A stretch of DNA of 64,000 bases from Candidatus Thorarchaeota archaeon. Its GTDB lineage: Archaea; Asgardarchaeota; Thorarchaeia; Thorarchaeales; Thorarchaeaceae. The stretch is taken from positions 224,001 through 288,000 of the forward strand of contig JBHLQH010000001.1 of NCBI GenBank assembly GCA_048884965.1, given 5' to 3'. Below, in pieces: positions 1 to 64,000 of this stretch. The position numbers were made by a program, and so were the translations under genes. Each line of letters starts with the position of its first letter. The first letter of the stretch is position 1. The notes beneath the pieces were generated by a model. That model did no database searches. It saw nothing but the letters and a program-made list of their open reading frames with translations, and was not told the origin of the DNA.

Positions 1-412
1 CAATATCTATTCCCACACTGAGGAGTTCCATCTGCTCTGCTTTATCATACATTGGAATAATCTGAGTTCTTGGCTCTGATGAGATTCTTGTGATTTCTTG
101 CTCCTGTAAAGACGCCTTGATTCTCTGTTGTTCTGAGCTAGCAAGAGCTGCATTCAAGATAGGACTAACTTCTGCCACGAGCCTGTCAAAGTGTGGTCCT
201 GGTTGAAGAACTGAAGTAAGAGCTGGCTTGAACTCCTTGATCAGCTGTAGATAGTCTAGCGATTCTGCATGATATTGATCTAAGAGGGTTTCATACTCCT
301 TCGTGAATAACGCTTCAATTGTGGTAGCATTATCACCGAAATGCTCTCTGAAGTACTCACTCACAATCTCGATGATTTGCCATTTGAGTCGGTTGGCGTC
401 TATTATGTTCAG
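1..412 (-). CDS. EutA-like (ASKHA/actin-fold) protein, paralog 2; runs off the left window edge
   Basis: Not in the ORF track. Manual translation gives LNIIDANRLKWQIIEIVSEYFREHF...KEFKPALTSVLQPGPHFDRLV...MELLSVGIDI. This matches the N-terminus (RPALSSVLQPCEEFD) and the FLSVGIDIG motif of 409..2457. Probable CTG start overlaps the upstream TGA (CTGA). Confidence 0.85.
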   Translation of the reverse strand, partial: MNIIDANRLKWQIIEIVSEYFREHFGDNATTIEALFTKEYETLLDQYHAESLDYLQLIKEFKPALTSVLQPGPHFDRLVAEVSPILNAALASSEQQRIKASLQEQEITRISSEPRTQIIPMYDKAEQMELLSVGIDI

Positions 413-2457
413 ACCCCCAGCGAGTACTCTCTGTTCGCATTGAAGACCAAGCTTTTCACAGTAACTGGAAACGCTTCGGTTTCTTTCAATGGTGCTCCAA
501 TGTCTATCCAATCACCAGCTTTAAGGTCAAGTTCATCGATGACCAGAATGTTCTGTTGAATCGAGGTTTCATCACGAATTGCAAGACCCAACCTCTTTGC
601 AACATCATATCCGAAGATTAGGATAATCATCTTGCTATTCGATACAGAATTTGGTAGAGCTTTCTCTATAGTCTTAGCAAAAGGTGCCAGCCATTCATCG
701 CCAGAGTAAAGCCGCGAAAAGATCATCTCTTTGAAGTACAGCGCAACTGTGTCCTGGCCCTCGATCATGTCGAATGTTGTGAATGCTCTCTTGATTTCTC
801 CCTCGAGTATCTCAGGTGTGAATTCTCTCATACCAAGATTTACAGGCAGAACCGGAACGTTTCCTACTGGGAGTTCAATGTCATCGTCAAAGAATGTGGT
901 AGATCCGGAAACGGAGAGTGAAAAGGAACCGGCTCCGATTACTGTTGCTCGTATCTTATTCTCTGGCTCAACAATTGTGAGTCCATGTGCTTCTACAAGG
1001 ACTTTGATTTCCTGTGCCAGTATAACTCCGATGTCGTCGAAGTCGCCCTCATTGCCGTAGTACAACTCAGCAATCCCTCCTGAGAAGGAATAGACGTCTA
1101 CTGGTATAGTGAAGTCTAAATTATCTGTCATCATCAGTTCTTTAGCAATGACACTCTTAGCGGGACCAAGCATTGTTTCAACTAGTGCTTTTGCATATTC
1201 TCGAGCAATAGCTCTTGCATCACCTTCAGGAATTATATCTCCAATCTTGTAGTTCATTCCTAGCTCTTTCATAACGAGCTGAGTAGGGCTGTCTATCCTC
1301 CAGATCTTGAAAGATCTGTCAATTCCTAAGAGACGCCCTCCAACGTTTATACAACTTGTACTGAGGACCTTACCGTTGGACACAATCGCCAAGTTACTTG
1401 TCCCTCCTCCAATATCGATATGAAGAATGGTTTTCCTATCGCGGAATGACTGATCAACAATTCCACTCCCCATTGCACTGAGAAGGGACTCCAGATTGGG
1501 GCCTGCTGCAGCACTTACAAATTTTCCCGATTCTGAGGATAGACGGTTTACTATTTCAGCTGCATTCTGTTTCTTTGCGGTTTCACCTGTCACAACCACT
1601 GCGCCAGTTTCAACCATCTCAGGAGTGATTCCAGCTTTCTTGTACTCTTCTTGGCAGAATAGGATCACAGCATCGATATCAATATTGAATCTATCAATCA
1701 GGGGTGTGAAAATGATGTCACTCTCATAGATGATCTCGCGATTAACGAGATTGAAGCGGTTTGTGATATTGAACAAGCTTGTTTCTCTCTTTAGCGTAAG
1801 TTTGGAGAAGATAAGATGCGATGTTGAAGAACCGATATCTATTCCAACACTCAGGAACTTCATATACTCGACATTCTCAGATGGAATATGCATCATCAGC
1901 AGCTCAATCGGTTCAAATGGCTCCTCATTCTCAGCCACTTCCACTTTGTCTTCATCTCTCTTAGAGATCCTGATCTTCATACTCGACCCACAGTGTGCTG
2001 GGACCTCTACCTCTTCTTCTGAATTGAGAATCTCCATCTTCTTCTCACGGGGAACATCTATCACCTGTTCACAGACCGCACAATAGAATTCAAGATCAAT
2101 CGATCTATCGCTCCCGGGCATGACGGGACCTTTCTTAGGAGCGGCTGGTTTTGATTTTCTACGGTGTGCTCCTTCCCACGATGCTTTGACCATGTACTGA
2201 ATCATTGTCATGAGAGTATCAAATTCCTCACAAGGTTGGAGGACCGAAGATAATGCAGGTCTAAATGAAATAATGAGATTTCGCATGCCTTCTACTTCAG
2301 ATTCATCATTCTTCTCTTGATTCTCTACGAGTCTAACATACTCCTTCTCGAAGGCTTCTCCTATTAGTTCTGCATCCTCCGGAAGGTGTTTCTCGAAAAA
2401 GCCTTTGACGACACTAACGATGTGGTTCTTCATATTTTCGACCATGTCTTCAATCAT
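409..2457 (-). CDS. eutA: Ethanolamine ammonia-lyase reactivase EutA-like ATPase with N-terminal helical domain and Zn-ribbon
   Basis: SVGIDIGSSTSH, VVTGETAKKQNA, SAAAGPNLES, DIGGGTSN, FSGG, IRATVIGAG, GDWIDIG and PVTVKSLVF are EutA hallmarks. ~200 aa N-terminal extension includes CAVC...HC. Confidence 0.85.
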   Translation of the reverse strand: MIEDMVENMKNHIVSVVKGFFEKHLPEDAELIGEAFEKEYVRLVENQEKNDESEVEGMRNLIISFRPALSSVLQPCEEFDTLMTMIQYMVKASWEGAHRRKSKPAAPKKGPVMPGSDRSIDLEFYCAVCEQVIDVPREKKMEILNSEEEVEVPAHCGSSMKIRISKRDEDKVEVAENEEPFEPIELLMMHIPSENVEYMKFLSVGIDIGSSTSHLIFSKLTLKRETSLFNITNRFNLVNREIIYESDIIFTPLIDRFNIDIDAVILFCQEEYKKAGITPEMVETGAVVVTGETAKKQNAAEIVNRLSSESGKFVSAAAGPNLESLLSAMGSGIVDQSFRDRKTILHIDIGGGTSNLAIVSNGKVLSTSCINVGGRLLGIDRSFKIWRIDSPTQLVMKELGMNYKIGDIIPEGDARAIAREYAKALVETMLGPAKSVIAKELMMTDNLDFTIPVDVYSFSGGIAELYYGNEGDFDDIGVILAQEIKVLVEAHGLTIVEPENKIRATVIGAGSFSLSVSGSTTFFDDDIELPVGNVPVLPVNLGMREFTPEILEGEIKRAFTTFDMIEGQDTVALYFKEMIFSRLYSGDEWLAPFAKTIEKALPNSVSNSKMIILIFGYDVAKRLGLAIRDETSIQQNILVIDELDLKAGDWIDIGAPLKETEAFPVTVKSLVFNANREYSLGV

Positions 2458-2499
2458 CGATGATCATCCTCTGTAGCTCTCTTGCAAGATGTATTCGTA

Positions 2500-2540
2500 T
2501 CGACTTATAAAAGATATGTTTATATATTATAAAATACAAT
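2500..2540. promoter_or_regulatory. AT-rich divergent promoter region with TATA-like boxes
   Basis: TTATAAAA and TTTATATATTATAAAA lie between divergent genes. Confidence 0.5.
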
Positions 2541-2548
2541 AATGTATT

Positions 2549-3169
2549 ATGACTCAAAAGGACAGGATTCCATTTCTTTCAGTGCCAGCTGAATCAGGGG
2601 AGCAGGTCCAGCAACGGCTCGTAGAACTGAATTTGCTAGACCCACTTAGAAAAATGGAGAGTCGAAGTGGGAAGATATTCTTTCCTTTGGGGAAGGAGAT
2701 AGTCATGAGTAGTGTATTTCCCGAGATGGACACTGGGGACTGGATTATTGGCTTTAAGAGATTTAGACCAGTGGTATCGGAATCTAAAGCGGTCAAGCGG
2801 AAAAAGATACAAGGAAAAAATAGGGGTAGGAGGACTTTGGCGGAACGTGTAGAATCAATCTTTGAGTTCATAGATATGCAACCCGAACCATTTCCAAAAT
2901 CCGAGTTCCAGAAAATTGGTCTCAATCCAACAACTGCTGAAAGCTGGGTTCGCCTTATCGAGTATATCCAGAATCAGCCAATGATCAAAGTCACACAAAT
3001 GGGATCCTCGACATATATCGAACGACTTGAGAATAGATATCTTAGCATGCTTAGAAAGAGAGTTCTTAATCCAAGTCTGTCAATGAAAGAAAGGACCCAA
3101 ACGATGGAAGATTATATCGGTGCACTCATTACTCTCGAGAAAATCGAAGACGGACGAATCAAGAAATAA
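2549..3169 (+). CDS. Hypothetical protein: Trm5/Tyw2-N-like small domain plus probable winged-HTH
   Basis: The N-terminus (LVELNLLD...KIFFPL) resembles Trm5 N-domains. The C-terminus (RTLAERVESIFEFI...IGLNPTTAESWVRLI...IKVTQMGSSTYIE) has a wHTH pattern. Confidence 0.45.
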   Translation: MTQKDRIPFLSVPAESGEQVQQRLVELNLLDPLRKMESRSGKIFFPLGKEIVMSSVFPEMDTGDWIIGFKRFRPVVSESKAVKRKKIQGKNRGRRTLAERVESIFEFIDMQPEPFPKSEFQKIGLNPTTAESWVRLIEYIQNQPMIKVTQMGSSTYIERLENRYLSMLRKRVLNPSLSMKERTQTMEDYIGALITLEKIEDGRIKK

Positions 3170-3192
3170 TATCAAAGCAATCAATTTGATAG

Positions 3193-3849
3193 TTACAGCC
3201 TCAGTAGACGGAAGTCACACTTACCATTACCTTCTGCTATGATTTCTGTTCGTTCGAATCTAATCCACTTGGAGATGGCTTCCATCATCAAGTAATCGTA
3301 TTCGCATAGGATAGGTCCCAATTCTGGATGCTCATTTGCCTTGAAGATATCAAAGTAGAAGCACTTCGTGATGTCGAACCCTAGCTCATTATCATTATCT
3401 GCAACATATTCTAGATCGAAGTATTGATTCTCATAGTTGTTTTGATTTCCTGTCTTTATATACTCAACAATGGTCTTCCAAGTATCTTCACTGGATTCCG
3501 CGTGAGCCCTGAAGCTGTCAATCGTTTGCTGTATCATATCCTGATAGATTGCAAGAACATGCTGTTTGAATTCCTCAAATGAAACTTTTTCCTGTTGAAG
3601 TACCTCATATAATGCAAGTACAAATGTAGGATTTACTCCATGACGTTTTGAAACAAAATCTGGCATCAAGTCTGCATTCTTCGAGAATACTCTATAGAAA
3701 GCATCTTCGAATCGATTTGCACAATTGCCAGCTTTCCAAACACCATAGGTTTTGGTCAGGTGAGAATAGGTTAAAGTTTTGAGATATCCTACCATTTGTT
3801 CTATGAACTCAGCTTCTGACATGATTTTCTGGGCTAGTTTTTTCATCAT
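3193..3849 (-). CDS. L-2-amino-thiazoline-4-carboxylate hydrolase-family (ATC hydrolase-like) protein
   Basis: Three-Cys C-terminal pattern: KCFY...LCEYD...RTEIIAEGNGKCDF. Confidence 0.7.
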   Translation of the reverse strand: MMKKLAQKIMSEAEFIEQMVGYLKTLTYSHLTKTYGVWKAGNCANRFEDAFYRVFSKNADLMPDFVSKRHGVNPTFVLALYEVLQQEKVSFEEFKQHVLAIYQDMIQQTIDSFRAHAESSEDTWKTIVEYIKTGNQNNYENQYFDLEYVADNDNELGFDITKCFYFDIFKANEHPELGPILCEYDYLMMEAISKWIRFERTEIIAEGNGKCDFRLLRL

Positions 3850-3910
3850 ATTAACTCATCTTGTAGTAACGTATTGTGACTCCTTTCTGTGACCCTTTTT
3901 TGTGGCTTCG

Positions 3911-3920
3911 GTATATATAC
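3911..3920. promoter_or_regulatory. Palindromic TATA element GTATATATAC
   Basis: About 30 nt upstream of the ATG at 3952, in a divergent intergenic region. Confidence 0.55.
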
Positions 3921-3951
3921 TAAATCTGGTACCATATACTTGTGAAATATC

Positions 3952-4053
3952 ATGGCTCTAGCAACTAACTACCGAACTGATTTCGTAAAGAAGAACAAAC
4001 AGGTCGTTTCGACCAAGGCTGTAGGTTATGCCTATGCAACTGTTGTGAGGTAA
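3952..4053 (+). CDS. Small peptide 1 (33 aa) MALATNYRTDFVKKNKQVVSTKAVGYAYATVVR
   Basis: ATG..TAA just downstream of the TATA element; similar to peptide 2; below the ORF-track size cutoff. Confidence 0.65.
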   Translation: MALATNYRTDFVKKNKQVVSTKAVGYAYATVVR

Positions 4054-4059
4054 TTGGAA

Positions 4060-4149
4060 ATGGCTCTTTCCAAGAACACCTATTCACGAAGCACTACTCG
4101 TCCCAAGATTGTCACTGACGCAATCGCTCATGCTTATCTTAGGAGGTAG
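4060..4149 (+). CDS. Small peptide 2 (29 aa) MALSKNTYSRSTTRPKIVTDAIAHAYLRR
   Basis: GAGGT RBS 8 nt before the ATG. Shares the MAL start and TxA[VI][GA][YH]AY motif with peptide 1. Confidence 0.65.
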   Translation: MALSKNTYSRSTTRPKIVTDAIAHAYLRR

Positions 4150-4154
4150 ACCCA

Positions 4155-5480
4155 CTGACCCTCATTACGGCGGAAGAAGCTGAGGTTAGCAAACCTGGCT
4201 TCTCAACTATTCTTCACCGTCCTGACTATCTTCGCCTTTGGCTGGGACAGGTCGTATCAAATGTCGGCACCGCAATAAGCTCACTTGCTCTTCTGTTCTT
4301 TGCCTATTATCTGACTGGTTCTGCCCTTGCAATGGCTATCCTGTCAATCGCACGTGTCGTTCCTGTAGTCCTTTTCTCCGGATTCATTGGCGTCTATGTT
4401 GACCGATGGGATCGAAAGAAGATAATGATAGGTTCTGATCTTCTCCGGACACTCCTCATTCTCCTTATTCCTCTCTCTATCTATTTCCCCCAGAATCTAC
4501 CAACTATCTATTGGGTCTACATTCTAACATTCCTCTACGCCTCTGCTGATGCGTGGTTCTATCCTGCCAGAAATGCCTCGATACCCAATCTTGTTGAAGG
4601 AAAAGAGCTTGTCACCGCGAACTCGTTGTCACAAATGACTTTCCAAGTTGTTCAATTGACGATCCCTCCCTTGGGTGGTGTACTAATTGCACTTCTTGCC
4701 CCCGATTACTTTCTGGCATTTGCGATAAACTCCATTGCCTTTGTCTTGTCAGCAATTTCACTATCTGGTATCAAGACAAATCTAAGACCCCAAAATAGCA
4801 CATCTGAGAAGGAAGCAATGCTCTCCCAGATCTCTGCAGGTGCAAAGGTTGTGATTCAGAATGCAGTTCTCAGTTTCATCTTTGTATTTGCTATTCTGCT
4901 CGCAGTTTCTTCGGGTATTCTCAATGCTCTACTAGTACCTCATTTACAAGGCTATCTTGGGCTTTCTGAAGGGGAGATTGGTCTTCTTATGAGTCTAGGC
5001 GCAGCTTCTGGAATAGTGATAGCTCTTTATCTTGGAAAGAAATCCGACCTGAAGCATCCTCTTGCCATGGTGAACATTGCTGGGATAATTGCTGGTATTG
5101 CTGTTCTTGGTTTCTCTCTTGCTGAAGGATTCGTAGCTGTTGCCCTTTCGTGGACCATCATTGCATCTGTTGATGTGATCCTTAACATCCCCCTAAGTGT
5201 CATAATGCAAAAGCTTGTAGCAGACAAGATGCGTGGAAGAGTATTCTCATTGTTATCAGTGGCTTTCACATCCTTCCAAGTAATCGGAATGGGCATTGGA
5301 GGCATCTGGGCTGAAACGATTGGATCAACCATTCTCCCACTCTTCATATCTGGACTTGCTTTCTTCTTGGTGTCGATAATAGCTGCTCTCTATCTCAAGC
5401 AGTCCCACCTTGGTAGTCGTCTATCAATTATGCTGAGTTCCTCGACCGAAGATCAGTTGGTAGTTGCTAGAACCGATTAG
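4155..5480 (+). CDS. MFS exporter (DHA3/MefA-like)
   Basis: The frame is open upstream of 4332 to a CTG at 4155 preceded by AGGAGGT. This adds TM1 (YLRLWLGQVVSNVG). Motif A GVYVDRWDRKK and RGRV are present. Confidence 0.9.
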   Translation: MTLITAEEAEVSKPGFSTILHRPDYLRLWLGQVVSNVGTAISSLALLFFAYYLTGSALAMAILSIARVVPVVLFSGFIGVYVDRWDRKKIMIGSDLLRTLLILLIPLSIYFPQNLPTIYWVYILTFLYASADAWFYPARNASIPNLVEGKELVTANSLSQMTFQVVQLTIPPLGGVLIALLAPDYFLAFAINSIAFVLSAISLSGIKTNLRPQNSTSEKEAMLSQISAGAKVVIQNAVLSFIFVFAILLAVSSGILNALLVPHLQGYLGLSEGEIGLLMSLGAASGIVIALYLGKKSDLKHPLAMVNIAGIIAGIAVLGFSLAEGFVAVALSWTIIASVDVILNIPLSVIMQKLVADKMRGRVFSLLSVAFTSFQVIGMGIGGIWAETIGSTILPLFISGLAFFLVSIIAALYLKQSHLGSRLSIMLSSSTEDQLVVARTD

Positions 5481-5521
5481 GTCGAGACCTCAGAGGCCCT
5501 CCTCAAAATAGGATGGGTCTC

Positions 5522-5555
5522 GGGGAGAGTGATCAGTGAGCCCTGATCCCTCCCC
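5522..5555. terminator. Stem-loop between convergent genes
   Basis: GGGGAG-GATCAG...CTGATC-CTCCCC imperfect inverted repeat. Confidence 0.5.
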
Positions 5556-5561
5556 ACCCTC

Positions 5562-6197
5562 TTACTTTCTCAGAATCTCTTTCGATTCTTCGAAATATTC
5601 AAGATCCCCTTTTGAAATCAAAACTACAATGTAGAGGAAATGCTTCAGGAAGATATCGAAATCGCTAGAATCAAGAAGATCGGTTAAGAGAATCCTCTTC
5701 TTTCTGGGTATCTTCTTCAAGTATTTTTGAAGGTCATCGAGAAAGACCGAGTCTTCTGATGAGAATTTGAAGTCATCTGGAACCCCTGTAATCTCAGGTA
5801 TTTGCTCCTTAGGTAATGGCCTAGATAGTGCATCAAGATGCTGTATTACTCTGTCGAGTGATCTATTCAATGCATCTGGAGATATACGAGTCATTTTTAG
5901 TGGCTGTTTATAGACAATCAGACTGCTAAGGTCTCTAGGTTTGAGTTCCTTCAATCTACTTACATAAAGCTCGGGTGCTGCAAGAATCCTCGCTAGCTCC
6001 TGTACGCGAATTATCTTTGAGCCCAACATCTCATTGAGCATCTCATCAATATCAAGTCGCGAATCTACATCAGCTGTGAGCTTTCTTAGGTCTTGATACG
6101 CCTCAGCAAGACCCACATCAAGAGGATCGAGTTTTCCCTTCTCAACAGAGTCTACTAATTTCTGTACCTTTGATAGTAGCTTCTCTGTCGTTGTCAA
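5562..6197 (-). CDS. Kleisin/ScpA-like protein
   Basis: Directly after the SMC gene. N-terminal LDPLDVGL and C-terminal FLKHFLYIVVLISKGDL resemble ScpA motifs. Likely TTG start after GAGGTGA. Confidence 0.6.
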   Translation of the reverse strand: MTTTEKLLSKVQKLVDSVEKGKLDPLDVGLAEAYQDLRKLTADVDSRLDIDEMLNEMLGSKIIRVQELARILAAPELYVSRLKELKPRDLSSLIVYKQPLKMTRISPDALNRSLDRVIQHLDALSRPLPKEQIPEITGVPDDFKFSSEDSVFLDDLQKYLKKIPRKKRILLTDLLDSSDFDIFLKHFLYIVVLISKGDLEYFEESKEILRK

Positions 6198-6207
6198 CTT
6201 CTCACCT

Positions 6208-9200
6208 CTATTGCTCCTCAAATTGAGGGCTTTCTATTACAACGGATGGCTCTGTTCCACCTGGTGATACTACACCAATTCGCTTGTCAGCATGTCTCAT
6301 CAGATGCGTGCTCTTTGCTGGAGTGAGTAGGATGAATTGACTCCTGCGTGATGAATCATGAAGAAGTCGACTCACCATTTCAGTATTAGTAGCATCAAGA
6401 AAGGTATCAATCTCATCCATCGCATAGACTGGAGCTGGATTAGATCTCTGCAATGCTAGTATCAGACCAATCGCAATAAGAGACCTCTCACCACCAGAAC
6501 CGGCACTCAATGCTCCGAATTCTTCTCCCTTGATTCTAGTCTTGAATTCAACACCATACTCCTGACTGGATGTGCTAAGCTGAAATTTCACTTCTCCTGC
6601 GAATCTTACGGTTCCAAGAATTAGGTTCACTTCTGTTTCTACCTTGTTCAGAACGTCATTCATTCCATCATGATACTGCTTCTTGATGTCCTTGACTGTT
6701 TCCTCAGCCTCTTTCAATTCCTCTTGGATATCCCCGACCTTAGTTTTCAATTCTAAAAGCCTGTCCTTGAGCTGATTCTCTGTGTGTGCGATTGTTTCAG
6801 AGATATCTCGATATTCATCTAATTGATGCCTGACACGGAGTAATTCATCCCTGACGGTATCAATCTCTCTAACGTTCTTCGGTCTTTTGCTCCCTTTGAG
6901 ATCTTCCTCGATGTTGGTTTTTTGATGTTGATATGTATCATGCTGTCGTTTCGATTGAAGAACTTGATACCTGCTGTTCTTCACCTGTAGATTCAACTCG
7001 AGTATCCTACCGCTTATTTCGCGAATGTTCCCTCGTATTTCCGTCTGTTGAGCAATAAGGTCATTGTACTTGACTGAGGTCTGATCCAAGCTCTCTCTTA
7101 GATTCTCGATGCTCTCCACAATCACAGAACCTTCGGATTTGGTAGAGCTTATCTCTTCACGAAGTTCATCAGCTCTTTCTGAGAGCATTCTTGTACTCTC
7201 CTCAAGTCCGCGAAGTTCCTGTCTCTTCGTTGCCTCATCTCTCTCAGTTACTTGGAGCTTTCCCTCAATTTCTGATAGCTGACTTCTAAGCTTTCGATAT
7301 CTCATTCTAATTGCAGACTGCTCTCCAACCAATCTACTGCGTTCAGGTGGTTGAGTCGAGTCCAATTTCTTAAGGACCCTTTCAGCCTCTCCAATCTTAC
7401 TTTGTAAGTCTTTGATATCATCATCCAAGGCTACTATCCGTTCTTCCTGTTGAGGAATCATATCACGAAGTTTCTTTCTCCGCTCCCATGTTCCACTCCA
7501 TCTAGTGATTTGACTGATTAGATCCATTATCTCTTCTCGCTCTTGAGTAACCTTCTCAATTCCACTCATGACTTCTGTCACTCGATTCTGTGCGAATTTG
7601 AGTTCTGTTTCTGCATCTCCTAGCCTTGCCTGAAGGGGTGCTGTTGCGATCACACCAGTGGGTTCTTGTCTTGGATAACTCACAATTCTCGTTTCTGAGG
7701 GTTCCATTCTTTGTCCCTCTAGGGAAACTGATAGCAAACCTTCTTTCTCTGACACTCTTGTGGAATCTTGGAACTTCGATACAACAACATAATCACCAAA
7801 TGCTTGTCTCAACTTGACAACAGATTCATCGTCTAGCTTGAGAAGTTCCCAAAGCCATCCCTCAACGCCCTTCCTCTTTGGTAGTTCAGGCTTTTCTGCA
7901 AGGGATTTACTTGATCGAAGAAGAATGATGGGTGAGCTGGCTTCAATTTCATTTCGAAGTCGTGTAAGTAGAGTGTACTCGGCTTCGTCCTCAACTAGGA
8001 ACGAGAACGCCATTTGACTTGGAATGACTGCTTCAAGTGCGGACGCGTATTCATCACTACCTGTAAGGAATTCAATTATTGGTCCTGTAACGGTTTCCAA
8101 CTTGTGTTCATGAACAGCCTCTTTCAGCTTTAGGACATTATCAGGTATCCTCTTCGAGCTCTCTGTTAATCTAACCTTGATCTCGTCTATCTCCTTCTGA
8201 AGTTGAGCCACTTGGCTTACGAATCTGAATCTTGACTCATTTAGATTAGAGAGTTCTCGTTCAGCCTGTGCTTTCTTCTTTACTAGTTCCTTTTCGTCGG
8301 TTCCTTCAAGAACAGTCCAAACATGCCCCCATTTATTCTCGATCGCTTGTAATTCAGCTTCATCCACCTGAAGCTTCTCTTGGAGGCTCCTGAAAAGAAG
8401 GTCCTTTCCTTTCAGATCGACCTGAAGCGCCCTGAAAGTTCCCAATGCATCTGACCTTCTGGTATTCCAATCTGCAAATGCTGCCAGCTCGTTTTCTATT
8501 CTAGTTCGTTCCTCTTCAATTTCATCTAGACTTAGAGTGGTCTGTTTCTGATCTTCTAACATGTGCTCCTTCGCTGAGCTTACTCTTCGGAGGTCCTCCT
8601 TTGTCTTGTCCATCTTACGTTTATCTACAGTGATTCTTTTCTCCAGCTCTCTAATCTCATCAAGAGTAGACTTAGTTTCCGATTCTATCTTGGATAATCT
8701 CCTCTCCTCCTCTTCAATTCGGGCGGTGATACTTCCCATCTCCCGCTGAAGTAGAGAGGTCTCCTTCTCAATTACTGTAGCCTTTTGCTCTTCCTTTGTG
8801 ATGGTTTCCTCGAATTTGGAGGTTTCCTCTAGGATCTCTCCAAGACCAAGTTCTTTCTCTTCTATTTCCTGCTTGATATCATCAATCCTTTTCGTTAAAT
8901 CATCTAGAGTAGCCCATTTGACTTCTTTATCCAATTCTTTCTCTTGAGTGAGAAGCTCTCTCTTGCGTTGAAGTCGATCAACATCATGCTGGAGCAGCTC
9001 AATTTCTCGTTCTACAATCTTCGCCTCGCTAGTGGCTGCTTCCAATCTCTCACGACTAAACTGAACTTTCACTTCTTCCATCAGAATTCGGTCACGAAGA
9101 ACACTAAGTCCCGTTCCCTCTTCCACTAATTTCCTCACCTCTATTGGATCCATATCTCTGAGAGCATTGATTCTCTCCTGAGGCATGAAAACTAGCGGAT

Positions 9201-9579
9201 TATCCATATCAAAACCCAGACTATCGACAAGTGTTTGAAGCTCTGCAGCCTTTACCCTTTTGCCATCAACATACGCCCTTGGTATTCCGTCTCTGGTGAT
9301 CTTTCTAGTGAAGGTTCGAAACTGACCATTAACCCGTACCTTGACTTCGACCTCTGCTGAATTGGCACCATGGCGAATAAAATCACTCCATTTGGAGTAT
9401 CTATTCTCTCTCTGATTAGAGCCTAGAGCGAATTTGATTGCATGAAAGATGGATGTCTTTCCTGATCCATTTGGTCCGACGATCACAGTGAGACCTGAAT
9501 CAAACTGAACCAACCCCTCATAGAATGAGAGGAAATTCTTCAATTTGACCGATTCAATGTTTGCGTCGAACTTTCTCAA
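6208..9579 (-). CDS. smc: SMC-family ATPase, Smc5/6-like
   Basis: Walker A GPNGSGKTS, Q-loop FMPQE, long coiled coils with central hinge, signature SGGERS, Walker B MDEID, D-loop LD. Confidence 0.92.
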   Translation of the reverse strand: MRKFDANIESVKLKNFLSFYEGLVQFDSGLTVIVGPNGSGKTSIFHAIKFALGSNQRENRYSKWSDFIRHGANSAEVEVKVRVNGQFRTFTRKITRDGIPRAYVDGKRVKAAELQTLVDSLGFDMDNPLVFMPQERINALRDMDPIEVRKLVEEGTGLSVLRDRILMEEVKVQFSRERLEAATSEAKIVEREIELLQHDVDRLQRKRELLTQEKELDKEVKWATLDDLTKRIDDIKQEIEEKELGLGEILEETSKFEETITKEEQKATVIEKETSLLQREMGSITARIEEEERRLSKIESETKSTLDEIRELEKRITVDKRKMDKTKEDLRRVSSAKEHMLEDQKQTTLSLDEIEEERTRIENELAAFADWNTRRSDALGTFRALQVDLKGKDLLFRSLQEKLQVDEAELQAIENKWGHVWTVLEGTDEKELVKKKAQAERELSNLNESRFRFVSQVAQLQKEIDEIKVRLTESSKRIPDNVLKLKEAVHEHKLETVTGPIIEFLTGSDEYASALEAVIPSQMAFSFLVEDEAEYTLLTRLRNEIEASSPIILLRSSKSLAEKPELPKRKGVEGWLWELLKLDDESVVKLRQAFGDYVVVSKFQDSTRVSEKEGLLSVSLEGQRMEPSETRIVSYPRQEPTGVIATAPLQARLGDAETELKFAQNRVTEVMSGIEKVTQEREEIMDLISQITRWSGTWERRKKLRDMIPQQEERIVALDDDIKDLQSKIGEAERVLKKLDSTQPPERSRLVGEQSAIRMRYRKLRSQLSEIEGKLQVTERDEATKRQELRGLEESTRMLSERADELREEISSTKSEGSVIVESIENLRESLDQTSVKYNDLIAQQTEIRGNIREISGRILELNLQVKNSRYQVLQSKRQHDTYQHQKTNIEEDLKGSKRPKNVREIDTVRDELLRVRHQLDEYRDISETIAHTENQLKDRLLELKTKVGDIQEELKEAEETVKDIKKQYHDGMNDVLNKVETEVNLILGTVRFAGEVKFQLSTSSQEYGVEFKTRIKGEEFGALSAGSGGERSLIAIGLILALQRSNPAPVYAMDEIDTFLDATNTEMVSRLLHDSSRRSQFILLTPAKSTHLMRHADKRIGVVSPGGTEPSVVIESPQFEEQ

Positions 9580-9583
9580 TGGT

Positions 9584-10654
9584 TTACCTTCCCATTATTC
9601 TGCTTAATCTATCACTGGTGCGCTTTGCTCGCATCAATCTGGTAAGTCTATCTTCTGCGTTCCCTGTTAGGAGGAATGGGTACCTGCTCAAGAACTCTGC
9701 ATCTGCTGGAGCTAATGGTAGGCTCGCATTCAAGGACTCGATGACACGTTGTGTTCCTTGGAAATCATCACCAACGGCCATTAGATACAGTTGGTCCAAG
9801 AAGTCATCAGGATAAGAGTGCTCGATTGACTCATAGGTAGGAACATGACTCCCCTGAGTTGTACGTGAAATTCTCTGACGTGTTTCACTTCGTGATATTC
9901 CAATTATTCCGCTCGAATCCAAAATCTGTTCGAGCTTGCCTCTGGGTATCGGGTTTGATTCCTCGGGCACATCTGTGTGAAGAGTTACTGAGAGATGCAC
10001 TAAATCAGAAAATCCCCAGCCTTCTGTGATTTCCGCCAGAGTTGTTGGATCCAAGTCTTTTCTTCCCTCTAAAAGCGATTCAAGCACTTTTACCCTCTCC
10101 TCCATTTGTATGGTTTCAAAGATAAAAACACGGTCAAAAGTCGTAAGTATCTCATCTTCTATCCGTTCGGGGAAGACAGTTGCCGCAACTACCGCGATCT
10201 CATGTTGATCCCATGTTGTTTCTCTAAGAGCACTAAGAAAGACAGAAGCATATTCCTTGCCTTTCTCTGCCAGGGCATCTAGCTTGTCGATATAGATGAC
10301 AGCTGGCGAATTTCGCTTGGCGAATTCAACTAATGTTCTTATGGCATCAGATACTTGGTGAGCTTCTCCGAATGCATGAGTCAGTCTTAAGCGAATGATC
10401 TTCAGTGGCGTTTCATATGCAATATGGTGAACAAAGGATTCAAAGTCGGTTCCTGCCGCTCCAAGGAGGAGTACTCTTCCACCAAAGATCAATCCCTTGC
10501 CATGCAGCTTCTCTCGGAAGCTACCATATTTGGCAAGCACACTCTGGAACTTCTTTGCCTTATCTAGAACCGAAGGCTGACTAAATCGGTCAGCGTCCAA
10601 ATCTTCTGGTTCTTCTAGGATTACAACCTCGGTAATGGCGTCTGGTCTACTCAC
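9584..10654 (-). CDS. Degenerate (pseudo) AAA+ ATPase of classical CDC48/FtsH-like type
   Basis: VLLLGAAGTDFES (Walker A lacks Lys), IYIDKLD (Walker B E>K), AAT..P..ID, FDR and TEGWGFSDL. Confidence 0.7.
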   Translation of the reverse strand: MSRPDAITEVVILEEPEDLDADRFSQPSVLDKAKKFQSVLAKYGSFREKLHGKGLIFGGRVLLLGAAGTDFESFVHHIAYETPLKIIRLRLTHAFGEAHQVSDAIRTLVEFAKRNSPAVIYIDKLDALAEKGKEYASVFLSALRETTWDQHEIAVVAATVFPERIEDEILTTFDRVFIFETIQMEERVKVLESLLEGRKDLDPTTLAEITEGWGFSDLVHLSVTLHTDVPEESNPIPRGKLEQILDSSGIIGISRSETRQRISRTTQGSHVPTYESIEHSYPDDFLDQLYLMAVGDDFQGTQRVIESLNASLPLAPADAEFLSRYPFLLTGNAEDRLTRLMRAKRTSDRLSRIMGR

Positions 10655-10812
10655 TGTGCACCCCTCGGCGTCATGCTAGTTTTGAAAATGAAGCCATATT
10701 ATCCCTTCGAAGCCTGCGTTTTTTTCGCGCCTTTCCATTTTTCGATTCGCGCCCTGACCGTATCAACCATAAGCCCTCAAGCTCCCGATATTTGTGCTCG
10801 AGATGAGGGAAA

Positions 10813-12528
10813 ATGACAAAGACAACTGAAAGCCTCAGGGAAAGCATATGGCAGGTGATCACTACAGTTGAGAGTAGAGGTCTCTTCGTCCACTCTGAGG
10901 AACTTCCCATCAAGTATAAGGCACAGGCGCGCTCAAGCTCCAAGATTAGCTCAGTACGACTACCACTTATTGCAGGAGCATGCGTTTTGAATTCACTGGT
11001 CCCTCGCTCAGCAATGCTCCTCGTAGGTGGACATGGCGGCGGAAAGACCACCCTTATCAAACTCTTGGGACGCATGTTAACTGGTAGGAGCCTCGATGAG
11101 ATTGATGAGGGTATGCTCAGAGGACATCCCCAGCTAACGGAGGAGAAGATGGTTGCAACTCTACGACCCGGTCCGCTCATGAAGGATGGAGTCGAAGTCG
11201 TTGTATGGCGTCAGTTCGTAACTAACTTCTGGAAGATTATCGATGAAGCCAATCGTTTGACACCACATGCTCAGAATATTCTTCTTTCCATGCTAGCTGA
11301 AGGTGAATTGAAGTATTACGATGAAGTCATGCACTGCGATGATTACTGTCTTTATGCAACGATGAATCCCACTGATAGTGGCACCTTTGACCTTGCACCG
11401 CCTTTCCTTGACCGTTTTGGTATGGCTGTCCCTATAACTATGCCAACCATCGATGATCTCGAACTCATACTTTCCTCGCGTGATGATCGCCTTTTTGGCT
11501 ATGATGAGATGTGGCAAGTACCGGCGATTACTACCGAGGAGGATTTGCTGACAATATGGAACCTTGCAGACAAGGTACCAGTATCACAGGAGGCATCAGA
11601 GTTCATGAGATCTCTTGTGCGTGAATTTGGGGCGTGTATCCGGGTTGATAAGAGTCAGACTCACTCCCTGACTGTTGAAACTGGTCTCTGCGATAGTTGT
11701 CACTATAACACAGCCAAGAGTGTGTGCAATAAGGTCATCATTCCTCTCAGCGTTCGCGCGGTCAAAGACCTCAATCGCTATAGTAAGGCTGCTGCATGGC
11801 TTATCGGAGCTCCTGAAGTAGGCATAGAACTAGTCAAATCCTTGGCACCACTAATATTCTGGCACCGTACTCGTTTTGTGACTGAAGGTATTGAGAAATC
11901 TCCCTTCTTTGGAAACTCCTTTGAATATACGAAGCATCTAGTAGAGCTTGCCTCTTCAAGATTCGCACAGCGCGAGCCTGCCATTCGACTAATGGACAAA
12001 CTGAAACAGGGTGAAGGTGATAAGACAATACTTGAGGAGCTATCAGAAATGGGCAAGAGCGACCTTCTTGTTCGACTCGATTATATCAAGTTCGCAAAGG
12101 AATTGCAGAAATCGACCTATGCGGCGATGGTGAAGAACATAGAGAAAGCAGTGAAGTCCTCAAGTGTGAAGGACCTAACAGAGCTACAGCAGCAGATATT
12201 GGAAACGACAGATTTTCCAAATCGTAGTATGCTCCTAAGCCGAATATCTGAAGCCCTACACAAGCTAACACTCTCCCAATTCTCACTCACGTTTGAGCAA
12301 TGGCAGGATCTCTGGACAACGATAAGCTTGAAGATTCCCAAGATGACAAGCATTCTCAAAGAGACCCTCAAGCCACCTAAGCGAAAGGTCGTTCGGACTG
12401 ATGGCGTTACGCTTGTTGTCTATGTAACCGGAAGTACGCCCGAATCACCTGTCTTCCTTGAAATCTCAGGCGGCACACAAGCATTGGATCTACGAAAGGA
12501 AATAGAGAAACACATTTCATCCGAGTGA
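10813..12528 (+). CDS. MoxR-like AAA+ ATPase
   Basis: GGHGGGKT, IIDEANRL.P..QN.LL, ATMNP, PFLDRF, SVRA. Confidence 0.85.
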   Translation: MTKTTESLRESIWQVITTVESRGLFVHSEELPIKYKAQARSSSKISSVRLPLIAGACVLNSLVPRSAMLLVGGHGGGKTTLIKLLGRMLTGRSLDEIDEGMLRGHPQLTEEKMVATLRPGPLMKDGVEVVVWRQFVTNFWKIIDEANRLTPHAQNILLSMLAEGELKYYDEVMHCDDYCLYATMNPTDSGTFDLAPPFLDRFGMAVPITMPTIDDLELILSSRDDRLFGYDEMWQVPAITTEEDLLTIWNLADKVPVSQEASEFMRSLVREFGACIRVDKSQTHSLTVETGLCDSCHYNTAKSVCNKVIIPLSVRAVKDLNRYSKAAAWLIGAPEVGIELVKSLAPLIFWHRTRFVTEGIEKSPFFGNSFEYTKHLVELASSRFAQREPAIRLMDKLKQGEGDKTILEELSEMGKSDLLVRLDYIKFAKELQKSTYAAMVKNIEKAVKSSSVKDLTELQQQILETTDFPNRSMLLSRISEALHKLTLSQFSLTFEQWQDLWTTISLKIPKMTSILKETLKPPKRKVVRTDGVTLVVYVTGSTPESPVFLEISGGTQALDLRKEIEKHISSE

Positions 12529-12538
12529 AGGTGGTCCT

Positions 12539-14230
12539 ATGGAACGAGCTGAAGGTCTTGAAACTGCCGCACTCAAAGCATGGTTCCAAGCGATCTCAGA
12601 TTTCTACAACCCTCCCTTGCCAGATCCCGTCATAGAACACGATGAGGACGCATCCTCATTCTTTTACATCGATTCTAAGAGTTGGACTGTTCATTTGAAC
12701 ACCGCTGGTGTTCCCTTGAATCTTTCAGTCAACGAATCGGAATCATACCTTCGATCTGTCTGCCACCATGAGATCCAGCATTATCTGCTATGCCCATACG
12801 ATGGCGTGACGAATGGCATGTTGTTCGCAGGTGCAAGAAAGCATCTCTCAGATAACCTTGCGATGTTCGTTTGCAATATATTTGCAGACCTTGTTGTAGA
12901 CTCCAATCTTCTCAAAAGATACCAGATAGTGACTCACTCAAGAATTACGACATCCATTCACGACTCCTCGCTAAGGACACGAGATCACAGCCCACTTTGG
13001 AAGCTAGTCATTGCGATCTATCGCTGGATGTGGGGTTTTCCTATCCCCACAGGTGTTGATATTGATCAAGCGACCATCCAAACGGCGAACCTAATCACAG
13101 AGACTGCCAAGGAGTATCTTGAGAACGAGTCTCGATGGCCAAAGGCTACTGAGATGATTGCGAAGATTGTGTCAGAATGGCTTCCAGAACAAGAAGAGGA
13201 ATTTGGTGGGACCGGATTGCAAGAGGGACCTGAAGATGGGTCGATTCTGGTTCCTGCTGACCTTGATGGAGTAATGGGTAGTCCGACTGAGGATCGGAAT
13301 GGGGATCGCGCCAGAAAATGCATTTCACCTGAAGAAGTTTCAAATATCGATGAAGAGATGGAGCGATTAGCAGTTGAAGTGGAAGAGCGTGGGGGTAGCC
13401 TGAAAGACCTTGAAGCTGTCTATATCATAGCTGGTGCTGGCACGGGCAATAAGGATTGGATTCGTTTCTGGTACCGAGCGAAAGTTAGAGGGGTGCTCAG
13501 ATTTCAGGTTCGTCAAATGAGACCTCAAGGGGCAGTCCCTCTCAACCCGAGTCCTTGGCGACTTGGTGACCCTATTGAAGAATTGGATGTTGTGCAATCT
13601 CTACAGACATTTCCTGTATTGGTACCAAACATGTCGACACGCAGGTGGCTCAGAACGGTTTACTATGGTGAGGACCCTCGGAGCGAATTACCCGATCTTC
13701 TTGTGGTACTCGATTCCAGTGGCTCAATGACCTGGTCAATGGGCAAGAGTGACCTTAGGGGTGCCTATCATGTCGCATTGGTTTCTGCTTTAGCTGCAGT
13801 TGATACGGCACTTCGAAAGGGCAGTAGTATTTCTGCGATTAACTTCTCAGGAAATATCCTGAAGTGTGGGTGGACTCGTGACCGTTCCGAAATCGAACGG
13901 ACACTGCTCGCATATCAAGGTGGTGGAACCGTTATGCCAATCAATACCATCCAGGAGCTGTGTGATGAGTCCCTCTCTTCGGTGATGAGCGTCATTATCA
14001 CAGACGTAGGAATATCTAATTGGGGTCCATTTGTAAAAACAATTGAGAAACTCTCGAAGCAAGGACATAAGATGTTCATCTTCCATATCGGTGGTAAGAA
14101 AGAGAAGGTCTCGAAATCTGTCAATCAACTCATGCAGGCAGGAGCTTTTGTTATACCCGTTTCGAGTGTAAGAGACTTACCTGGACTCGTTGTGTCGGAA
14201 GTTCATCGAACATACATGCCCAGTACCTAA
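12539..14230 (+). CDS. vWA-domain protein with N-terminal HExxH metallopeptidase-like domain
   Basis: HHEIQH with downstream NIFAD; MIDAS LDSSGSM, GGGT, IITD. Confidence 0.85.
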   Translation: MERAEGLETAALKAWFQAISDFYNPPLPDPVIEHDEDASSFFYIDSKSWTVHLNTAGVPLNLSVNESESYLRSVCHHEIQHYLLCPYDGVTNGMLFAGARKHLSDNLAMFVCNIFADLVVDSNLLKRYQIVTHSRITTSIHDSSLRTRDHSPLWKLVIAIYRWMWGFPIPTGVDIDQATIQTANLITETAKEYLENESRWPKATEMIAKIVSEWLPEQEEEFGGTGLQEGPEDGSILVPADLDGVMGSPTEDRNGDRARKCISPEEVSNIDEEMERLAVEVEERGGSLKDLEAVYIIAGAGTGNKDWIRFWYRAKVRGVLRFQVRQMRPQGAVPLNPSPWRLGDPIEELDVVQSLQTFPVLVPNMSTRRWLRTVYYGEDPRSELPDLLVVLDSSGSMTWSMGKSDLRGAYHVALVSALAAVDTALRKGSSISAINFSGNILKCGWTRDRSEIERTLLAYQGGGTVMPINTIQELCDESLSSVMSVIITDVGISNWGPFVKTIEKLSKQGHKMFIFHIGGKKEKVSKSVNQLMQAGAFVIPVSSVRDLPGLVVSEVHRTYMPST

Positions 14231-14311
14231 ACCTTTATCAAAGCCCTCGCTGCGCGTCCGCGCGTGTCTCATATCCCACTAGTGGGCACCTCCGACACGA
14301 GGCAATGAAAA

Positions 14312-15172
14312 ATGTACGAAATCATGGTCAAGAAAGTATTGGCCGATGTCGCTGGGACTCGTACAACTATGATGGTTGTCAAGGCTCCAGATGTGGCACG
14401 TGTTTGCCAACCCGGTCAGTTTGTTATCATTCGTGTCAATGAAACAGGTGAACGTATTCCTCTCACTGTAGCTGATTTCAATCGTGAAAAGGGCGAAGTC
14501 ACAATTGTCTTTCAAGAAGTTGGCAAGAGCACGAAGTTGCTTGGAACACTTGACAAAGGTGAGTTCATAGAGGACTTTGTTGGACCTCTTGGAAAGGCGA
14601 CACCTACTGACAAGAACTATGGAACCGTGGTTGCTATTGGTGGAGGTTGTGGAAGCGCAATCGCATACCCTGTAGCCAGAGCTTTCAAAGAAGCAGGCAA
14701 CTACTTGATTACAATTAATGGGGCTCGAAGCATGGACCTTCTCATCTATAGAAATGAGATGGCTACAATAAGCGATGAGTCATACGAAACAACCGATGAT
14801 GGATCATGCGGAGTACATGGATTCGTCACAAATGTACTGGGCGACCTCATTGAAAAAGGACGAAAGATTGACCTTGTATTTGCTGTTGGTCCTGTCCCAA
14901 TGATGAAGTTCGTAGCAAAGACCACTGAAGCAAAAGGTATCCATACGATTGTGAGTCTGAACAGCATAATGGTCGATGGGACAGGGATGTGTGGAGCATG
15001 CAGAGTATCTGTTGGCGGCCAGATGAAATTCTCGTGTGTGGATGGACCTGAGTTTGATGGACACCAAGTGGACTTCAATGAACTCATGGGACGTTTGGAT
15101 GCCTATAAAGAAAAGGAACAGGTCTCCTTGAAGGAATGGGAGACAACAACAGGAGGGCGCCTAAATGTCTGA
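14312..15172 (+). CDS. nfnA: NfnA/SudB: FAD/NAD-binding [2Fe-2S] subunit
   Basis: PGQFVII, GERIPLT, GPLG, MVDGTGMCGACR, CVDGPEFD. Confidence 0.9.
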   Translation: MYEIMVKKVLADVAGTRTTMMVVKAPDVARVCQPGQFVIIRVNETGERIPLTVADFNREKGEVTIVFQEVGKSTKLLGTLDKGEFIEDFVGPLGKATPTDKNYGTVVAIGGGCGSAIAYPVARAFKEAGNYLITINGARSMDLLIYRNEMATISDESYETTDDGSCGVHGFVTNVLGDLIEKGRKIDLVFAVGPVPMMKFVAKTTEAKGIHTIVSLNSIMVDGTGMCGACRVSVGGQMKFSCVDGPEFDGHQVDFNELMGRLDAYKEKEQVSLKEWETTTGGRLNV

Positions 15173-16583
15173 TTCAGAACCAAAGAAGGAGAGAAAGCCT
15201 CCGACAAAGAAGCTACCAATGCCTGAACAGGATCCCAATGTGAGGCGAAAGAACTTCAATGAAGTAGCATTAGGTTATTCTGCGGAACAGGCTGTAGAGG
15301 AAGCGAAGAAATGCATGCAGTGCAGAAATCCCAAATGTATCAGTGGGTGTCCTGTCGAGGTACCAATCAAGGAATTTGTAGCTCTTCTACAAGAAGGCAA
15401 ATTCATGGATGCGGCAATGAAGATCAAGGAAACGAATAGCTTACCTGCAGTATGCGGCCGTGTTTGTCCTCAAGAAACTCAATGTGAAGCTTCATGCATT
15501 TATGGCATACGAAATGAACCAATCGCCATAGGCCGGTTGGAGCGTTTTGTTGCAGATTATGCTCGAGAACATGGTGAATCCCTGCCTGATCTACCTCCGA
15601 AAATTGGCAAGAAAGTCGCAGTGATTGGCTGTGGACCTGCTGGCCTTACCTGTGCAGGGGACCTTATCCTATTGGGTTATGATGTAACAATCTTTGAGGC
15701 ATTTCACAAAGGTGGTGGAGTTCTACAATATGGAATTCCAGAATTCAGATTGCCAAAAGAAATCGTTGATGCTGAAATTGATTATCTCGAGAGACTGGGT
15801 GTTGAAGTCAAGTACAACTTCGTCGTTGGAAAAACCAGAACAATTCAGGAGCTAATGGAACTCGATGGTTATGAAGCCGCTTTCATTGGATCTGGTGCTG
15901 GTGCTCCGAATTTCATGAACATCGGTGGAATGAACCTAGTAGATGTATTCTCTGCAAATGAATTCCTGACTCGTGTAAATCTCATGAAAGGATATCTATT
16001 TCCAAAGTATGATACTCCAGTAAAGATTGGACGGCGTGTAGCGGTCATCGGAGGCGGCAACGTGGCGATGGATGCAGCTCGCACATCACTGCGACTGGGA
16101 GCAAAGGAAGTATACATTGTCTATCGTCGCTCTCGAGAAGAGATGCCTGCGAGAGCAGAGGAAGTTCACCATGCAGAGGAGGAAGGAGTACAGTTCAAGC
16201 TTCTCATCAATCCCACTGAAGTCCTCGGTGATGACAAGAATCGTGTGATAGGGATGCAATGTGTGAGAATGGAACTCGGAGAACCTGATGCTTCAGGTCG
16301 ACGAAGACCTGTCACTGTTCCGAACTCTGAGTTCGTTCTTGATGTTGACATGGTGATAGTCGCAATTGGGAACTCTCCAAATCCCATTATCCCTTCAACC
16401 ACTCCCGGTCTATCGGTTTCCAAATGGGGAACTATCGAGATAGATGAGGAATCTGGAATGACCACTGTACATGGTGTATTTGCTGGAGGCGATATTGTCA
16501 CTGGCGCTGCAACAGTCATCAGTGCAATGGGTGCTGGTAAGAGAGCCGCTCGAGGTATCCATCAGTATCTGTCTACTAAATAG
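15165..16583 (+). CDS. nfnB: NfnB/SudA (GltD-like) NADPH-binding Fe-S flavoprotein
   Basis: CMQC..P.C..GCP, CGRVCPQETQCE, GxGPAG, GGGNVAMD; overlaps nfnA. Confidence 0.9.
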   Translation: MSDSEPKKERKPPTKKLPMPEQDPNVRRKNFNEVALGYSAEQAVEEAKKCMQCRNPKCISGCPVEVPIKEFVALLQEGKFMDAAMKIKETNSLPAVCGRVCPQETQCEASCIYGIRNEPIAIGRLERFVADYAREHGESLPDLPPKIGKKVAVIGCGPAGLTCAGDLILLGYDVTIFEAFHKGGGVLQYGIPEFRLPKEIVDAEIDYLERLGVEVKYNFVVGKTRTIQELMELDGYEAAFIGSGAGAPNFMNIGGMNLVDVFSANEFLTRVNLMKGYLFPKYDTPVKIGRRVAVIGGGNVAMDAARTSLRLGAKEVYIVYRRSREEMPARAEEVHHAEEEGVQFKLLINPTEVLGDDKNRVIGMQCVRMELGEPDASGRRRPVTVPNSEFVLDVDMVIVAIGNSPNPIIPSTTPGLSVSKWGTIEIDEESGMTTVHGVFAGGDIVTGAATVISAMGAGKRAARGIHQYLSTK

Positions 16584-16593
16584 AAAATGCTTT

Positions 16594-16652
16594 AGCTAGT
16601 AGGTGCAGAACATCCTACTAGCTTGCTCTCTTCTTTTTCATCATTTCTTTTT
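16594..16652 (+). terminator. Stem-loop plus pyrimidine tract after nfnB
   Basis: Perfect 10-bp stem AGCTAGTAGG/CCTACTAGCT followed by T-rich runs. Confidence 0.65.
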
Positions 16653-16698
16653 GAAAGGTTCATTAGTCACGTATGTCTTTACAGGACTCGGTGATTCC

Positions 16699-18207
16699 GT
16701 GCAAGAAGCTCCACTATCAACTCAAGATATGCGTGTCTTAGAATTGAACGCAGAATATCTGGGAGTAAGTTTGGGTACCTTGATGGAGAACGCGGGTAGA
16801 GAGGTTTCAAGAACCATCATATCTCATCATGACATTCACAATAAGCGAATCGGGATAGTATGCGGTACCGGAGGTAATGGAGGAGATGGCTTTGTTGCAG
16901 CCCGACACCTACAGGAAGCTGGAGGGAGAATAGAGGTCTTTCTTGTTGGAGACGCTGAAAGGATATCCACCCCCCACACATTGAAGAATTGGACAATCTT
17001 GAATGATCTTCAAACCATACCTGTAACGATAATTGGAACTGAATCAGATGTGAAGAATGCAGGATTTACTTCATTTGACATCTTGATTGATGCTTTACTT
17101 GGATTCGGTCTGACATCCAATGTGCGTGAACCCATCGCGTCTGCAATAAAGGCTATCAACAAGGCAGGTGCACTCAAGTACTCCATTGATATTCCTAGTG
17201 GAATGGACAGTGACACGGGCAAGGTGCTAGGTACAGCTGTGAAAGCGGATCATACAATCACCATGCATGCCCCTAAACCTGGCCTTCTCCTCAATACTGA
17301 GTGTGTAGGCGCACTTCATGTTGTTGCTATCGGAATCCCAGATGAGGCCTATCACGTATGTGGCCAGGGCGACCTTTGGCTATTCAATAGACCTCGAAAA
17401 GTGGATTCACATAAGGGTGACTTTGGGAGAGTTCTAGTAATTGGTGGGAGCGATATTTATTCCGGTGCGCCTGCGCTTGCAGGTATGGCTGCTCTGAGGA
17501 CTGGGGCAGATCTTGTTTCTATCATCGCACCTGAATCTGTGGCACCAGCTATCCGTTGCTATAGTCCAAATCTAATGGTTCGTTCAACAGGGACAAAAGT
17601 ATTCGATGATAGTTGCATCGCCAGTGTCCTACAGGCAGCTGCTTTGAATGACGTGATTGCTATTGGTCCTGGTTTGGGCACCTCGGAGGATTCCAGAGTA
17701 TTCTTCAGAGAGGTCATTGAGCGCCTTGTTACCCTGAAAAAGCTCTTAGTAATTGATGCAGATGGACTGAGGGCTTTGTCTGAAACCGAACAAGTGTTTG
17801 ATCATGAACGGACGATACTAACACCTCATTGGGGTGAGATGCAAGTCCTCATCGGTAGGAAGCAAAGCAACACCATGGACCTTGATCACCGGCTTGCCGT
17901 TGCACGAGAAACTGCTAGTCGCTATGGTGCTACTATTCTGCTAAAAGGTCCCATTGATGTCATTACATCACCAGATGGAAGGCACAAATTCAATAGGACT
18001 GGCCATCCTGCAATGACTGTTGGCGGAACCGGAGATGTACTTACAGGGATCTCAGCTGCGTTATTAGCGAGGAATTTTGGAGCCTACTATGCAGCTTCTG
18101 CAGGTGCTTTTGTCTCAGGCATTGCTGGAGAACTTGCCGCAAAGGAACTGGGTGGACGTATTTTGGCCACTGACTGTATAAGTCAGATTCCCTATGCGAT
18201 GATGTAG
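16699..18207 (+). CDS. nnr: Bifunctional NAD(P)HX epimerase/dehydratase
   Basis: LMENAG, GGNGGDG, DIPSG, HKGDFG, GPGLG, DADG, TPH, GGTGDVL. GTG start after GGTGAT. Confidence 0.92.
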   Translation: MQEAPLSTQDMRVLELNAEYLGVSLGTLMENAGREVSRTIISHHDIHNKRIGIVCGTGGNGGDGFVAARHLQEAGGRIEVFLVGDAERISTPHTLKNWTILNDLQTIPVTIIGTESDVKNAGFTSFDILIDALLGFGLTSNVREPIASAIKAINKAGALKYSIDIPSGMDSDTGKVLGTAVKADHTITMHAPKPGLLLNTECVGALHVVAIGIPDEAYHVCGQGDLWLFNRPRKVDSHKGDFGRVLVIGGSDIYSGAPALAGMAALRTGADLVSIIAPESVAPAIRCYSPNLMVRSTGTKVFDDSCIASVLQAAALNDVIAIGPGLGTSEDSRVFFREVIERLVTLKKLLVIDADGLRALSETEQVFDHERTILTPHWGEMQVLIGRKQSNTMDLDHRLAVARETASRYGATILLKGPIDVITSPDGRHKFNRTGHPAMTVGGTGDVLTGISAALLARNFGAYYAASAGAFVSGIAGELAAKELGGRILATDCISQIPYAMM

Positions 18208-18211
18208 AAAC

Positions 18212-19201
18212 TCAAAAGATCAAAGGCATTTGCTCAAGGAACTCTCTGGCAATCGCTTGATTCTCCGCGGTGATGGGCACCCACACAATCCCTACATTTG
18301 GCTGTCCATACAACATGACAGATCCCAACTCAGCGAGAAGTACAGCTGGGAATCCCATCAAGTCTTCTTCCCCTTCGACATAAATCAGTGATTTTCCTTC
18401 GTCCTCTAGAGCAGTAGCCATTGCTGACCACGCTTCTGGATAGATCGCTGCAGGAGGATTATAGATGGTATATTCCTTGTCTGCTGAGATATCTATTGGG
18501 TAAACGCCTCTTTTTGTTATACCATCAACAACACAGATGTCAGGGATGAATCCTTCTGAGATGACTGTTTCACTAGTCACATCTCCGACAGCAATCACAC
18601 ATTTTGGCTTCTCAACCAATAGTTTCTCTACCACCGCAATCTCAGGCTTTCCCTCATTTACCGAGAATACCTCTCCTTTTGGTGTCTGAAGACCAGCTCT
18701 GCTTACATCTGGAAGTCTTCTCGGATGTTCAGTGGTTCCTTTAAGGCGAGACCCATTGCGATCAATCTCTCCAAGTCTGATTCTAGCAGATGACAACTTA
18801 TCTCCATCAAGAGCTCGAACGGGCTTGAGAGTTGTTACTTCATCTTCTATCCCTAGTCTGTCTTTCCGGATATTCAAAGCATTCTCCTCAATCTCTGCAC
18901 AACAAGGTCCCTCAAAGAGAAGAAATTTACATGTTCCCTCTATTTGTAGCAAGTCAGTGTAGGATGAGATTATTTTGGTATCGATAAGATCAGATAGTTC
19001 CTCTTTCCTAAGGTAAATCTCAAGATTCTGCACGCGCACATCCACTGGCTGGATAATCTGAGATAATTCAAGAGAGCTAGATACCAATTCTCCATCTGTA
19101 ATCCCTGCGACAGGATTTGGCATATCTCTCAATCTTTCAATGAGAATTTGATGTCCTCTATGTAGTCTATCAAAAAGATTGAGTGCCAATGTCATTTTCA
19201 T
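18212..19201 (-). CDS. Fusion of phosphopantetheine adenylyltransferase and GTP-dependent dephospho-CoA kinase (DUF359)
   Basis: N-terminal FDRLHRGH...LSSARIRLGEID; C-terminal VGDVT, VDG, GEEDL, YGQP. Confidence 0.8.
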   Translation of the reverse strand: MKMTLALNLFDRLHRGHQILIERLRDMPNPVAGITDGELVSSSLELSQIIQPVDVRVQNLEIYLRKEELSDLIDTKIISSYTDLLQIEGTCKFLLFEGPCCAEIEENALNIRKDRLGIEDEVTTLKPVRALDGDKLSSARIRLGEIDRNGSRLKGTTEHPRRLPDVSRAGLQTPKGEVFSVNEGKPEIAVVEKLLVEKPKCVIAVGDVTSETVISEGFIPDICVVDGITKRGVYPIDISADKEYTIYNPPAAIYPEAWSAMATALEDEGKSLIYVEGEEDLMGFPAVLLAELGSVMLYGQPNVGIVWVPITAENQAIAREFLEQMPLIF

Positions 19202-19364
19202 TATGTTCAGCTCAATGAGGATACACCCTTGATTAAAAGATATTCTTCTCCAAAACTACTACATCCATTCAGCTTGGTGAGTACAGCCTATTGTGACATG
19301 TGCGAGGCAAAAGGTTCAATATCTATCCCTCTATCGAGTATCTCAGACGAGTTGTGTAGATATC

Positions 19365-20078
19365 ATGAGACTCTATGGGGTTGCAGATGTTCACTATCCG
19401 AGATATGCGCGCGACTTCAATAAAGCGCTTGAGGGTCTACCCGCACCGGATATGTTCCTGTTCGCCGGTGACATGGTGAATCGAGGAAGTGCAGAAGAGT
19501 TCCCCAACGTCTTAGATATCATTAGAGAGAGCTTCGGAGATGGGTTTCCCATAATCTCTTGTTTTGGAAATGAGGAGTACTCAGAAGTCCGTGAAGACAT
19601 CAAGAAATTGGTGAAAGGTAGGATGATGCTACTTGATGAAAAGTCAGCTCTTGTTACAGTAAAGGACATTCGTGTTGGTATCGTTGGAACGCAGGGCTCG
19701 CTCGACAAACCTACCAGTTGGCAAAAGAAGAATATACCCGGGATTCGAGATGAGTTTGGAAGACGTGCTAGTAGGGCTGAGTCGCTCCTGAAACGAATTG
19801 GTGCACGATCTGACTATCAGATTCTCTTAATGCATTATAGTCCATGCATTGAAACTTGTCAAGGTGAGGATCAACGTGCATTTGCATGGCTAGGGAGTAG
19901 AAAATTCTACACAGTGATAAGCAATATTCAGCCGGACTTAGTGATCCATGGGCATGTTCACAATTCTGTAATTCATGAAGCAAAAGTAGGAGCGACGCTC
20001 ATAAGAAACGTCGCTCTTCCAGCTGTTGGAAAGCTCACTATTCTTGAGATTGAGCCAAAGCTCAACCGTGGCCAGTGA
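19365..20078 (+). CDS. Calcineurin-like metallophosphoesterase
   Basis: ADVH, GD, GNEE, HYSP, HGHVH. Confidence 0.85.
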   Translation: MRLYGVADVHYPRYARDFNKALEGLPAPDMFLFAGDMVNRGSAEEFPNVLDIIRESFGDGFPIISCFGNEEYSEVREDIKKLVKGRMMLLDEKSALVTVKDIRVGIVGTQGSLDKPTSWQKKNIPGIRDEFGRRASRAESLLKRIGARSDYQILLMHYSPCIETCQGEDQRAFAWLGSRKFYTVISNIQPDLVIHGHVHNSVIHEAKVGATLIRNVALPAVGKLTILEIEPKLNRGQ

Positions 20079-20484
20079 CTTCCATCGTTGGCTCGAATTT
20101 GTATCCATAGACAATGATACCTTCGTGACCCTGCTCAGTGATTTTTCTGAAGCAGGAGCGAACGCGCATGCCTATCTTGACATTCTCAGGTTCCACATTG
20201 ACTATTTGTGCGGTAAGTCTAGGTCCTTCATCAAGTTCAACCTGTGCGATGACATAAGGCATCTGCCTCTTGAATTCTTCAGGAGCTTGTCTGACAATTG
20301 CGAAGGAATAAATCCTCCCAAGACCTTTCATCTTGTGTGTTTCAAGCAGCCCTTTTCTTCTACATGTAGGACAAACCAACCTCGGAGGGAAATAGTTCGT
20401 TCCACAGGTCTTGCATTGATTTCCCTGAATATTATAGATAGCTCGTATTTTTCTCCAAACACCTGCTACGCCTTTCTCTGCCAA
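20062..20484 (-). CDS. DUF35 Zn-ribbon/OB-fold scaffold protein
   Basis: CKTC...CPTC plus OB-fold; downstream of thiolase. Confidence 0.9.
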   Translation of the reverse strand: MAEKGVAGVWRKIRAIYNIQGNQCKTCGTNYFPPRLVCPTCRRKGLLETHKMKGLGRIYSFAIVRQAPEEFKRQMPYVIAQVELDEGPRLTAQIVNVEPENVKIGMRVRSCFRKITEQGHEGIIVYGYKFEPTMEVTGHG

Positions 20485-20485
20485 T

Positions 20486-21649
20486 CTAATCCCTCCCTAG
20501 GATGTGCACAATAGAGGTCGCTCCTGTACCTCCGGTGTTGACAGCCATTCCTCGTGTTGCGCCATCGACTTGTCTACCATTACATTCTCCTCTGAGCTGC
20601 AACGCGATTTCCACTATCTGAGCAACTCCCGTAGCTCCAATCGGATGACCTCTAGCTTTGAGACCCCCGCTTGTATTCACGGGATACTTTGCACCGATTT
20701 GCGTTATGCCTTCCTCTACAGCTTTACCTCCTTCTCCTTTCTTCGCAATCCCAACGTCTTCAGTTAGAATTATCTCACTGATAGTGAACGAATCATGGAG
20801 CTCAAAGACATTGATGTCATCGATTGTGAGTTTCGCTCGTTCTAAGGCTTGCTTTGCTGATTTCTGTACCGCTTGCATCTCCGTAATGCTTTCTCTATCA
20901 TGCAATGCCAGGGTATCGCTTGCTTGAGTTGACGCTTCAATGAAGATTGGAGTGTCTGTATATTTTCTGGCAATCTCCTCCTTACACATGACAACTGCTG
21001 CAGCACCATCTGTCACAGGTGATGAATGGAGTACTCGGATAGGATCTGCTAACATACCTGAACCCATGACAACTTTCAAGGGTACCGGACTCTGAAACTG
21101 CGCAAAGGGATTATGAGCTGCATTAGCATGGTTCTTCACGGTGACTAGGCTAAGTTGCTCCTCAGTGGTCCCGTATTCTAACATGTGTCTTCGCGCCATC
21201 ATCGCGAATAATGCAGGGAATGTTGCACCGAAGAGACCTTCCCACTCCCAGTCCCCTGCTACACTAATTGTATTCATTGCTTCAGTTTGGTTCACATCAC
21301 TCATCTTCTCGCATCCAAAGACAAGCATTGTATCGTGCTCACCCGATTTAATCGACATGTAGGCCTGCCTGACAGCGGCACCTCCACTAGCACATGCAGC
21401 TTCAACGCTGTATGCTGGAAGCTTACCTAACCCACCGACATCGGCTGCGAGGGCACCAAGATGCTCTTGACCAGTGAATCGACCTGCACTCTGGTTTCCA
21501 ACACAGATGGCGTCGATGTCACTACCAGATACCTGTGAATCAAATATGGCCATCATTCCTGCTTCCAGAGTTATCTCACGCAGGTTCTTTTCCCATAGTT
21601 CTCCGAACTTGCTCATTCCTACTCCGACTATCGCTACTCTATTACTCAT
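20486..21649 (-). CDS. Acetoacetyl-CoA thiolase (archaeal type)
   Basis: EAACASG, ELHDSF, GHPIGATG. Confidence 0.92.
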   Translation of the reverse strand: MSNRVAIVGVGMSKFGELWEKNLREITLEAGMMAIFDSQVSGSDIDAICVGNQSAGRFTGQEHLGALAADVGGLGKLPAYSVEAACASGGAAVRQAYMSIKSGEHDTMLVFGCEKMSDVNQTEAMNTISVAGDWEWEGLFGATFPALFAMMARRHMLEYGTTEEQLSLVTVKNHANAAHNPFAQFQSPVPLKVVMGSGMLADPIRVLHSSPVTDGAAAVVMCKEEIARKYTDTPIFIEASTQASDTLALHDRESITEMQAVQKSAKQALERAKLTIDDINVFELHDSFTISEIILTEDVGIAKKGEGGKAVEEGITQIGAKYPVNTSGGLKARGHPIGATGVAQIVEIALQLRGECNGRQVDGATRGMAVNTGGTGATSIVHILGRD

Positions 21650-21661
21650 CTTGATACCTCC

Positions 21662-22705
21662 TTAGCCAAGTGCCTTAATCTTTCGGCGGTATTTAGCATA
21701 GGTCGCATATTCGACGTATGTCTTTCGCGCTACATAATCATCTACTGTTGGCACCTTTCCTCTGTGATCTTCGATATGGTCTTCGACCTTGATGGCGAAT
21801 GCATCACTACCCGCTCCTGAACCATAGGAAACCATGAAGATTTTATCACCCGGCTTCGCGATATCCAAAATCCTCGCGAGACCCATCATCGCTGAACCCG
21901 AATAGGTGTTGCCTATCTTCTCTACTACAAGGCTGTCTTGGAGCTTTTCTGGTGGAACTCCAAGTTGTTTACCCATCGCTATTGGGAATTTTCCATTTGG
22001 CATATGAAACACGAAATAATCCCAGTCTTCCACTGTTGTTTTCGTTTGCTTGAAGAGTAACTTTGCTCCTTCTCCAACATGTCTGAAGTATGCAGGTTCT
22101 CCAGTGAAACGAGCTCCATGGCTTGGGAAGTCCTCTCCTTCTCGACGCCAAAAGTCTGGAGTATCTGTTGTGAAGGAACAGGTTCTTTCAATTGTGGCAA
22201 CTGGATCCTTCTTGCCAATCAGTATGGCAACGCCTCCTGCTGCTGCAGAGTACTCAAGGGCGTCTCCTGGTCTTCCTTGTGCTGTATCAGAGCCTATAGC
22301 AAGACCTACCTTAATCATATCTGATTTTACAAGTCCCATACAAGTCTGGATAGCAGCGGTACCTGCTTTACATGCAAACTCGAAATCTGCACATGTCATC
22401 TCATATGTACATTCAATCGCTTCTGCTACAATTGTTCCTGTTGGTTTTACTGCGTAGGGGTGTGATTCAGAACCTACATAGACTGCACCAATATCCTTTG
22501 GGTCAATGCCTGCATACTTTACAGCATTACGAGCGGCCTCAACTGATATCGTCGCAACATCCTCATCTGGTCCTGGAACAGACTTCTCATAGACACCAAG
22601 ACCTCGAGCGAGTTTCTCGCCTTCCTCGCCCCAAACACGAGCGATCTCTTCTGTCTTGATTCTATAGCGAGGAATGTAGACTCCATATCCAATAATTCCG
22701 ACCAT
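21662..22705 (-). CDS. hmgcs: Hydroxymethylglutaryl-CoA synthase
   Basis: [36 protein letters not shown]. Confidence 0.95.
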
Positions 22706-22984
22706 GGTATTCTCTCCTCATATAATACGTGAAATGTCGAATCGGTTTACGTCGTTTTTTCTAGTTCGTTGCCTTGCCCTTTATAGAGCTTGTTATTTGT
22801 TTCTCCTCCGTTCAACGACTTTCACCGAATCTTCATCATGAGATTGATTTTATGCCGACGAAAATAAGGATAGGATTGGTCATATTTATGATTGGCGTCG
22901 TGACGAACTTTTGAAATTGCCGAAATTGATTTACCTGCTATTTGAAGTAAGGCTATAAGGAAATACCTTGTAATAGAAAGTGAT

Positions 22985-23188
22985 GTGGAATCAATGACAA
23001 GTACCTTTGAGAAATCCAAGATTCGTGAATTGGTTATCAGTGAGACAAAGACTGTTGCGCAGTTATTGGATGAACTAAGGCTTTCGCATGATCATGTAGT
23101 TCTTGTGGATGGTGAGCGACAGGCGTTGGATTCCATTCTAAATGAGAACGATACCGTAGTTGTCCTTCCCGTTATTGCAGGCGGCTAA
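22985..23188 (+). CDS. MoaD/ThiS/SAMP ubiquitin-like protein
   Basis: ~65 aa beta-grasp pattern ending PVIAGG. Confidence 0.85.
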   Translation: MESMTSTFEKSKIRELVISETKTVAQLLDELRLSHDHVVLVDGERQALDSILNENDTVVVLPVIAGG

Positions 23189-24678
23189 GTATCAAACCTA
23201 TTCAGCAAATGCATTGTTGGCTCCATATCAATCCCCAATTCATCAATACTAACTAGTTCTATTGGTTGTCCCAGAGAGTGACCTATCCAATCTAGTATAT
23301 GTTGAATGGCTCCTTCAATCTCTGCTTTTGTCATGTTCATACATGTCTTGACATTCTCTCCTACGGCCTTTAGCAGACCCTTCGAAGATCCTGAACTGTA
23401 TTGCGTGGCTTTCTTCGGAGTTAAACAGAGGTCTGACTCAAGACCAAGATTGGCTGCAAGTAATCTGAATATCTCCTTCCTCTTCGCATCTGATGCTGGA
23501 TTTATTTTCCATTCTGCAGGTAGGGATAAAGCGAGATCAGTGAATCTTGTATCAAGATATGGGAAAGAAACTGGTAATCCTGCAAAGGCAATAGCTCTCT
23601 CGTCTCTAGAGATATTTGCTTCATGAGTGATTGACACATCAGCTCGCAACTGCTTCTCCAGAGCACTTGCTCCCTCTGTTTCTATTAGGGTGATATATCT
23701 AGCGTACCCCGCGAATTGCTCATCGGGACCCTGTCCAGAAACCATGAAGTCGAGATGCATTGTTGTGGCTTTCTTTGCGGCAAGATAGAAAGGAAGAGCT
23801 ATCTCCACATCCATGCGATTCGTCGTTTCGATGGCATGGATGACATCTGGTAAGGCTTTCCAAATCATCTCTGAGGTCATGTGAATCTCAGTTGCTTCTA
23901 GACCCAGAGACTCTGAAGCATGAATTGTATGTTGCCGGTCTCGAGATTTCTGATAGCTTGCACTAAAGAGTTGCACATCCACATTCTGCTTCTTCATAAG
24001 GTATGCCAACAGGGAGCTGTCCACACCTCCTGAGAATAGCACTCCACATCTTTTGCCACGAAGTCCTTTGATAGATTCAAGCAGATATTGTGATAGTCCC
24101 TTCAATGCTTGCTCCTTGCTACCTACCCATCTTTCGTTTGAATAAGTCACGAGAGATTTCAGATTAATCTCGCCATTCCACTTGATATGTAAGAGATTGC
24201 CTGGTTGAAGGACTTTAGATTCCTTGGAACCAGCTGCCCATAGAACTTTTCTCTCCGTACTTATCAGAAACCCGGACGGTACTTTGGAGTAGTAAATTGC
24301 CTTCTGTCCGTCCAATGATCTCCAGAGTCGAAGCTCTTTCCTATCCACACACAGTAGCACCAGACCCTGCACCGACTTCAGCAAAGACTCGTCCAGTGGA
24401 TTGATGGCTTGCTTTCTAAGAACAGATAGGATTTGATTGATAGTATCTGACTGTATGTAGTGGAGAGAATCCTTCAGTATTAGCATATCTTCTTGCTGAA
24501 CAATTGCGGTTTCCCCATCGTTATGATATACACTATAAGTGAATTGCCCCAATCCTGATAGCATATCTTTTGGGGAGTACTTTCCTGTCGACCGCATTGT
24601 TCCACGATGGTTAAGATATCGACTGATTTCCTCTATCTGTTCTCCTCTTGGATTGAAGGTGCAGATGATACCGACCAT
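23185..24678 (-). CDS. Asparagine synthetase B-like protein lacking the N-terminal catalytic Cys
   Basis: FSGGVDSS, SGQGPDEQFAGY, PYLD, KKATQY. Starts MVGII rather than MCGI. Confidence 0.8.
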   Translation of the reverse strand: MVGIICTFNPRGEQIEEISRYLNHRGTMRSTGKYSPKDMLSGLGQFTYSVYHNDGETAIVQQEDMLILKDSLHYIQSDTINQILSVLRKQAINPLDESLLKSVQGLVLLCVDRKELRLWRSLDGQKAIYYSKVPSGFLISTERKVLWAAGSKESKVLQPGNLLHIKWNGEINLKSLVTYSNERWVGSKEQALKGLSQYLLESIKGLRGKRCGVLFSGGVDSSLLAYLMKKQNVDVQLFSASYQKSRDRQHTIHASESLGLEATEIHMTSEMIWKALPDVIHAIETTNRMDVEIALPFYLAAKKATTMHLDFMVSGQGPDEQFAGYARYITLIETEGASALEKQLRADVSITHEANISRDERAIAFAGLPVSFPYLDTRFTDLALSLPAEWKINPASDAKRKEIFRLLAANLGLESDLCLTPKKATQYSSGSSKGLLKAVGENVKTCMNMTKAEIEGAIQHILDWIGHSLGQPIELVSIDELGIDMEPTMHLLNRFDT

Positions 24679-24746
24679 GGTTCATCAATTTCTCTTGCTA
24701 TTCACGCAGTTCAGATGCCCGGAGGTCTGAGAATAGCTTTTGTTCC

Positions 24747-25160
24747 CTATGTTGGTACATTCACAAGTTTTACCGACTGTACTCCGGTCATTCCGTTTAG
24801 ACGTTTGTCCAGTTCGTCGATTGATAACTTCAGCTGCTCAGGAGTGAAGTAGCATTCGTAGAAACACTGGTTCGCAGCCTGACATATGCCGCTTGTGAAT
24901 AGGATATCTTCGAGTCCTGCCTGTTCGAAGATTGTTGTCAGCTCCTCTAAAAAGCTCTTACTAAGCTTCTCGATGCTTAGACGCAGATAGTACACCTTAT
25001 CAGAAGCAACAGGATAAATCTTCACGTTCTTGTCTTTTACAATCATGATTGCCAATCCAAATGATTCTGATATGCCATCTACAAAATCGCTAGGAAGAGT
25101 TATCGTGTTACCTTTCTCAATTTTCAGGACTCGTGCTTGAGTCATGTCACCTTTTGTCAA
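24747..25160 (-). CDS. Hypothetical: AbrB-like N-terminus plus ACT-like C-terminal domain
   Basis: KIEKGNTITLP pattern; C-terminus L..L...GV.SV; three Cys. Confidence 0.45.
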   Translation of the reverse strand: MTKGDMTQARVLKIEKGNTITLPSDFVDGISESFGLAIMIVKDKNVKIYPVASDKVYYLRLSIEKLSKSFLEELTTIFEQAGLEDILFTSGICQAANQCFYECYFTPEQLKLSIDELDKRLNGMTGVQSVKLVNVPT

Positions 25161-25247
25161 TAGTATTCCTCCGGACTGATGATTTGTACCCTCGTTATTG
25201 GGATATATCTGTTACGGGAAGACCAGAATTGAAACCCTTTCAGAAAT

Positions 25248-26831
25248 TCATTCCTTCTTCCCAAACCATTCTCGAATCTTTCTAACAGCGCTTAGATCTG
25301 GCTTTTCAACTATTCGAAGGTTCCACTGTTGTTTCTTCTCTGGAGCATAATACTCAAGGAAAGCAACGTTACCCTCAGTACGTACACGATCCATTTCCTG
25401 TAGTCGTACTTGTAACCATGCCTTTTTAGAGATGGGCATCTTGGAGGTGGCAATATCGAATAATGTTGGATGCAGATCGAAGACTAGAGCTCGTTCGCTC
25501 ATATATTCGATGACTCCGTTTTGCAACGTATCGGTTATCTTGTCCTTATTGGTAAAGAATGAAGCTGCCACTGAAACGTTAGGATACTTATCTGGTATAC
25601 CAAGAGCGAACTTGAATGATCGTTGAAACTTTGACAGATGTGTTGCGGCATCAAGAAACAATACTGTTTCCGGCTTCCCTTCAAACTCATCATCTGAGAT
25701 TTCAATATTCTTGACCATCTCTTCTTGCTGCTTCTCGATGAAGTCCTGAATCAAGCTATCTGTAACTGGGGGTAATCCTACATCATGAGGCTCTTCAAAA
25801 GTTAAGGTGTTGTCATCGGTCTCTTCGACAGCCTCATCATCATGTTCGATTTCCTCGGATTTCTTTCTTCTCCTGTATTGAGGTGCAATGTAGCCAATAT
25901 CAGCCACCAAGTGCTGTAAGACTAAGGGGAGGAATAAATCATATAGAGTACCCCGCGTTTCAGTTATGAGAAGGATGGGTTTGAATTCATCCACCGCATC
26001 ACTCAGTCCTGAGTCATACTCTGGATCTTCATCGAAGAACTTCATTAGGTTCTCTATCGAATAACCATCAGTTACTCTTTCTTCCCATTCTCTATATACT
26101 TCTTTGACCTCTTGCTTTCTTCTATCCTTGACAAGACTGGCAAATTTTCCCAGATACTTCACTCCTCGTGACACCGCTGTGGCTGGACTAATGAACACCG
26201 TCATTAGACCTACCGCCTCGCCTGCATACTCACTTGCTTCAGTATTCTTGATTTTTCCAAGAACCTCTTCAGTTAGGGATGGAGGTCCCAGTTTCTCGAC
26301 AAGAACTTCATGCATTCCTTCAAAATTCTCAAATGCTGCCTCTCCAGGTCCTATGTCCTCTCCAACTGGTGATGCATCTGATAAGACCTCTGCAAATATA
26401 TTTGGTCTACCTACCAGCCATGCTAAAGGTATCTTTAGTGGAGTGAAATCATGTAGGAATGTTCTCTCAGAATCCCTTGGTCCAAAATAGTACTTAACAG
26501 CATCAGGAAAAAGACCATTGAAGATATCCATGAACTGGTCAAATCCCTGTTTTGAGCTTAAGCCCATCTCAGCTCTCTCCAGTGCATCAGCCACAAAGAC
26601 AAGAGCTGACTCTTTCTTCTTTGCATGTTTGGCCATAATCGCCATAACTTGTTTTGGAGATAGATACTGGAGATCGCTCTCTGCAAAGGGTGCATCATAG
26701 AATGAGAAGATACCTAATCGTTTCCAAGGGCGATTCGTCATCTTTGATTTTACCAGATGTGAGAACCATTCGAAGCCTCGTTGGTATCTGGGAACGTTCT
26801 CTTCATCGGTATATTCATGGAATTCAGACAT
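25248..26831 (-). CDS. Hypothetical protein (527 aa)
   Basis: Long ORF. Start reassigned to MSEFH so that it does not overlap the upstream gene. Confidence 0.7.
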   Translation of the reverse strand: MSEFHEYTDEENVPRYQRGFEWFSHLVKSKMTNRPWKRLGIFSFYDAPFAESDLQYLSPKQVMAIMAKHAKKKESALVFVADALERAEMGLSSKQGFDQFMDIFNGLFPDAVKYYFGPRDSERTFLHDFTPLKIPLAWLVGRPNIFAEVLSDASPVGEDIGPGEAAFENFEGMHEVLVEKLGPPSLTEEVLGKIKNTEASEYAGEAVGLMTVFISPATAVSRGVKYLGKFASLVKDRRKQEVKEVYREWEERVTDGYSIENLMKFFDEDPEYDSGLSDAVDEFKPILLITETRGTLYDLFLPLVLQHLVADIGYIAPQYRRRKKSEEIEHDDEAVEETDDNTLTFEEPHDVGLPPVTDSLIQDFIEKQQEEMVKNIEISDDEFEGKPETVLFLDAATHLSKFQRSFKFALGIPDKYPNVSVAASFFTNKDKITDTLQNGVIEYMSERALVFDLHPTLFDIATSKMPISKKAWLQVRLQEMDRVRTEGNVAFLEYYAPEKKQQWNLRIVEKPDLSAVRKIREWFGKKE

Positions 26832-26908
26832 ACTTAAACACCCTATGACCGGAAGGGGACCGGATGAGGCTATCTCGCGGTCAAGCGAGATAAACCTATT
26901 CATCCATT

Positions 26909-28129
26909 TCAGTCCATTCTGAGTGCAACAACCGCTACTGCCATCGCTGCAATGATTAACACTGCGATGAATAGGATTCTCCAATCGATCAATGGAGGAG
27001 CTGGATTGTTAGGATCTGCCTCGTACATCAGATTTCGGTATGAATGATTGATTGGATCAAGGAGGTTCAGTGATTTCAATGCAAGTCCTGCATAGAATAA
27101 ACTTCCTTCCTCAATACCTGGTGTATTGCCCCAAGCACCATCGTGTGCTTGACAATCCACTATGAAGCGCGAAGCGAGATCGGCGTCAATTGAATCAATG
27201 CCACCAATCAAACTAAGTATTTCGAGAGCATGGAATGTTGATTCTAAGTTTGTATCATTCGTCAATATAGATTCAGTGAACCCACCGATGTCAAGTTGAT
27301 CGCCACTTGTAGTTACTTGTTTTTCGACAATCCAATTTCTCATCGCTTGCTGTTCAGTTGGGGAAAGAACATTTAGTTGGTTTAGCTCATTCAGTGCCAG
27401 AAGCCCTGCTGCTGTTGCTGACAAGCTTGGAATATGCGACTCAGGAGTAAGCTTGAATGCATCTCCATCTGTACAATTGAGAATATATTGCATGGTAGCT
27501 GTTGAGTTCCACAACCAATCATTAATGGAACCTTCAGTCATGTCCAGCATGGCATTCATTATATAGAGCGCATAGAAAGTTGAGATGAGATTCGCTGGAG
27601 CTCCATCGGCTGACCCGAATCCTCCGCTAGTTGTCTGTGTTTTGTTAACGTAGACTAGAGCTGCGGTGGCATTAATAGCCTCAACATCAGCCATGTCTGG
27701 AATATCACTCTGCTCCTCCATCAGCTGCCACATTTTGATTGCCCAGTATGAGTTCTCAATACTAACTGGTCCTGCAATGTATAACGAGAAGCCGCCCCAT
27801 CTTTCATAATCCTCTCCACCACTCTTCCACTGGAGTTTCCTGGTGAAGTTCTTGATTTTCACAAGATCCGTGACCGGAGGACGGAAACTAAGCATGTCCA
27901 TCTCTTCGTACACCATCATGGCTCCAACAGTGGGATACAATCTTGATGTTTCAGTGTCAGGGAAGGAATACCCACCCTCACCATTATCTATCGGATCATC
28001 GTAGTTCTCTTTCATGTAATTCTCTACAGACTGCCATCGAGTAGTCTCTGCTGAAATTGGCACTATCATAAATGACATTGCAACTAGTGTAAGTACGATT
28101 GCTATACTCGCAACTTGGACCTTATTCAT
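26909..28129 (-). CDS. Secreted, C-terminally anchored prenyltransferase/squalene-cyclase repeat protein
   Basis: Signal peptide; repeats Q..SGGF...STFYAL, GGF...STFHAL, CQAHDGAW; C-terminal TM helix. Confidence 0.75.
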   Translation of the reverse strand: MNKVQVASIAIVLTLVAMSFMIVPISAETTRWQSVENYMKENYDDPIDNGEGGYSFPDTETSRLYPTVGAMMVYEEMDMLSFRPPVTDLVKIKNFTRKLQWKSGGEDYERWGGFSLYIAGPVSIENSYWAIKMWQLMEEQSDIPDMADVEAINATAALVYVNKTQTTSGGFGSADGAPANLISTFYALYIMNAMLDMTEGSINDWLWNSTATMQYILNCTDGDAFKLTPESHIPSLSATAAGLLALNELNQLNVLSPTEQQAMRNWIVEKQVTTSGDQLDIGGFTESILTNDTNLESTFHALEILSLIGGIDSIDADLASRFIVDCQAHDGAWGNTPGIEEGSLFYAGLALKSLNLLDPINHSYRNLMYEADPNNPAPPLIDWRILFIAVLIIAAMAVAVVALRMD

Positions 28130-28333
28130 TTAATCATCCCGGTCAAATGTGATGTCGCCTAAAGCTATCGCTCAGCGCGAGAGCCCACCATTGCGGCTGT
28201 GTTATTAACGTTTCCCCAAGGAGGAGGATTGTACTGCTGAAAAATCCAATTCCCTAGAATATTGAATTTTGAATGAGATGGGGATATTTGAATGTATATC
28301 CAATCTCCCCTTAAATTAAACCAAAACACTCCT

Positions 28334-28951
28334 TCAGGATTTTCGTCTTTTTGGAAAGTACATGCCTACTTGCCTGCGATACTCGATATAGGACTCACCA
28401 TATCGTAGGATTAAATCCCTCTCCTCAACAATGGACATGTAAAAGAATATCGGGATCCATAAGAATGAGAACAGGAATAGAAATGTGCTATTCAGAACCA
28501 GAGCTATGATATGACCAGTCCACACCTCTCCTAGGGATTGGGGGTGTCGAATCCAATTGTAGATGCCACCGTACATCTCATGCTCTTTCTTTGGACGCAA
28601 GGTTTCTTCGCCAGCATCTCGCACTCCTAATCCCATGAGTAGGAATGAAGGTATTGCAATCAATACTGCTAGAATTAGAGAAACACTATACTCCCAAGGT
28701 AGGTTGATAGGTATTGGGAGGGGAAGTGGGAAGAAGTAATAGAGCAGATATGCCAGAAAGAAGAGGAAGAACGTTATCGAAGCATACTCTCGATATCTTT
28801 CACATTTCTCATATGCTATCTGCCCAATTTCTTTCTCAAGCCTTGCAGGCTGAACACTCTTGATGTAGAGGTATAGGGATGCCAATGTGCTTCCGATGAG
28901 AAAAATCAGGTTTAGCCATTCAATCATGATGTTCACTATTTCATAAAACAC
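28334..28951 (-). CDS. ICMT/PEMT-family membrane methyltransferase
   Basis: GIYNWIRHP, EERDL..RYGESY..Y...V. Confidence 0.85.
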   Translation of the reverse strand: MFYEIVNIMIEWLNLIFLIGSTLASLYLYIKSVQPARLEKEIGQIAYEKCERYREYASITFFLFFLAYLLYYFFPLPLPIPINLPWEYSVSLILAVLIAIPSFLLMGLGVRDAGEETLRPKKEHEMYGGIYNWIRHPQSLGEVWTGHIIALVLNSTFLFLFSFLWIPIFFYMSIVEERDLILRYGESYIEYRRQVGMYFPKRRKS

Positions 28952-29019
28952 ACTGATGTAATATAAGCAAGCGCGAGAAAATCGACGTATTATACGGTAT
29001 TCACCGTATGCGTCCCTGA

Positions 29020-30021
29020 CTATCCACCATATCCTCTTGGATCAGTTCTCTGCAATTCTCGTATATAGATATAGGCTGAATCTGCGGCAATTGCTCCTTG
29101 ACCAACTGCGACCGCGATTTGTTTCATAGACTCAACAACATCTCCTGCTGCGAAGAATCCTGGGATGTTGGTGGTCTGATTGGCCTGCACAAGGATTTCT
29201 CCATTCCTGTTCGTTTCTACTCCTAGATCAATTGCCAACTGACTATTCGGTGAAGAACCCAGCGCAACAAACGCTCCATCAACTTCTACGATTCTTTCTT
29301 CACCAGTCTTTAGGTCCTCAAGAACTACTTCACGAAGTAAGTCATCTCCTCTGAATTCCTTCACAACATGACTCCATTTGATCTCTACCTTTGCATCGAA
29401 CACCATGTCCTGCATAGCTTTCTCAGCACGTAATTCATCCCGTCGATGAACAAGGATAGTATTCTCTGTTAGTTCAGAGAGATAGACCGATTCAACAGCT
29501 GCAGTATTTCCCCCTCCAATAACTAGAACTCGTTTGTTTCTAAAGAGAGGTCCATCACAGGTCGCACAGAAGGAAACTCCTCGTCCAGTGAACTCAGCCT
29601 CGCCAGGGACGTCTAGGTGTCTATGACCTCCACCAGTCGCGAAGATAATTGCTCTTGATCGGTAATTGCCTCTTCGCGTTTCAAGAATGAAATCTCCCTT
29701 TTCACCTTCTTCGCGAGAGATTTTCTTCACTTCAGTAATCTCTCTGATCTTGGCTCCGGTTGCTTTTACCTGCTCTTTCATCTTAGATGCCAAATCGATT
29801 CCAGTTATGTAGGTAAATCCCGGATAGTTCTCGATTCCAGGACTAGTAGCTTGAGCACCTCCTAGGACTGCTGACTCTAGAAGCAAGGTCTTCAAGCCAT
29901 AACGTGCCGCATAGATTGCAGCCGTCATCCCTGCTGGACCTCCTCCAATGATGATGACTTCCCATTCAAGGTCCTCGTCTGTTGGTGTCTTGGACGTTCC
30001 TGTGATTTTCATATGCAACAA
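29020..30021 (-). CDS. trxB: Thioredoxin reductase
   Basis: GGGPAG, GVSFCATCDG, GGGNTA, HRRD, AAGD. Confidence 0.93.
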   Translation of the reverse strand: MLHMKITGTSKTPTDEDLEWEVIIIGGGPAGMTAAIYAARYGLKTLLLESAVLGGAQATSPGIENYPGFTYITGIDLASKMKEQVKATGAKIREITEVKKISREEGEKGDFILETRRGNYRSRAIIFATGGGHRHLDVPGEAEFTGRGVSFCATCDGPLFRNKRVLVIGGGNTAAVESVYLSELTENTILVHRRDELRAEKAMQDMVFDAKVEIKWSHVVKEFRGDDLLREVVLEDLKTGEERIVEVDGAFVALGSSPNSQLAIDLGVETNRNGEILVQANQTTNIPGFFAAGDVVESMKQIAVAVGQGAIAADSAYIYIRELQRTDPRGYGG

Positions 30022-30055
30022 CTCACATTCATCGTAAGGTCTTAATCATTCTTTC

Positions 30056-30907
30056 TCATACAATGCCCATTTTCTCAAGTTGCCATTCATCTATATCTTC
30101 GCCTGCAGAGATAAGAATTCTCTCAATAGGCTTGATTATTTCTGCGACTCTTGAGAATGGTACTTCTCGAATTGCCTGGCTTTTGAATTTCTTCAATATA
30201 GTAGCTTTCCTAAACCGTTCTGCATCATATACAAATATATGGCCTGGACCGGTCACGAGTACTGTATCTACATCATCGAGTCCTTCCCACGGCCATGCTG
30301 TATTGTTGAAGCTTTCAATAATGGTAATCTCAGCTGATCTTTCTATGTACTCTAAGTTTGAATCAAGCACTCCTTCCAGAACCTGTTCTGTATATGCTAG
30401 AACCTCTTCTAACGAATTAAAGGGTATAATCTCATTTTCATGAGTAAGAGTGTTTGCGTATTCAGGCGTCAGCATGAGACGCCCAGATACAATGAGATTC
30501 TTCGCCACTAGTGCAACAGATTTGATTCCATCAGTATCCGGCTTTGAGAATCTTCTCAAGGCAAAGATTGAATCCCACCCATTCATGGCGAGGGAGTGAG
30601 AAATAATCTCGTCAGGTCGCTCCAGAATCGCTGGCACAAACAAGGTGTGAATGGGGTTAATGATCTCTATTGGGAGAGTTGAGTCCAAAGCCATTCTTGC
30701 TCTGTGTGCATCCAAGGAATAGATCTTCTTGTCTTTGAAGCAAGTCTGGATATGGTCGTACCTGTACCAATAGTTGCTTCCACTCATGGGTTTGAAGTAC
30801 TCCACCAATTTTCCATTTGCTTTGAGGGACTTTGCCACCTTCAAGGACAGATTTGTCTTTCCTGAATCAAATGGATTCGCTCCGATAATCAATATCCTCT
30901 TGGACAT
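30056..30907 (-). CDS. Predicted archaeal P-loop NTPase (BioD/CobQ-like fold)
   Basis: GANPFDSGKT, FKP.SG.N, IIESFN. Confidence 0.65.
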   Translation of the reverse strand: MSKRILIIGANPFDSGKTNLSLKVAKSLKANGKLVEYFKPMSGSNYWYRYDHIQTCFKDKKIYSLDAHRARMALDSTLPIEIINPIHTLFVPAILERPDEIISHSLAMNGWDSIFALRRFSKPDTDGIKSVALVAKNLIVSGRLMLTPEYANTLTHENEIIPFNSLEEVLAYTEQVLEGVLDSNLEYIERSAEITIIESFNNTAWPWEGLDDVDTVLVTGPGHIFVYDAERFRKATILKKFKSQAIREVPFSRVAEIIKPIERILISAGEDIDEWQLEKMGIV

Positions 30908-30920
30908 TCGAGTACACCTG

Positions 30921-30954
30921 AAAAAAGGAAAAGTAAGGAGCCCAATAGGCTCCT
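30921..30954 (-). terminator. Terminator of the thermosome gene
   Basis: AGGAGCC/GGCTCCT stem followed by a T-tract on the minus strand. Confidence 0.65.
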
Positions 30955-30970
30955 CGTATTGTGTCTGATA

Positions 30971-32629
30971 TTACATCATTCCGGGCATGCCGCCCATGCC
31001 GCCCATGCCACCCATACCAGCGCCACCCATATCAGGTGCTGCGCTAGCTTTGGCAGCGATTACGTCATCAATCCTAAGGATCATCTGAGCAGCTTCTGCA
31101 GCTGAACGAACTGCTTGATGCTTGACACGTACTGGCTCAATGACTCCTTCTTTCATCATATCAACAGTTTTACCCTTGATCACGTCAACGCCTATCCATA
31201 AGCCAGTTGCTTCAGCGTGCTCCTTGTTCAAGTCTGTGATGATGTCAATAGGATCATGTCCGCCATTCTCAGTAAGAGTTTTGGGAATGATTCTTAATGC
31301 CTCTGCAAATGCTTCTATTGCTAGTTGCTCTCTGCCTTTGACCTTACCCGCGTATATCTCAAGTCTCTTGGCGAGTTCAGCTTCAGTTGAACCTCCACCT
31401 GCAACATATATGCCATCTTCTACGACGTTTCTGACGACGCAAAGAGCATCATGTAGGGCTCTGTCAGCTTCATCAACAACATGCTCAGTACCACCACGGA
31501 TCACAATTGACACTGCTTTCGGGTCCTTGCAATCCCTAACGTAAACAAGCTTGTCATCACCGATTTTTGCCTCTTCGACAATTCCGGCATATCCAATTTG
31601 ATCGGCTGCAAGTTCATCAAGACTTGATGCTACCTGAGCACCTGTGGCCTTTGCGAGCTTATCAAGGGTACTTTTCTTTGCTCTGCGAATTGCCATGATT
31701 CCAGCTTTTGCTAGAAAATGCTGTGCTACATCATCAATTCCCTTCTGGCAAACAAGAACATTTGCTCCAGAATTGATGACCTTGTTAACCATGTTTACAA
31801 GCATCTGTTCCTCTTGGTCTAGGAATGCCTTAATTTGGTCGGGGCTGTCAATCTTGATCTCTGCATCAAACTCAGTCTTTTCGATTTCGATTGCAGCATT
31901 TACTAGAGCAATTTTGGCTCCCTCGATCTTTCTTGGCATTGAAGCATGAACGATCTCCTTGTCAATGACCATACCGTTGATTAGTTCGGTTTCTTCTAGG
32001 CTCTTGCCTTGCTTCTTGATGATCTCGATCATGTCGATGTCGGCCTTGGTCTTACCATTGACTTCCTCCCTTACTTGGAGGACTGCATCGACTGCAATCT
32101 TTGCAAAGTGGTCTTTTGAGCCCATGACAGACTTGCTGTTCATCGAGGTCTGTGCGATCTTAAGGAGCACTTTCTTGTCCATTCCATCCATTGACACACC
32201 AATGTCATCAAGAATCCTGGTCGCCTCTTCAGCTGCTTTCTGATAGCCGCTGACAATTATTGTCGGATGAATCTTCTTCTCAAGAAGGTCCTGAGCTCTC
32301 TTGAGGAGTTCACCTGCGATAACAACGGAAGTTGTGGTACCATCACCTGTTTCTTGATCTTGGCTCTTGGCTACCTCAACAAGCATCTTGGCTGCTGGGT
32401 GCTGTACGTCAATCTCCTTTAGGATGCTAGCGCCATCGTTTGTGATGGTGACGTCACCTAGGCTGTCAACGAGCATCTTGTCCATGCCACGAGGTCCTAG
32501 GGTTGATTTTACTGCGTCCGAGATGACAATACCTGCCATGATGTTATTCGCTTGTGCGGATCTACCGCGATTTCTACTTGTCCCTTCCTTAAGGATAAGG
32601 ACGGGTGTTCCAGACAATTGTCCTGACAT
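30971..32629 (-). CDS. ths: Thermosome subunit (group II chaperonin)
   Basis: TLGPRGMDKM, TNDG, GDGTTT, GGM-rich tail. Confidence 0.97.
   Translation of the reverse strand: MSGQLSGTPVLILKEGTSRNRGRSAQANNIMAGIVISDAVKSTLGPRGMDKMLVDSLGDVTITNDGASILKEIDVQHPAAKMLVEVAKSQDQETGDGTTTSVVIAGELLKRAQDLLEKKIHPTIIVSGYQKAAEEATRILDDIGVSMDGMDKKVLLKIAQTSMNSKSVMGSKDHFAKIAVDAVLQVREEVNGKTKADIDMIEIIKKQGKSLEETELINGMVIDKEIVHASMPRKIEGAKIALVNAAIEIEKTEFDAEIKIDSPDQIKAFLDQEEQMLVNMVNKVINSGANVLVCQKGIDDVAQHFLAKAGIMAIRRAKKSTLDKLAKATGAQVASSLDELAADQIGYAGIVEEAKIGDDKLVYVRDCKDPKAVSIVIRGGTEHVVDEADRALHDALCVVRNVVEDGIYVAGGGSTEAELAKRLEIYAGKVKGREQLAIEAFAEALRIIPKTLTENGGHDPIDIITDLNKEHAEATGLWIGVDVIKGKTVDMMKEGVIEPVRVKHQAVRSAAEAAQMILRIDDVIAAKASAAPDMGGAGMGGMGGMGGMPGMM
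30982..31030 (-). repeat. Imperfect 9-bp tandem repeat encoding the GGM tail
   Basis: CATGCCGCC units within the 3' end of ths. Confidence 0.8.
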
Positions 32630-32935
32630 TTCTCTTTCCCCATTTATTTTATTGAGTCTGCCACCTTTCTACGATGGACTGACTTTCCGGTTTTTGTCAA
32701 AACTGTACATGTACTTCGACATGTAGTTCTAAGAAAACTGTGCATGGACTTCGTATAAAAAGCTTGTCTTACAACGCACTACCTGAAAGTATTCATCCAT
32801 ATCCTTCCCGGATATGGAATATCTATTACAGAAATCCCTCCATTGAAACCTCTCCAATATCCCAGTCAATTGTTGAGGAAAGCGATAAAGCACTAAATCT
32901 ATCTGTATTTTTTCAATGGAATGAAATGACATAGC

Positions 32936-33418
32936 ATGAATGCAATGAGCAGTCCAATTCCCTCAGCTCCCTCGCTGATGGGAAAACTGAAACCTGAGCA
33001 GGTAGCATATTTGCTTATCATATGCACTTTCTTCCTACCTTTCCTGATCGGTTTTGGCTATGGCAAGGTGTTTTTCATATTTCCATTATTTGAGTTGTCT
33101 GGATTTAGCGTAACCGAGTTCCCCCTCGAATTTGCTTTTGTCACTCCAGTTTCAATCTTTGTATGGATGCCTAATCTCTTCTTCAGCTATTCTGTCTACA
33201 TATATTATAGAAGTGAATTCAGCAGAAATATTCTGTTCGTCGTGCTAGTCTTGAGTCTTTTGTATCTATTTTTTCTAGCCTTCCTTTTTGGATTGGGAGT
33301 TGTTGATTTCTATCCATTACCACTTCTACAGATGATAGGAATTCTATTCTATATAAATCCGCAAAAGCATCCCACTTTTGATATCTGGGGAAATCAAGAG
33401 GAAGAGAATAGATGGTAG
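32936..33418 (+). CDS. Small multi-TM hypothetical protein (paralog A)
   Basis: Hydrophobic; PNLFFSY and PLPLLQ motifs shared with 34130 and 34572. Confidence 0.7.
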   Translation: MNAMSSPIPSAPSLMGKLKPEQVAYLLIICTFFLPFLIGFGYGKVFFIFPLFELSGFSVTEFPLEFAFVTPVSIFVWMPNLFFSYSVYIYYRSEFSRNILFVVLVLSLLYLFFLAFLFGLGVVDFYPLPLLQMIGILFYINPQKHPTFDIWGNQEEENRW

Positions 33419-33469
33419 ACTCCTTATTGATTCATCCCTACTAAAGAAGAGGAGGCTTATTCACAAAGA

Positions 33470-33958
33470 CTACTTTCTGAAGTAAATACGTTTCTTACAA
33501 GCAAGAGGCCCGGCATGAAGGATCTCAATACCCACCTTCTCGCCCATCAACACCTCTAGCATACCAGCAAGATAACCATTGGTCAAGTAGCAAATAGGTC
33601 CACACTGGTGCATACCGTTGTTGGTAACTGCAGTACGAACAGGACAGTCACGAACCATGATATTGACTGAAGGTTGATTCAAGTCGTCCTCGTAGAAGTA
33701 GGATTGATCATCACCATTCTTTCGTAATTCAATACTCCAGACACCTTCGTAAGCTTCGTTGACGAGGTCGATTGCTGGAAGGAGTGCGTTGGTCTTATTC
33801 ATGTCTTGAGCTAATCGTCTTCCTTCTTCTACTCCTGTATTGAAGATCAAACCTTTTGATGCTGGTCCGAGAAGATCCTCTATGCCAACATTCAATGCAG
33901 TCAATAAGGATCGATACGTGTCAACACGTTTCAACTCCTTGTCACTTAGGTGTTCCAT
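33470..33958 (-). CDS. Stand-alone V4R-domain protein (paralog 2)
   Basis: G.EEG, DCP, C..T.GY..G, C-terminal C; closely similar to 37610..38101. Confidence 0.8.
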   Translation of the reverse strand: MEHLSDKELKRVDTYRSLLTALNVGIEDLLGPASKGLIFNTGVEEGRRLAQDMNKTNALLPAIDLVNEAYEGVWSIELRKNGDDQSYFYEDDLNQPSVNIMVRDCPVRTAVTNNGMHQCGPICYLTNGYLAGMLEVLMGEKVGIEILHAGPLACKKRIYFRK

Positions 33959-34129
33959 TGTATTTCGTAACCATAATCGTAGGATTATAACACAATCGGA
34001 AATATAACCAATCTTCTAATCAAAGCATATGAACAGTTATTTGTTGATATCTCTGTCAATGTGTTTCCTTTAGTTCAATCAATATTCTCAGAAGAAAAGA
34101 CATTTCTTATTGTTCTTCTACGGATTTGA

Positions 34130-34594
34130 TTGGTAGGACTGATGGTCAGTGGAATTTGGAATATCGGCATTGTAATGACATTATCATTCGTGTTTCTACC
34201 TTTTATGATATTGACACCTTGGGCGAATGTAGAGGATATCGCAATATTGGGTCATCCCCATGTAGTATTCATCTTCTGGTCGATTGGGTCCTTTGGTCCT
34301 GAAAGTATCCTGATGATCGAGCTCTTTGCGTATTATGAGGTACTCGCTTATCTTGTTCTGAACCTGCCAAACATCTTGTTCGTCTACAAGCTTATACAGT
34401 ATACGGAGCAAGTTGCTTCAAAGAAGGAAGTATTGATAGCAGCATTGATAGGTCCAATCGCTTTTCTAATGGTTGGATTTCCCTCAACGATCTTCTACTA
34501 TCTATCTGGTTATCTTGTTCTGAATTTGCCTTTACCATTACTACAGATAGTTGGATTATCCTATCTAAGATATGGAGTTGAGGGATCTGAATGA
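34130..34594 (+). CDS. Small multi-TM hypothetical protein (paralog B)
   Basis: PNILFVY, LPLPLLQIVG. Confidence 0.7.
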   Translation: MVGLMVSGIWNIGIVMTLSFVFLPFMILTPWANVEDIAILGHPHVVFIFWSIGSFGPESILMIELFAYYEVLAYLVLNLPNILFVYKLIQYTEQVASKKEVLIAALIGPIAFLMVGFPSTIFYYLSGYLVLNLPLPLLQIVGLSYLRYGVEGSE

Positions 34595-35039
34595 AGTACC
34601 GATGAAAGATGTGCTTGACCATTATCAAGAGAAAAGATCAGAGAGAGTTATTTCTGTTCTAGTATTCCTTACTCTATTTGTTCCATATCTGATAGCCATT
34701 GATACGGGTCTCATCGGACTGATATCCGTCGTGTATGGAATTTCATTTACTGCTCAGCAGGGTTTCATTTTCACAATTCCGTTGTTATACCCTGTTAGTA
34801 TAATACTATGGGCTCCCAACGCACTTTTCAGCTATATCGCGTACAAGAGTTATTTGGGGGAATCAAGTGATGGATACTTCATAGCCGCATTAGCGTTCAG
34901 CCTATGGTATGTCAATCTCTGGGGAGGTTTGTTCGGTCTCATATCAATTGATTTCCACTTTCCAGTACCACTTCTTCATATAGCTGGTATCTATTACTAT
35001 CTTGAAGGACGTGATAGAGGTGTCAAACATGTATGGTGA
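34572..35039 (+). CDS. Small multi-TM hypothetical protein (paralog C)
   Basis: PNALFSY, FPVPLLHIAG; exact start uncertain. Confidence 0.7.
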   Translation: MELRDLNEVPMKDVLDHYQEKRSERVISVLVFLTLFVPYLIAIDTGLIGLISVVYGISFTAQQGFIFTIPLLYPVSIILWAPNALFSYIAYKSYLGESSDGYFIAALAFSLWYVNLWGGLFGLISIDFHFPVPLLHIAGIYYYLEGRDRGVKHVW

Positions 35040-35069
35040 TATGGTATGCGTCCTCTTCTCGGTTTGACC

Positions 35070-35351
35070 TCATAGTATCCTCTTGGTCTTCTCCCATATT
35101 TGTGGATCAAGAAGGAACGAGTGTATCTCTTCGATACCCATTACTGTGATAGCTTCAGACCTACATGTATCCTTACATGACAAGCATCCAATGCAATTCT
35201 CAGGATTCGTAATTTCGGGAATCTCATTTGTTCTCTGTGTGATAACTGGAAGTTTTACTAGGCTGTTCTCACCTGAATGCGGACATGAGTCAACACACTC
35301 GCCACATTTCACACAGGCATCTTCGTTTCTTGTAAGAATAATTCTTGACAT
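35070..35351 (-). CDS. 2x[4Fe-4S] ferredoxin
   Basis: CVKCGECVDSCP and CIGCLSCKDTC. Confidence 0.9.
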   Translation of the reverse strand: MSRIILTRNEDACVKCGECVDSCPHSGENSLVKLPVITQRTNEIPEITNPENCIGCLSCKDTCRSEAITVMGIEEIHSFLLDPQIWEKTKRIL

Positions 35352-35352
35352 A

Positions 35353-36699
35353 TCAATCGCCTCCTACTTTGGTTATGTGAGTTGAACAGGATATACAAGG
35401 ATCATAAGCCCGCAGGACCATCTCGCAATTTCTGATTAGTCTGTCTTGATCGAGCCCTTGCTCCTTTCCAAAGACTACACTTTGTTTCAATGCATCATTG
35501 ATAGCTAGTTGATTATTCTGAGTCGCTACTAGCAGATTCGCTTTGGTCACGAACCCATTCGTAATTGCGTAGTGATGAAATAGTGTCCCTCGAGGAGCCT
35601 CAAGAACCCCTGCTGCTTCGCCATCCTTTGCTGTGACGGGGACTGATGTGTCATGCCGTTTCGCATCTGGTGAATCCAGAAGTACTTGGAGTCTTTCACA
35701 AGCATAGATTGCCTCGATTAATCTGACCCAATGTGAGAGGAGACTATGTTCCAGCGGATTACCCCATTTATTCAGTAGTTCTTTCAATTCATTGTCTGCC
35801 ATCTCTGTTCCAAATGAGCCATTCACGTTGGCACGTGCCAAACAATTGACTCGAAGGATTCCCTTCTCTGGACCGAGAGATTTCAGAAACGGTGCCTTCA
35901 TGAATGTTTCAGGGACTGTCATCTCTTTGATATAATCAGTATACACATTGGGATCAAACATTGCAATCTCTTGACCCCCTGAGTCGATGAGACGTACTTG
36001 TCCTCTTGTGAATGAAACCTTTCCATTATCTGAGAGTGCCATGTAGTTTGAAGGGACTGATCCAATGGATGAAATGAAATCACTTTTCTCCTCAAACCAA
36101 TTCTTCAATTGATCAAGGAAGATTTCGACAATGCCCTGAGCTTCAGATAGGAGTGATGAATAATCCAATGAATTTTCCAACAACGGATTGGCACCCATTC
36201 CTCCAAGCCTGACATTGACAGGGTGAACATTTCTGCCACCCATTGTTGCAGTAAGGCTTCGCCCAATTGTGTGAAGACGCATCCCCTTTTCAAAGAGGTC
36301 CGGATACTCAGACTTGATGTCCACAATACTATGAGCGTCATCCTTTGGAACCAGATCTGGCAAGGATAAAACAACGAACGACAATGCATGGGAGTCGATC
36401 AACTGTGATAGCACAAGCATTTCTCTAAGGACCTTTGCTGTCTCAGGAATATCTACATTGAGAGCCTTCTCTATCGCTTGTGATGCACTGACAGCATGTG
36501 ACACTGGGCACACTCCACATACACGACTGGCCAACCAAGGAATCCTTTCTATTGGGGCTCCGACCAAGAATGCCTCAAATCCTCTCAGAACTGGAGTTGT
36601 AAAGTATGCCCGATTGATAGAGCCGTCATCATGGAATTCTAAGTTCAGTCTTCCATGAGACTCAATTCTTGTCACTGGCTCTATCTTGATTTGAGTCAT
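35353..36699 (-). CDS. [NiFe]-hydrogenase large subunit (group 3-like)
   Basis: TRIESHG, L1 RVCGVC, EAPRG, L2 DPCISCSTH. ATG 36699 follows GGAGGT. Confidence 0.92.
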   Translation of the reverse strand: MTQIKIEPVTRIESHGRLNLEFHDDGSINRAYFTTPVLRGFEAFLVGAPIERIPWLASRVCGVCPVSHAVSASQAIEKALNVDIPETAKVLREMLVLSQLIDSHALSFVVLSLPDLVPKDDAHSIVDIKSEYPDLFEKGMRLHTIGRSLTATMGGRNVHPVNVRLGGMGANPLLENSLDYSSLLSEAQGIVEIFLDQLKNWFEEKSDFISSIGSVPSNYMALSDNGKVSFTRGQVRLIDSGGQEIAMFDPNVYTDYIKEMTVPETFMKAPFLKSLGPEKGILRVNCLARANVNGSFGTEMADNELKELLNKWGNPLEHSLLSHWVRLIEAIYACERLQVLLDSPDAKRHDTSVPVTAKDGEAAGVLEAPRGTLFHHYAITNGFVTKANLLVATQNNQLAINDALKQSVVFGKEQGLDQDRLIRNCEMVLRAYDPCISCSTHITKVGGD

Positions 36700-37613
36700 T
36701 TCATTACCTCCTTCTTCATGATTGGTGCTTGAAGCTCCACAATCTTCGAGTATGGTTTTCGTTTCATGGCTTGACTCGCGAATGTGAATGGGAAGAATCT
36801 CCATGGGATGGCTTGGATCTCCTTTAGCACATCTGCTTCAGATCTTCCTGAGAAATGTGATACTCTGCTCACAAAATCTCGCAGAACGTTATGAGTGGGT
36901 TGAATGAGAACTCTATCTGTTGGTCCTCTGCATCCACTACAGGCAATATTCATAGATGGGCATTGAGCACTACATCCGCCCCGTGTGACTGAGCCAAGAC
37001 AAATGTATCCCTGTGATAGCAAGCATATATCCTCATCAGGTATTGTGAGATTCTCGAAGCTCTCAATGTGTCTATGCTCTATTCGTCTGCCGCAGCTCGC
37101 ACACACTGGAAGGCGATGCTCTGTCGTCATCTCGATCTCCTTTCCCGCAAGCACCAAAGGAAGCGCATGTTGCAGAACTGACTCCGACGGTGGGCATCCT
37201 GGGATGTAATAGTCTATAGTGACGAATCTATCCAAGCTCTCCAGTCTAGGAATCACTGTGGGAGTATCTGAGTAGGTGCCAGAATCTCCAGTGACCACCT
37301 TCAACAGGTCATCAGTTCTTTGAAGATTCCCTAGAGCTTGAATGCCACCATAACTAGCGCAGGACCCTAGTGCTACTAGGATTTTAGACTTCTCTCTTGC
37401 GTCCCGGAGCTTTGCAAGATCTTCATCTGTTCGTACCGCTCCTTCGACCAAGCAACAATCGACATTTGGAAGCTCTCTCGCATCCATGATTGTAGTGGCA
37501 TATTTAATATCTGACAGCATTCTACTCAAGATCTCCTTCTGATCTAGAATAGACACCTGACAGCCTGAGCATGCTGAGAGACTTACAATTGCAATATCCA
37601 ATCTCTCACTCAG
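36696..37613 (-). CDS. [NiFe]-hydrogenase small subunit (MvhG/HydD-like)
   Basis: CSGC, EG, GSCA..GG, PGCPP, CASC, CLL..G.IC.G, C...CP....C.GC.GP. Probable CTG start. Confidence 0.9.
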   Translation of the reverse strand: MSERLDIAIVSLSACSGCQVSILDQKEILSRMLSDIKYATTIMDARELPNVDCCLVEGAVRTDEDLAKLRDAREKSKILVALGSCASYGGIQALGNLQRTDDLLKVVTGDSGTYSDTPTVIPRLESLDRFVTIDYYIPGCPPSESVLQHALPLVLAGKEIEMTTEHRLPVCASCGRRIEHRHIESFENLTIPDEDICLLSQGYICLGSVTRGGCSAQCPSMNIACSGCRGPTDRVLIQPTHNVLRDFVSRVSHFSGRSEADVLKEIQAIPWRFFPFTFASQAMKRKPYSKIVELQAPIMKKEVMK

Positions 37614-38101
37614 CTCCTGAAGTAGATTTTCTTCAAGCATGAATTTGGTCCAGTATGTTCGATCTCCATTCCGACTTTCTTATCCATGATTTCTGATAGC
37701 ATCCCGCAAAGGTTGCCATTTGTGAGATAACAGATTGGACCCCCTTGTTGCATTCCATGTGAGAGTACCGCTTGTCGAATTGGGCATTCATGGATTACTA
37801 TCTTCGCAGATGTATTTCCTTTCTCATCGACATATTCATACGACTCTTGCTCCTTTTCCTTGAAAAGCTGCACATTCCATACTCCGTCGAACGCCTCATT
37901 TACACTAGAAATTGCTTCCTCGATAGAATCAGATTTGGGGATATTCCTGCCAATCGTTCTTCCTTCTTCAACTCCAGTGGTGAAGATTAATCCTTTTGAT
38001 CCTCGTCCAAGTAGGTCTTCTATGCCATTATTGAGGGTTGTTAACAGTGAGAGTGCGCTGCTTAGCAACTTTGTCTGTTGGTCTTTTGTGGGGACGAACA
38101 T
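37610..38101 (-). CDS. V4R-domain protein (paralog 1), first gene of the hydrogenase operon
   Basis: ECP, ICY.T.G...G, SC; its stop overlaps the start of the small subunit. Confidence 0.8.
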   Translation of the reverse strand: MFVPTKDQQTKLLSSALSLLTTLNNGIEDLLGRGSKGLIFTTGVEEGRTIGRNIPKSDSIEEAISSVNEAFDGVWNVQLFKEKEQESYEYVDEKGNTSAKIVIHECPIRQAVLSHGMQQGGPICYLTNGNLCGMLSEIMDKKVGMEIEHTGPNSCLKKIYFRS

Positions 38102-38245
38102 GGCTTGTTGAGATTAAAGAGGAGATATAATGTTTCTGCGCAGCAATATCGGACACATTTATGGACCTACAAGCAGCAAAACACATATGCAGGGAGCATC
38201 AGACAATGCGAGATAGACTATTGCACTTTCGGAGGCGCCTAGATC

Positions 38246-39961
38246 ATGGATATTTCGTTCAATATAGGTGGCGAAGCTGGTCAAGGAATCGATACCATTG
38301 GAGATCTCTTGACGCAGATCTTTGTCAAACAAGGATTCTACACATTCACCTCTAAAGATTTCATGTCACGAATTAGAGGTGGATACAATTTCAATGTGAT
38401 TCGGGTATCAGACAAGCCTGTGTTTGCATCCCTTGATACATACAATGTGATCGTGGCTCTAACAGAGGATGCCATCAGAGAACCTCGTGATAATCTAAGT
38501 GAAGGTGGAGTGATTATCTTTGATGAATCCATCGAGTTGAAAGAACTCGAAGCGTGTCATTTCTCGGCACCTCTGGAAAAGACGGCAAAAGAGATAGGTG
38601 GCGATGTGAGGATGATGAATGCTGCAGCGCTAGGTGCAGTTCTTTCTGTTCTCAAGTTCCCATTCAAGCTTGCTGAAGATATGCTAACGGGTATTTTCAG
38701 TAGGAAGGGAGAGAAGGTCGTCGAGTCCAACATTGCAGTCGCCAAGGCATTATATGATCTAACGAACGAGAGATTCTCTGGACCATGTAGTGAGAATCTG
38801 AGTGCCATTGAAAGTGGACCATGTAAAGACACTCTAATGTTGACTGGGAATCAAGGTGTTGCATTTGGAGCTATGGCTGCAAATGTAAAGTGGGTATCGT
38901 CATACCCAATGAGTCCTTCTACGTCAGTTTTCATAGATATCATTTCAAATGCAAATAAATTGAAAATTGGAACCATTCAATCAGAGGATGAGATATCTGC
39001 CATCCTTATGGCCATCGGAGCTTCCTATGGAGGTGCTCGCGCAATGACAACAACCTCTGGTGGAGGATTCGCTTTGATGGTTGAGGCGCTGGGATTCGCA
39101 GCAATGTCTGAAACTCCTGTAATCATATACAATGCGCAAAGACCTGGTCCAAGCACAGGACTTCCTACACGAACAGAACAAGCAGATCTTCTTTTCTCGG
39201 TCTTCGCGAGTCAAGGAGAGTTTCCAAGAATTATACTCGCACCAAAAGACCCCGTTGATGGATTTGATGTCACGGTGCGTGCGTTCAATCTTTCTGAGAA
39301 ATTTCAGGTTCCTGTCATGATACTCGGGGATCAATACTTTGCTGACTCTGTGATGAATCTGCCACGGATTGATGTTTCCTCAGTAAAGATCGATCGAGGT
39401 AGTCTGGCGGATGAGAATGATACTGCATACAAGCGCTATTTGCTCACAAATGATGGTGTTTCTCCCAGAGCATTTCCTGGAACTCCCGGGAAAGTGGTAG
39501 TTGCTTCTGGGAATGTGCATCTTGAGAATGGACATATAACAGAAAATGCTCAGGTTCGCGACGCCATGGTTCACAAATTCATGAACAAGATTCCTTTCAT
39601 CATGAAGGATATGCAGCATCCAACCTTATACGGAGCGAAGGACGCTGACATCACTTTGCTTACCTGGGGCTCATCCTGGGGTGCAGCTTTTGAAGCAATG
39701 CAAATTCTTTCTGAGCAAGGAACATCAATCAATCTATTGCATTTCACAGATATCTATCCAATGCGTGATGAGATCCTCAAGGAGGTTTTTGCAAGGGCGA
39801 AGAAAGTCGTTGCAGTAGAGCAAAATGCACTATCACAATTTGCGAAGCTTGTAAGGATGGAAGTTGGGCTAAACGTAACGCATCATGTGAACCGCTATGA
39901 TGGGCGACCGATGACCGCAAGATGGATTATTGAGAAGCTCAAGGAGGTTGGTGCTCTATGA
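38246..39961 (+). CDS. korA: 2-oxoacid:ferredoxin oxidoreductase alpha subunit
   Basis: GGEAGQG, YPMSP, EDE, TSGGG, QRPGPSTG.PT. Confidence 0.92.
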   Translation: MDISFNIGGEAGQGIDTIGDLLTQIFVKQGFYTFTSKDFMSRIRGGYNFNVIRVSDKPVFASLDTYNVIVALTEDAIREPRDNLSEGGVIIFDESIELKELEACHFSAPLEKTAKEIGGDVRMMNAAALGAVLSVLKFPFKLAEDMLTGIFSRKGEKVVESNIAVAKALYDLTNERFSGPCSENLSAIESGPCKDTLMLTGNQGVAFGAMAANVKWVSSYPMSPSTSVFIDIISNANKLKIGTIQSEDEISAILMAIGASYGGARAMTTTSGGGFALMVEALGFAAMSETPVIIYNAQRPGPSTGLPTRTEQADLLFSVFASQGEFPRIILAPKDPVDGFDVTVRAFNLSEKFQVPVMILGDQYFADSVMNLPRIDVSSVKIDRGSLADENDTAYKRYLLTNDGVSPRAFPGTPGKVVVASGNVHLENGHITENAQVRDAMVHKFMNKIPFIMKDMQHPTLYGAKDADITLLTWGSSWGAAFEAMQILSEQGTSINLLHFTDIYPMRDEILKEVFARAKKVVAVEQNALSQFAKLVRMEVGLNVTHHVNRYDGRPMTARWIIEKLKEVGAL

Positions 39962-40824
39962 TTACAGCCGATAAATTAGAAGGAGTTCAGAAAGTCACTT
40001 GGTGTACAGGATGCGGTAACTTTGGAATCTTAGCCTCGTTGAAGAAGGCAGTAATGGAGCTAGATGTTCCACATGAGGACCTAGTCTTGATATCTGGCAT
40101 AGGTTGCTCAAGCAAGATTCCTCATTACATCAATCTGAGCGCAATGCATACCTTACATGGAAGGCCTATCCCAGTCGCTACTGGTGTTCATCTTGTAAAT
40201 CAGGATTTAACTGTCTTTGTACATACTGGTGATGGTGATTGTCTAGGAGAGGGTCTCGGGCATTTTGTTCATGCTGCGAGGCGAAATGTGAACATGGCTG
40301 TATTCATCCATAACAACGGAGTGAATGGTCTTACAAAGGGACAGTTCTCCCCCTCAGCTAGAAGAGGGTATGTATCCAACACATCTCCACCACCACCCGG
40401 TGCACCGATGGATCCAGTGAATCCAATTGCTCTCGCTTTGTCTTCAGGTGCCAGCTTTGCAGCTAGAGGTTTTTCTGGTGACCAGAAAAATCTTGTAGAA
40501 ATAATGATTCGCGCTATCAAACACCGAGGATTTGCGGTGGTGGACATCCTCCAACCTTGTGTCACGTGGAACCGATCCCTAACATGGGCATTCTACAACA
40601 AACATACCTACAATCTACAAGAGAATGGACACGATGAAACTGATCGCTTCAAGGCAATAGAAAAGTCAATGGAATGGGGTGAGAGAATCCCCACAGGAAT
40701 CTTCTTTGATGTTGAGTGCACTGATCTTGCACAAAGCCTTTCACTACCAAGTGATGGTAGACTAAAGGAGCATGTCAATGATTTGTCCATCGTTCAACAG
40801 CTGATTGACGAGAAGATGATCTAG
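39958..40824 (+). CDS. korB: 2-oxoacid:ferredoxin oxidoreductase beta subunit
   Basis: WCTGCG, SGIGC, HGR, GDGD, GLTKGQ, QPC. Confidence 0.92.
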   Translation: MITADKLEGVQKVTWCTGCGNFGILASLKKAVMELDVPHEDLVLISGIGCSSKIPHYINLSAMHTLHGRPIPVATGVHLVNQDLTVFVHTGDGDCLGEGLGHFVHAARRNVNMAVFIHNNGVNGLTKGQFSPSARRGYVSNTSPPPPGAPMDPVNPIALALSSGASFAARGFSGDQKNLVEIMIRAIKHRGFAVVDILQPCVTWNRSLTWAFYNKHTYNLQENGHDETDRFKAIEKSMEWGERIPTGIFFDVECTDLAQSLSLPSDGRLKEHVNDLSIVQQLIDEKMI

Positions 40825-40826
40825 TT

Positions 40827-40856
40827 AAAGGAAGAGGGCAACAAGTCCTCTTCTTT
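40827..40856 (+). terminator. Stem-loop after korB
   Basis: GAAGAGG/CCTCTTC stem followed by TTT. Confidence 0.45.
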
Positions 40857-40918
40857 ATGCACACGAAGTAAAACAATATGTAGAACTTGTGCCTATGAGA
40901 AAAGTTGAGGCGAATTCT

Positions 40919-42304
40919 ATGGTGAAGATGAGGAAAGAAAGCGATGTGCTTGGTACTGTTGAGGTTCCCGATGATGCATACTTTGGGATAAATACTCAGC
41001 GTGCCATCCGCAATTTCTCGATTAGTGGACGACGAATGCCAATAGCATTCATAGTCGCCTTAGCCCAGGTGAAGAAGGCGTGTTTACTCTCAAACATTGA
41101 ACATGGAGAGATAGAGAACGAGATAGGTGAAGCACTCCTTACATCGGTTGACGAAATCCTTCACCATGAGAAGTTCTTCGATCAGTTTCCTGTTGATGTG
41201 TTCCAGACTGGTTCTGGAACGCAGACGAATACCAACATGAATGAGGTTCTAGCAAATAGAGCAAACGAATTGCTCGGACATTCAAAGGGAATGAAATCTC
41301 CTGTACATCCTAATGATCATGTGAACTTGGGACAGTCAAGCAATGATGTCATCCCTACGGCGATGCATGTGGCTGCCCTTAGTGGAATCACAAAAGACTT
41401 ACTCCCTGCTGTGGAGCGACTAATGCAAATTTTGGATGTCAAGATATCAGAGTTCAAAGGGATTGTTAAGATTGGGCGAACGCATCTTCAGGATGCTGTT
41501 CCTATACCCTTATCGATGGAGTTTGATGTATATAGATCACAGGTCATATCGAATTTTGATGATCTTCAACATGTACGTGAGGATTTGGTACGCCTCCCAA
41601 TAGGGGGCACTGTACTCGGTACTGGCTTGAATGCACCTGAAGGCTTCTCAGTTCGTGTAGTAAAACATCTTTCAAAAATAACAGGACTCCCTCTTGAGAT
41701 CAATCCTGTGCTTGCTGAGGGGATCGCTTCACATCGTGCACTTGTGAAACTAAGTAGTGTGTTGAAATTGTTGGCACTTAGTTGTCTTAAGATGGCGAAT
41801 GACATCCGCTGGATGGCATCTGGTCCTCGAGCAGGTTTGGGTGAATTACTATTGCCTGAAAATGAGCCTGGTTCCTCTATTATGCCTGGTAAGATCAACC
41901 CAACTCAATCGGAATCTCTTATTCAAGTTGCCTTACAGGTGATTGGATACGATGCTGCTATCACACTTGGAGAAGGATTTGGTAGCATCCTAGATCTAAA
42001 TGTGGCCAAGCCCTTGATTATAACTAATATACTTGATTCAATCAATATCCTCTCAAATGGAATCATATCTTTCGTCAACAAGTGCCTCATTGATCTCACA
42101 CCCAATCAAGAGATCATTCGATCCCATCTGGATAGGAGTCTTATGATAGTAACTCGCCTCTCGCCAGTAATAGGGTATGATAAGGCTGCAGAGGTAGCTC
42201 GGCATGCATATGAGAGTGGGAAGACCGTGAAGGAAGCGGTTATTGATATGGGATTGAGTATTGAGAATCTGGATGAGATATTAGACCCCGCAAGAATGAT
42301 TTGA
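40919..42304 (+). CDS. fumC: Class II fumarate hydratase
   Basis: QTGSGT..N.N, HPNDHVN, GRTHLQDA, GSSIMPGKINP. Confidence 0.92.
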   Translation: MVKMRKESDVLGTVEVPDDAYFGINTQRAIRNFSISGRRMPIAFIVALAQVKKACLLSNIEHGEIENEIGEALLTSVDEILHHEKFFDQFPVDVFQTGSGTQTNTNMNEVLANRANELLGHSKGMKSPVHPNDHVNLGQSSNDVIPTAMHVAALSGITKDLLPAVERLMQILDVKISEFKGIVKIGRTHLQDAVPIPLSMEFDVYRSQVISNFDDLQHVREDLVRLPIGGTVLGTGLNAPEGFSVRVVKHLSKITGLPLEINPVLAEGIASHRALVKLSSVLKLLALSCLKMANDIRWMASGPRAGLGELLLPENEPGSSIMPGKINPTQSESLIQVALQVIGYDAAITLGEGFGSILDLNVAKPLIITNILDSINILSNGIISFVNKCLIDLTPNQEIIRSHLDRSLMIVTRLSPVIGYDKAAEVARHAYESGKTVKEAVIDMGLSIENLDEILDPARMI

Positions 42305-42393
42305 GTTCAATGTGATTCCGCTTGAGAATAATTCATAACTGATGTGCCCTCCCTTTTTGCTGCTTAGTTCGCTTTCAGAGGAGGATAACAAGG

Positions 42394-44073
42394 GTGATCC
42401 ATTCACATGATGTACTAGTCATAGGAGCTGGTCTAGCAGGACTTCGAGTCGCGATTGAACTGGCTGATACTCATGATGTGGCGATTCTAACCAAAGTTCA
42501 TTCACTTCGCTCACATTCGGTTGCTGCACAAGGTGGGATAAATGCGGCTCTAGGGGAGGATGACTCTTGGGAGGTCCATGCCTTCGATACTGTGAAAGGT
42601 TCAGACTATCTTGCAGACCAAGACGCAGTTGAAATCCTTACAAGGGAAGCCCCTCAAGCTGTAATTGAAAACGAACGATGGGGCACCGCATTTTCGCGTA
42701 CTGAGGATGGTAAAATTGCTCAACGCCCTTTTGGAGGTGCAGGCTTTCCAAGAACTTGCTACGCTTCAGATCGCACTGGCCACAATCTACTACATACGAC
42801 CTTTGAACAGGCAATACGTCTGGGCATAAAGTTCTATGACGAGTTCTTTGTGACTTCTCTGGTTCGAAGCGATACGAAGATATCCGGAGCAACGGCTCTT
42901 GAGATTTCTACTGGTGAGGTACATGGATTCAATGCAAAGGCTGTGGTTATAGCCACTGGAGGATTTGGACGTGTTTACGCTCGCTCCACCAATGCAATCA
43001 TCAATACAGGAGATGGATGCAGCCTTGCTTTGAGAATCAGCGTACCCTTGAAGGATATGGAATTCGTCCAATTTCATCCCACAACACTGTTCGGTTCTAG
43101 CATACTAATCACGGAAGGTGCCCGAGGTGAGGGTGGTCATTTGATCAACTCCAAGGGAGAGCGATTCATGGCCAAGTACGCTCCAGAGAAGATGGAGCTT
43201 GCACCTCGCGACATTGTAGCAAGAGCTATACGAACCGAGGTCTTGGAAGGTCGGGGATATGAGAATGAGTATGTTCACCTAGACCTAACCCATCTGGGCA
43301 AAGAGAAGATTATGGAGCGTCTCCCTGGCATCCGGGAGATCTGTATTTACTTCGCTGGCATCGATCCAATTCAGGAGCCTATCCCTGTTCAACCAGGACA
43401 GCATTATTCAATGGGCGGTGTTGATTGTAACAGATCTGGTGAGACCTCACTTCGGGGTTTGTATGCTGTAGGTGAGGCATCGTGTATGAGTGTTCACGGC
43501 GCAAACAGGTTGGGCGGTAATTCACTGTTGGAAACCTTGGTCTTTGGACGCGTTGTTGGAGCTGAAGTAAGGGAGTTTCTAAAGCAAGCTGAGGGTCCTA
43601 GTGGCGTATCGATGAGGGATCAGGTTCATTCTGTTCGAGAAAAGCTCCAGACTATCCTCTTTAGAGAAACGGGAGAATCTGTTGTTGGTCTAAGAGAATC
43701 CTTGACTGAGATTATGGACGCAAAGGTAGGAGTATTCCGTCGTCCTGAAGATATCAAAGAAGCTCTTGATGTGATTCATGATGTCAGAGAAAGATTCGCT
43801 GCAATAGCCCTTGGTGGATCTGATAAACGTTTCAACTATTCCCTAATCCGAGCACTTGAGCTTGAGAATATGATTGATTTAGCTGAAGCTATAGCTCTCG
43901 GAGCTTTGAAACGTGAAGAGAGTAGAGGGGCACATTGGCGATTGGATTTTCCGCATCGTGATGATGGTCGTTTCCTGAAACATACCCTTGCAATGCTTTC
44001 ACCTGAAGGAATGCAGATAAGCTATAAGGATGTGAATCTTGGAAGATTTGAAGTAAAGGAGAGGACATACTAA
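42394..44073 (+). CDS. sdhA: Succinate dehydrogenase/fumarate reductase flavoprotein
   Basis: RSHSVAAQGG (FAD-linked His), QFHPT, EGARGEGG, HGANRLGGNSL. Confidence 0.93.
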   Translation: MIHSHDVLVIGAGLAGLRVAIELADTHDVAILTKVHSLRSHSVAAQGGINAALGEDDSWEVHAFDTVKGSDYLADQDAVEILTREAPQAVIENERWGTAFSRTEDGKIAQRPFGGAGFPRTCYASDRTGHNLLHTTFEQAIRLGIKFYDEFFVTSLVRSDTKISGATALEISTGEVHGFNAKAVVIATGGFGRVYARSTNAIINTGDGCSLALRISVPLKDMEFVQFHPTTLFGSSILITEGARGEGGHLINSKGERFMAKYAPEKMELAPRDIVARAIRTEVLEGRGYENEYVHLDLTHLGKEKIMERLPGIREICIYFAGIDPIQEPIPVQPGQHYSMGGVDCNRSGETSLRGLYAVGEASCMSVHGANRLGGNSLLETLVFGRVVGAEVREFLKQAEGPSGVSMRDQVHSVREKLQTILFRETGESVVGLRESLTEIMDAKVGVFRRPEDIKEALDVIHDVRERFAAIALGGSDKRFNYSLIRALELENMIDLAEAIALGALKREESRGAHWRLDFPHRDDGRFLKHTLAMLSPEGMQISYKDVNLGRFEVKERTY

Positions 44074-44801
44074 TGATTTTCAGAATAGCACGAAGTCGGG
44101 ATGGTGGAGCCATCACTCATTATGATCTCTACAAGATTCAGGAAAGGAAGGGTATGACTATCTTGGATGCACTCTTCCAAATTCAGGATCGTATGGACTC
44201 TTCTCTTGCGTTCCGCTATTCCTGTAGGGGTGCCGTCTGTGGAAGTTGTGCTATGTTGATCAACAAAGAACCCCGCTTGGCTTGTCGAACTCAGGTTTCA
44301 TCAATTCATACCGAGCCGCTAAACCTCAGACCTTTTCCGTCAATAAGTGAAACTCCTCAGGGATGGGATCATGAGAAGGAGATACTTATTGAGCCACTTC
44401 CCAATTTTCCCATACTCAAGGATCTCGTCGTTGATATGACCAAATTCTATGACACACTAAAGGAGCTCAGATTATGGGCCGATCCTGTGTCTGGAGAGAC
44501 TTCTCGTTTTCAGAGTCCTGAAGATCGTGAGGTCATAAGACGATATGTGAATTGTATCTTATGCGCAATTTGCTATGGCTCTTGCCCGGTAAACTTTGAG
44601 AATGAAGATTATGTAGGGCCTGCTGCTCTAGCGAAGGCGTATAGATTCAATCAGGATTCGAGGTCTCCTGATGCTGAGAGGTATTTGAATGACGCTAAAG
44701 GTCCTCATGGTGCTCCTCTGTGTGACCTCGTCATGAATTGCGTCAAAGCATGCCCTAAAGGTGTCGCACCTGGAGGAGCAATTCGAAAGATGAAAGAATG
44801 A
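44073..44801 (+). CDS. sdhB: Succinate dehydrogenase/fumarate reductase Fe-S subunit
   Basis: SCRGAVCGSC, CILCAICYGSCP, C.....C...CP. Confidence 0.93.
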   Translation: MIFRIARSRDGGAITHYDLYKIQERKGMTILDALFQIQDRMDSSLAFRYSCRGAVCGSCAMLINKEPRLACRTQVSSIHTEPLNLRPFPSISETPQGWDHEKEILIEPLPNFPILKDLVVDMTKFYDTLKELRLWADPVSGETSRFQSPEDREVIRRYVNCILCAICYGSCPVNFENEDYVGPAALAKAYRFNQDSRSPDAERYLNDAKGPHGAPLCDLVMNCVKACPKGVAPGGAIRKMKE

Positions 44802-44805
44802 GGGC

Positions 44806-45276
44806 CTATACCTGCTTCCTCGCCCTTTTTATGAGGTAAGCTATCTGTCCTCCATGATGGAATGCGTGATATCCTGCAATTATTCGCAGAATAGTTTCAA
44901 CTGATCCTTCCCGTAGTTTTGCAGGTGGTGGAAGTGTCGACCATCTGTCCAGCATCTCATCTGCCATCTTGTATAGAATCTCCTTGAATAACCTATAGCT
45001 TTGCCTAATATCAGATTCGACTCCTCCGTCATTGGTTTCTTGCTCCAGACTATCTAATTGTATTCCTAGCTCCTCTGACAGATGAGCACACACAGCACCA
45101 ATCGCCCATGCAACATGAGTGGCAATTTCATTAGCAGTTCTGCTATCTTCTGAGAGCTTCCAGTTCATCAGGGAATCATCATCGCTCATTTGAGATAGCA
45201 GCCAATTTCTTGCAGCTAGACCAAGTCGGAGTAGTTCTCCTCTTCTACCAGTAAGTCTCTCTTCCATCCTTGTCAC
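44806..45276 (-). CDS. DinB/YfiT-family protein
   Basis: EIATHVA ... HAFHHGGQ. Confidence 0.8.
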   Translation of the reverse strand: MTRMEERLTGRRGELLRLGLAARNWLLSQMSDDDSLMNWKLSEDSRTANEIATHVAWAIGAVCAHLSEELGIQLDSLEQETNDGGVESDIRQSYRLFKEILYKMADEMLDRWSTLPPPAKLREGSVETILRIIAGYHAFHHGGQIAYLIKRARKQV

Positions 45277-45329
45277 CTTTTAATGGACATGTAAGTAAGG
45301 GAAAATCTCCTGAAATGTCATATGGTGTA

Positions 45330-46427
45330 TCATTTCTTCAGAGATATAACATCAAATTCATCATGTGAGATATCTGATAGCCTGCTCTCTAATAGTTTGA
45401 TTGCTGGATCCGACTCATCGCATACAATCCATCTTCTCTTTGTCTCAGTCGCCGCTATTGCGAGAGTTCCCGAACCTACAAAAAAGTCTGAAACGATGTC
45501 CCCGGGCATTGAGGCTGACTCAATAACTCGTTTCATGAGTGCAATTGGTTTCTGTGTGATAAAGCCTGTGAACTCGTTGGATGAACCTTGTACCGGAGGT
45601 ATATCAAGCCACAGGTCTGAAACAGGCAATCCTTTCACATCCGCTAGGTATTGTTTCTTAGTGTACCGTCCGTTTTTGCTTTTGTATATCAATCCCTGCT
45701 CCCACCATTCCTCCAATCTCTCTTTGCTGTAAAGGTATGGAGCTGAACGTCCCCGCCAATCGTATATTTTTCGTCCTTGGGTTTTTTGAATTCCTTGAGC
45801 CTCAATCTCAATCAACCGGAATCTTCCTTTCTCATCCTCATAGCTATATGGCTTCTTTGACTTCTTATCATGAGGACGATAGATTGGATTTGTCTTGAAC
45901 TGCGTACAGTCATTTGCATACAGTAGAATTACATCATGTTGGCAACCAAATCCTCTGCTCTGGCTTTTTGGGCTATTCGTTCTTTTCCAGATAATCTCAT
46001 TAACAAAATTTGCATAGCCAAAGATATCGTCAAGTATCGTCTTGATATAGTGTGATACATGATAGTCGAGATGAACCCATAGACTCCCATCTTGCGTAAG
46101 AAGACCCCTCATCTTTTCTAACCTGACCCTCATAAAAGAGAGATACTCATCAAGTCCACCTTCCCACTTGTCACTATAGCTATGCTTGTCCACAACCTTT
46201 GCAGCTTGTTCGACTGATGCTATTCCCCTTGTCTTAATGGAATAGTCGACATTGGAAAAGAACGGCGGATCAACATAGATGAGACGAATCATACCTTTCA
46301 TCGATTCAGCAAGCATATCAATCGCATCGAGGCAATCTGCAAGTATCACTTGATTCCGCCATTCGGTCACTTTCAGTCCTGATGACTGTATGACATTTCC
46401 CTTTTGAGTGTTCATGAATTCCGACAT
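45330..46427 (-). CDS. Site-specific DNA amino-methyltransferase (beta class)
   Basis: YVDPPF precedes TQKP and DFFVGSGT. Confidence 0.9.
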   Translation of the reverse strand: MSEFMNTQKGNVIQSSGLKVTEWRNQVILADCLDAIDMLAESMKGMIRLIYVDPPFFSNVDYSIKTRGIASVEQAAKVVDKHSYSDKWEGGLDEYLSFMRVRLEKMRGLLTQDGSLWVHLDYHVSHYIKTILDDIFGYANFVNEIIWKRTNSPKSQSRGFGCQHDVILLYANDCTQFKTNPIYRPHDKKSKKPYSYEDEKGRFRLIEIEAQGIQKTQGRKIYDWRGRSAPYLYSKERLEEWWEQGLIYKSKNGRYTKKQYLADVKGLPVSDLWLDIPPVQGSSNEFTGFITQKPIALMKRVIESASMPGDIVSDFFVGSGTLAIAATETKRRWIVCDESDPAIKLLESRLSDISHDEFDVISLKK

Positions 46428-46480
46428 TGATATTAGTCAGATTTCACTTATGCATATTTCTGAAAGTGAGGTTATGTCCA

Positions 46481-49186
46481 ATGGATCAAGCCCGAGCACT
46501 CATAGTGACAATGATTTTGTCAATTCTGATTTTTCCAGGTGTTGTAGTTGGTCTTGTTGTTGCAGGTCCTCTGACACCCGCGCAATCTCCTACAACAACC
46601 ACTGTTGCAGTCGTTGGCGCAGAAAACTCGCCAGCTATCATTGAATCATTAGAAATAGATACCTCAGCTATTATTCTGAATGAGTTCTCTTCAATCGCGA
46701 GTGCATTGTCATCAGATGTTGATGTTCTAATCCTGATTGACGTTCCTATCCATAATGAAGATTTACTGTTTCTTAATTCTCATTTTGCAGGTGGTGGTGG
46801 TCTCTTTATCTTAACTGGACCCGAAATGACCGCTAACACTACTGGTTTTTCATACTTCAATATAACGACTTCCAACAGTCTTACTTCAAGTGTTGACAAT
46901 GCAGGGGTTGTCACTAGGATGATGGATTCGACTCACCCCATCATGAGTTTTGATTGGTCTTCAGCCCCAGCTGCGGAGAAAATAACTATCCTTCCTCAAT
47001 TGACATCCGCTAGTACAGTTCTACTCGCAAATGATACTGGATTTGGCACAGGTGGTGTGCCTTTGCTTGTGCATACATCAGTTGGTTCCGGTAACATACT
47101 AGTGTATACTCCATGGTTAACACTGAATTCGTCTGCAGAGAATCCTCAAGCAAATTACGAGCTTATTCTGTGGCCATACTTCAACTATTTCCTCTATTCA
47201 TCCTCAGTGTACCTTTCTGATCAGAGCCCTCTAACATATGCAGAATGGAGTTACTCTCCAATACCACACTTTGAGCAGCAGATGATTATTGGTGTGCTTG
47301 TGGCAGTAATAGGTATTGTCACTGCTACATCCTATCGAAGCATGAAGAAACGCTCTCTAGAGAAGAAGGAGATTCTATCTGAGATTGAGCGAGCAGAGCT
47401 TCTAATAGAGGTAACTGACGAAGTGGATGAATGGGAAGAAGTAGGGATGCATCGTCAGATTGGTGGATTTCTAATTCAGCTCTTCCTTACTTTGATCTTA
47501 GTAATTCCAAGGGTAGTTCTAACAATCATGATCTATCCCAGATTCATTATGCCCTTCCCAACAGCTGCTGGATGGTACTCCTTTAGTGTGAATCTGTTTC
47601 TTGGATTATGGACACTTTTCGATCTTGGTACAAGTGTCGCATTAGCTAAGTACTTTGCAGAATACCGTGTTGAGCAACCAGAAGAAGCCGTTAAATATGC
47701 ACAGATTTTCGTTTGGTTTCAGTGCATAACAGGTGTTGTACAAATCACAATAGTCGCCTTCATTGGATCTATTATTTTCCCACATACCTATCTAGCTCAC
47801 CTGTCCTATGTTTTCATCGCCCATTCATTATTCCAATTTCCGGGCTTTACTCTGCTTTTCATTCATGTATTTAGAGGGATGAATAGGATTGACTATCAAC
47901 AGATTGCAAACATTCTCAAGTATGTAGTATTCGACGCTCTCGCTCCCTACATTCTGATTCTATCTTTCAGATGGTGGGGCTCTCAGAATCCGATATTTGG
48001 AGAAGCCCTAGGAGGTGCCATTGGACAGGCAATTGGGACATATGTGTCTGAGTGGATGGTATTTGGCGTATCAATGTGGCTTTTCAAGAAACTTGGATTT
48101 AGTATATCCACACTGTTCAGAATTGATTTTGATATGACACAGATAAGGAAGGCAATGAAGTTTGGAGCTAAATGGACTGTAGGCGCTGCAACCGTTCCGT
48201 TGGTATGGTTCTATCAGATGTTACTTGTAAGTACTAACCTGCTAAACTGGTCTGCATTGCAAGGTCAGTATCAACTCGCATGGGATCTGGCTATTATTGT
48301 TTCAGTTGTCGGTCTATTCATGGAGAGTATGCTAGGTGGTATCTCTGAATCGTTCTCACGAGGAAAGAAGAAACTAACAGAGCTATATACTGCTCAGGGA
48401 TTGAAATATGGAGCATTCTTCGTGTTTTGGCTAATCTCAGTTCTAGCCGCAACCGGAGCACGTGCGATATTAGGTGCAGCTGGACCAAACTGGGCTGTTG
48501 CCGCAGATCTATTGCAATTCTTCCTAATCTTCCAACTTATTGGTTTCTTCAGCTGGCTAGGTGATTGGATGTTCGCTGGAGCTGAGCGAACTGGCCTTGC
48601 TGCAAGCGTGTGGGTACTAGAACAAGTCATTCGAGCGATTGCAATGACTCTCTTTGTCTGGTATGAGCCTGTTATCTTCGGAATCTATCTAGGTGGAATG
48701 CCGGGGATAATTATTGGCTATGTCGTTGGACTGGTCGTAAAGGATATTGTTGCATGGATACTAATCCGCAGGGAGATATCTGCTCCGAAGTTCTACACTT
48801 GGCAGAGCTATATTGGTCCAGCTCTCGCCGCGATCGCGAACTACATCATCCTAGAAGTCATTGCTAACATGATTTGGGACTACCCTGGAGATATTGTATC
48901 CTCAGCATTACTCTTCTTCATCGGCATTATTCCTTCACTGTATGTCTACTCATTCTTCAGTGGTATTACAGGGACTTGGGATGAAAGGACTCTTCAGGAG
49001 TTCAAGAGAGCATCTTCGATGGTGCGCATGAAAGGTGTAGGTTGGTTTGCGAGGCGATTCTATGGATCTATCGCATTAGGCGCAAGAATATCTCCACTTC
49101 ACAACCGATATCCTATCGACATATACGATGAGGCAATGGCTGAAGCGGAAGAGATCACGCGTGAGAAGAAGCAACTGAAATTGTAG
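46481..49186 (+). CDS. MOP-superfamily flippase-like membrane protein with N-terminal extracellular domain
   Basis: Signal/TM, ~250 aa soluble domain, then many TMs with FDLGTS.AL.KY. ATG follows GAGGT. Confidence 0.65.
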   Translation: MDQARALIVTMILSILIFPGVVVGLVVAGPLTPAQSPTTTTVAVVGAENSPAIIESLEIDTSAIILNEFSSIASALSSDVDVLILIDVPIHNEDLLFLNSHFAGGGGLFILTGPEMTANTTGFSYFNITTSNSLTSSVDNAGVVTRMMDSTHPIMSFDWSSAPAAEKITILPQLTSASTVLLANDTGFGTGGVPLLVHTSVGSGNILVYTPWLTLNSSAENPQANYELILWPYFNYFLYSSSVYLSDQSPLTYAEWSYSPIPHFEQQMIIGVLVAVIGIVTATSYRSMKKRSLEKKEILSEIERAELLIEVTDEVDEWEEVGMHRQIGGFLIQLFLTLILVIPRVVLTIMIYPRFIMPFPTAAGWYSFSVNLFLGLWTLFDLGTSVALAKYFAEYRVEQPEEAVKYAQIFVWFQCITGVVQITIVAFIGSIIFPHTYLAHLSYVFIAHSLFQFPGFTLLFIHVFRGMNRIDYQQIANILKYVVFDALAPYILILSFRWWGSQNPIFGEALGGAIGQAIGTYVSEWMVFGVSMWLFKKLGFSISTLFRIDFDMTQIRKAMKFGAKWTVGAATVPLVWFYQMLLVSTNLLNWSALQGQYQLAWDLAIIVSVVGLFMESMLGGISESFSRGKKKLTELYTAQGLKYGAFFVFWLISVLAATGARAILGAAGPNWAVAADLLQFFLIFQLIGFFSWLGDWMFAGAERTGLAASVWVLEQVIRAIAMTLFVWYEPVIFGIYLGGMPGIIIGYVVGLVVKDIVAWILIRREISAPKFYTWQSYIGPALAAIANYIILEVIANMIWDYPGDIVSSALLFFIGIIPSLYVYSFFSGITGTWDERTLQEFKRASSMVRMKGVGWFARRFYGSIALGARISPLHNRYPIDIYDEAMAEAEEITREKKQLKL

Positions 49187-49194
49187 AAGCGCAT

Positions 49195-49221
49195 CACGGG
49201 GGGTTACAATGACTCCCCGTG
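49195..49221. terminator. Stem-loop between convergent genes
   Basis: CACGGGG...CCCCGTG inverted repeat. Confidence 0.6.
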
Positions 49222-49248
49222 TCTGCTTATTTTCATATAACGAAAAAA

Positions 49249-49497
49249 CTATAGATCAACATCATCGACGATTTCGTCGCCGCCTTGAGTAGCTTCAACT
49301 TCTTCATCTTGGATTTTCTGTCTGACTAACCTAACCATATATCCCGCTACGCGGTTTCGAACGGTTTTTGTTCTAATATCTGTATATTGTTCAACGAGCC
49401 TCTTATTGGTCTCGAAGTCAGTTGTGAATTCTTCTTCGTAATACTGCATTAGTATTCGAGCTGCGTTTTTGATGTATCCGGGTCTAATACTTCCCAA
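49249..49497 (-). CDS. rps17e: 30S ribosomal protein S17e
   Basis: MGSIRP..IK, FTTDFETNK, VRNRVAGY. Confidence 0.96.
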   Translation of the reverse strand: MGSIRPGYIKNAARILMQYYEEEFTTDFETNKRLVEQYTDIRTKTVRNRVAGYMVRLVRQKIQDEEVEATQGGDEIVDDVDL

Positions 49498-49593
49498 ATT
49501 TATCTCACCATGAGTTAGTCAGTTTTGCGATTCCACTCGATTGTGTTTATAAGTTGTGTGGTGGCTACCAATTTCATTGGCGGTGAAAGGCAG

Positions 49594-51354
49594 TTGCTTT
49601 ACGAGGTATTGGCTCAGAAATATGACGAAATCGAAAAAGCATCTGGTTCAATTGAGAAGACAAACATCTTCTCAGACCTTCTCAAAGAAACACCTCGTGA
49701 CCTCGTAGGCAAGGTTTTAGCCCTTACTATTGGCAAGCTGTTCCCAGACTGGAAAGGAGAACCTGAGCTGGGTGTAGCTGAGAGAACTGCAGTTCAGATA
49801 GTCGCAGCTGCGGCCTCTGTCCCCGAATCTGCAGTTTTCGATTCCCTTCGTCGTACAGGTGACATTGGAGTAACTGGTGAGAGTCTCCTTCAAGAGGGGA
49901 TCGGGCAGATGTCTCTCTTCCCTCAGGAGATTACTATCACATCTGTCCACGATATCTTTCTAAAAGTCACGCGCGCCTCTGGTTCCGGAAGCAACAAAGA
50001 GAAGTTGGCTCTACTGGTGGGACTGCTGAATGATGCAAAGCCAATTGAGATTAGATACTTACTGAGAACCATTACTGGGACAATGCGTCTTGGTCTAGGT
50101 TACATGGGTATAATGGACGCTCTTTCGATTGCGTTTGCAGGCGATAAGAAATTCCGGCCTGAGATTGAGAGTGCGTTCAATGTGTGTAGTGATCTTGTTG
50201 AGGTAGCCTCTCTTTTGGCAACTGAAGGACTAAGAGGGTTAGAGCATATCAAAGCGAAGGTAGGCATACCCATTCGGATGATGGCCGCAAAGAAATTATC
50301 CTCCGCCGCTGAGATCATTGAGAAAGCCGGAGGCTCAGTACTTGTTGAGTACAAATACGATGGTGAGAGAGTACAGGTCCACAAAGATGGGGAGAAAGTA
50401 GTGCTCTTCTCTCGTAGACAGGAAGTCATTACCTATCAGTATCCAGATGTTGTGGAATACGTAAGGAAACATGTCAAACCGTCTACTTGTGTTCTAGAAG
50501 GGGAATGCTTGGCAATCGACCCCCTAACCAATCGTATCAGACCATTTCAAGATCTGATGAGAAGAAGACGGAAAACTGGAATTGAGGAAATGCAAAAGGA
50601 AATCCCTGTGGTCATTCGTTTCTTTGATATTCTCTATTCGGAAGGAGAAGATGTAACAAGCAAGCCAATGTTAACCAGACGAGAACTCCTTTCAAAGGCT
50701 GTAGATTCCTGTGATGTCGTGGATCTAACTATTGGTGAAGTCATTGATCATCCTGATGCACTTGACGCAATGTTTGCTGAGGCAATTGATTCTGGTCATG
50801 AGGGAATCATTGCAAAGGCAATCCATAAAGATTCCACCTATCAGGCTGGGTCTCGAAGTTGGCTTTGGATAAAGCTGAAAGCTTCCTATCAGGAAGGTAT
50901 GACTGACTCCGTAGATCTCGTTGTAGTTGGTGCAATGCATGGAAGAGGAAAACGAACTGGAGTCTATGGTACGATTCTGGCTTCCGCCTATGATCCTGTC
51001 AATGACACTTATCCTACTGTTTGCAAGATTGGAACTGGCTTCTCAGATGATGTCCTTATTCAATTCAAGGATCGATTGGACATTCATAGGACTGAAGCAA
51101 TGGACCCACGAGTTCTCTCCGACATCCAAGCTGATATATGGTTCGAACCAGTAATCGTTATTGAAGTCCTAGGTGATGAGATTACCATCAGTCCTACCCA
51201 TCATGCAGGAAGGGGACAAATCAATGGTGGTGGTCTTGCTATCAGGTTCCCTAGGTTCACAGGTCGTTGGCGTGATGATAAGGAGCCACATCAAGCGACA
51301 ACTATAGCTGAACTGATTGAGATTTTTGAGAACCAGAAATCTCGTAGTACATAG
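49594..51354 (+). CDS. lig: ATP-dependent DNA ligase
   Basis: EYKYDGER, EGE, FDIL, EGIIAK, WIKLK, RFPRF. TTG start after GGTGA. Confidence 0.95.
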   Translation: MLYEVLAQKYDEIEKASGSIEKTNIFSDLLKETPRDLVGKVLALTIGKLFPDWKGEPELGVAERTAVQIVAAAASVPESAVFDSLRRTGDIGVTGESLLQEGIGQMSLFPQEITITSVHDIFLKVTRASGSGSNKEKLALLVGLLNDAKPIEIRYLLRTITGTMRLGLGYMGIMDALSIAFAGDKKFRPEIESAFNVCSDLVEVASLLATEGLRGLEHIKAKVGIPIRMMAAKKLSSAAEIIEKAGGSVLVEYKYDGERVQVHKDGEKVVLFSRRQEVITYQYPDVVEYVRKHVKPSTCVLEGECLAIDPLTNRIRPFQDLMRRRRKTGIEEMQKEIPVVIRFFDILYSEGEDVTSKPMLTRRELLSKAVDSCDVVDLTIGEVIDHPDALDAMFAEAIDSGHEGIIAKAIHKDSTYQAGSRSWLWIKLKASYQEGMTDSVDLVVVGAMHGRGKRTGVYGTILASAYDPVNDTYPTVCKIGTGFSDDVLIQFKDRLDIHRTEAMDPRVLSDIQADIWFEPVIVIEVLGDEITISPTHHAGRGQINGGGLAIRFPRFTGRWRDDKEPHQATTIAELIEIFENQKSRST

Positions 51355-51406
51355 GCAACAGTTTTACATAGTGCGACGCACAGGAAGAAATCTGTCCGTG
51401 ATAAGA

Positions 51407-51865
51407 ATGCATAGTATACGTGTTTCTGATTCAAAGATGGGATTCAGCTCAGCTCATTTCATAGTTACTGCTGATGAATACGAGTCGTTGCACGGTCATA
51501 ATTACTCTGTTGAAGTTATTATCGAGGGCTCTCTTGATGAGTATGGAATGCTTCTTGATTTCAGACAGGTCAAGAAAGAAGTATCACGTGTATGCAAAAG
51601 CATTGATCACAAGATTCTTCTTCCAGGCATATCTCCGCATCTCAGTATCCTAGAGGAAGGCGGACAGGTAGTCGTCCATGTTCTTGATCGGAAATACAGT
51701 TTTCCTGTTACTGATTGTATCATCCTTCCAATTAAAGCGACGACAGCTGAACTCCTTGCAGAATTCATACACAAAGAGATTGGATTCTCTTATCTGGGGA
51801 AAGTCACCGTCTGCGTGAGTGAAAACACTGGTACTATGGGCTGCTATACAGAAAAGAAGAAGTGA
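51407..51865 (+). CDS. queD: 6-carboxytetrahydropterin synthase (QueD/PTPS family)
   Basis: FSSAH, LHGHNY, DH, TAE. Confidence 0.85.
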   Translation: MHSIRVSDSKMGFSSAHFIVTADEYESLHGHNYSVEVIIEGSLDEYGMLLDFRQVKKEVSRVCKSIDHKILLPGISPHLSILEEGGQVVVHVLDRKYSFPVTDCIILPIKATTAELLAEFIHKEIGFSYLGKVTVCVSENTGTMGCYTEKKK

Positions 51866-51870
51866 AGCGA

Positions 51871-53301
51871 TTAGGTCAATTCTGCCTGCGGAAACCAGAT
51901 GAGGAATTTGGCTCCGTTTGATGGCTCATCAGGTATTCTGTTCTTCACATCAATTCTACCACCATATTTTGTGACGATTTGCTTCGCTTGATGGATTCCT
52001 ACACCCCCGAAGCGTCGTTCAGCATCGAATAATGACTCCTTCTGTTTATCAGGAATGCCTGGACCATTATCAGCAATAGAAAGTTCAAACCCTCTTGATT
52101 TCATTTGTATGTCTATCCATATATCCGAAGTCTTTCCCTGTCCGTGATCCACCGTATTATCAAGAAGATTGCTAACCAAGTTAGAAAGGAATTTGTCTGC
52201 ATTTATGAGAGCTTTATCTATCTCGCAATTCAGATGGATATTGATATTCTCGTTCCTACTTTTAAATTCGGCAATGCATTCTTTCACTACAGAACATAGG
52301 CAGTGACTTGAAAGCGGCATGAATGGCAATTCAGCAGTTAGCGAAATGTTACTTATCAGCTGCTCACATTTTTGTACGGATTCTGAAATTCTCTCAATAA
52401 AGTGGTGGTTCCTTGAAGATTCCTGTGATTGATCGAGCAGGTCCGCACTTATTGTGATAGCCTGAAGATAATTGCGGATATCATGGCCCATGATGTCTAG
52501 ATATAACGTTGCCATATGATTGGAAGCTCTGAGTTGTTCCTCTGCGAGCTTGAGGTCTGTGATATCCCTGACCACTACGACAATATGCTCATTGTCCTCG
52601 TGCGGACTCAGATTTGCTGAGTGCCATTTTCGGATACCTGTAAGATTCGCCATATAATCAAATAGAATCGTCTGTTTTTGGTCCAAGACTCTCTGGATTA
52701 TTGACATGAATACGCTAGCTGTGCCTGATTCGAAGATATCTCCCACGTGTTTTCCTAGCATCTCAGTTGGTTCAGTATTAGGTTTGAGACTAGCTTTTGA
52801 ATAATACTCTGTAACATATCCCTTAGCATCGAGTACAAAGATGGTATCACTCATAGACTCGACAAGCATTCTATGACGGTTCTCGCTATTCTTTAGAGCT
52901 ATATCTCCGAGTCGCTTCTGTTTTTTCAACAGAGTTTCTTCCAGCTCCCTCCTTATGGCTGGGACCAATCTGCTAAGATTCTCTTTTAGTATGTAGTCTT
53001 GTGCGCCAGCTCTCATCATTGATACTGCAGCTTGGTCAGATATTGTGCCGGAAACTATGATCAATGGCATATCAGGGTCTACTTCGCGTATAATGTGCAA
53101 GGCTTTGTGCGCTTCGAACTCTGGCATTAGATAATCGCAGATTACGATATCCCAAGACTCTAAGAGCGCTGCTCTTAATTCAGTTTCATTTGCTACTTGT
53201 TTTATTACCGGCTCGAACCCACCTTTCTTAAGATTCCTCTCTAGGAGTATGACATCATCCTCTGAGTCTTCTATGCTTAGCACTCTGAGGTCAGTTTTCA
53301 C
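51871..53301 (-). CDS. Receiver-PAS-histidine kinase hybrid
   Basis: REC (ED, D, K), PAS, HDIRN, N box, DNGPG. Confidence 0.88.
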   Translation of the reverse strand: MKTDLRVLSIEDSEDDVILLERNLKKGGFEPVIKQVANETELRAALLESWDIVICDYLMPEFEAHKALHIIREVDPDMPLIIVSGTISDQAAVSMMRAGAQDYILKENLSRLVPAIRRELEETLLKKQKRLGDIALKNSENRHRMLVESMSDTIFVLDAKGYVTEYYSKASLKPNTEPTEMLGKHVGDIFESGTASVFMSIIQRVLDQKQTILFDYMANLTGIRKWHSANLSPHEDNEHIVVVVRDITDLKLAEEQLRASNHMATLYLDIMGHDIRNYLQAITISADLLDQSQESSRNHHFIERISESVQKCEQLISNISLTAELPFMPLSSHCLCSVVKECIAEFKSRNENINIHLNCEIDKALINADKFLSNLVSNLLDNTVDHGQGKTSDIWIDIQMKSRGFELSIADNGPGIPDKQKESLFDAERRFGGVGIHQAKQIVTKYGGRIDVKNRIPDEPSNGAKFLIWFPQAELT

Positions 53302-53746
53302 TTCGATTACCTTCTTTGGGTCTTATATTTAATACAAGCCAGTATAAGCCTAATGTTTGGATTGCTTTCACAAATTGCTCGAAATCCACAGGCTTTTGGA
53401 TGTAACTATTTGCCCCAAGATTATAGCAATCACAAACATCTCGATCTTCCCTCGATGAGCTGAGAATGACAACTGGCAGTCGTTTGAATCTACAATCATT
53501 TCTGAGCTCTTTTAGAAACTCCATTCCGCTCATTCGGGGCATGTTCAAATCGAGAAGGATGACGATAGGATATTCGTCCTCGTTATCCCGATATTCGCCT
53601 TCCTTCCTCAAATAGGATAGTGCATCTATGCCATCCTCAGCAACAACCACTTCATTGAGGATATTGGATTTCTTGAGTGCTCGTTTTGTAAGGACTATGT
53701 CATCAGGGTTGTCTTCAACTAGCAGAATAATATCCGAACTCACCAT
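53291..53746 (-). CDS. Single-domain response regulator (Rcp1-like)
   Basis: LLVEDNPDD, LLDLNMPR, GANSYIQKP. Confidence 0.92.
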   Translation of the reverse strand: MVSSDIILLVEDNPDDIVLTKRALKKSNILNEVVVAEDGIDALSYLRKEGEYRDNEDEYPIVILLDLNMPRMSGMEFLKELRNDCRFKRLPVVILSSSREDRDVCDCYNLGANSYIQKPVDFEQFVKAIQTLGLYWLVLNIRPKEGNRSEN

Positions 53747-53756
53747 CTTTCTCCTC

Positions 53757-56700
53757 CTATTTCAGCGTGAAGTAGAATGTTGAGCCCTGACCAAGGTCTG
53801 CTTCTGCCCAGATTCTACCTCCATGCCTGTTGATGATTCGCATTACAGTTGCCAATCCAATACCTGATCCTTCAAACTCATCCGATCCATGCAATCTTTG
53901 GAACGGCTTGAACAGTTTGTCGGCATAATCCATTTCGAATCCTACACCATTGTCCTGTATATAGAATACATCCTCATCTTCATCATGCTTCATTCCAAAT
54001 GTGATTCTTGACTCTTCTTTTCCAGCAGTAAATTTCCATGAATTCTCAAAGAGGTTCTGTAGCACAACTCTCATCAAGCGTTTATCGCATCGTGATGTCA
54101 TCTCAGGTTGTATCTTGACCTCTACGGTCCTTTCGGAATCACCTTCTTTCAGCTCCGTGATGACTTCTTCTGCAAGTCGAGAGAGGTTCACATCTACCCT
54201 TTCCATCTCGGTCCTTGTGACTCTTGAAAGACCCAGAATGTCCTCAATGAGTCCTGCCATATTCACAGCTCCTGATCGTATCCTTTTCAGATAGTCCTTC
54301 CCTACGTCATCCAAGTGGTCATAATAGTCTTCTAGTACTGCTTGACTAAAACCATCGATAATTCTTAGTGGTGCACGAAGATCGTGAGACACAGTATATG
54401 CAAAAGCTTCAAGCTCTTTGTTAGCAGCTTCAAGTTCAGCAGTCCTTTCCTCAACCCTTTGAGCAAGTTCTTGGTTGAGTTTTCTGACTTCATCTTCAGC
54501 ACGAACTCTCTCTGTGATATCTGTAATGAATGCGACAGTTCCCTCAACTTCCCCTGCATCATTCCTTGATGGGATCGCAGATATTCGTACTATCCTTTCC
54601 TCGTTATCCTTTCGGATCATCCTTACCTGATATGCAGACGAAACTCCTGATATCCTTCGTCTAGTTTCTTGAGTAATTATCTCAACATCATCTGGATGTA
54701 CTAGTTTCATTGAATATAATCCGAGTAATTCATCTTTTTCATATCCCATTATCCTACAGAATGATTCATTGACAAAAACAAAGTTCTCCTCTAAATCAAC
54801 TATCCCTATTCCTTCTGAAAGATCTGTCAGTAGTTCTCTATATCTTCTGACACTCATTTTGTAGGCCTGCTCCGTCAATCTTCTTTCTAGAACAGTTACT
54901 AGAAGACCTGCGATGGTTTCGAAGAAGACCGAGTCTTTTGCTGACACGATATCCGGTTTGCTTGATCCCGCTGAAAATGTACCAATCAGTTCTCCATTCT
55001 TGCTCATGAGTGGCATGATAAGAAGCGAGCGGAATCCCATCGCCTTGATATTTGGATACTTGTCAATATCCACATCTTCAGTGATATCAGACGAGATTAT
55101 TCTTTCCTTGGTCTTGGCAACTCTGGCAATCATGAGCGAGTTTGATTCACTAGAGTTGAGATGATACTCTTGATGTGCAATCTCATCAGGAACTCCGAAT
55201 GCTGCTGCTGGTTTCAGAATCGATTGCTTTGCATCGTATAATCTTATGGTTCCTCGTTCTAGATTCATTGCCTGGATGAAGTCTTCTAAGATTCTTTGTG
55301 CCATCTCCTCAGTTCCTTTGGCTTCTACTGCCGATTCAGCAATACTTCTGAAGGATGCTCTTTCTCTCCTGAGTGCTTGGACCGCATGATATCTTTCAGA
55401 AATATCCACCACACTGAATTGGGCAGCTACACCCTCCTCATAGATTACCTTGCTTCCAAACATTTCAAACCAAGATATTGTATCTCTATCGACATAGATT
55501 CGGATAATGATAGGGGACTGTTCATATCCTTCTAGACACCGGCTAAGAAAAATAGTCGCTGCTTCCAAATCCTCTGGATGAATGATGTTACTGAGATCTT
55601 CTAGGGGCATTCCTATGAGCTCGTTTATCGGTCTTCTTAGTTGATGGGATAGCATCTTATTGGCAAATCGAATTGCTCTTTCTTTTTCTGAGATTACAGC
55701 AATACCCATCAATGATTGTTCTAAAACGGAACGATATTTTGATTCGGATTCTCTTAATGCCTGTTCAACTATTATCCTATTGGTTATATCATAAATCAGT
55801 GCTTGACGATATATGATATTCCCTTCCGAATCCCTTCTCAGTTGTGTATAATCCGCGATCCATCTGACCTCGCCTCCTTTCGCCACGATTCGATAGGGCT
55901 CATGTACATAACTTTCACAGAGTTTATCAGCGCTGAATCCCCGAACCTCAGCAACCACTCGGTCAACGTCATCTGGGTGAACCAAGCTACCATATGATAC
56001 TTCTCCCGATCTCAGCTCTTCTAAGGAATATCCCAGAAGATCCATGGAGTTTCCAACAACGAATTCTACAGGTCTACCCGGTTCATTCTTCCAAAGGAAT
56101 GCAACGATAGGACTGAGATTGATGATATTATTAGCTTCCTCTAATTCACGAGATGCCTCAACTCGGTTGGTAATCTCTCTAATTACAGACACTGTGGATA
56201 CTCCATCCTCATGAGGAGTAATGGTTGCGGAGAACCATCTATCTTTAGTATCATCCGGAAGAAGATAGTCAAAGGATTCGCTCTTCCTTGAATTTCGAAC
56301 TCTCTCCATTACCTCTGAATACGGAACCGAAACTTCGCTAGGCAAGATTTCAGTGATATGCTTTCCAATGAATTCAGATGGAGGGACATATAGTTCGTTT
56401 TCGTTTTTGGTATAATATTCCGCATACCTACCTTCTTCATCGAATACGAATACTAGATCATCCAACGATTGTAGGAGAGTTCTGAATTTCTTTTCACTTC
56501 TAGCTAGTTCGATTTCAGCATATCTCTTTTCAGTAACATCTTCTGAAGTCCCAAGGACACCAATGATGTTATTGCCCACATCGGTTAATGGCACTTTGAT
56601 TGTCCTGAACCAAGCATCTGTGCCATCAGCTTTTCTCATTTTTTCGAAATTATCATATTTGGTAAAAGATCCATTCAGAACCCTCCTATCTACTTCAAGG

Positions 56701-58808
56701 AAGGCTTCTGCTTCACTTGTTCTCCAAGGCAGCTCAAAATCACTCATTCCCACAATTTCCTTTGAACTCTGTAGTCCTGCGTTCATAGCAAAAACTTCAT
56801 TGCATCCAAGGTAATGTGACTCTGTATCTTTCCAGAAGACATACTGGGGAATGTTATTGATAACAAGCTGAAGCATATCCTGAGATTTCCGTAGTTCCAG
56901 TTGGGCTGCTCTTTTTTCAGTGATGTCCTCCCCTGAACTAATTACGCCAATTGGGTTTCCATCAGCATCTCTCAATACAGCGGTGTGCCATGCAATAAGT
57001 CGCTCTTCCCCTTTCTTTGATATCAAGTTTCTCTCAATATATTCAATTGAATCTATTCTACCTTCAATGAGCTGCTCAAAATTCGCTCTTACTTGTTCTC
57101 TTGTAGAAGGAGCAATATTATCAAACCAACAGGTTCCTACTAATTCATCCTGCGAGTAGCCGAGAACCTCTGTACCTTTTCGGTTGATAAGAGTGATATT
57201 CCCCTTTTCATCCAGAACCAGGAAAATTACTCCTGCCATCTGGAGATACATTTCTGCTCTATCTCTCTCTTCCTTCAAGGCTTCCTCCGCTCGAACGCCT
57301 TCTGTGATGTCAATTAGGGTGCGTTGCATTGCAGGTTTCCCATCAAATTCAATAATCGATACGCTTGCTTCAACCCATCTTACTTCTCCATCTGGACGAA
57401 TAATTCTATAGCGATTTGATGGCTCAAGTTGTCCTGTTTTCGAGTACTCTCTGACCCGCTCACCAATAGCCTCTCTATCATCCGGATGAATGATATCCCA
57501 CAAGCCCTGATTGTCCAGACTATATATCTCCTCAAGTGATCTACCTACAAGTTGTGCATATGCTGGGTTCACATATGCGACATTACTTTCCTGCATTATT
57601 TGGATCCCCTGTAAGGATGTATCAGCCAATTCTCGGAACTTCTTCTCAGATTGAATGAGTTCCTTTTCTGCCCTTTTCCTTTCACTGATATCACGCAGAA
57701 TACTCTGTATATGAAGGGGTCGTCCATCGGAATCCTTGACCAGAGAAATATTCACCTCAACAGGGATTTCCGTTCCATCTTTTCGTTTTACGATACGTTC
57801 ATAGATTTCGTATCGCTCTACTTGACGTATCTCTTCGAGCTTTCTTTTGCTATCGTTTTGTTCTCTATCTACGATGACATCTCTATATGATAGACCTATG
57901 AGCTCATGGCGGGAATAGCCTAAGATTTCAGCTGCACGTTGGTTCACATCTAAATGATTACCTTCCAAGTCTAGTATGAAGACCGCATCGTTATTTAGAT
58001 CAAATAGAGAATGATATCTCAGGTCCGCCTTATCTCTATTTATCTCTGCTATTCGTTTTTCTGTAATATCATGAACAAACGAGCAGAGTAAATATCCCTG
58101 GGATGATTTGATTGGAGCTGAATACTGCTGGATTATGACTTCTTCTTCATCTCGTAGGAAGATGGTATTCTCCTGTACTTTCTGCACCCAAGGTGCATTG
58201 CCTGTCTTTAAGAATCCGAGAATCGAATCTCTAAGGGATTCCAATGAGATCTGCGATTTTCGTTCTGGTTGAAGGAAATTATATTGGATATCCCAAGCCT
58301 TCTTACCTATTGCATCCGTCCTCGCCAGTTTGAAGATATCCTCTTGGGCTTTATTCCATTCAATAATGGTTCCATCTTCATTAATTAGGGAAATTCCTTC
58401 AGGGGACTCATCAAAGAGACTCCTTAGCATTTCATCCCGTCGATGTAATTCCTCCTTAGCCCAAATCTGTTCTGTTATTTGACTTGAAGTGAAAACTAAA
58501 GATACTACTTCACCTTTCTCAACAACAGGACCTATTCTCAGTCTGACCCAAGTTCCCTCTCCTTCTCTGAATTCAAACTGCTTCTCATTTTGGGTTTCGA
58601 TCACCTCTGTAATAATGACTCGAAAATCGTCTTGATACTCTTCTGTCATGAAATTATGGATACTTTTGCCGCGGAGATCGGATTGCGACAATCCGAAAGC
58701 TTTCTTGTTTACATACAAGATCTCTCCTTCGGTTGATGCCATAATGATGAGAGTGGGAGCATTCTCAAGTACTATTGAAAGAAGACGAGGATCATCTTGA
58801 GTAGTCAT
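53757..58808 (-). CDS. Cytoplasmic multi-PAS/GAF sensor histidine kinase
   Basis: About 10 PAS/PAC repeats ending D[IV][TS]; one GAF; SHDLRAPLR; DNGVGF; GSGIGLA. Confidence 0.93.
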   Translation of the reverse strand: MTTQDDPRLLSIVLENAPTLIIMASTEGEILYVNKKAFGLSQSDLRGKSIHNFMTEEYQDDFRVIITEVIETQNEKQFEFREGEGTWVRLRIGPVVEKGEVVSLVFTSSQITEQIWAKEELHRRDEMLRSLFDESPEGISLINEDGTIIEWNKAQEDIFKLARTDAIGKKAWDIQYNFLQPERKSQISLESLRDSILGFLKTGNAPWVQKVQENTIFLRDEEEVIIQQYSAPIKSSQGYLLCSFVHDITEKRIAEINRDKADLRYHSLFDLNNDAVFILDLEGNHLDVNQRAAEILGYSRHELIGLSYRDVIVDREQNDSKRKLEEIRQVERYEIYERIVKRKDGTEIPVEVNISLVKDSDGRPLHIQSILRDISERKRAEKELIQSEKKFRELADTSLQGIQIMQESNVAYVNPAYAQLVGRSLEEIYSLDNQGLWDIIHPDDREAIGERVREYSKTGQLEPSNRYRIIRPDGEVRWVEASVSIIEFDGKPAMQRTLIDITEGVRAEEALKEERDRAEMYLQMAGVIFLVLDEKGNITLINRKGTEVLGYSQDELVGTCWFDNIAPSTREQVRANFEQLIEGRIDSIEYIERNLISKKGEERLIAWHTAVLRDADGNPIGVISSGEDITEKRAAQLELRKSQDMLQLVINNIPQYVFWKDTESHYLGCNEVFAMNAGLQSSKEIVGMSDFELPWRTSEAEAFLEVDRRVLNGSFTKYDNFEKMRKADGTDAWFRTIKVPLTDVGNNIIGVLGTSEDVTEKRYAEIELARSEKKFRTLLQSLDDLVFVFDEEGRYAEYYTKNENELYVPPSEFIGKHITEILPSEVSVPYSEVMERVRNSRKSESFDYLLPDDTKDRWFSATITPHEDGVSTVSVIREITNRVEASRELEEANNIINLSPIVAFLWKNEPGRPVEFVVGNSMDLLGYSLEELRSGEVSYGSLVHPDDVDRVVAEVRGFSADKLCESYVHEPYRIVAKGGEVRWIADYTQLRRDSEGNIIYRQALIYDITNRIIVEQALRESESKYRSVLEQSLMGIAVISEKERAIRFANKMLSHQLRRPINELIGMPLEDLSNIIHPEDLEAATIFLSRCLEGYEQSPIIIRIYVDRDTISWFEMFGSKVIYEEGVAAQFSVVDISERYHAVQALRRERASFRSIAESAVEAKGTEEMAQRILEDFIQAMNLERGTIRLYDAKQSILKPAAAFGVPDEIAHQEYHLNSSESNSLMIARVAKTKERIISSDITEDVDIDKYPNIKAMGFRSLLIMPLMSKNGELIGTFSAGSSKPDIVSAKDSVFFETIAGLLVTVLERRLTEQAYKMSVRRYRELLTDLSEGIGIVDLEENFVFVNESFCRIMGYEKDELLGLYSMKLVHPDDVEIITQETRRRISGVSSAYQVRMIRKDNEERIVRISAIPSRNDAGEVEGTVAFITDITERVRAEDEVRKLNQELAQRVEERTAELEAANKELEAFAYTVSHDLRAPLRIIDGFSQAVLEDYYDHLDDVGKDYLKRIRSGAVNMAGLIEDILGLSRVTRTEMERVDVNLSRLAEEVITELKEGDSERTVEVKIQPEMTSRCDKRLMRVVLQNLFENSWKFTAGKEESRITFGMKHDEDEDVFYIQDNGVGFEMDYADKLFKPFQRLHGSDEFEGSGIGLATVMRIINRHGGRIWAEADLGQGSTFYFTLK

Positions 58809-58982
58809 TTGTCATTGCACCCCAGCAGATATGATATTCCAACCCCTTCAATGGTATTTAATTTAATTTAGACTTTATTCAACAGGATTTCCTAGATTAT
58901 GCACAAACATAAAGTCTAAAGGCAGGTCGATTGGCGAAGCCTATCGTCTAGACTACGCAAATCAATACGTGTAGTTGAGATA

Positions 58983-59813
58983 GTGAGGCAAGATACGCTG
59001 GTCATCGATACACAGGACGAAGCGCCAAAGCACAAGATACAGCTGAAGAAAGTTGGCGTAAAGAACCTGAAGACATTTCTCATGACTGAGAAGGGGGGAC
59101 TTCGCCATCACATTATTGCAAAGGTTGAGCTGACCATCGATTTGCCTGCTGATGCAAAGGGAGTTCATATGTCTAGACTTGTTGAGTCCATGACTGAGGT
59201 CATTAGTGACGAGTTCAGCCTTCACAAGTCAATTGAAGAAATTCAAATTCATATACTCGATTCCTTGAGACAAAGACATGCCTTCAATCGTGCAGAGATT
59301 AAGTTCGACTTTGAATTTGGGTATTCCAGCAAGACTCCTGTTTCCAAGAAGCGTACTTGGGAGGTATGTGATGTGACCTCTATAACAACAAAGGAGAATG
59401 GAAAACCCTTTGTACATGATATATCTCTGCAGGTCACCGGCAATACAGTATGTCCTCACTGCATGGCAAATAACAGCGGTTTGACCCATATGCAACGAGC
59501 AATTGGTACATTGCGAGTTGTTGGTAGTACAGATCAAGTACCCACATATGGTTCAATGATTGATGTCATTGAGAACTCCTTCTCAAGCAAGACGTATTCT
59601 CTTCTCAAATTAGAAGATGAGGTATATGTGACGAAACAGATGCATGATAATCCCTTATTCGTTGAGGATGTTTGTCGGAATATCCTGCAGAATGCTTCCG
59701 AAACCTACAAAGACAAGGTCCTAGAGATGTTCGCAGAAGCACGCTCATTGGAGAGCATCCATAAACACGATGTTGTTGCAGAAGGGAAAATTGTTACCAA
59801 TGGAATAGATTAA
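58983..59813 (+). CDS. folE2: GTP cyclohydrolase FolE2/MptA family
   Basis: KGVHMSR, CP, THMQR, FVED..R, ESIH.HD. Confidence 0.9.
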   Translation: MRQDTLVIDTQDEAPKHKIQLKKVGVKNLKTFLMTEKGGLRHHIIAKVELTIDLPADAKGVHMSRLVESMTEVISDEFSLHKSIEEIQIHILDSLRQRHAFNRAEIKFDFEFGYSSKTPVSKKRTWEVCDVTSITTKENGKPFVHDISLQVTGNTVCPHCMANNSGLTHMQRAIGTLRVVGSTDQVPTYGSMIDVIENSFSSKTYSLLKLEDEVYVTKQMHDNPLFVEDVCRNILQNASETYKDKVLEMFAEARSLESIHKHDVVAEGKIVTNGID

Positions 59814-59939
59814 GCTTCGATTTATGACGAGACTATTCTAACTTAAGAAGGGAGTCAATACAAGTTTTCTATTTAACTATCTGCTATTAGTAATAGTTAG
59901 CATATATTGAAGGGAATCTCAATTGTATGAGGTGCGAGT

Positions 59940-62900
59940 ATGAGGTTGAAGAATATCATAGCAGTGTTATTGCTGGCAGCAGTACTTGCTATGCCCACTT
60001 CCATAATTTCCTCTACTCTCGATAATCCGGCATTACAATCGAAAACGCTCGAATCCGATATAACCAGTCCTACTTCTTTTGCTATTGCATCAGACAGTTT
60101 GATGTCCGGTACCATGCTTCCATTGACTATAGAGCAACTTGGCTATGTTTCCACTGAACTAATCAGTGCTCGGACTGATATCCTTGAGAATACGAATACA
60201 ACTCTTAGCATCGATGACACACACTCTTGGGTTGGAAGTGAAGCGTCAGTATACATTTCGGATCTAACTCGATTGTACGTAGTTAATGGTTCATTCAATA
60301 CAGGAATTCCTGGTTTTACGGTTAATCCCAATGGAACAATCGGATCGTATCCTGATGGTTGGACCGCACTTAGTTTCGACACCGATACGGATGTCGGAGA
60401 CCAAACACAATCAGTAGCCTATGAAGATGGTGGACGTAGTTACGTTCAAGTGCAGAATGTAGGTGAAGTAACTAATAATCCCCAACATCTCTATACTCAT
60501 TCTGCAGGGACGAAGGTTCTCTGGAATCAAACGATAGAACTTTCACCTTATACTGAGGATTTCATTTTGAGTTTCGATTATTATTATGCACAAGGTCCTC
60601 TAGGAACTGGATTTACTGGTAATTGTTCAATTCATGCGTTCATTGAAGGAGTTTCTATATGGAATATAAGCCTTCCAACATTGCCAGAAAGAGAAACATG
60701 GTACAGCACTGGAGACATCCCTATCAACATTGCTACTTCCTCAAATCCTACCATGTTTATGTTGGGATTGGTCATTGATGAGACCCTAGTGCTCGATGGT
60801 GATCTCGATTATGATGGCGATTCATTTCCTGATGGTGCCGCTGACACACAAGTAATCACTGTACAATTTGATGATGTGAACTTAGTAGGTGCTACTCCTC
60901 CAAGCTTTGAAGAAGTCGATATTGAATTCACTGCTGGTGCCAATACTGTTTCAGTGACAGGGATTGGAGGAAACGGCTATGCAAAAATCGTTAATTCATC
61001 GTATTGGACACAAGATCCATTAGAAGTATCAATCACATCCAATACTACCGTTAGTTTTGATTACGATGCACATCTGAAATCGCATCGTTTCATTAATTCA
61101 AGTTGGAGCACTGATATCAACAAGGAAGGCGTGTTATTCTCTATTGAATGCCAGCAAAGTGCATCCTTTGAATTCTACAGCTACTTGGGATTCTTGGGAG
61201 GATATGAAAACCTGAGCCTCATAGTGACTTATCCCCAAGACTGGGAGAATGCTACAATTTTCGATCCTTTCCTATCTGATGTTTCATCAAGCTGCACCAA
61301 ATCTTCAGGTAGAATTGAAATACCTGAAGAACTATTGGATCGTTTGGGTTGGTGGAAGTTCTCGATTGATGGACCAAACTATGCTCAATCGCTTTCGACG
61401 CAGAAATATAATGTCACTTCTGATAGCTGGTTTGATGAGAGTATCTTCCGTTCTGGCAACAAGACACGTGTGTCTGTTTCTATTGGAACGCTATCATCAG
61501 TTCCTGCAACTTTGGAAGATGTCAATGTAACATGGTTCCTTCCCAACTCAACCATATGGACAAGTGAGCTTATCGATGTACCAACAGGTAATTCATTCTA
61601 TTCCAGCGAATGGATTTTGGATTCAATTAACACCACTGCAGGGCTTTGGTCGGTGAATGCCTTCTGGAATAATGGAACTGAGCTAGCATATGCATCTATA
61701 GACTTCGAAATTCACCACAGAACCACACTGATATTATCGCAGACATTGATTGAAGCAAGTACTGGCGATTTGGTGTCTAATATGGTTAGGTTCATGGATG
61801 ATGAAACTAACAAGCATATTGGTGAGGCTGCAACAGTTGTGGGTAATTGGTCGTCGAGTACTATTGATTTTCAATTAGACTCTATCCATAATTGGTATGA
61901 AGCAGACTTTGATACCGGGATTGTAGGAGCCGGTGATTATACAGTACTGGTGAACGCAAGTGGCACATATTTTGATGATGCAACAGCTTCGTTCAAGATC
62001 AAGGTTACAAATATTGATAATACACTCACTCTTGATCACTCTAATGGACAAAAGGGCTTGAAGGAAATCTATCTCGCCAATCTTACCTTTCGTGATCAGT
62101 ATGGCGTGGGAATTGAAGGCGCGTCCTTTGACATATCATATTCAGGTCCCACTAATGGTATTCTATGGACCCCCGCAATCGATTTGGGGTCTGGTGAATA
62201 TCGCATAGAGTTACTAACAAACATATCCGGAAGCTATGTAATTACAATTTCTGGATACTCAACATACTATGAAGCCGCAGAGGATACACTCTTTCTACTT
62301 GTTGAGAATTATGCCTCATCATTGACATCACCTAATGGGACCTCCGCAGTGACTAATTATGGTCAACCATATCATTTTGTTCTTCAATATACAAATACTA
62401 CTGGATATGGCTTGGTTGGAGCAAATGTATCACTAATCAATGTTGTACCCTCTACGGGCATGCTGGCTAGTTCTGTTGTCGATGAAGGTGCTGGTTACTA
62501 TTCAATTCTTCTTACACCTCTTGCCTCAGGAACATTCACATTTCTATTCGAAGCTAAGATCATCAATCATCAGACGCAATTCTATTCATTCGTTCTTTCA
62601 GCAGATGTCATTGAAACTCTACTTATAGTAGACACATCAAGTGAAGTTATGGCAGTGGACGAGGCCTGTTATGTGACTCTCACATACACAAATGATACTG
62701 GCTACGGACTTACTGGAGCCACGCTTACAGTCCTCTCACCTCCTGATGGACTAATATTCTCTACCGTCATAGAGGTCGGGAACGGTGTATACACTATCAC
62801 AATAACCGCAACGTCAATTGGCGAATATCAGCTTAGGTTTAGAGCTAGTCTAGATAATCATCTAGATGCAACTGCTGCTACTAGCTTGTCAGTCACTCTC

Positions 62901-64000
62901 ATTCCGACACGATTACGGCTTATCGAGTCAATTAGTGAAATCAGTACATCCTTTCTTGCAGTATGTGAGATTCCGTTCTATTACCAAAGGTTGGACCAGA
63001 ATCAAAATCCTATCGCGAATATTACGAGTGCTGAGATGTCTTTGAATGGTTTCGAGGATGGAGAGTTGATTTGGTTCTTTACTCAAGTTGATGAATACTA
63101 TATACTACATATTATGTCTGAACAGTTAGGTACTTGGGATATCGAAATATCAGCCAATCTGACTCTCCATACCACTAGAAGTCTGATTCTGCCTTTCGAA
63201 GTGCATGGTATTGAAACAGAGGTAAACACCTTCCCATTCTTTACTTGCTATATCGGACGAGATTATACATACATATTCGAGTACAGAATCGATTCCAATG
63301 ACTCCATCATTGAAGGTGCTACGATAGAACCATCAGGAAGAGGCTCTCTATGGTTGACGACGGAACTACTCTCTAATGGCAACTATAGCATTAGCTTTTC
63401 ACCGGAGGAATATGGTTATTATTCAATAATTCTTGACTTTGAAAAATATGGATTTGAAACAGCATCAACAACACTCTCCTTTGTTGTTGAGGAAATCCCT
63501 ATAGACATCTCAATATCGTATGAAGGATGGAAACAAGGTTATCCTTTCTCAGTAAATGTGACTCTGGTAGAAAGGGATACTAGACTTCCCGTTGAAGGAG
63601 CAATTGTGGTTTGTGTGCTTAGTGTTTTTGGAACCGAACTTGCAGAATGGGACTTGGTTGAGATGTATCCTGGCAGGTATATTGGTTCTGTCAGCGCTGA
63701 ATGGTCCGATTCTGGAGTGAGCCTTCACATAATTGTTGAGAAGGACAACTATCATGCTGATGACTTCGATATCACCATAGATACGGAAAGTAATCCCGAC
63801 TATATCATGCAGAGTTTCCTCTCTACTTACCTACCACCTGGTCTTACTATCATAGCATTTCTCTTTGTTTCTACAAGTGCTATTAGATATAATCGACGAC
63901 GAAATGAGCAGAAGCGGCGTAATTTATCGGAAATTACTTCTCGATTTGATGATGCGAACAATCTCCTTGGTGTTCTCATTCTACACAAGAAGAGTGGACT
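59940..64000 (+). CDS. Large cell-surface protein (signal peptide, beta-rich Ig-like repeats, TM, cytoplasmic domain); runs off the right edge
   Basis: ATG follows GAGGTG; signal MRLKNIIAVLLLAAVLAM. The same frame reads sensibly at the window end (TM GLTIIAFLFVSTSAI, RYNRRR, NNLLGVLILHKKSG). Its absence from the ORF track implies no stop. Confidence 0.88.
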   Translation, partial: MRLKNIIAVLLLAAVLAMPTSIISSTLDNPALQSKTLESDITSPTSFAIASDSLMSGTMLPLTIEQLGYVSTELISARTDILENTNTTLSIDDTHSWVGSEASVYISDLTRLYVVNGSFNTGIPGFTVNPNGTIGSYPDGWTALSFDTDTDVGDQTQSVAYEDGGRSYVQVQNVGEVTNNPQHLYTHSAGTKVLWNQTIELSPYTEDFILSFDYYYAQGPLGTGFTGNCSIHAFIEGVSIWNISLPTLPERETWYSTGDIPINIATSSNPTMFMLGLVIDETLVLDGDLDYDGDSFPDGAADTQVITVQFDDVNLVGATPPSFEEVDIEFTAGANTVSVTGIGGNGYAKIVNSSYWTQDPLEVSITSNTTVSFDYDAHLKSHRFINSSWSTDINKEGVLFSIECQQSASFEFYSYLGFLGGYENLSLIVTYPQDWENATIFDPFLSDVSSSCTKSSGRIEIPEELLDRLGWWKFSIDGPNYAQSLSTQKYNVTSDSWFDESIFRSGNKTRVSVSIGTLSSVPATLEDVNVTWFLPNSTIWTSELIDVPTGNSFYSSEWILDSINTTAGLWSVNAFWNNGTELAYASIDFEIHHRTTLILSQTLIEASTGDLVSNMVRFMDDETNKHIGEAATVVGNWSSSTIDFQLDSIHNWYEADFDTGIVGAGDYTVLVNASGTYFDDATASFKIKVTNIDNTLTLDHSNGQKGLKEIYLANLTFRDQYGVGIEGASFDISYSGPTNGILWTPAIDLGSGEYRIELLTNISGSYVITISGYSTYYEAAEDTLFLLVENYASSLTSPNGTSAVTNYGQPYHFVLQYTNTTGYGLVGANVSLINVVPSTGMLASSVVDEGAGYYSILLTPLASGTFTFLFEAKIINHQTQFYSFVLSADVIETLLIVDTSSEVMAVDEACYVTLTYTNDTGYGLTGATLTVLSPPDGLIFSTVIEVGNGVYTITITATSIGEYQLRFRASLDNHLDATAATSLSVTLIPTRLRLIESISEISTSFLAVCEIPFYYQRLDQNQNPIANITSAEMSLNGFEDGELIWFFTQVDEYYILHIMSEQLGTWDIEISANLTLHTTRSLILPFEVHGIETEVNTFPFFTCYIGRDYTYIFEYRIDSNDSIIEGATIEPSGRGSLWLTTELLSNGNYSISFSPEEYGYYSIILDFEKYGFETASTTLSFVVEEIPIDISISYEGWKQGYPFSVNVTLVERDTRLPVEGAIVVCVLSVFGTELAEWDLVEMYPGRYIGSVSAEWSDSGVSLHIIVEKDNYHADDFDITIDTESNPDYIMQSFLSTYLPPGLTIIAFLFVSTSAIRYNRRRNEQKRRNLSEITSRFDDANNLLGVLILHKKSG

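Follow-up and report, generated by a model that had tools for sequence, protein, structure and literature searches.

Organization of the locus

The window, a stretch of 64,000 nucleotides from a Candidatus Thorarchaeota contig, carries two microprotein genes, A and B, followed by a transporter gene of the major facilitator superfamily (MFS). Judged from sequence comparison across loci, positions 3866–5480 form one transcription unit, in which a conserved operator and TATA promoter precede A, B and a probable DHA3-type pump. The following elements were distinguished:

3866–3880, forward strand: imperfect palindromic operator, GTAACG-tat-TGTGAC in the window (family consensus AGTCACA-N3-TGTGACT)
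3888–3895, forward strand: third half-site TGTGACCC, nearly invariant in aligned A-gene upstream regions
3901–3906, forward strand: TGTGGC box abutting the BRE/TATA, with GTGGCT conserved upstream of nearly all A genes
3912–3920, forward strand: archaeal TATA box TATATATAC, conserved in position and sequence across loci
3940–3951, forward strand: short leader TTGTGAAATATC directly 5′ of the A start codon, conserved at the nucleotide level across genera
3952–4053, forward strand: ORF A (microprotein gene A, 33 aa), ATG to TAA; profile match E = 9e-16
4047–4051, forward strand: Shine-Dalgarno sequence GAGGT of gene B, lying within the final codons of A
4060–4149, forward strand: ORF B (microprotein gene B, 29 aa), ATG to TAG; profile match E = 6e-12
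4141–4147, forward strand: Shine-Dalgarno sequence AGGAGGT of the MFS gene, lying within the final two Arg codons of B
4155–5480, forward strand: DHA3/Mef-like MFS transporter gene (~441 aa), CTG start, 5 nt after the B stop

The three genes lie where the earlier note had placed them, and the coordinates confirm its TATA element as well as its gaps of 6 nt between A and B and 5 nt between B and the MFS gene. The remainder of its description is borne out by the sequence: A and B are paralogous, both start with MAL, both are basic (net charge +5 each; pI 10.1 for A and 11.0 for B), they share the motif T-x-A-[VI]-x-[YH]-A-Y, and their terminal Arg codons form the ribosome-binding site of the next gene. 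Over the family, gene A follows the pattern M-A-L-A-T-N ... K-K-N-K ... S-T-x-A-[VIL]-x-Y-A-Y-x-T-V-V-R, then stop, and gene B the pattern M-A-L-[ASV]-K ... [IV]-[ST]-T-x-A-I-x-x-A-Y-[FL]-R-R, then stop; the window ORFs match the peptide profile with E = 1e-12 to 1e-16. The family peptides A and B have 26–37 aa and a net charge of +5 or +6, and are hydrophilic (median GRAVY −0.32 for A and −0.46 for B). AlphaFold predicts peptide A to be helical with low confidence (pLDDT 67), and the motif region of B to be helical in a natural fusion of B to a third small protein, C (pLDDT ~84); the family peptides are predicted as isolated helices only, without confident packing (pTM 0.24–0.31).

At ~30 loci in many genera, the operator precedes A-type ORFs with an unchanged spacing to the TATA box. 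The TATA box begins 40 nt 5′ of the A start codon, and when the transcription start is placed from the usual archaeal TATA-to-start spacing, the 5′ UTR of A would be only ~10 nt. The first codons of A vary little synonymously (GCT in 30/32, CTA in 24/32). In one genus, a second promoter splits A from B and the pump.

The MFS frame is open from 4143 and contains no ATG, GTG or TTG before 4332, which is already inside the first transmembrane helix. At 13 of 13 orthologous loci the start codon lies 4–6 nt after the B stop, and it is CTG in 2, GTG in 5, TTG in 2 and ATG in 4 of them, that is, non-ATG in 9/13; the CTG start proposed earlier for the window has GTG, TTG or ATG at the homologous position in orthologues. 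The pump is probably DHA3/Mef-like, with Pfam matches to MFS_1 (E = 6e-37, 127.9 bits) and MFS_3 (E = 8e-21, 74.6 bits), both above the cutoffs, although the best NCBIfam match, TIGR00900 2A0121, scores 212.5 bits, under its cutoff of 319.6, and the next matches, Mef and EntS, are both far under theirs. A crude hydropathy scan gave ~11 segments, compared with the ~12 transmembrane helices of the MFS fold. The 6-nt and 5-nt gaps, together with ribosome-binding sites inside the upstream 3′ ends, agree with the spacing of termination-reinitiation (<~20 nt; PMC10666635). Fusion of B to the MFS protein by frameshift is ruled out by the frame relation between the two, which varies among orthologues (gaps of 4, 5 and 6 nt), and an A-B read-through fusion would be in frame only in the genus of the window, the gaps elsewhere being 5–8 nt.

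Conservation and selection on the microproteins

A/B-type ORFs lie ≤600 nt upstream of the MFS gene in 31 of 32 Thorarchaeota orthologues, and in none of the 29 bacterial homologues. The proposal in the earlier note would have fallen if the ORFs and their motif were not conserved upstream of orthologous MFS genes, and the 31/32 loci carrying A/B-type ORFs do not refute it. The same note had pointed to synonymous-biased conservation as a check. The invariant residues S-T-x-A-[ILV]-x-x-A-Y are encoded by 3–5 synonymous codons (in B, 3–4 codons each for the motif Ser, Thr, Ala and Ile), the N-terminal M-A-L-A of B is conserved with varied codons, and median dN/dS is 0.39 for A and 0.32 for B (about 0.3–0.4 overall), which indicates selection at the protein level. 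Because there is synonymous variation at invariant residues, dN/dS is 0.32–0.39, and starts, stops and ribosome-binding sites are conserved across loci, A and B are real genes; the comparison of sequences confirms that both are genuine, conserved and under protein-level selection.

Some nucleotide positions are constrained as well: the last Arg of A is encoded by AGG in 32/32, and AGGAG[GA]T at the end of B is kept in most loci. The ends of the peptides are conserved and the middle is variable, and conserved residues fall within the 12 codons that precede the stop. The first Y of the aromatic motif is not invariant, and H, F, S and N also occur there.

A multi-copy family of A-B-C cassettes

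Within one Thorarchaeota family, 76 of 85 genomes gave profile matches to A/B; ~315 other Asgard genomes gave none. In total, several hundred matches to microprotein ORFs were obtained, in 77 genomes. Genome G000 has ~8–9 cassettes, and the family reaches about 6–9 per genome; in front of each copy stand the palindromic operator and the TATA promoter, both conserved. Many of the copies form A-B-C mini-operons that stand alone and run from the operator to a hairpin and oligo-T terminator without a transporter. For example, one genome contains 5 copies of units of ~450 bp with unrelated flanks, and behind the stand-alone cassettes of G000 annotated convergent genes lie 27–46 nt after the C stop, which leaves no downstream cargo. 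Gaps of 3–9 nt separate A from B, B from C and B from the MFS gene across the family, and B and C have been fused naturally on two independent occasions via TAG to CAG changes. Because genomes of the type of G014 have cassettes (five A-B-C cassettes in G014) with no orthologue of the window pump, the peptides do not depend on the pump. Elsewhere, cassettes stand ahead of a second MFS family or of an ECF-S-like membrane protein, and a distinct upstream ORF, itself conserved, overlaps the beginning of that second MFS family (L031:376-498). A mobile element was considered and rejected, as the 450-bp units end sharply at operator and terminator, and no terminal inverted repeats or target duplications were seen.

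It should be noted that the earlier reading of this locus overlooked both the multi-copy nature of the A/B family and its operator-controlled promoter. Gene-calling programs skip ORFs of ~30 codons, and Asgard archaea are known mostly from metagenomes. Searches with A, B, C and the B-C fusion found no known family in Pfam, NCBIfam, PADLOC, PHROGs, PDB sequences or the ESM Atlas, the sole match being a PHROG of unknown function (E = 0.11, for B). An exhaustive profile search of predicted proteins gave 49 clusters of 29–88 aa, most of them <50 aa, in addition to 2 long repetitive matches, P0002, judged a false positive, and P0003. Neither window peptide occurs in a collection of ~15 billion predicted proteins, in which relatives are labelled at most 'hypothetical protein'. 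The literature on Asgard small ORFs, on archaeal leader peptides and on Thorarchaeota with bactofilin yielded no description of the family. The profile E values, the 76/85 genomes and the 31/32 loci go far beyond chance, and A and B belong to an undescribed, lineage-specific, multi-copy family of ~30-residue basic microproteins.

The same palindrome and TATA architecture precedes a bactofilin-like gene in G000 and relatives from several genera. A conserved winged helix-turn-helix (wHTH) gene (G000:C2:48494-48805) adjoins the bactofilin-like gene and, by adjacency only, is a candidate for the regulator of the palindrome regulon. The wHTH gene is present in 78/85 genomes; since these include genomes without A/B, its phyletic pattern does not discriminate.

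Search for leader structure and maturation enzymes

The earlier note had offered attenuation of MFS translation as one possible role, and this part of it finds no backing in RNA structure. The fold of 3940–4200 is no better than that of shuffled sequences (z = +0.74), the consensus fold of 15 orthologous B-MFS junctions has −0.8 kcal/mol and leaves the MFS ribosome-binding site unpaired, and the window contains no Rfam match and no tRNA. A structured RNA or riboswitch leader was rejected on these grounds, and the attenuation reading is weak because neither RNA structure nor an Rfam match was found. A short ORF does lie directly upstream on the same transcript, as in attenuators (gaps of 6 and 5 nt; 31/32 loci), but an alternative mRNA structure is missing, and a cargo gene is not always downstream, as stand-alone A-B-C cassettes demonstrate. 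A leader that acts only in cis cannot account for the family, since many copies stand alone, end in their own terminator and lack a transporter.

As the earlier note had stated, no maturase is adjacent at the window locus: in Pfam, the neighbours are ATC_hydrolase-like, Trm5_N, EutA and SMC genes. The neighbours of other cassettes are mutually unrelated, and no Pfam-recognisable maturase stands beside any of ~50 cassettes inspected. A gene of the S9 prolyl-oligopeptidase family in G000 and G005 has similar operator half-sites; it was rejected as the maturase, with an orthologue in only 6 of 61 family genomes, versus 76/85 for the peptides. Among the inspected neighbours and the S9 gene, no modifying enzyme clustered with the peptide genes or co-varying with them, as in systems for ribosomally synthesised and post-translationally modified peptides (RiPPs), was found, and a RiPP reading is weak because of the missing adjacent maturase.

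Comparison with known systems

Leaderless multi-peptide bacteriocin operons, such as those of enterocin DD14/L50 and aureocin A70 (PMC6131525, PMC7332713), share with A/B tandem paralogous genes for cationic peptides of ~30–44 residues, with no leader and no adjacent modifying enzyme, on a transcript that also carries small genes for accessory or immunity proteins and a transporter of their own. A and B are small, cationic, leaderless and in tandem, and no modifying enzyme accompanies them; however, an amphipathic or hydrophobic membrane-active helix is not what their composition suggests (GRAVY −0.32 and −0.46; low-confidence helix). The bacterial systems have amphipathic or hydrophobic, membrane-active peptides and use ABC transporters and PH-domain accessory proteins, not a DHA3 MFS pump, whereas the A/B peptides are archaeal and hydrophilic, occur in up to ~6–9 cassettes per genome, and have no sequence similarity to them. 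Unlike membrane-active bacteriocins, A and B have neither a signal peptide nor a double-glycine leader.

Leader and arrest peptides are exemplified by ErmCL (PMC5499644) and by termination-arrest peptides (PMC11890864). With A/B they share short ORFs before a transporter gene, conserved residues near the stop and a downstream start within a few bases. The A/B genes differ in that no switchable RNA was found, many copies have no cargo, two paralogous ORFs stand in series, and the N-termini are conserved. The SpeFL, TnaC, mef/msr and tet(L) leaders precede resistance, efflux and transport genes; we know of no such leader or arrest-peptide system in archaea. Archaeal gene pairs translated by termination-reinitiation (PMC6728339, PMC10666635) likewise have very short gaps and a Shine-Dalgarno sequence in the upstream 3′ end, and the known pairs are often subunits of one complex, but overlaps of 4 or 1 nt prevail among the published pairs, compared with gaps of +3 to +9 nt and upstream partners of ~30 codons in A/B.

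Two further classes show partial resemblance. The peptide pheromone systems of Firmicutes (SHP/Rgg, ComS/ComR, Phr/Rap) share with A/B small unannotated peptide genes behind a dedicated operator promoter, the possibility of positive feedback, and a regulon that includes an exporter; in A/B, by contrast, the receptor or regulator gene is non-adjacent, the peptides are longer and hydrophilic, and the copies are several and nearly identical. Small proteins that modulate transporters (AcrZ-AcrB, MntS-MntP, SgrT-PtsG) are, like A/B, microproteins of ~30–50 residues tied to a membrane transporter, but most are encoded by lone genes, frequently span the membrane and lack translational coupling to the transporter, whereas the A/B family also occurs without a transporter.

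Interpretation

We favour, tentatively, the possibility that A and B are a trans-acting peptide pair and that the pump is translationally coupled cargo, possibly for export or self-protection. Coupled translation would deliver A and B in fixed proportion to act in trans as a pair, each peptide having a basic N-terminus without fixed structure and, in its C-terminal part, the conserved helix S-T-x-A-h-x-x-A-Y. The pump would take the slot that the small acidic protein C has in stand-alone cassettes; it would be made only when the cassette is on, at a low, fixed ratio to B set by termination-reinitiation or Shine-Dalgarno coupling, and would export the peptide pair or shield the producer, as part of a leaderless, unmodified peptide-plus-pump module with an antagonistic or signalling role. 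In pump-less copies, C would be the cytoplasmic partner. A dedicated palindrome-binding regulator would switch the whole regulon, the bactofilin-like gene included. A pair or complex is supported by the gaps of 3–9 nt, the two B-C fusions, and the basic charge of A and B (+5, +6) versus the acidic charge of C (−2); short spacing is needed for termination-reinitiation and is enriched among subunits of heteromeric complexes (PMC10666635). The link to the pump is supported by the presence of A/B upstream of 31/32 MFS orthologues and by a pump start 4–6 nt after the B stop in 13/13. Against this reading stand the hydrophilic peptides (GRAVY −0.3 to −0.5) without signal or double-glycine leaders, G014, with its five A-B-C cassettes and no pump orthologue, the AlphaFold models, which show isolated helices without confident packing (pTM 0.24–0.31), and the ECF-S-like partner of one cassette. 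ECF S components normally work in import.

A somewhat unlikely alternative is that A and B (with C) are intracellular effectors which bind a cytoplasmic target (nucleic acid, ribosome, cytoskeleton or enzyme) within a stress or morphology regulon, the pump being another regulon member that recombined into the third slot and does not act on the peptides. The core unit is A-B-C without a transporter, and it occurs in genomes lacking the pump; the peptides are hydrophilic, basic and predicted to be helical, the operator recurs at the bactofilin-like gene, and the partners are heterogeneous (two MFS families and the ECF-S-like protein). Against it, members of the pump orthogroup nearly always occur with A/B (31/32), and the pump start, locked 4–6 nt after the B stop, suggests a tighter and older link than chance co-regulation.

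That fixed gap, with weak starts in 9/13 loci, would suit cis-acting leader or arrest peptides, whose nascent chain would pause the ribosome in response to a ligand or drug and so set pump output from the coupled CTG, as leader peptides do before bacterial efflux and resistance genes. The conservation of residues close to the stop (last 12 codons), a Shine-Dalgarno sequence within the final codons, the relationship of the pump to Mef macrolide pumps and the conserved uORF at the start of the second MFS family (L031:376-498) point the same way, but we consider this role quite improbable in view of the lack of an alternative RNA structure (z = +0.74; −0.8 kcal/mol, 15 loci), the stand-alone cassettes that terminate with convergent genes behind them, the second promoter between A and B plus pump in one genus, the N-terminal M-A-L-A of B conserved with varied codons, and the natural B-C fusions. 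Least probable is that A and B, perhaps with C, are RiPP precursors, matured by a distant enzyme (e.g., through Y-A-Y cross-linking) and exported by the pump. The genes do resemble precursor genes, present in many scattered copies that are conserved at the ends and variable in between, an exporter is attached, prochlorosins provide a precedent for scattered precursors served by one enzyme, and the S9 prolyl-oligopeptidase gene of G000 and G005 has similar operator half-sites; however, that peptidase occurs in 6/61 genomes versus 76/85 for the peptides, no maturase stands beside the ~50 inspected cassettes, and the aromatic motif admits H, F, S or N at its first Y.

The analysis reveals a regulon missed by annotation, comprising microprotein ORFs, the transporters attached to them, a cytoskeletal gene and the operator common to them, and it provides a clear example from nature of an archaeal gene that starts with CTG, backed by positional homology. 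The peptides are short and synthesisable and the operator has 15 bp, which makes both accessible to tests in heterologous hosts. Should the peptides prove to be signals, toxins or transporter partners, they would represent a new class of archaeal small-protein biology. More speculatively, and unlikely as it is on present evidence, the trans-acting pair could belong to an Asgard system of communication or antagonism by ribosomal peptides, with unmodified A/B pairs, multi-copy auto-regulated cassettes, DHA3 export or neutralisation by C, and feedback through the palindrome regulator that includes the bactofilin-like gene. If true, it would be the first such system of Asgard archaea, and would connect signalling by peptides with cell shape in the prokaryotes most closely related to eukaryotes.

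Peptide genes upstream of the transporter

The arrangement read from this DNA in the earlier note, a TATA element followed by a 33-aa ORF (A), a gap of 6 nt, a 29-aa ORF (B), a gap of 5 nt and a transporter (pump) frame opened by CTG, matches the sequence, and the ribosome-binding sequences that it had placed in the terminal Arg codons of A and B were located there.

Elements of the locus (window coordinates)
3193-3849, minus strand: divergent ATC_hydrolase-like neighbour
3866-3880, plus strand: imperfect operator palindrome (family consensus AGTCACA-N3-TGTGACT), conserved upstream of A
3888-3895, plus strand: further half-site TGTGACCC, conserved upstream of A
3901-3906, plus strand: box of family consensus GTGGCT, conserved upstream of A
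3912-3920, plus strand: TATA box TATATATAC (BRE/TATATATAC in the conserved architecture); start codon of A 31 nt later
3952-4053, plus strand: ORF A, ATG to TAA, 33 aa
4047-4051, plus strand: ribosome-binding site GAGGT, within the last Arg codons of A
4060-4149, plus strand: ORF B, ATG to TAG, 29 aa, 6 nt after A
4141-4147, plus strand: ribosome-binding site AGGAGGT, within the last Arg codons of B
4155-5480, plus strand: transporter frame of 12-helix type, its CTG 5 nt after B

The ATC_hydrolase-like gene, starting at 3849 on the minus strand, 102 nt from A, is common only to the window and its closest relative (L002). The operator is placed between this gene and the TATA box, whose sequence is nearly symmetric, and one element could switch both genes.

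Conservation of the peptides upstream of orthologous pumps had been proposed as the test. Family ORFs (one to three, on the same strand, at most 600 nt upstream) were found at 31 of 32 such loci, the lone exception being a contig cut 78 nt upstream, versus 0 of 29 bacterial pump homologues. Across 33 different sequences each of A and B, the median pairwise dN/dS was 0.39 (A) and 0.32 (B), and the invariant residues of both peptides are encoded by several synonymous codons (in B, four each for Ser, Thr and Ala, three for Ile; both codons for Tyr). The two peptides have in common the motif S-T-x-A-[ILV]-x-x-A-Y, broader than the one originally described, after which A ends T-V-V-R and B [FL]-R-R. 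Taken together, the upstream conservation, synonymous codon variety, dN/dS and common motif indicate that A and B are protein-coding genes under purifying selection and, as the note had held, paralogous to each other.

Several loci depart from this pattern. At L006, L122, L126, L128 and L133, all from one genus, the A motif is degenerate (H-A-F replaces Y-A-Y), and all that is left of B ahead of the intact pump gene is a short, frame-shifted remnant. At L009/L142 (G006:C325), the A ORF runs after ~25 codons into sequence joining the pump gene at about residue 125, without B and the pump N-terminus, through either deletion or faulty assembly. Pump-linked B peptides often carry [RK]-P-[KRN] directly before the conserved motif.

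The pump and its CTG start

The pump scores above the cutoff for Pfam MFS_1 and MFS_3; its best NCBIfam matches, all below curated cutoffs, are TIGR00900 (2A0121, DHA3 family), Mef macrolide pumps and EntS. Orthologues at 57-71% identity are confined to Thorarchaeota genome bins, and the next matches are bacterial (22-31%). The frame is open from 4143, and the first ATG, GTG or TTG occurs only at 4332, already within the first membrane helix. All 13 orthologous loci compared place the start codon 4-6 nt past the B stop. The window and its closest relative use CTG; among the rest, five loci have GTG, two TTG and four ATG, so that 9 of 13 starts are non-ATG. This constant placement indicates that CTG 4155 is the positional homologue of ordinary start codons, which upholds the proposed CTG initiation.

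Distribution of the family

A profile search of 400 genomes of the phylum detected the A/B family in 76 of the 85 genomes of one Thorarchaeota family; about 315 genomes outside it gave no match. The A/B family is multi-copy: the window's own genome (G000) contains about 8-9 cassettes. Since the copies are almost the same in the promoter and A region, this repeat broke the assembly, and several cassettes lie at contig ends (C40:1-122 with C29:45871-45947; C5:174046-174156 with C11:1-160; C40:24089-24168; C62:1). C40 and C29 share 77 nt at their ends, indicating that these contigs belong together. When 1.84 billion representative proteins were searched exhaustively with the profile, 51 matched; 49 of these are clusters of 29-88 aa (most <50 aa), called "hypothetical protein" where named, and two are long repetitive proteins; one of the latter, P0002, was judged a false positive on inspection. 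The window's own A and B are absent from that collection, and literature searches found no published description of the family.

Cassette anatomy

The gene order is fixed, with A first and B second, whereas the gene after B varies.

Alternatives after B
DHA3-like pump (the window's case)
Third small ORF, C: acidic, 30-42 aa long, variable in its N-terminal part and conserved at its end, [DE]-V-L-A-L-E-A-T
Spacer with its own promoter-like repeats, then a conserved upstream ORF overlapping the start of a second MFS family
ECF-S-like membrane protein

Copies of C in G000, after B in stand-alone cassettes
L032:1581-1703 (C81)
C53:15272-15391, C9:86001-86126 and C62:1-96: further copies

C also occurs at 12 or more loci in relatives, and its conservation is limited to the last eight residues. 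Its stop codon lies within a conserved hairpin followed by oligo-T; compensatory changes affect 3 of 9 predicted pairs of the consensus structure, one of them pairing a Leu third position with the second base of the stop codon. In G014, five copies of a ~450-bp unit (88-97% identity) have unrelated flanks (L067, L070, L074, L078, L082) and extend exactly from operator to terminator through promoter, A, B and C; the B protein is identical in all five despite synonymous differences, and no terminal repeats were seen at these units. In G000, convergent GNAT and methyltransferase genes begin 27 and 46 nt past C, so these A-B-C cassettes carry no cargo. Two metagenome proteins of 72 aa, P0031 and P0048, are independent natural B-C fusions in which the B stop became a Gln codon (TAG > CAG), suggesting joint action of the B and C proteins.

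The ORF preceding the second MFS has 40 codons (L031:376-498, G000:C11), is conserved and ends Y-D-Y-[HN]-W-R-L-[ED]-G; it overlaps (ATGA) the start of the MFS_1-family transporter (L031:495-1952), and both an A-B pair and a run of GGTCAC repeats lie upstream of it. The arrangement recurs in L038, L040 and L077.

Operator and regulon

One architecture upstream of A is common to about 30 loci from many genera. The strict palindrome occurs in G000 only before cassettes, a bactofilin-domain gene and an S9 peptidase gene.

Bactofilin locus (G000:C2)
48494-48805: highly conserved winged-helix gene (wHTH, HTH_45), adjoining the bactofilin-domain gene
49035-49049: palindrome with the TATA architecture (L096)
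49125-50387: bactofilin-domain gene, 420 aa

The bactofilin operator site is kept in other genera (L109, L111, L113, L114, L116, L117). The wHTH protein is a candidate regulator by adjacency only, since its gene is near-universal in the Thorarchaeota family, including genomes without A/B. The S9 peptidase gene is rare (6 of 61 family genomes). Half-sites similar to the operator precede this prolyl-oligopeptidase-family gene (G000:C88:227-241; L095:308-2389) in G000 and G005.

Interpretation

In our reading, A and B act in trans and are produced as a pair, given the autonomous terminated mini-operons, the natural B-C fusion and the B N-terminus M-A-L-A, which persists while its codons vary. The pump of the window would hold the slot of C; it would be made only while the cassette is on, and the CTG start together with coupling to B may set a low pump ratio. 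Intergenic spacing of 3-9 nt, with each ribosome-binding site located in the preceding gene, is compatible with translational coupling; in archaea, coupling requires genes that lie very close together, and gaps this short are over-represented among genes for subunits of one complex (PMC10666635; PMC6728339). The AlphaFold model predicts a helix for the conserved B motif (pLDDT about 84), a short helix for the C end and, at low confidence, one helix for A; no confident packing of the B and C helices was obtained (pTM 0.31).

The pump orthogroup is almost never found without A/B, which argues for a functional tie, and our leading guess is that the pump exports the peptide pair or protects the cell from it. 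This reading is weakest in the face of genomes with many cassettes but without such a pump; the foremost rival makes A and B intracellular effectors and the pump just regulon cargo. Next comes a cis-acting arrest role. For the attenuation suggested in the note the case is weak: there is no evidence of an RNA switch, as no Rfam family matched, 3940-4200 folds no better than its shuffled versions (z = +0.74) and no conserved structure covers the pump's ribosome-binding site in 15 loci. RiPP precursors rank third and were likewise graded weak; no modifying enzyme adjoins the window locus, as had been remarked together with the ATC-hydrolase-like neighbour.

Two known kinds of system come nearest: operons for leaderless multi-peptide bacteriocins (PMC6131525, PMC7332713) and the leader peptides that precede efflux genes (PMC5499644, PMC11890864). 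Unlike the former, the Thorarchaeota peptides are neither hydrophobic nor amphipathic (A and B are hydrophilic and basic, C is acidic); unlike the latter, they have no switchable RNA structure, and many cassettes carry no cargo. Because at least one tested defining feature is missing for each, we file the system under neither.

The observation in the earlier note is confirmed, and its interpretation holds in part. A and B are real, conserved paralogues, probably coupled to a pump that starts at CTG; the attenuation and RiPP readings are weak. The locus belongs to a microprotein regulon specific to this lineage and not described before.

Follow-up and report, generated by a model that had tools for sequence, protein, structure and literature searches.

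Our analysis points to a second Asgard SMC holocomplex, encoded in a Thorarchaeota MAG, in which an ATPase-dead AAA protein (pAAA) would serve as adaptor and to which a MoxR–vWA module would be facultatively coupled, remodelling, loading or releasing the SMC ring. This is the reading towards which we lean, with slightly better than even confidence, on the basis of what the genes, their motifs and folds, their orthology and their conserved order show. Among the genomes searched, the second SMC holocomplex is Asgard-specific. The genes lie in the window, that is, the whole 64,000-nucleotide stretch of DNA that was analysed, and the ORF coordinates define five intact genes across positions 5562-14230, arranged in two divergent operons:

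5562-6221, minus strand: kleisin ORF as given by the ORF lister (219 aa); 5562..6197 if started at TTG 6197 (211 aa)
6208..9579, minus strand: second SMC ATPase (1123 aa)
9584..10654, minus strand: pseudo-AAA protein, pAAA (356 aa)
10655..10812: divergent intergenic spacer between pAAA and MoxR (158 bp; sequence inspected)
10813..12528, plus strand: MoxR-type AAA+ ATPase (571 aa)
12539..14230, plus strand: HExxH-vWA protein, the MoxR partner (563 aa)

The pAAA and SMC genes are separated by 4 nt and the MoxR and vWA genes by 10 nt, while the distance from the SMC stop to the kleisin start is 10 nt if the kleisin begins at TTG 6197. We place the kleisin start at this position, and not at 6221, because the orthologues begin there with M-T-T-S-K; an AGGTGA ribosome-binding site precedes the TTG. 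With this start, the coordinates agree with the divergent five-gene locus, 4/10/10-nt gaps and 158-bp spacer proposed in an earlier note made from the DNA letters. By eye, the spacer shows AT-rich TATA-like stretches on both strands, and presumably it accommodates both putative promoters. The same five-gene layout, with all genes intact, was found in every sufficiently long Thor locus among the roughly 50 Thorarchaeota contigs examined, and the arrangement is not due to chance.

Against the Pfam models, the window SMC scores 140 bits with SMC_N and 29 bits with SMC_hinge. Besides the hinge, its Walker A and B, signature and Q-loop motifs are all intact, and the motifs proved invariant. Like Smc–ScpA–ScpB systems, this one combines a full-length, hinge-bearing SMC with a tandem winged-helix kite, and its operon order is SMC-kleisin-kite. 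However, the window SMC aligns end to end with TIGR02169 at 290 bits, far under the cut-off of 729, whereas the canonical SMC of the same genome, encoded on contig C35 with ScpA and ScpB, scores 872 bits. Because this canonical SMC–ScpA–ScpB operon sits on another contig, the window SMC is a second paralogue. Two further differences from the Smc–ScpA–ScpB type are the additional dead AAA and MoxR–vWA neighbours, and a kleisin and a kite lacking significant matches to Pfam ScpA or ScpB. The C35 operon, the profile scores and the motifs support a reading of this SMC as a divergent second paralogue that has a separate kleisin and an AAA partner with a dead ATPase. In the phylogenetic tree, moreover, the canonical SMCs are separated from a single clade (SH-aLRT 99) that unites the SMCs linked to pAAA in Thor, f2, Jord, f8 and Loki-type genomes; the f19 SMC falls outside this clade on a long branch, and its placement is unsure.

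The kleisin gave no match in the Pfam search. In its AF2 model (pLDDT 73), the C-terminal winged helix (residues 159-219) was compared with 48,161 chains and most closely matched 4i99_C, a ScpA C-WHD in complex with an Smc head (Z 8.0, with an rmsd of 2.1 across 61 residues), a likeness to Smc–ScpA–ScpB. The two best Foldseek matches of the kleisin, with weak E, were the SMC5/6 complex entries 7tve_G and 7qcd_F, which we take to be Nse4 chains. Kleisin orthologues come after the SMC gene in Thor, Jord, Loki-type and f8 loci. In trio-bearing Asgard lineages the next gene is normally the kite, a tandem winged-helix gene which lies directly 3' of the kleisin in most other Thor genera and is displaced in the source genus. 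Specifically, a kite-like gene maps to G000:C1:218238-218750(-). This places it 5.3 kb to the left of where the window begins and about 11 kb downstream from the kleisin, and a Thor-specific Zn-ribbon/winged-helix gene is displaced together with it. The statement that the locus has no ScpB/kite thus holds inside 5562-14230 and is wrong at the genome level, since the gene that normally follows the trio has here moved away.

The product of the first gene of the minus-strand operon, pAAA, matches the PF00004 AAA model (43.5 bits), with a Walker A reading GAAGTDFES, which lacks GK[ST], and a Walker B reading DK. The best folds for its AF2 model (pLDDT 87) were FtsH, p97-D2, spastin and PAN. pAAA has a classical-clade AAA fold and, judged from its motifs, has lost ATP binding and hydrolysis. 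The missing catalytic motifs, together with the shorter proteins of Jord and f8 (271-315 aa), whose N-terminal half is degenerate, could indicate a functionless, decaying remnant beside SMC, kleisin and kite genes that alone matter. We consider this very improbable, as the ORF is intact at every locus examined in six Asgard families, the fold is confident, and the lysine-free GxPGTDF motif is conserved in orthologues from Thor to Loki-type genomes. Moreover, conservation in all lineages is strongest in a three-helix C-terminal domain (about residues 283-354), and the 8 invariant and 14 near-invariant columns of the alignment are mostly C-terminal. The gene also stands directly upstream of the second SMC in every case, with a 4-nt gap or an overlap, the latter in Jord and f8.

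In eukaryotes, Nse5/6 and Nse2 of the Smc5/6 complex are non-kleisin, non-kite factors regulating loading or ATPase activity, and Cdc48/p97 is a classical-clade AAA acting on SMC complexes. The likeness of pAAA to these proteins, as an accessory factor or a classical-clade AAA fold found with an SMC ring, is an analogy only; unlike Cdc48, pAAA is catalytically dead, and no relationship to Nse5/6 or Nse2 was found by sequence or fold.

On the plus strand, the MoxR-type protein matches AAA_5 (47.7 bits), and its Walker A (GGHGGGKT) and Walker B (IIDE) motifs are intact. Among solved structures, profile comparison places it closest to the 2r44 protein and the AAA modules of midasin. Its sequence is 62-83% identical among Thor members and 45-49% identical to those of other Asgard lineages. 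The partner protein combines an N-terminal HExxH (zincin-like) domain with a C-terminal vWA domain carrying a complete DxSxS..T..D MIDAS. Its own VWA_2 match is weak; this model matches 17 of 19 family members. Across 19 sequences drawn from at least four lineages, neither H77, E78, H81 and D88 nor the MIDAS residues D392, S394, S396, T464 and D489 vary. In an ESM Atlas model, residues 1-235 have a fold like that of bacterial and phage N-domain+VWA proteins (TM 0.74-0.78), with M48 present in 13% of one cluster among these look-alikes; the values were 0.64 against CobT-type proteins and 0.51 against DUF2201_N, and the Pfam DUF2201_N model did not match the N-domain. Any third zinc ligand and any protease activity of the zincin-like domain are putative.

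MoxR/vWA pairs include RavA–ViaA, CbbQ–CbbO, NorQ–NorD, CobS–CobT and the DUF2201_N+DUF2201 proteins; in those studied, the ATPase remodels a protein complex recruited by the adaptor. The window pair is likewise a two-gene unit, in which the gene for the AAA_5 ATPase precedes that for the vWA/MIDAS adaptor, and a zincin-like domain before the vWA is common to the window protein and its bacterial and phage look-alikes. In contrast to the described pairs, a Cys/His cluster (C275, C293, C296, H297, C305) is conserved in the window MoxR, which also carries a C-terminal extension of roughly 200 aa. To our knowledge, none of the described pairs is linked to SMC genes.

The pAAA/SMC/kleisin trio is conserved in Thor, Jord, Loki-type and three further families, and the four-gene unit pAAA-SMC-kleisin-kite occurs in Thor, f2, Jord (L112), f8 (L144), Loki-type (L132-L134; family label f9) and f19 (L143) genomes. 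The MoxR–vWA pair is a widespread Asgard module, genomically coupled to the second SMC operon in Thor, Jord and related lineages. In every Thor locus reaching that far (about 50 contigs) it lies head-to-head with the trio. In line with a coupling, both modules are absent from 8 Thor genomes, and in family f7 the same 3 of 5 genomes hold both; at least one apparent loss (G015), however, ends at a contig edge. Taken alone, Thor synteny and joint loss could reflect plain inheritance or block deletion.

The trio and kite may form a real second SMC complex while MoxR–vWA is an unrelated housekeeping chaperone, its adjacency accidental and kept by synteny; this is a serious alternative, though a less probable one. 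It is favoured by the high conservation and single copy of MoxR in all six genomes checked (its own and five others), by the likewise syntenic far Thor flank DHODB/GltD/Nnr, and by the Loki-type genomes, where MoxR–vWA stands alone beside a HAD-hydrolase and other housekeeping genes. There, the modules are on different contigs or far apart in 41/41 comparable genomes holding both; eight f9 genomes have pAAA and no MoxR (four of them 99-100% complete), two have MoxR only, and the complete Loki-type chromosome CP070805 has MoxR–vWA but a single SMC. Families f17, f20 and f24 carry MoxR–vWA without pAAA, and f19 the pAAA operon without MoxR. Against an accidental adjacency, Jord (Jordarchaeales) L112, f8 L144 and L102 fuse all genes, MoxR/vWA included, into a single co-directional six-gene operon with overlapping ORFs, an architecture unlike that of Thor. 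In addition, MoxR/vWA is convergent with and abuts the canonical SMC–ScpB in two distant lineages (one Loki-clade genome and two f24 genomes) whose close relatives do not have this arrangement, and the Thor block persists through flank rearrangements in L035, L036 and L046. We regard the coupling as likely, though facultative and not obligate. The tie of MoxR/HExxH-vWA to SMC put forward in the earlier note is upheld by several independent gene orders, but an obligate link does not stand, as Loki-type genomes keep the modules apart and either module can be present alone.

SMC-family ATPases and accessory proteins also serve in defence, and a Wadjet/Lamassu-like anti-plasmid or anti-virus role, with HExxH-vWA as effector, had been considered. 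The SMC head does yield generic PADLOC matches (mad3 113 bits, LmuB 97 bits), and the zincin-like N-domain+VWA architecture is found in phages too. Nevertheless, the protein is a complete SMC, hinge included, and the SMC model gives it a better score (290 bits) than any PADLOC model does; MoxR, vWA, kleisin and kite have no PADLOC matches, and the locus contains no nuclease or other known effector. Inheritance looks vertical, the neighbourhood being stable across about 20 genera; the source genome has one MoxR copy and one pAAA orthologue, the locus G+C resembles its surroundings, and a scan of flanking ORFs revealed no genes of mobile elements. We thus set the defence option aside as highly unlikely.

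Archaeal 'second' (SMC5/6-related) SMC-kleisin-kite operons of the TACK and Asgard groups were described by van Hooff, Raas, Tromer and Eme (bioRxiv 10.1101/2024.01.07.573240), so the core duplication is already published; such operons were reportedly also treated by Yoshinaga and Inagaki in 2021. As here, the second SMC comes with a separate kleisin and a kite other than ScpB, in addition to the canonical Smc–ScpAB. In Supplementary Table 3 of that preprint, a Thorarchaeia genome has two SMCs and one Nse1/3-related kite with 'SMC-kite neighbours = 0', which fits the displaced kite of the source genus. The Thor genome has no Nse4-related kleisin entry there, and the kleisin was evidently missed. 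The AAA gene, MoxR and vWA are absent from the text and supplements, and our literature search found no paper on the dead AAA gene or on a MoxR/vWA–SMC link. Since the window SMC scores higher with SMC2 and SMC3 profiles than with SMC5 and SMC6, the 'SMC5/6' label rests on the tree of van Hooff et al.

For the facultatively coupled holocomplex that we favour, we infer the physical interactions and the direction of action as follows. The ATP-competent SMC, presumably a homodimer, the short kleisin and the tandem winged-helix kite would form a core complex expected, by homology with Smc–ScpAB and Smc5/6, to entrap or extrude DNA, and pAAA would be its stoichiometric adaptor or regulatory subunit. 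The vWA MIDAS may dock on a subunit, with pAAA and the acidic kleisin linker as candidates, whereupon the MoxR ring would remodel, load or release the SMC complex and the HExxH domain possibly cleave one of its subunits. The earlier note likewise proposed that the MoxR–vWA pair may assemble, unload or cleave the complex. The MoxR/vWA neighbours of the trio in several Asgard lineages hint at undescribed helpers acting on SMC rings.

Analysis of the window confirmed the spacing described in the earlier note: three genes on the minus strand face two on the plus strand across a 158-bp divergent spacer, and the remaining intergenic distances are 4 nt (pAAA to SMC), 10 nt (SMC to the predicted kleisin) and 10 nt (MoxR to vWA). 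All five genes are intact ORFs:

5562-6197/6221, minus strand: short protein, predicted kleisin, intact ORF
6208-9579, minus strand: SMC protein of 1123 aa, intact ORF
9584-10654, minus strand: pAAA, AAA protein of 356 aa, intact ORF
10813-12528, plus strand: MoxR, AAA_5/MoxR-type ATPase of 571 aa, intact ORF
12539-14230, plus strand: vWA, protein of 563 aa with an HExxH and a vWA domain, intact ORF

The 10-nt gap between SMC and kleisin presupposes that the latter starts at the TTG codon at 6197, which is preceded by an AGGTGA site and is the codon at which the orthologues begin. The G+C content of the block matches that of its surroundings, in a genome (G000) of 4.09 Mb, assembled in 99 contigs and 95.7% complete.

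The SMC protein of the block belongs to the SMC family, as it matches SMC_N (140.5 bits over residues 8-1105) and SMC_hinge (29 bits at 496-606). It aligns end to end with the canonical profile TIGR02169, at 290.3 bits, under the curated cut-off of 729.4; the canonical SMC of the same genome, encoded on contig C35 and followed by ScpA and ScpB, scores 872 bits. In the SMC alignment (A6), residues G35, N37, G40, K41, Q134, S1028, G1030, D1055 and E1056 are invariant. Since all the catalytic motifs and the hinge are retained, the window protein is a second and divergent SMC, presumably an active one. In a quick maximum-likelihood IQ-TREE analysis, the pAAA-linked SMCs of Thor, f2, Jordarchaeales, f8 and Loki-type genomes formed one clade (SH-aLRT 99), to the exclusion of the canonical SMCs and of a third SMC of the Jordarchaeales; the short, long-branched SMC of family f19 was placed without certainty in the same tree. 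Jordarchaeales carry three SMC operons. Specifically, the 2.1-Mb genome G044 has three separate SMC-kleisin-kite operons (loci L135, L136 and L112), whose SMCs score 920 bits (canonical), 657 bits (second, with a ScpB-like kite) and 244 bits (MoxR-linked).

The small gene downstream of the SMC gave no match in Pfam and NCBIfam searches with the window protein, and no kleisin profile (Pfam SMC_ScpA PF02616, Nse4_C, Rad21) was found among the matches of 16 orthologues at E-values up to 10. Its AF2 model (pLDDT 73), for which the orthologue alignment served as input, has helices at the N-terminus, then a disordered acidic linker, and a winged helix at the C-terminus. Residues 159-219 of this model superpose on 4i99_C, the ScpA C-WHD bound to the Smc head, with a Z-score of 8.0 and an rmsd of 2.1 over 61 residues; this chain ranked first among 48,161 in the structural search, in which the Scc1 C-domain was also listed. 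The top two Foldseek matches, 7tve_G (E 8.6e-3) and 7qcd_F (E 1.1e-2), are weak (TM 0.23-0.25) and come from SMC5/6 complexes, where we take both chains to be Nse4; 5h66_C, 1w1w_E and 6qpq_D are also among the matches. The modelled N-terminal helices (11-101) resemble generic helical bundles only. Judged from its predicted structure, the small gene is a kleisin.

The order pAAA, SMC, kleisin is followed by a gene of 145-178 aa in Loki-type loci (L132-L134) and in f19 (L143), and the same four genes make up the distal part of a six-gene operon in Jordarchaeales (L112) and f8 (L144). Homologues of this fourth gene, the kite candidates, lie directly after the kleisin in all these lineages; in the majority of other Thor genera they likewise follow it directly, frequently overlapping it by 4 nt. 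The earlier statement that no kite is present holds for the block itself, but probably not for the genome, as a homologue maps just outside the window. The relevant features on that side are:

G000:C1:218238-218750, minus strand: kite candidate, homologue of the fourth gene, about 11 kb downstream of the kleisin
3193-3849: ATC-hydrolase-like gene, inside the insertion between kleisin and kite
4332-5480: MFS transporter, inside the same insertion
G000:C1:217795-218154 (L138:1058-1417:-): protein of 119 aa combining a TFIIB-type Zn-ribbon with a winged-helix part, about 5.9 kb to the left of the window start

In the genus of the window, about 8-11 kb of unrelated genes split kleisin from kite (from window 3193-5480 leftwards to about G000:C1:218750). 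Kites are proteins of about 150-200 aa that carry two winged-helix domains in tandem and whose gene neighbours that of the kleisin. The alignment of 24 kite candidates (A7) shows two winged-helix-like halves, and its hhalign comparison with ScpB is weak, yet in register (prob 39%, E 3e-4). In Pfam, the candidates gave only weak winged-helix and DUF4194 matches, the latter in 4 of the 24 members; we take DUF4194 to be the Wadjet JetB kite family. A search of the window genome with the MAGE (Nse3) profile gave no credible match. Taken from these sequence features, the fourth gene is assigned as a kite with moderate confidence. All Thor genomes examined have the Zn-ribbon/winged-helix gene about 60-70 nt past the kite (48-86% identity), including those with an inverted or displaced kite pair; tblastn found no match to it in Loki-type, Jordarchaeales or f8 loci. 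It may represent a Thor-specific seventh component.

Two SMC-kleisin-kite operons are reported to be common in TACK and Asgard archaea, and three to occur in some Asgard; the second type was named SMC5/6-related (van Hooff et al., bioRxiv 10.1101/2024.01.07.573240). For one Thorarchaeia genome, Supplementary Table 3 of that study reports two SMCs, both in the SMC5/6-related clade, one ScpB-like and one Nse1/3-related kite, a non-adjacent SMC and kite, and no Nse4-related kleisin. This entry fits the gene content described here and, as the predicted kleisin is present, indicates that the Thor kleisin was missed. The PDB profile scores of the window SMC (SMC2 227, SMC3 219, SMC5 175 and SMC6 155 bits) neither support nor exclude an SMC5/6-related placement. 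The text and supplements of the same study make no mention of AAA, MoxR or von Willebrand proteins, and a full-text literature search for MoxR with kleisin, SMC, vWA and archaea returned nothing relevant.

The fold of the first gene of the minus-strand operon is clear: pAAA matches PF00004 with 43.5 bits, and its model (pLDDT 87) resembles FtsH, the p97 D2 domain, spastin and PAN (E ~1e-11), and also Vps4. The Walker motifs are degenerate, since in place of GxxGxGK[ST] and hhhhDE the window protein reads GAAGTDFES and IDKLD. A lysine-less GxPGTDF is kept in the Thor and Loki-type orthologues, which argues that the loss of ATPase chemistry is old and maintained. From its motifs, pAAA is therefore predicted to be a catalytically dead classical AAA protein. 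The best-conserved part across all lineages is a C-terminal three-helix domain (about residues 283-354) that follows a disordered linker; the pAAA proteins of Jordarchaeales and f8, shortened to 271-315 aa, retain both this domain and the lid. In the fold search with the whole model, matches are dominated by the AAA domain, and a word-indexed search with the C-terminal region returned Thor-like proteins only, a result with no bearing on the range outside Asgard. The proteins returned for this region carry the annotation 'AAA family ATPase', 'ATP-binding protein' or 'FtsH 4'. In the pAAA-SMC-kleisin-kite operon of f19 (L143:8694-13701, genome G065), the SMC is far shorter (835 aa) and pAAA longer (459 aa). 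Complex prediction with alignments for pAAA, the two SMC head halves (1-205 and 905-1123) and the kleisin scored 0.00 in both runs, which speaks neither for nor against binding.

On the opposite strand, MoxR matches PF07728 (AAA_5) with 47.7 bits against a cut-off of 22, and its GGHGGGKT and IIDE motifs are invariant. Conservation within the block is highest for this gene (identity 62-83% within Thor and 45-49% across Asgard lineages); it is single copy in the six genomes checked for it (6/6), and its nearest solved relatives by PDB profile are the midasin AAA modules and the 2r44 protein. Past the AAA core, C275, C293, C296, H297 and C305 form an invariant Cys/His cluster, and this invariance suggests a zinc-binding insert. 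A further conserved feature, to which no family matches, is a C-terminal extension of about 200 aa.

The MIDAS residues D392, S394, S396, T464 and D489 of the partner protein are invariant in the alignment of vWA proteins (A5), as are, across lineages, the HExxH motif and D88. VWA_2 matches 17 of the 19 members and VWA 12 of the 19; the score of the window protein, 17 bits, is under the cut-off of 27. The HExxH domain has no Pfam match, and the PDB profile search with the whole protein gave a weak vWA match (4cn8) only, leaving that domain unmatched. The ESM Atlas model of the N-domain resembles bacterial and phage proteins that combine an N-domain with a VWA domain; the look-alike clusters include Peptidase_M48 (in 13% of members), CobT, DUF2201_N (TM 0.51) and, more distantly, SprT-like proteins (TM 0.39-0.41). 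The HExxH domain is possibly a zincin metallopeptidase, of putative activity; members of that class combine HExxH with a third zinc ligand on a zincin fold. The motifs, the MIDAS and the N-domain look-alikes place the two proteins in the broad group of pairs made up of a MoxR/CobS-type ATPase and a vWA adaptor; what is new about this pair is its genomic partner.

The two genes are not contiguous everywhere. In genome G043 (L137:5802-10624), a 1024-aa WD40/beta-propeller protein and a PrpD-like gene lie between them, and in the Loki-type loci L107, L110, L115 and L128 they are 4-9 kb apart. In-frame TAA stops were observed in MoxR of three Loki-type genomes (G125:C2:81570-83312, three; G214:C7:20029-21741, one; G253:C132:24572-25144, one), and these orthologues may be pseudogenes, assembly errors or cases of recoding.

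The defence function that the earlier note left as an option was assessed against the hallmarks of Wadjet and Lamassu, namely a dedicated effector, either the JetD Toprim nuclease or one of LmuA type, and matches to the SMC, kleisin and kite models specific to each system. PADLOC returned generic ABC-head matches for the SMC and a weak generic AAA match for pAAA, with none for MoxR, vWA, kleisin or kite, and the block holds no nuclease, as had been noted from the sequence. Together with an inheritance that looks vertical and single copy, these results led us to reject a Wadjet/Lamassu-type defence system.

All Thor loci of sufficient length have the divergent five-gene block (about 50 contigs examined), and it is kept where the far flank is rearranged. 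The genes that flank vWA in the window at 14312-18207 encode a DHODB-type Fe-S subunit, a GltD-like oxidoreductase and a bifunctional NAD(P)H-hydrate repair enzyme. This flank, too, is syntenic in most Thor genomes, and local synteny alone is therefore weak evidence. Outside Thor, the order MoxR, vWA, pAAA, SMC, kleisin, kite is found in Jordarchaeales (L112), in f8 (L144) and at locus L102, as co-directional sets whose ORFs overlap or nearly abut. In addition, MoxR-vWA is convergent to, and abuts, the canonical SMC-ScpB genes in one Loki-clade genome (G043) and in two f24 genomes (G222 and G110), an arrangement that close relatives of these genomes lack. MoxR-vWA is thus linked to SMC genes in three architectures, with at least two independent juxtapositions.

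Occurrence of the MoxR and pAAA modules in a sample of 251 Asgard genomes (family; MoxR; pAAA; relative position)
f1 (Thor); 50/59; 48/59; adjacent
f2; 1/1; 1/1; adjacent
f7 (Jordarchaeales); 3/5; 3/5, same genomes; adjacent
f8; 1/1; 1/1; adjacent
f9 (Loki-type); 43/54; 49/54; different contigs or far apart
f17; 5/5; none; not applicable
f20; 5/7; none; not applicable
f24; 5/5; none; not applicable
f19; 0/6; 6/6; not applicable

The linkage proposed from the window alone therefore extends to f1, f2, f7 and f8, but breaks down in f9, where the modules lie apart, and each module also occurs on its own, which speaks against an obligate tie. Among the 54 Loki-type genomes, 41 have both modules, eight pAAA only (four of them 99-100% complete), two MoxR only and three neither; one complete Loki-type chromosome carries MoxR-vWA and a single SMC. 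Eight Thor genomes that lack both modules show the pattern expected from deletion of the block, and for at least one of the Thor cases, G015, the apparent joint absence is a contig-edge artefact.

These data can be accommodated in a working model in which SMC, kleisin and kite would form a DNA-holding ring, while pAAA may serve as a non-catalytic adaptor or regulator attached through its C-terminal domain. In lineages that couple MoxR-vWA to this complex, the MIDAS could dock on a subunit, the MoxR ATPase would remodel, load or release the SMC complex, and the HExxH domain may cut a subunit. It is conceivable, and in our judgement rather unlikely, that these parts make up a dedicated ATP-driven Asgard machine (MoxR hexamer, zincin/vWA adaptor and dead classical-AAA receptor) for the opening, unloading or proteolytic dismantling of SMC rings, targeting the second SMC complex and, in some lineages, canonical Smc-ScpAB, as a prokaryotic functional forerunner of eukaryotic ring release (separase cleavage of kleisin, Wapl release and Cdc48/p97 extraction).

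To our knowledge, the loading, regulation and removal of SMC rings, well studied in eukaryotes and bacteria, are almost a blank for archaea, and Asgard archaea are the closest known relatives of eukaryotes. A conserved, predicted dead AAA subunit of the second Asgard SMC complex, and a MoxR/vWA/HExxH module that accompanies SMC genes in several different gene orders, provide concrete candidates for archaeal SMC regulators, and all the parts are small soluble proteins suited to co-expression and testing. If the link between MoxR-vWA and SMC is real, it would bear on the origin of the set of SMC accessory factors found in eukaryotes. Otherwise, the pAAA-SMC-kleisin-kite unit would still extend the published account of the second archaeal SMC complex, in which the Thor kleisin and the AAA gene were both overlooked.

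Follow-up and report, generated by a model that had tools for sequence, protein, structure and literature searches.

A second SMC-kleisin-kite module in a Thorarchaeota genome and its probable place in the archaeal SMC5/6-related lineage

The SMC protein P0001, encoded in a 64,000-nucleotide stretch of Candidatus Thorarchaeota archaeon DNA (the window), is probably the ATPase of a second SMC-kleisin-kite complex, apart from Smc-ScpAB, in the archaeal 'SMC5/6-related' lineage. Eukaryotes possess four SMC complexes, and the origin of one of them, Smc5/6, is debated; of all known prokaryotes, Asgard archaea stand nearest to eukaryotes. An intact Asgard SMC-kleisin-kite module apart from Smc-ScpAB makes natural material for the biochemistry of a pre-eukaryotic 'Smc5/6-like' complex. 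P0001 is an added Thorarchaeial member of a published class, to which this analysis contributes unannotated kleisin and kite families, a conserved pseudo-AAA partner, and a link between the Asgard family and short, mostly TACK SMCs with Nse4_C kleisins. It also brings a caution, namely that part of the motif likeness to Smc5 is lineage-specific and the deep topology statistically insecure.

SMC-kleisin-kite operons related to SMC5/6 were described from Asgard and TACK archaea in 2021 (Yoshinaga & Inagaki, PMC8665677) and in 2024–25 (van Hooff et al., bioRxiv 10.1101/2024.01.07.573240), and this archaeal lineage has already been proposed as the forerunner of eukaryotic Smc5/6. The preprint reports that Prometheoarchaeum genes 495–497 follow the SMC-kleisin-kite order, that monophyly of all eukaryotic SMCs could not be rejected (p-AU 0.317), and that a single Thorarchaeia genome was tabulated, with Nse4-related = 0 (bioRxiv 10.1101/2024.01.07.573240). 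Since P0001 appears to belong to this published lineage, we regard it as genuine, but of a kind that has been described before.

Results

An intact SMC paralogue with a divergent hinge

P0001 is laid out as an N-terminal head (residues ~1–165), an arm, a hinge (~495–645), a second arm and a C-terminal head (~990–1123). Pfam SMC_N (PF02463) covers residues 8–1105, and SMC_hinge (PF06470) matches residues 496–606 with 29 bits against a cut-off of 22.5. In the translation, the Q-loop region reads LVDSLGFDMDNPLVFMPQERI, the signature motif SAGSGGERS and the Walker B/D-loop LALQRSNPAPVYAMDEIDTFLDATN, and the hinge contains SLEGQRMEPSETRIVS; the motifs quoted in the original prediction, GSGGERS included, are all present in this frame (Table 1). 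Walker A, the Q-loop Gln, the signature Ser/Gly, the Walker B DE and the D-loop Asp are retained, and G35, G40, K41, Q134, S1028, G1030, D1055, E1056 and D1062 are invariant in a 45-member family alignment. The AlphaFold2 model (pLDDT 80.5) contains heads and two arms of ~330 aa each, with residues 495–645 modelled as an alpha/beta hinge domain (pLDDT ~85). With its ABC half-heads, long coiled coils and globular hinge, P0001 is an SMC protein sensu lato.

The family hinge consensus is VTLDGxxxxxxxxxxxSxP (LDG or LEG, then no Gx3GG), whereas the canonical one is LDGDLxExSGxIxGG. Across the 45 aligned sequences the first Gly of the canonical motif is kept and the Gx3GG part is gone, which upholds the prediction of a hinge without GX6GX3GG. 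A mid-protein zinc-hook CxxC was found in 0/30 family members. The proposed likeness of the motifs to Smc5 fared less well. Within the family, conservation of the 'PQE' Q-loop and of 'SGGER' stops at the Thorarchaeota members; those from other Asgard groups have 'QG' and 'SGGQ' at those motifs. The Q-loop segment finds its best solved-structure matches in Smc2 and Smc3, not in Smc5/6.

A canonical Smc-ScpAB operon elsewhere in the genome

P0001 is a second paralogue, because the same genome also encodes a canonical Smc-ScpA-ScpB operon on another contig (C35). TIGR02169 (SMC_prok_A) gave 872 bits for the C35 SMC and ~288–290 bits (290.3) for P0001, which falls short of the curated equivalog cut-off of 729.4 bits. 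Recognisable ScpA (PF02616) and ScpB (PF04079) occur in this genome solely beside the C35 SMC, and Pfam gave no match for the kleisin (P0003) or the kite of the second SMC module. The claim that P0001 is not the canonical condensin Smc is therefore borne out, the canonical gene being located elsewhere.

Partner genes at the P0001 locus

Table 1. Features of the P0001 module and its surroundings; positions are those of the window except where contig and locus coordinates are given.
Feature	Position	Strand	Remarks
Insertion (part)	1..5561		MFS transporter, ATC-hydrolase-like, Trm5_N-like and EutA-like genes
Kleisin P0003	5562..6221	(-)	219 aa; start overlaps SMC stop by 14 nt
Second SMC paralogue P0001	6208..9579	(-)	1123 aa; one open intact frame (translation)
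AAA+-like P0002	9584..10654	(-)	356 aa; PF00004, 43.5 bits; ends 4 nt before SMC start
MoxR-type AAA+ (571 aa) and vWA-like protein (563 aa)	10813..14230	(+)	AAA_5 match; weak VWA_2 match
Kite gene	G000:C1:218235-218750, = L029:1480-1995(-)		Outside window
Zn-ribbon/winged-helix gene	G000:C1:217813-218172, = L029:1058-1417(-)		Outside window

The 15 other loci examined share the gene order AAA-like, SMC, ~215-aa kleisin, ~170-aa kite and Zn-ribbon/winged-helix, usually with MoxR/vWA genes adjacent; the kleisin lies directly downstream of the SMC gene, and P0002 homologues immediately upstream, in 15/15. In this genome an insertion of ~10.8 kb lies between the kleisin gene and those for the kite and the Zn-ribbon/winged-helix protein; six further loci of the same order have genes of ~170 and ~120 aa right after the kleisin gene. 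The SMC family is accompanied by its own kleisin and kite, the kite here being displaced by the insertion.

HHalign of P0003 against the mainly TACK Nse4_C-type kleisins gave 97.3% (score 80, E 2.8e-11, 204 columns), against 92.2% (score 51) for ScpA; solved chains of the ScpA C-terminal winged helix were also matched weakly, and the protein language model neighbours of P0003 include Nse4_C-bearing clusters. The TACK kleisins match Pfam Nse4_C (PF08743) above cut-off; the same model matched none of 15 family kleisins and no Asgard kleisin in 151 genomes. The tie of P0003 to Nse4_C is only transitive, running through the mainly TACK kleisins.

The kite model has a tandem winged-helix fold, and Foldseek ranks kites alone in the first 13 places (ScpB, MAGE, JetB and Nse1/3; 4e-6 for ScpB, 1.4e-5 for MAGE-A3 and ~1e-4 for Nse3/Nse1), followed by MukE. 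VIA-align gave Z 10.3 for ScpB and Z 10.0 for Nse1, so that the fold does not separate ScpB from Nse1/3; the predicted fold instead links ScpB with Nse1/Nse3. Two kite homologues weakly match DUF4194/JetB. Pfam MAGE failed to detect the kite, and a Pfam MAGE match at C7, which sits among unrelated housekeeping genes, was discarded as spurious.

Both Walker motifs of P0002 are degenerate (A, GAAGTDFES; B, DK), and in distant classes its similarity is confined to the C-terminal half. This conserved, catalytically degenerate AAA+-like protein is a predicted extra lineage-specific partner, and the Zn-ribbon/winged-helix protein is probably another. The MoxR/vWA pair is divergently transcribed from the SMC module and recurs adjacent to it in many loci, a pair of ~570 and ~565 aa flanking it in loci from Thor, Jord and Baldr; these recurrent neighbours are candidate partners only.

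Distribution of the SMC family

Among 1.84 billion proteins, only 56 representatives were found at E <= 1e-30, and the proteins listed by homology searches with P0001 were exclusively Thor/Asgard ones. Members score high to P0001 and low to canonical SMC. They fall into six Asgard family groups, with Thor-, Baldr-, Jord-, Sigyn-, Prometh- and Helarchaeota as named sources, and several Asgard classes hold the family (Thor, Baldr, Jord, Sigyn and Loki/Hel). It is near-universal, with fixed synteny, in the sampled Thorarchaeaceae (23/26) and in a second family group (23/25). Asgard members are full length (~1120–1180 aa), and the mostly TACK relatives found here have 555–692 aa; a family-profile scan of TACK genomes gave one full-length SMC per genome and no second one. 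A search of the class of one locus titled Hodarchaeaceae gave ~1-Mb genomes whose sole SMC-like proteins have 640 and 770 aa, a result that is uninformative on Heimdallarchaeia.

Head-domain trees and solved structures

Head trees covered prokaryotic proteins, namely this family, short operon SMCs, canonical SMC and a Rad50-like outgroup. Under PMSF, a site-heterogeneous model that suffers less from long-branch attraction, the family and the short, mostly TACK operon SMCs formed a clade (UFBoot 100 / SH-aLRT 94), the support for the canonical SMC clade in the same tree being 94/83. The clade recurred (aLRT 94.8) after addition of the SMCs of 12 further loci, 10 of which have a visible kleisin-kite pair. 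The P0001 family thus clustered with neither canonical SMC nor Rad50-like proteins, the two placements that the original prediction had named as contrary to it. On balance, we favour the short, mostly TACK SMCs that have an Nse4_C-domain kleisin as sister group of the family. However, monophyly of the family with canonical SMC was not rejected by the AU test (p = 0.45, LG+F+G4), the constrained and free trees being 1.8 lnL apart, and the deep branching is not statistically secure. Identification of the ~600-aa short SMCs as ASRPs was considered and rejected, as NCBIfam ASRP gave only 43–107 bits, no zinc hook is present and kleisin-kite operons lie downstream.

Against solved structures, the family profile scored Smc5/6 at 175–195 bits with a myosin background of 88, and the canonical profile at 142–173 bits with a background of 175; C-head-only profiles scored Smc6 at 52–63 for the family versus <44 for canonical SMC. 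Profile scores thus shift towards Smc5/6 relative to canonical SMC, but absolute similarity is higher to Smc1–4, and the family's best solved-structure matches are prokaryotic Smc and Smc1–4. SMC, Rad50 and Smc5/6 are equally distant from the N-head, and the head fold does not discriminate, because Z is 28–35 to Smc, Smc1–6 and Rad50 heads alike. Full-length Foldseek ranked Smc4 first, then Smc6/Smc5, then Smc2, an order that depends on the completeness and folding of the deposited chains; in structure searches with the full-length model the hinge was never among the matches. Language-model neighbours of P0001 include eukaryotic SMC6 clusters. The proposed Smc5/6-like character is partly supported: what stands is the grouping with archaeal SMCs having an Nse4_C-type kleisin, to which its own kleisin is also closest; the motif argument does not carry it, and the AU result weighs on the other side.

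Alternative explanations

P0001 might instead be a fast-evolving, Asgard-specific duplicate of the archaeal Smc-ScpAB operon with no special Smc5/6 ancestry, its Nse4-type grouping and Smc5/6-like residues arising from long-branch attraction and convergence. We consider this reading, taken as a whole, unlikely but far from negligible. The AU result and the small likelihood difference between the trees would accommodate it, as would the best solved-structure matches to prokaryotic Smc and Smc1–4, the clear relatedness of P0003 to ScpA as well (92%), the top kite matches to ScpB and the lineage-specificity of PQE and SGGER. It has to contend with the PMSF clade with the short operon SMCs (UFBoot 100 / aLRT 94), with a kleisin scoring 80 to the Nse4-type family versus 51 to ScpA, and with a family profile that beats the canonical one on Smc5/6 despite a lower coiled-coil background. 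Moreover, several deep Asgard classes carry the family, so that the duplication would be old.

A role as motor of a Wadjet/MksBEFG- or Lamassu-like defence SMC that restricts mobile elements or plasmids, with the pseudo-AAA, MoxR and vWA proteins as effectors or regulators and no part in chromosome maintenance, is improbable. PADLOC similarities at the head level (mad3 113 bits, LmuB 97 bits, JetC 40 bits) are restricted to generic ABC head segments, and PADLOC matched none of the kleisin, kite, MoxR and vWA proteins. Extra lineage-specific genes do accompany the SMC-kleisin-kite module, two kite homologues weakly resemble DUF4194/JetB, and the structural matches include JetB and JetC; yet the conserved module is without a nuclease (JetD/Toprim-like), and near-universal occurrence (23/26 and 23/25) with fixed synteny is unlike patchy defence islands. 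The original prediction had also likened P0001 to coalescin-type proteins. An identity as coalescin (ClsN)/Sph-type ASRP or as Rad50-type protein is very hard to credit: SGGER is typical of Rad50 as well, and NF045487, the ASRP model, ranks third among the NCBIfam matches, but its 132 bits are far under the 300-bit cut-off. The SMC hinge is present (29 bits in Pfam, folded in the model), the zinc hook is missing from P0001 as from all 30 family members, and Rad50-like proteins fall outside, as outgroup. P0001 also has kleisin and kite partners, and ASRPs are reported to be without them (PMC9389158). The coalescin comparison is accordingly abandoned.

Discussion

For the preferred reading, a second SMC-kleisin-kite complex of the SMC5/6-related lineage with P0001 as its ATPase, we propose that two P0001 copies would dimerise via the SMC-type hinge that lacks the distal glycine motif, and that their ABC heads would engage on ATP. 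The kleisin P0003 (219 aa) would join one head at its neck to the other at its cap, and a dimer of the tandem winged-helix kite would bind the kleisin. We infer that the resulting SMC-kleisin-kite ring may entrap DNA or translocate on it. By analogy with Smc5/6, the complex might serve in DNA repair or junction handling, and its family may share specific ancestry with eukaryotic Smc5/6.

The Asgard complex could also be larger than published, with SMC-kleisin-kite obligatorily joined by the dead AAA+ and Zn-ribbon/winged-helix proteins, often near MoxR/vWA, which we think rather doubtful. The accessory proteins may then be prokaryotic counterparts of Smc5/6 accessory or loader subunits known from eukaryotes alone (Nse5/6- or Nse2-like), and the short, mostly TACK SMCs may be reduced derivatives. 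If true, the larger machine would be a testable intermediate towards eukaryotic Smc5/6.

P0001 has its domains in the order of canonical Smc and a head of the same fold (Z 35 against the head of Pyrococcus Smc); ScpA is homologous to P0003 (HHalign 92.2%) and ScpB superposes on the kite over 146 residues (Z 10.3). In contrast, P0001 reaches 290 bits against a cut-off of 729, has lost the hinge Gx3GG and lies in a separate clade of the head trees, and P0003 and the kite are unseen by Pfam. The Wadjet JetC/MukB-like systems differ in that the JetC model matches P0001 with 40 bits over a coiled-coil stretch only and the partners are unmatched in PADLOC.

Eukaryotic Smc5/6 has the same SMC, kleisin and kite (not hawk) architecture and a hinge without the distal glycine motif; the rod-like P0001 model aligns over ~1150 columns with Smc6 and Smc5 (TM-score 0.25–0.34), and Smc5/6 is favoured more by the family profile than by the canonical profile. 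The Thor module differs in having one SMC gene and one kite gene (presumably forming homodimers); no Nse2, Nse5 or Nse6 was identified, Pfam Nse4_C and MAGE miss the kleisin and kite, and P0001 is nearer Smc1–4 in absolute terms.

Relative to the published SMC5/6-related class, the Thor kleisin found here was undetected in the preprint's table (bioRxiv 10.1101/2024.01.07.573240), and the accessible text of the two papers (PMC8665677; bioRxiv 10.1101/2024.01.07.573240) yielded no mention of the pseudo-AAA, Zn-ribbon/winged-helix and MoxR/vWA neighbours. In other respects, as far as the class is described there, the two agree: a second SMC exists besides the canonical one in Asgard/TACK archaea, the SMC-kleisin-kite order was seen here in all non-Thor Asgard loci examined, and the probable sister group of the P0001 family has Nse4_C-type kleisins.

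P0001 is an intact, divergent second SMC

The P0001 frame is uninterrupted over 1123 codons, and the motif strings quoted in the original prediction were all found in its translation. Pfam assigned SMC_N to residues 8–1105 and the SMC hinge to residues 496–606. The top NCBIfam model, archaeal SMC_prok_A, matched end to end at 290 bits (curated cut-off 729); far below it were the ASRP model, at 132 bits (cut-off 300), and those for Rad50. Together these results establish P0001 as an intact but strongly divergent SMC. In an alignment of 45 members of the Asgard family (P0001 and its Asgard relatives), Walker A GxxGxGK, Q134, signature residues S1028 and G1030, Walker B D1055–E1056 and D-loop D1062 were invariant; because these ATPase residues are retained, the proteins are expected to be active ATPases.

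P0001 is the second SMC of its genome (4.09 Mb, 99 contigs): a canonical one (872 bits) lies on contig 35, and the genes after it encode ScpA and ScpB, both recognised by Pfam. The two paralogues are very distant (about 59 bits between a Thor orthologue of P0001 and the canonical protein). Among 1.84 billion cluster representatives searched, only 56 matched P0001 at E ≤ 1e-30, and these split cleanly: Asgard family members scored 130–1350 bits to P0001 and 20–95 to the canonical SMC, canonical SMCs about 110–150 and 200–880, respectively. Named sources of the family were Thor-, Baldr-, Jord-, Sigyn-, Prometh- and Helarchaeota. In a scan of 151 Asgard genomes it was present in six family-level groups, including 23 of 26 sampled Thorarchaeaceae and 23 of 25 genomes of a second large group, at 24–57% identity to P0001; canonical SMCs there reached only 70–120 bits.

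Two more SMC-superfamily proteins are encoded in the same genome, G000:C30:21160-23100 (694 aa) and G000:C11:35126-36370 (431 aa), both with sub-threshold Rad50/ASRP matches; no protein of the genome reached the Rad50 model cut-off. A locus titled 'Hodarchaeaceae' (genome G155) comes from a class of about 1-Mb genomes. In G155 and 40 checked genomes of that class, matches at E ≤ 1e-30 comprised only SMC-like proteins of ~640 and ~770 aa and no full-length SMC; either the taxonomic label looks doubtful or the class has reduced SMCs.

The SMC operon and its partners

At all 15 other Asgard family loci that were examined, a P0002-like gene (270–480 aa) precedes the SMC gene, which is followed by a gene for a protein of about 190–255 aa, in most loci by another of about 150–220 aa, and in most Thor-order loci by one more of about 120 aa. 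Throughout the Asgard loci examined (L014–L028), the P0002-like gene lies directly upstream of that for the SMC. Both Walker motifs are dead in the Thor members, and homologues from distant classes align only over the C-terminal half (about 180 aa).

Coordinates of the SMC module and of related loci
Feature	Location	Strand	Remarks
P0001, second SMC	window 6208-9579	-	1123 aa
P0002, AAA+-fold	window 9584-10654	-	Walker A ruined (GAAGTDFES), Walker B ruined (DK)
P0003, kleisin, gene of about 215 aa	window 5562-6221	-	overlaps SMC stop by 14 nt; no Pfam match
Kite, 171 aa	L029:1480-1995	-	directly after kleisin at six other same-order loci
Zn-ribbon/winged-helix gene, 119 aa	L029:1058-1417	-	after kleisin and kite at six other same-order loci
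Insertion of about 10.8 kb	window 1-5561 and G000:C1:217813-224000 region (L029)		MFS transporter, ATC-hydrolase-like, Trm5_N-like, EutA-like genes
MoxR-type AAA+ (about 570 aa) and vWA-like (about 565 aa) pair	window 10813-14230	+	recurs at L016, L017, L020-L025, L028
Short-SMC operon loci	L037, L040, L044, L046, L047, L050, L052, L055, L057, L058		SMC of 555-692 aa, kleisin and kite-like gene

The window genome lacks the ~170-aa gene at its usual position. An orthologue with 62% identity to the protein of another Thor genome is found next to the Zn-ribbon/winged-helix gene, about 10.8 kb beyond and outside the window; therefore, the otherwise contiguous SMC–kleisin–kite–Zn-ribbon operon is split here by an insertion. 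The MoxR/vWA pair flanks the module in Thor, Jord and Baldr loci (divergent in Thor, co-directional in Jord/Baldr-type), a recurrence that suggests a functional link to the pseudo-AAA/SMC module. PADLOC returned mad3, LmuB and JetC (40 bits) for P0001, generic ABC-head matches only; the module's kleisin, kite, MoxR and vWA proteins gave no match. Near-universal presence and fixed synteny in Thorarchaeaceae argue for a core function.

The AlphaFold2 model of the displaced protein is a tandem winged helix (pLDDT 79) whose best 13 Foldseek matches were all kites (ScpB, MAGE-A3, JetB, Nse3, Nse1), with MukE a few ranks below. Structural alignment over both domains gave a tie between ScpB (Z 10.3, 146 residues) and Nse1 (Z 10.0, 155 residues); judged from the model, this protein is a kite, of either the ScpB or the Nse1/Nse3 type. 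No Pfam domain was found in P0003 or its counterparts in family loci, and the P0003-family profile weakly matched three solved ScpA C-terminal winged-helix chains.

Head-domain trees and the short SMCs

N- and C-head domains were extracted with HMMs and analysed without eukaryotic SMCs in IQ-TREE (LG+C20+F+G PMSF). In the main tree (68 taxa, two Rad50-like outgroups), canonical archaeal SMCs, including those of TACK and the window genome's own, formed one clade (UFBoot 94/SH-aLRT 83). The Asgard family was monophyletic (95/94), and its sister (100/94) was a group of SMC-like proteins of 555–692 aa. When the SMC-like proteins of the 12 further loci below were added, they fell within this short group (aLRT 95.4), and its sister relation to the Asgard family was kept (aLRT 94.8). 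In these head trees the Asgard family clusters neither with canonical SMC nor with the Rad50-like outgroups. An AU test (LG+F+G4) did not reject the Asgard family with canonical SMC (delta lnL 1.8, p = 0.45); the deep node joining it to the short SMCs is favoured, not proven.

At 10 of 12 further short-SMC loci (titled Thermofilales, Bathyarchaeia, Nitrososphaerales, Methanomethylicia and others), the SMC gene is followed by genes for a kleisin of 219–282 aa and a kite-like protein of 180–225 aa. The short SMCs of TACK and other archaea at these loci have neither a zinc hook nor a Pfam hinge. We considered whether the 555–692-aa proteins were ASRPs and rejected this: the ASRP model gave just 43–107 bits, less than SMC_prok_A, and none has the zinc-hook CxxC. 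With 30.8 bits, the Methanosuratincola kleisin exceeded the Pfam Nse4_C gathering score; kleisins in 9 of 251 TACK genomes did so too (61 of 251 had a match at E < 0.01).

HHalign joined the Asgard kleisin to Nse4_C-type kleisins (97.3%, E 2.8e-11, 204 columns) and to Thor/TACK ScpA (92.2%, E 5.7e-7, 181 columns), and Nse4_C-type kleisins to ScpA (40%, E 2.9e-4, 74 columns). The Asgard kite matched kites of short-SMC operons (87.9%, E 3.2e-6, 152 columns). By these profile comparisons the accessory subunits support the same Asgard family/short-SMC link as the head trees. Among the language-model neighbours of P0003 were, at a score of 0.93, a Bathyarchaeota-rich cluster with Nse4_C in 18% of its members and, at 0.84, a cluster of eukaryotic Nse4. 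Because Pfam Nse4_C directly detected no Asgard kleisin (15 family kleisins; 151 Asgard genomes), the putative link to Nse4 is transitive, via Nse4_C-type kleisins.

Similarity to eukaryotic SMCs

As a single sequence against solved structures, P0001 scored highest with prokaryotic Smc heads; full-length chains gave 74 (Smc2), 57 (Smc5), 57 (Smc1A), 55 (Smc3) and 54 bits (Smc6). The canonical SMC of the same genome gave 207–260 bits to Smc1–4 and below about 52 to Smc5/6. Matched 45-sequence profiles of the Asgard family and canonical SMC were then compared, scoring 158–275 vs 524–634 for Smc1–4, 170–195 vs 149–173 for Smc5, 181–187 vs 142–143 for Smc6, and 88 vs 175 for myosin as coiled-coil background. 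With coiled-coil noise removed, C-terminal head profiles gave 60–80 vs 114–148 (Smc1–4), 56–62 vs 57–80 (Smc5) and 52–63 vs <44 (Smc6). By these scores, most of the affinity that canonical SMC shows for Smc1–4 is gone from the Asgard family, and affinity for Smc5/6, chiefly Smc6, is modestly raised; the family remains at roughly the same distance from every eukaryotic SMC. Taken by itself, the N-head was equidistant from Smc, Rad50 and Smc5/6, and the head fold did not discriminate among head types (Z 28–35). The best alignments of the full-length model were, in order, to yeast Smc4, Smc6 and Smc5, and Smc2. Language-model neighbours included eukaryotic hinge-Pfam-negative SMC clusters and SMC6 clusters, which we treat as a lead only.

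The Smc5-like motif argument of the original prediction is only partly valid. Loss of the distal hinge Gx3GG is family-wide, but the top solved matches of a 65-residue Q-loop segment were Smc2 and Smc3 ('NNPNFLIMQGRI', 'SNPYYIVPQGRV'), not Smc5/6, and by group consensus only Thor members have 'PQE' and 'SGGER', where the rest of the Asgard family has 'QG' and 'SGGQ'.

Comparison with published SMC5/6-related complexes

P0001 is the motor of a second SMC–kleisin–kite complex distinct from Smc–ScpAB. Its description as Smc5/6-like rather than canonical is partly supported. Best current evidence, from archaeal sequences and not statistically secure, places P0001 in the archaeal lineage related to Smc5/6 in the literature. 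The parts that most merit follow-up are the two conserved partners, pseudo-AAA and Zn-ribbon/winged-helix, and the kleisin and kite families, which carry no annotation.

The concept of an Smc5/6-related archaeal SMC is already published. Yoshinaga & Inagaki (PMC8665677) defined 'SMC5/6-related aSMC', mostly from TACK and a few from Asgard archaea, as grouping with Smc5/6, a group recovered at 100%/0.99 in later work (Yoshinaga & Inagaki 2022, PMC9389158). van Hooff et al. (bioRxiv 10.1101/2024.01.07.573240) report that a single clade of all eukaryotic SMCs is not rejected (p-AU 0.317), and their table row for one Thorarchaeia genome has counts of two for SMC5/6-related SMCs, one for the Nse1/3-related kite and zero for Nse4-related kleisins; going by that row, the Thor kleisin family therefore escaped their search. 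The second SMC counted in that genome, a different one from ours, may be homologous to the 694-aa protein, and we infer that the Asgard family is the Asgard SMC5/6-related SMC of van Hooff et al.

Follow-up and report, generated by a model that had tools for sequence, protein, structure and literature searches.

Four genes on the minus strand of contig C1 of a Thorarchaeota MAG abut or overlap to form a cassette that encodes, in order, a V4R/Bet3-fold protein (V4R1), the small and large subunits of a [NiFe]-hydrogenase and a 2x[4Fe-4S] ferredoxin. In the 64,000-nucleotide stretch of DNA that was analysed (the window), V4R1 lies at 37610..38101 (163 aa), the MvhG/VhuG-like small subunit at 36696..37601, the MvhA-like large subunit at 35353..36699 (448 aa, unsplit and all-Cys) and the ferredoxin at 35070..35351 (93 aa). 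A preliminary description of this DNA had placed the four genes and a second V4R-like gene at positions that our analysis confirmed. Its picture of overlapping or abutting reading frames also holds as to the tight packing, with every gap or overlap at 15 nt or less. The small-subunit frame is open to 37640, which would overlap V4R1 by 31 nt, but the TTG at 37601 is its most likely start because 11 of 15 full-length orthologues measure 299–304 aa; on that start V4R1 and the small subunit abut, 8 nt apart. Translation of the large subunit begins at 36699 (MTQIK), where its ATG shares an ATGA overlap with the small-subunit stop; a start at 36804 was rejected.

A TTATAT box on the minus strand at 38125..38130, ∼24–29 nt upstream of the V4R1 ATG, reads as a candidate archaeal promoter that could yield a leaderless or short-leader operon mRNA. 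This box sits inside a 144-bp divergent region common to V4R1 and korA, with korAB being transcribed away from the cassette. The korAB neighbourhood is limited to the source genome and its close relatives, and the flanks of other cassettes differ.

The second V4R gene, V4R2 (33470..33958, minus strand), is a paralog 51–54% identical to V4R1, and the two are the only copies in the source genome. Membership of V4R2 in the operon was rejected since it has its own TTATAA promoter sequence (33985–33990, minus strand, ∼27–32 nt upstream of its ATG) and is separated from the cassette ferredoxin by two opposite-strand genes. These encode the 4-TM proteins mem1 (34130–34594) and mem2 (34572–35039), whose genes overlap on the plus strand, and a third 4-TM paralog, mem0, is found at 32936–33418. 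An HMM of this 4-TM family matches neighbours of V4R2-type genes at three other loci (L011, L063, L066) and never those of cassette-only loci. Phylogenetically, V4R2-type genes form a derived clade (support 99/92) nested among the cassette V4Rs. In at least 7 other genomes (L010, L011, L015, L017, L019–21) they stand alone with no hydrogenase, some of them within the same kor-fum/thermosome synteny. No second V4R was detected within 6–8 kb of the cassette-only loci L009 and L056–L058. The earlier proposal of a V4R1/V4R2 (hetero)dimer is thus not supported, given a derived V4R2 clade whose members stand without a hydrogenase in several genomes and cassette-only loci that have a single V4R. V4R2 is probably a paralog that has left the cassette and serves a role of its own.

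An Mvh-like hydrogenase with V4R1 in the position of MvhD

The large subunit scores 94.4 bits against Pfam NiFeSe_Hases (PF00374; threshold 25.8) and the small subunit 93.5 bits against Oxidored_q6. Matches to NCBIfam VhuA (287 bits) and VhuG (192 bits) fall below the respective equivalog cut-offs of 800 and 450. Among solved enzymes the large subunit comes closest to MvhA (5ODC), its top PDB match, which it matches end to end at 289 bits. Homology of both subunits to those of the F420-non-reducing MvhAGD(B)/VhuAGDU enzymes (HydDB group 3c) extends over their entire length. As in Mvh/Vhu, the small subunit has 12 cysteines, here invariant, which suffice for three [4Fe-4S] clusters. The large subunit carries the motifs RIESH, RVCGVC and DPCISCSTH, and its alignment is invariant at R11, E13, H15, C61, C64, H68, R370, D433, P434, C435, C438 and H441. 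The metal-ligand cysteines C61, C64, C435 and C438 (RxCGxCxxxH and DPCxxCxxH), the L1 glutamate E13 and the canopy arginine R370 are all kept, and every catalytic and proton-gate residue is intact. The ferredoxin exceeds the Pfam thresholds for Fer4, Fer4_7 and related families, and its 8 invariant cysteines make up two full CxxCxxCxxxC motifs, sufficient for two [4Fe-4S] clusters, with a ∼29-residue linker between them and a C-terminal extension of ∼25 residues.

The cassette order of V4R1, small subunit, large subunit and iron-sulfur protein mirrors mvhD-G-A-B, in which mvhB takes the last place, and V4R1 occupies the gene position of MvhD. The 10 MvhD (PF02662) copies of the genome all lie outside contig C1, and the seven Asgard cassettes described below have none either. 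MvhD does adjoin the two Mvh-like hydrogenases of the source genome on contigs C13 and C58, and the order MvhD-small-large is present in 23 of 27 other Thorarchaeota loci, with the remaining 4 sequences ending before that position. Unlike Mvh/Vhu, the cassette has neither MvhD nor an adjacent Hdr, has a V4R-fold protein in the MvhD slot, and encodes a 93-aa two-cluster ferredoxin rather than the polyferredoxin of Mvh. It thus pairs an intact nickel-iron hydrogenase with a sensor-fold protein and its own ferredoxin in place of the usual MvhD/heterodisulfide-reductase partners.

Two oddities of the large subunit noted earlier, RIESHG instead of the RIEGH of Mvh/Vhu and a tail of 7 residues after the L2 histidine, proved real. 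In the Asgard clade 7–12 residues follow the last His, as against ∼23–27 in the nearest relatives outside it (group-3d Hox and bacterial V4R-linked large subunits). A short tail alone is not diagnostic, since in the two 3b large subunits of the source genome the His is followed by 5 residues. At other places this genome encodes HypD and one HycI-type protease.

Many of the next-best database matches of the enzyme are NAD-coupled group 3d Hox proteins (HoxEFUYH; PDB 5XF9), with a large-subunit similarity of 220 bits. In contrast to Hox, the cassette has no HoxEFU genes, and its small subunit is ∼300 aa long with three clusters as compared with 180 aa in Hox.

Conservation and relatives of the cassette

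The order V4R, small subunit, large subunit, ferredoxin recurs in 7 independent Asgard loci (the window, L009, G016/L059, G019/L060, L056, L057 and L058) with unrelated flanks. Their large subunits form a clade of their own (SH-aLRT/UFBoot 100, stem 0.8), are at most 40% identical to anything outside it, and all have RIESH and the short tail. This clade stands apart from the MvhD-linked hydrogenases of the source genome, although the V4R-linked, MvhD-linked and Hox clades join in a polytomy at the backbone of the tree. The preliminary description had named, as what would speak against it, an ordinary 3b/3c enzyme with partner subunits encoded elsewhere and a V4R linkage that is not conserved. 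The separate, fully supported clade and the conserved synteny show that, for V4R1, neither is the case. The ferredoxin that it listed as a partner is likewise a conserved part of the cassette, as its gene follows the large subunit at L009, L056–58, L068 and L071.

The cassette is rare. Of 87 species genomes in the order, just two besides the source genome carry V4R1-type genes (≥73% identical), and this same pair alone has orthologous large subunits (59–70%), giving 3 of 87, whereas the Mvh-type hydrogenase is nearly universal. Across 400 Asgard genomes it is present in 5, Asgard family f28 included, and V4R1-like sequences account for only 79 among 1.84 billion representative clusters. From this rarity we conclude that the cassette does not belong to core metabolism.

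Coatesbacteria (L068), Hydrothermarchaeota (L071), Methanobacterium (L072), a JGI contig and the Asgard family f28 likewise have a distant V4R homologue immediately ahead of their Mvh-like small- and large-subunit genes, and the Coatesbacteria V4R aligns with V4R1 at an hhalign probability of 99.7% (E 2e-26). This location of a V4R gene just before the small-subunit gene is thus conserved from Asgard archaea to bacteria and methanogens, and in the three named loci a ferredoxin is also part of the unit. The AU test does not reject one common origin for the V4R-linked large subunits as a whole (p 0.44). As such units exist in bacteria, Euryarchaeota and a second Asgard family, the cassette is the Asgard branch of a wider V4R-linked kind of hydrogenase. 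The two sides are well separated: large subunits are 34–39% and V4R proteins 22–34% identical, the Asgard cassettes have one V4R whereas the Hydrothermarchaeota locus has two in tandem, and RIESH together with the short tail is specific to the Asgard clade. Our literature search found no paper on a link between a V4R protein and a hydrogenase.

Signalling genes lie beside the distant cassettes, namely Roadblock, Arf-like GTPase and histidine kinase genes in one case, DUF2226 and Roadblock genes in another, and a gene for a Roadblock-domain protein in a third. These neighbours hint more at signalling than at bulk metabolism.

Fold of V4R1 and proposed function

Besides its open reading frame, V4R1 is recognized by a sub-threshold family match and by its fold. 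Pfam V4R (PF02830; threshold 31) scores 16.5 and 17.7 bits for V4R1 and V4R2 (E 0.009 and 0.004), and the two proteins reached 17.9 and 18.9 bits when the family was searched across the whole genome. An AF2 model of V4R1 (pLDDT 91.7) retrieved the V4R sensor domains of PoxR/MopR/DmpR and TRAPPC3/Bet3 with Foldseek (E 4e-6). Structure comparison (VIA) gave Z scores of about 9–12 over 126–144 residues to the V4R/Bet3 superfold, including 9.9–11.4 to MJ1460 and MopR/PoxR. The modelled fold thus confirms V4R1 as a V4R/Bet3-fold protein, of the same fold as the phenol-sensor domains, MJ1460, TRAPPC3/C6 and Thorarchaeota TRAPPC3 (PDB 7YH3, 7YH2), even though its identity to these proteins is only 10–18% and no HMM match of V4R1 to 7YH3 was obtained. 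We know of no protein in this set that is a hydrogenase partner.

Cys106, Cys124 and Cys155 of V4R1 are invariant in family alignments and are shared by the distant V4R-linked cassettes. As in PoxR and Thorarchaeota TRAPPC3, cysteines tether a helix to the sheet; in those two proteins Zn is held there, and the fold has ligand cavities (PMC10933270). By analogy with Thorarchaeota TRAPPC3 and PoxR/MopR, the V4R1 cysteines probably hold a structural Zn, while an iron-sulfur cluster in its place could be an alternative.

The reading that we favour, and consider moderately probable, is that the cassette encodes a soluble, Hdr-independent, ferredoxin-wired Mvh-like [NiFe]-hydrogenase to which V4R1 belongs as an accessory subunit. 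Electrons leaving the NiFe site would pass along the small-subunit clusters into the ferredoxin subunit and then on to the cell ferredoxin pool or another acceptor. V4R1 would be a stoichiometric subunit at the place that MvhD takes in mvhDGA(B), gene order being what points to binding, and would provide a cavity for a small ligand or a surface for docking, not a redox cluster. In this fermentative or acetogenic host, the enzyme would most plausibly vent, as H2, reduced ferredoxin from 2-oxoacid:ferredoxin oxidoreductases such as the divergently transcribed korAB, though the hydrogenase may instead run in reverse.

A sensory role of the hydrogenase and V4R1 is possible, if without local support. 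On this account the enzyme would turn over slowly and V4R1 would relay H2 or the redox state to a Roadblock/longin protein or small GTPase encoded elsewhere. The match of V4R1 to phenol-sensor domains and Bet3, the signalling genes that flank the distant cassettes, the short tail and the altered RIEGH motif are consistent with such a role, as is the presence of an MCP named MvhV in the Geobacter Mvh cluster (PMC7894505). We nevertheless regard it as unlikely, as no Roadblock, small-GTPase, MCP or kinase genes are adjacent to the cassette in the window, L009 or L056–L058, and the enzyme keeps its catalytic and proton-gate residues, a C-terminal tail and a dedicated ferredoxin. The group 2b regulatory hydrogenases (HoxBC-HoxJ, HupUV) are likewise cytosolic small and large pairs with a sensor-type partner and offer a candidate for how the cassette might work. 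Unlike them, however, it is closest by sequence to group 3c/3d rather than group 2, and has the 7-residue tail and ferredoxin but no adjacent kinase.

Quite unlikely in our view is that V4R1 serves this one enzyme as an assembly or maturation chaperone, or as a stability regulator, being co-made with the enzyme and absent from its mature form. Dedicated chaperones are common in hydrogenase operons, V4R-type proteins such as BchJ may act as ligand carriers, and this operon has no other accessory gene. Yet V4R1 is the first gene and, whatever the lineage, stays tightly coupled to the small subunit, it takes the place of a structural subunit, MvhD, and V4R2-type paralogs persist where the enzyme is absent.

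We give only a slim chance to V4R1 being a Bet3-like transducer that reads the redox state of the Fe-S chain for longin/Roadblock and small-GTPase partners, or a substrate-binding subunit that holds a hydrophobic redox-active ligand to be reduced with H2. Were this so, the V4R/Bet3 fold would already have been a redox-enzyme partner in the archaeal lineage giving rise to TRAPP, and V4R2 would be a freed copy that takes the fold to other partners.

Least probable is a selenium-independent back-up, comparable to Vhc for Vhu in Methanococcus, that feeds the same Hdr complexes as the Sec-type Vhu-like hydrogenases of the genome: the C13 and C58 large subunits are indeed split, with TGA where the C-terminal motif has its first Cys, as in VhuA/VhuU, leaving the cassette enzyme as the only unsplit, all-Cys Mvh-like one, but it is just 31–34% identical to them, has no MvhD for docking on HdrA, is confined to a few genomes of an order in which the Mvh type is nearly universal, and is retained as the same cassette in distant lineages.

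Gene order and conservation of the cassette

The window (G000:C1:224001-288000) belongs to a 99-contig, 4.09-Mb MAG, whose proteins have their closest database relatives in Candidatus Thorarchaeota, and carries four tightly packed genes on its minus strand. These are V4R1 (37610-38101 (-), 163 aa), the [NiFe] small subunit (ORF 36696-37640 (-)), the large subunit (ORF 35353-36804 (-)) and a 93-aa ferredoxin (35070-35351 (-)), the last three being assigned by Pfam and NCBIfam as Oxidored_q6/VhuG-like, NiFeSe_Hases/VhuA-like and 2x[4Fe-4S], respectively. Gene starts were refined by comparing orthologue lengths and inspecting the junction sequences. This places the large-subunit start at 36699, with an ATGA overlap with the small subunit, while the TTG at 37601, 8 nt past the V4R1 stop, is the probable start of the small subunit. 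A single nucleotide separates the large-subunit stop from the ferredoxin start. A TTATAT box lies 24-29 nt 5' of the V4R1 ATG, inside a 144-bp divergent region that V4R1 and korA have in common. Running in the opposite direction to the cassette is a block at 38246-44801 (+) that encodes korA (a gamma-alpha fusion), korB, fumarase C, sdhA/frdA and sdhB/frdB.

The linkage of V4R1 to the hydrogenase, which the preliminary description had seen in this one stretch, is conserved. As observed at loci L009, L056, L057 and L058 and in the Asgard genomes G016 (L059) and G019 (L060), the order V4R, small subunit, large subunit, ferredoxin is repeated within unrelated flanks, and the large subunits of these cassettes are 54-70% identical to that of the window by tblastn. 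Across 87 species genomes of the order, V4R1-type genes are present in just two besides this one, and orthologous large subunits in exactly those two; the remaining large subunits in these 87 genomes are at most 36% identical to the window's. Because 23 of 27 other Thorarchaeota large-subunit loci read MvhD-small-large in the sequence spanned at each, V4R1 occupies the slot of MvhD, the usual partner subunit that ties Mvh-type hydrogenases to heterodisulfide reductase (Hdr). This genome has ten MvhD-domain genes, two of which head the enzymes on contigs C13 and C58, and none of the ten is on contig C1.

Phylogeny places the large subunit in a clade of its own with 100% support. This clade comprises ∼22 large subunits (≥56% identical) on a stem of 0.8 substitutions per site, with RIESH present in every member that has an N-terminus and with 7-12 residues following the last His, compared with 23-27 in the next relatives. 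Next-best matches outside the clade are at most 40% identical and form two groups, the group 3d HoxEFUYH enzymes and a bacterial clade of 466-467 aa. The backbone of the tree is a polytomy, and an AU test does not reject the grouping of every V4R-linked enzyme in one clade (p 0.44). The name "Group 3e" has already been applied in the literature to two other lineages, from Anaerolineae and from Desulfobacteria.

V4R1 and its stand-alone duplicate

The two V4R-like genes score 16.5 and 17.7 bits against Pfam V4R, under the threshold of 31, and a V4R-family HMM searched against PDB sequences gave noise-level matches only (E 0.18 and 2). An AF2 model of V4R1 built from 28 homologues has a pLDDT of 91.7 and matches the phenol-sensor V4R domains of PoxR, MopR and DmpR (Foldseek E 4e-6; VIA). 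Other matching structures are Bet3/TRAPPC3/TPC6, BcsD, the V4R protein MJ1460 and the crystallised Thorarchaeota TRAPPC3, with VIA Z of 9-12 across 126-144 residues for V4R/Bet3-type structures. In family alignments only G47 and cysteines 106, 124 and 155 are invariant through the whole V4R1 family. In PoxR and the Thorarchaeota TRAPPC3 the corresponding position is occupied by a cysteine-bound Zn, which anchors a helix to the sheet and gives shape to a ligand cavity (PMC10933270). Cys132 was considered as a fourth metal ligand and ruled out, since it is Ala in V4R2 of the same genus and distant members do not conserve it.

The second V4R-like gene, V4R2 (33470-33958 (-)), is 51-54% identical to V4R1, has a TTATAA box of its own and is separated from the cassette by two opposite-strand genes. 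In the tree the V4R2-type clade (99/92) is nested among the Asgard cassette V4Rs, and V4R2 is therefore a derived duplicate. V4R2-type genes stand alone, without a hydrogenase, in at least seven other genomes; no orthologous hydrogenase was found in these V4R2-only genomes and no second V4R within 6-8 kb at cassette-only loci. At L010 and L011 the surrounding korAB-fumarase / thermosome-TrxR-prenyltransferase synteny matches that of the window, and the korA-korB/fumarase C/sdhA-sdhB (frdA-frdB) block is kept beside these V4R2-type genes. Small 4-TM proteins are recurrent V4R2 neighbours and were never found beside hydrogenase-only cassettes. This family may partner the stand-alone V4R2. V4R2 as an obligate partner of the cassette is ruled out by its occurrence without a hydrogenase, by cassettes without a second V4R and by its derived clade. 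The same separate occurrence, together with the 4-TM neighbours, leaves unsupported the V4R1/V4R2 heterodimer that the preliminary description had proposed as sensor or regulatory subunit of a ferredoxin-coupled hydrogenase.

The 4-TM family has no Pfam match. Its genes lie on the strand opposite V4R2-type genes at four independent loci, with three copies in the window (32936-33418, 34130-34594 and 34572-35039 (+)), three in L011 (6708-9211) and further members at L063:5201-5830 and L066:5248-6887.

V4R-linked hydrogenases beyond the Thorarchaeota

The bacterial large-subunit clade of 466-467 aa comes with the same cassette. In Coatesbacteria (L068) a 158-aa V4R1 homologue (hhalign 99.7%, E 2e-26) is followed by small subunit, large subunit and ferredoxin, and a cassette on a JGI contig is preceded by a Roadblock gene and followed by genes for an Arf-like GTPase and a histidine kinase. 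The V4R-family profile matched just 79 representative clusters out of 1.84 billion, with named sources in Hydrothermarchaeota, Omnitrophota, Methanomicrobiales and Methanobacterium. The Hydrothermarchaeota locus (L071) encodes V4R, small subunit, large subunit and ferredoxin with DUF2226 and Roadblock, and the Methanobacterium locus (L072) V4R, small and large subunits with a Roadblock-domain protein. In a second Asgard family (G384, G386), V4R is again followed by small and large subunits, at 37-39% identity.

At L071 (5422-5958 and 9051-9903) two tandem V4R paralogs precede the small subunit and the DUF2226 and Roadblock/LC7 proteins follow the ferredoxin, while a canonical MvhD-small-large set lies convergent, directly behind the V4R cassette. 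Another Asgard family carries a distant, 25% identical V4R1-like gene (G092:C314:1243-1662, L082) on a 4.6-kb contig without a hydrogenase.

Literature searches on V4R with hydrogenase returned no description of a V4R-hydrogenase link, and those on [NiFe] hydrogenase with Roadblock and MglA returned nothing. The MCP of a Geobacter "Mvh" cluster bears the name MvhV (PMC7894505).

Proposed function

The catalytic residues (four cysteines, L1 Glu, canopy Arg and terminal His) and the iron-sulfur wiring (12 + 8 cysteines) are intact, and maturation genes are found elsewhere in the genome, with HypD on C16 and one HycI-type protease on C7. The cassette most likely encodes a soluble, Hdr-independent hydrogenase from which electrons would exit via the ferredoxin subunit. 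Because the gene order is conserved and tightly packed, we infer that V4R1 is an accessory subunit of this enzyme; a rival reading makes it a chaperone. The korAB neighbour in this lineage weakly suggests H2 evolution driven by ferredoxin. Another rival is that the cassette encodes a sensory enzyme. The short C-terminal tail is ruled out as a sign of a sensor, since 3b enzymes of the same genome end in 5-residue tails. A further rival takes the cassette hydrogenase as a selenium-independent back-up.

Mvh-type hydrogenases are understood as modules of heterodisulfide reductase, docked through MvhD. A conserved lineage with a V4R/Bet3-fold protein in place of MvhD and with a dedicated ferredoxin would amount to a soluble [NiFe] enzyme wired in a different way. 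Such an enzyme could act as a direct ferredoxin:H2 valve, with implications for the disposal of reducing power by Asgard archaea living in syntrophy. TRAPPC3-like proteins of Thorarchaeota have been crystallised, their function being not known (PMC10933270), and the cassette supplies a V4R/Bet3-like protein of this group with its first concrete genomic partner. In the duplication from V4R1 to V4R2, a protein of this kind is seen to leave its enzyme. With only four genes in ∼3 kb, the cassette lends itself to heterologous expression.

Both MvhD-linked hydrogenases of this genome, at G000:C13:30911-32404 (-) and G000:C58:11371-12850 (+) outside the window, are split. Their large subunits of ∼437 aa stop before the C-terminal motif and are followed by a 54-codon ORF reading RCYDC-TGA-LSCAAH, in which the TGA coincides with the leading Cys of DPCxxCxxH, where VhuU of [NiFeSe] enzymes carries selenocysteine. 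Most MvhD-linked Thorarchaeota large-subunit matches likewise end near residues 404-420 of the 448-aa query, and such a split may therefore be common across the order.
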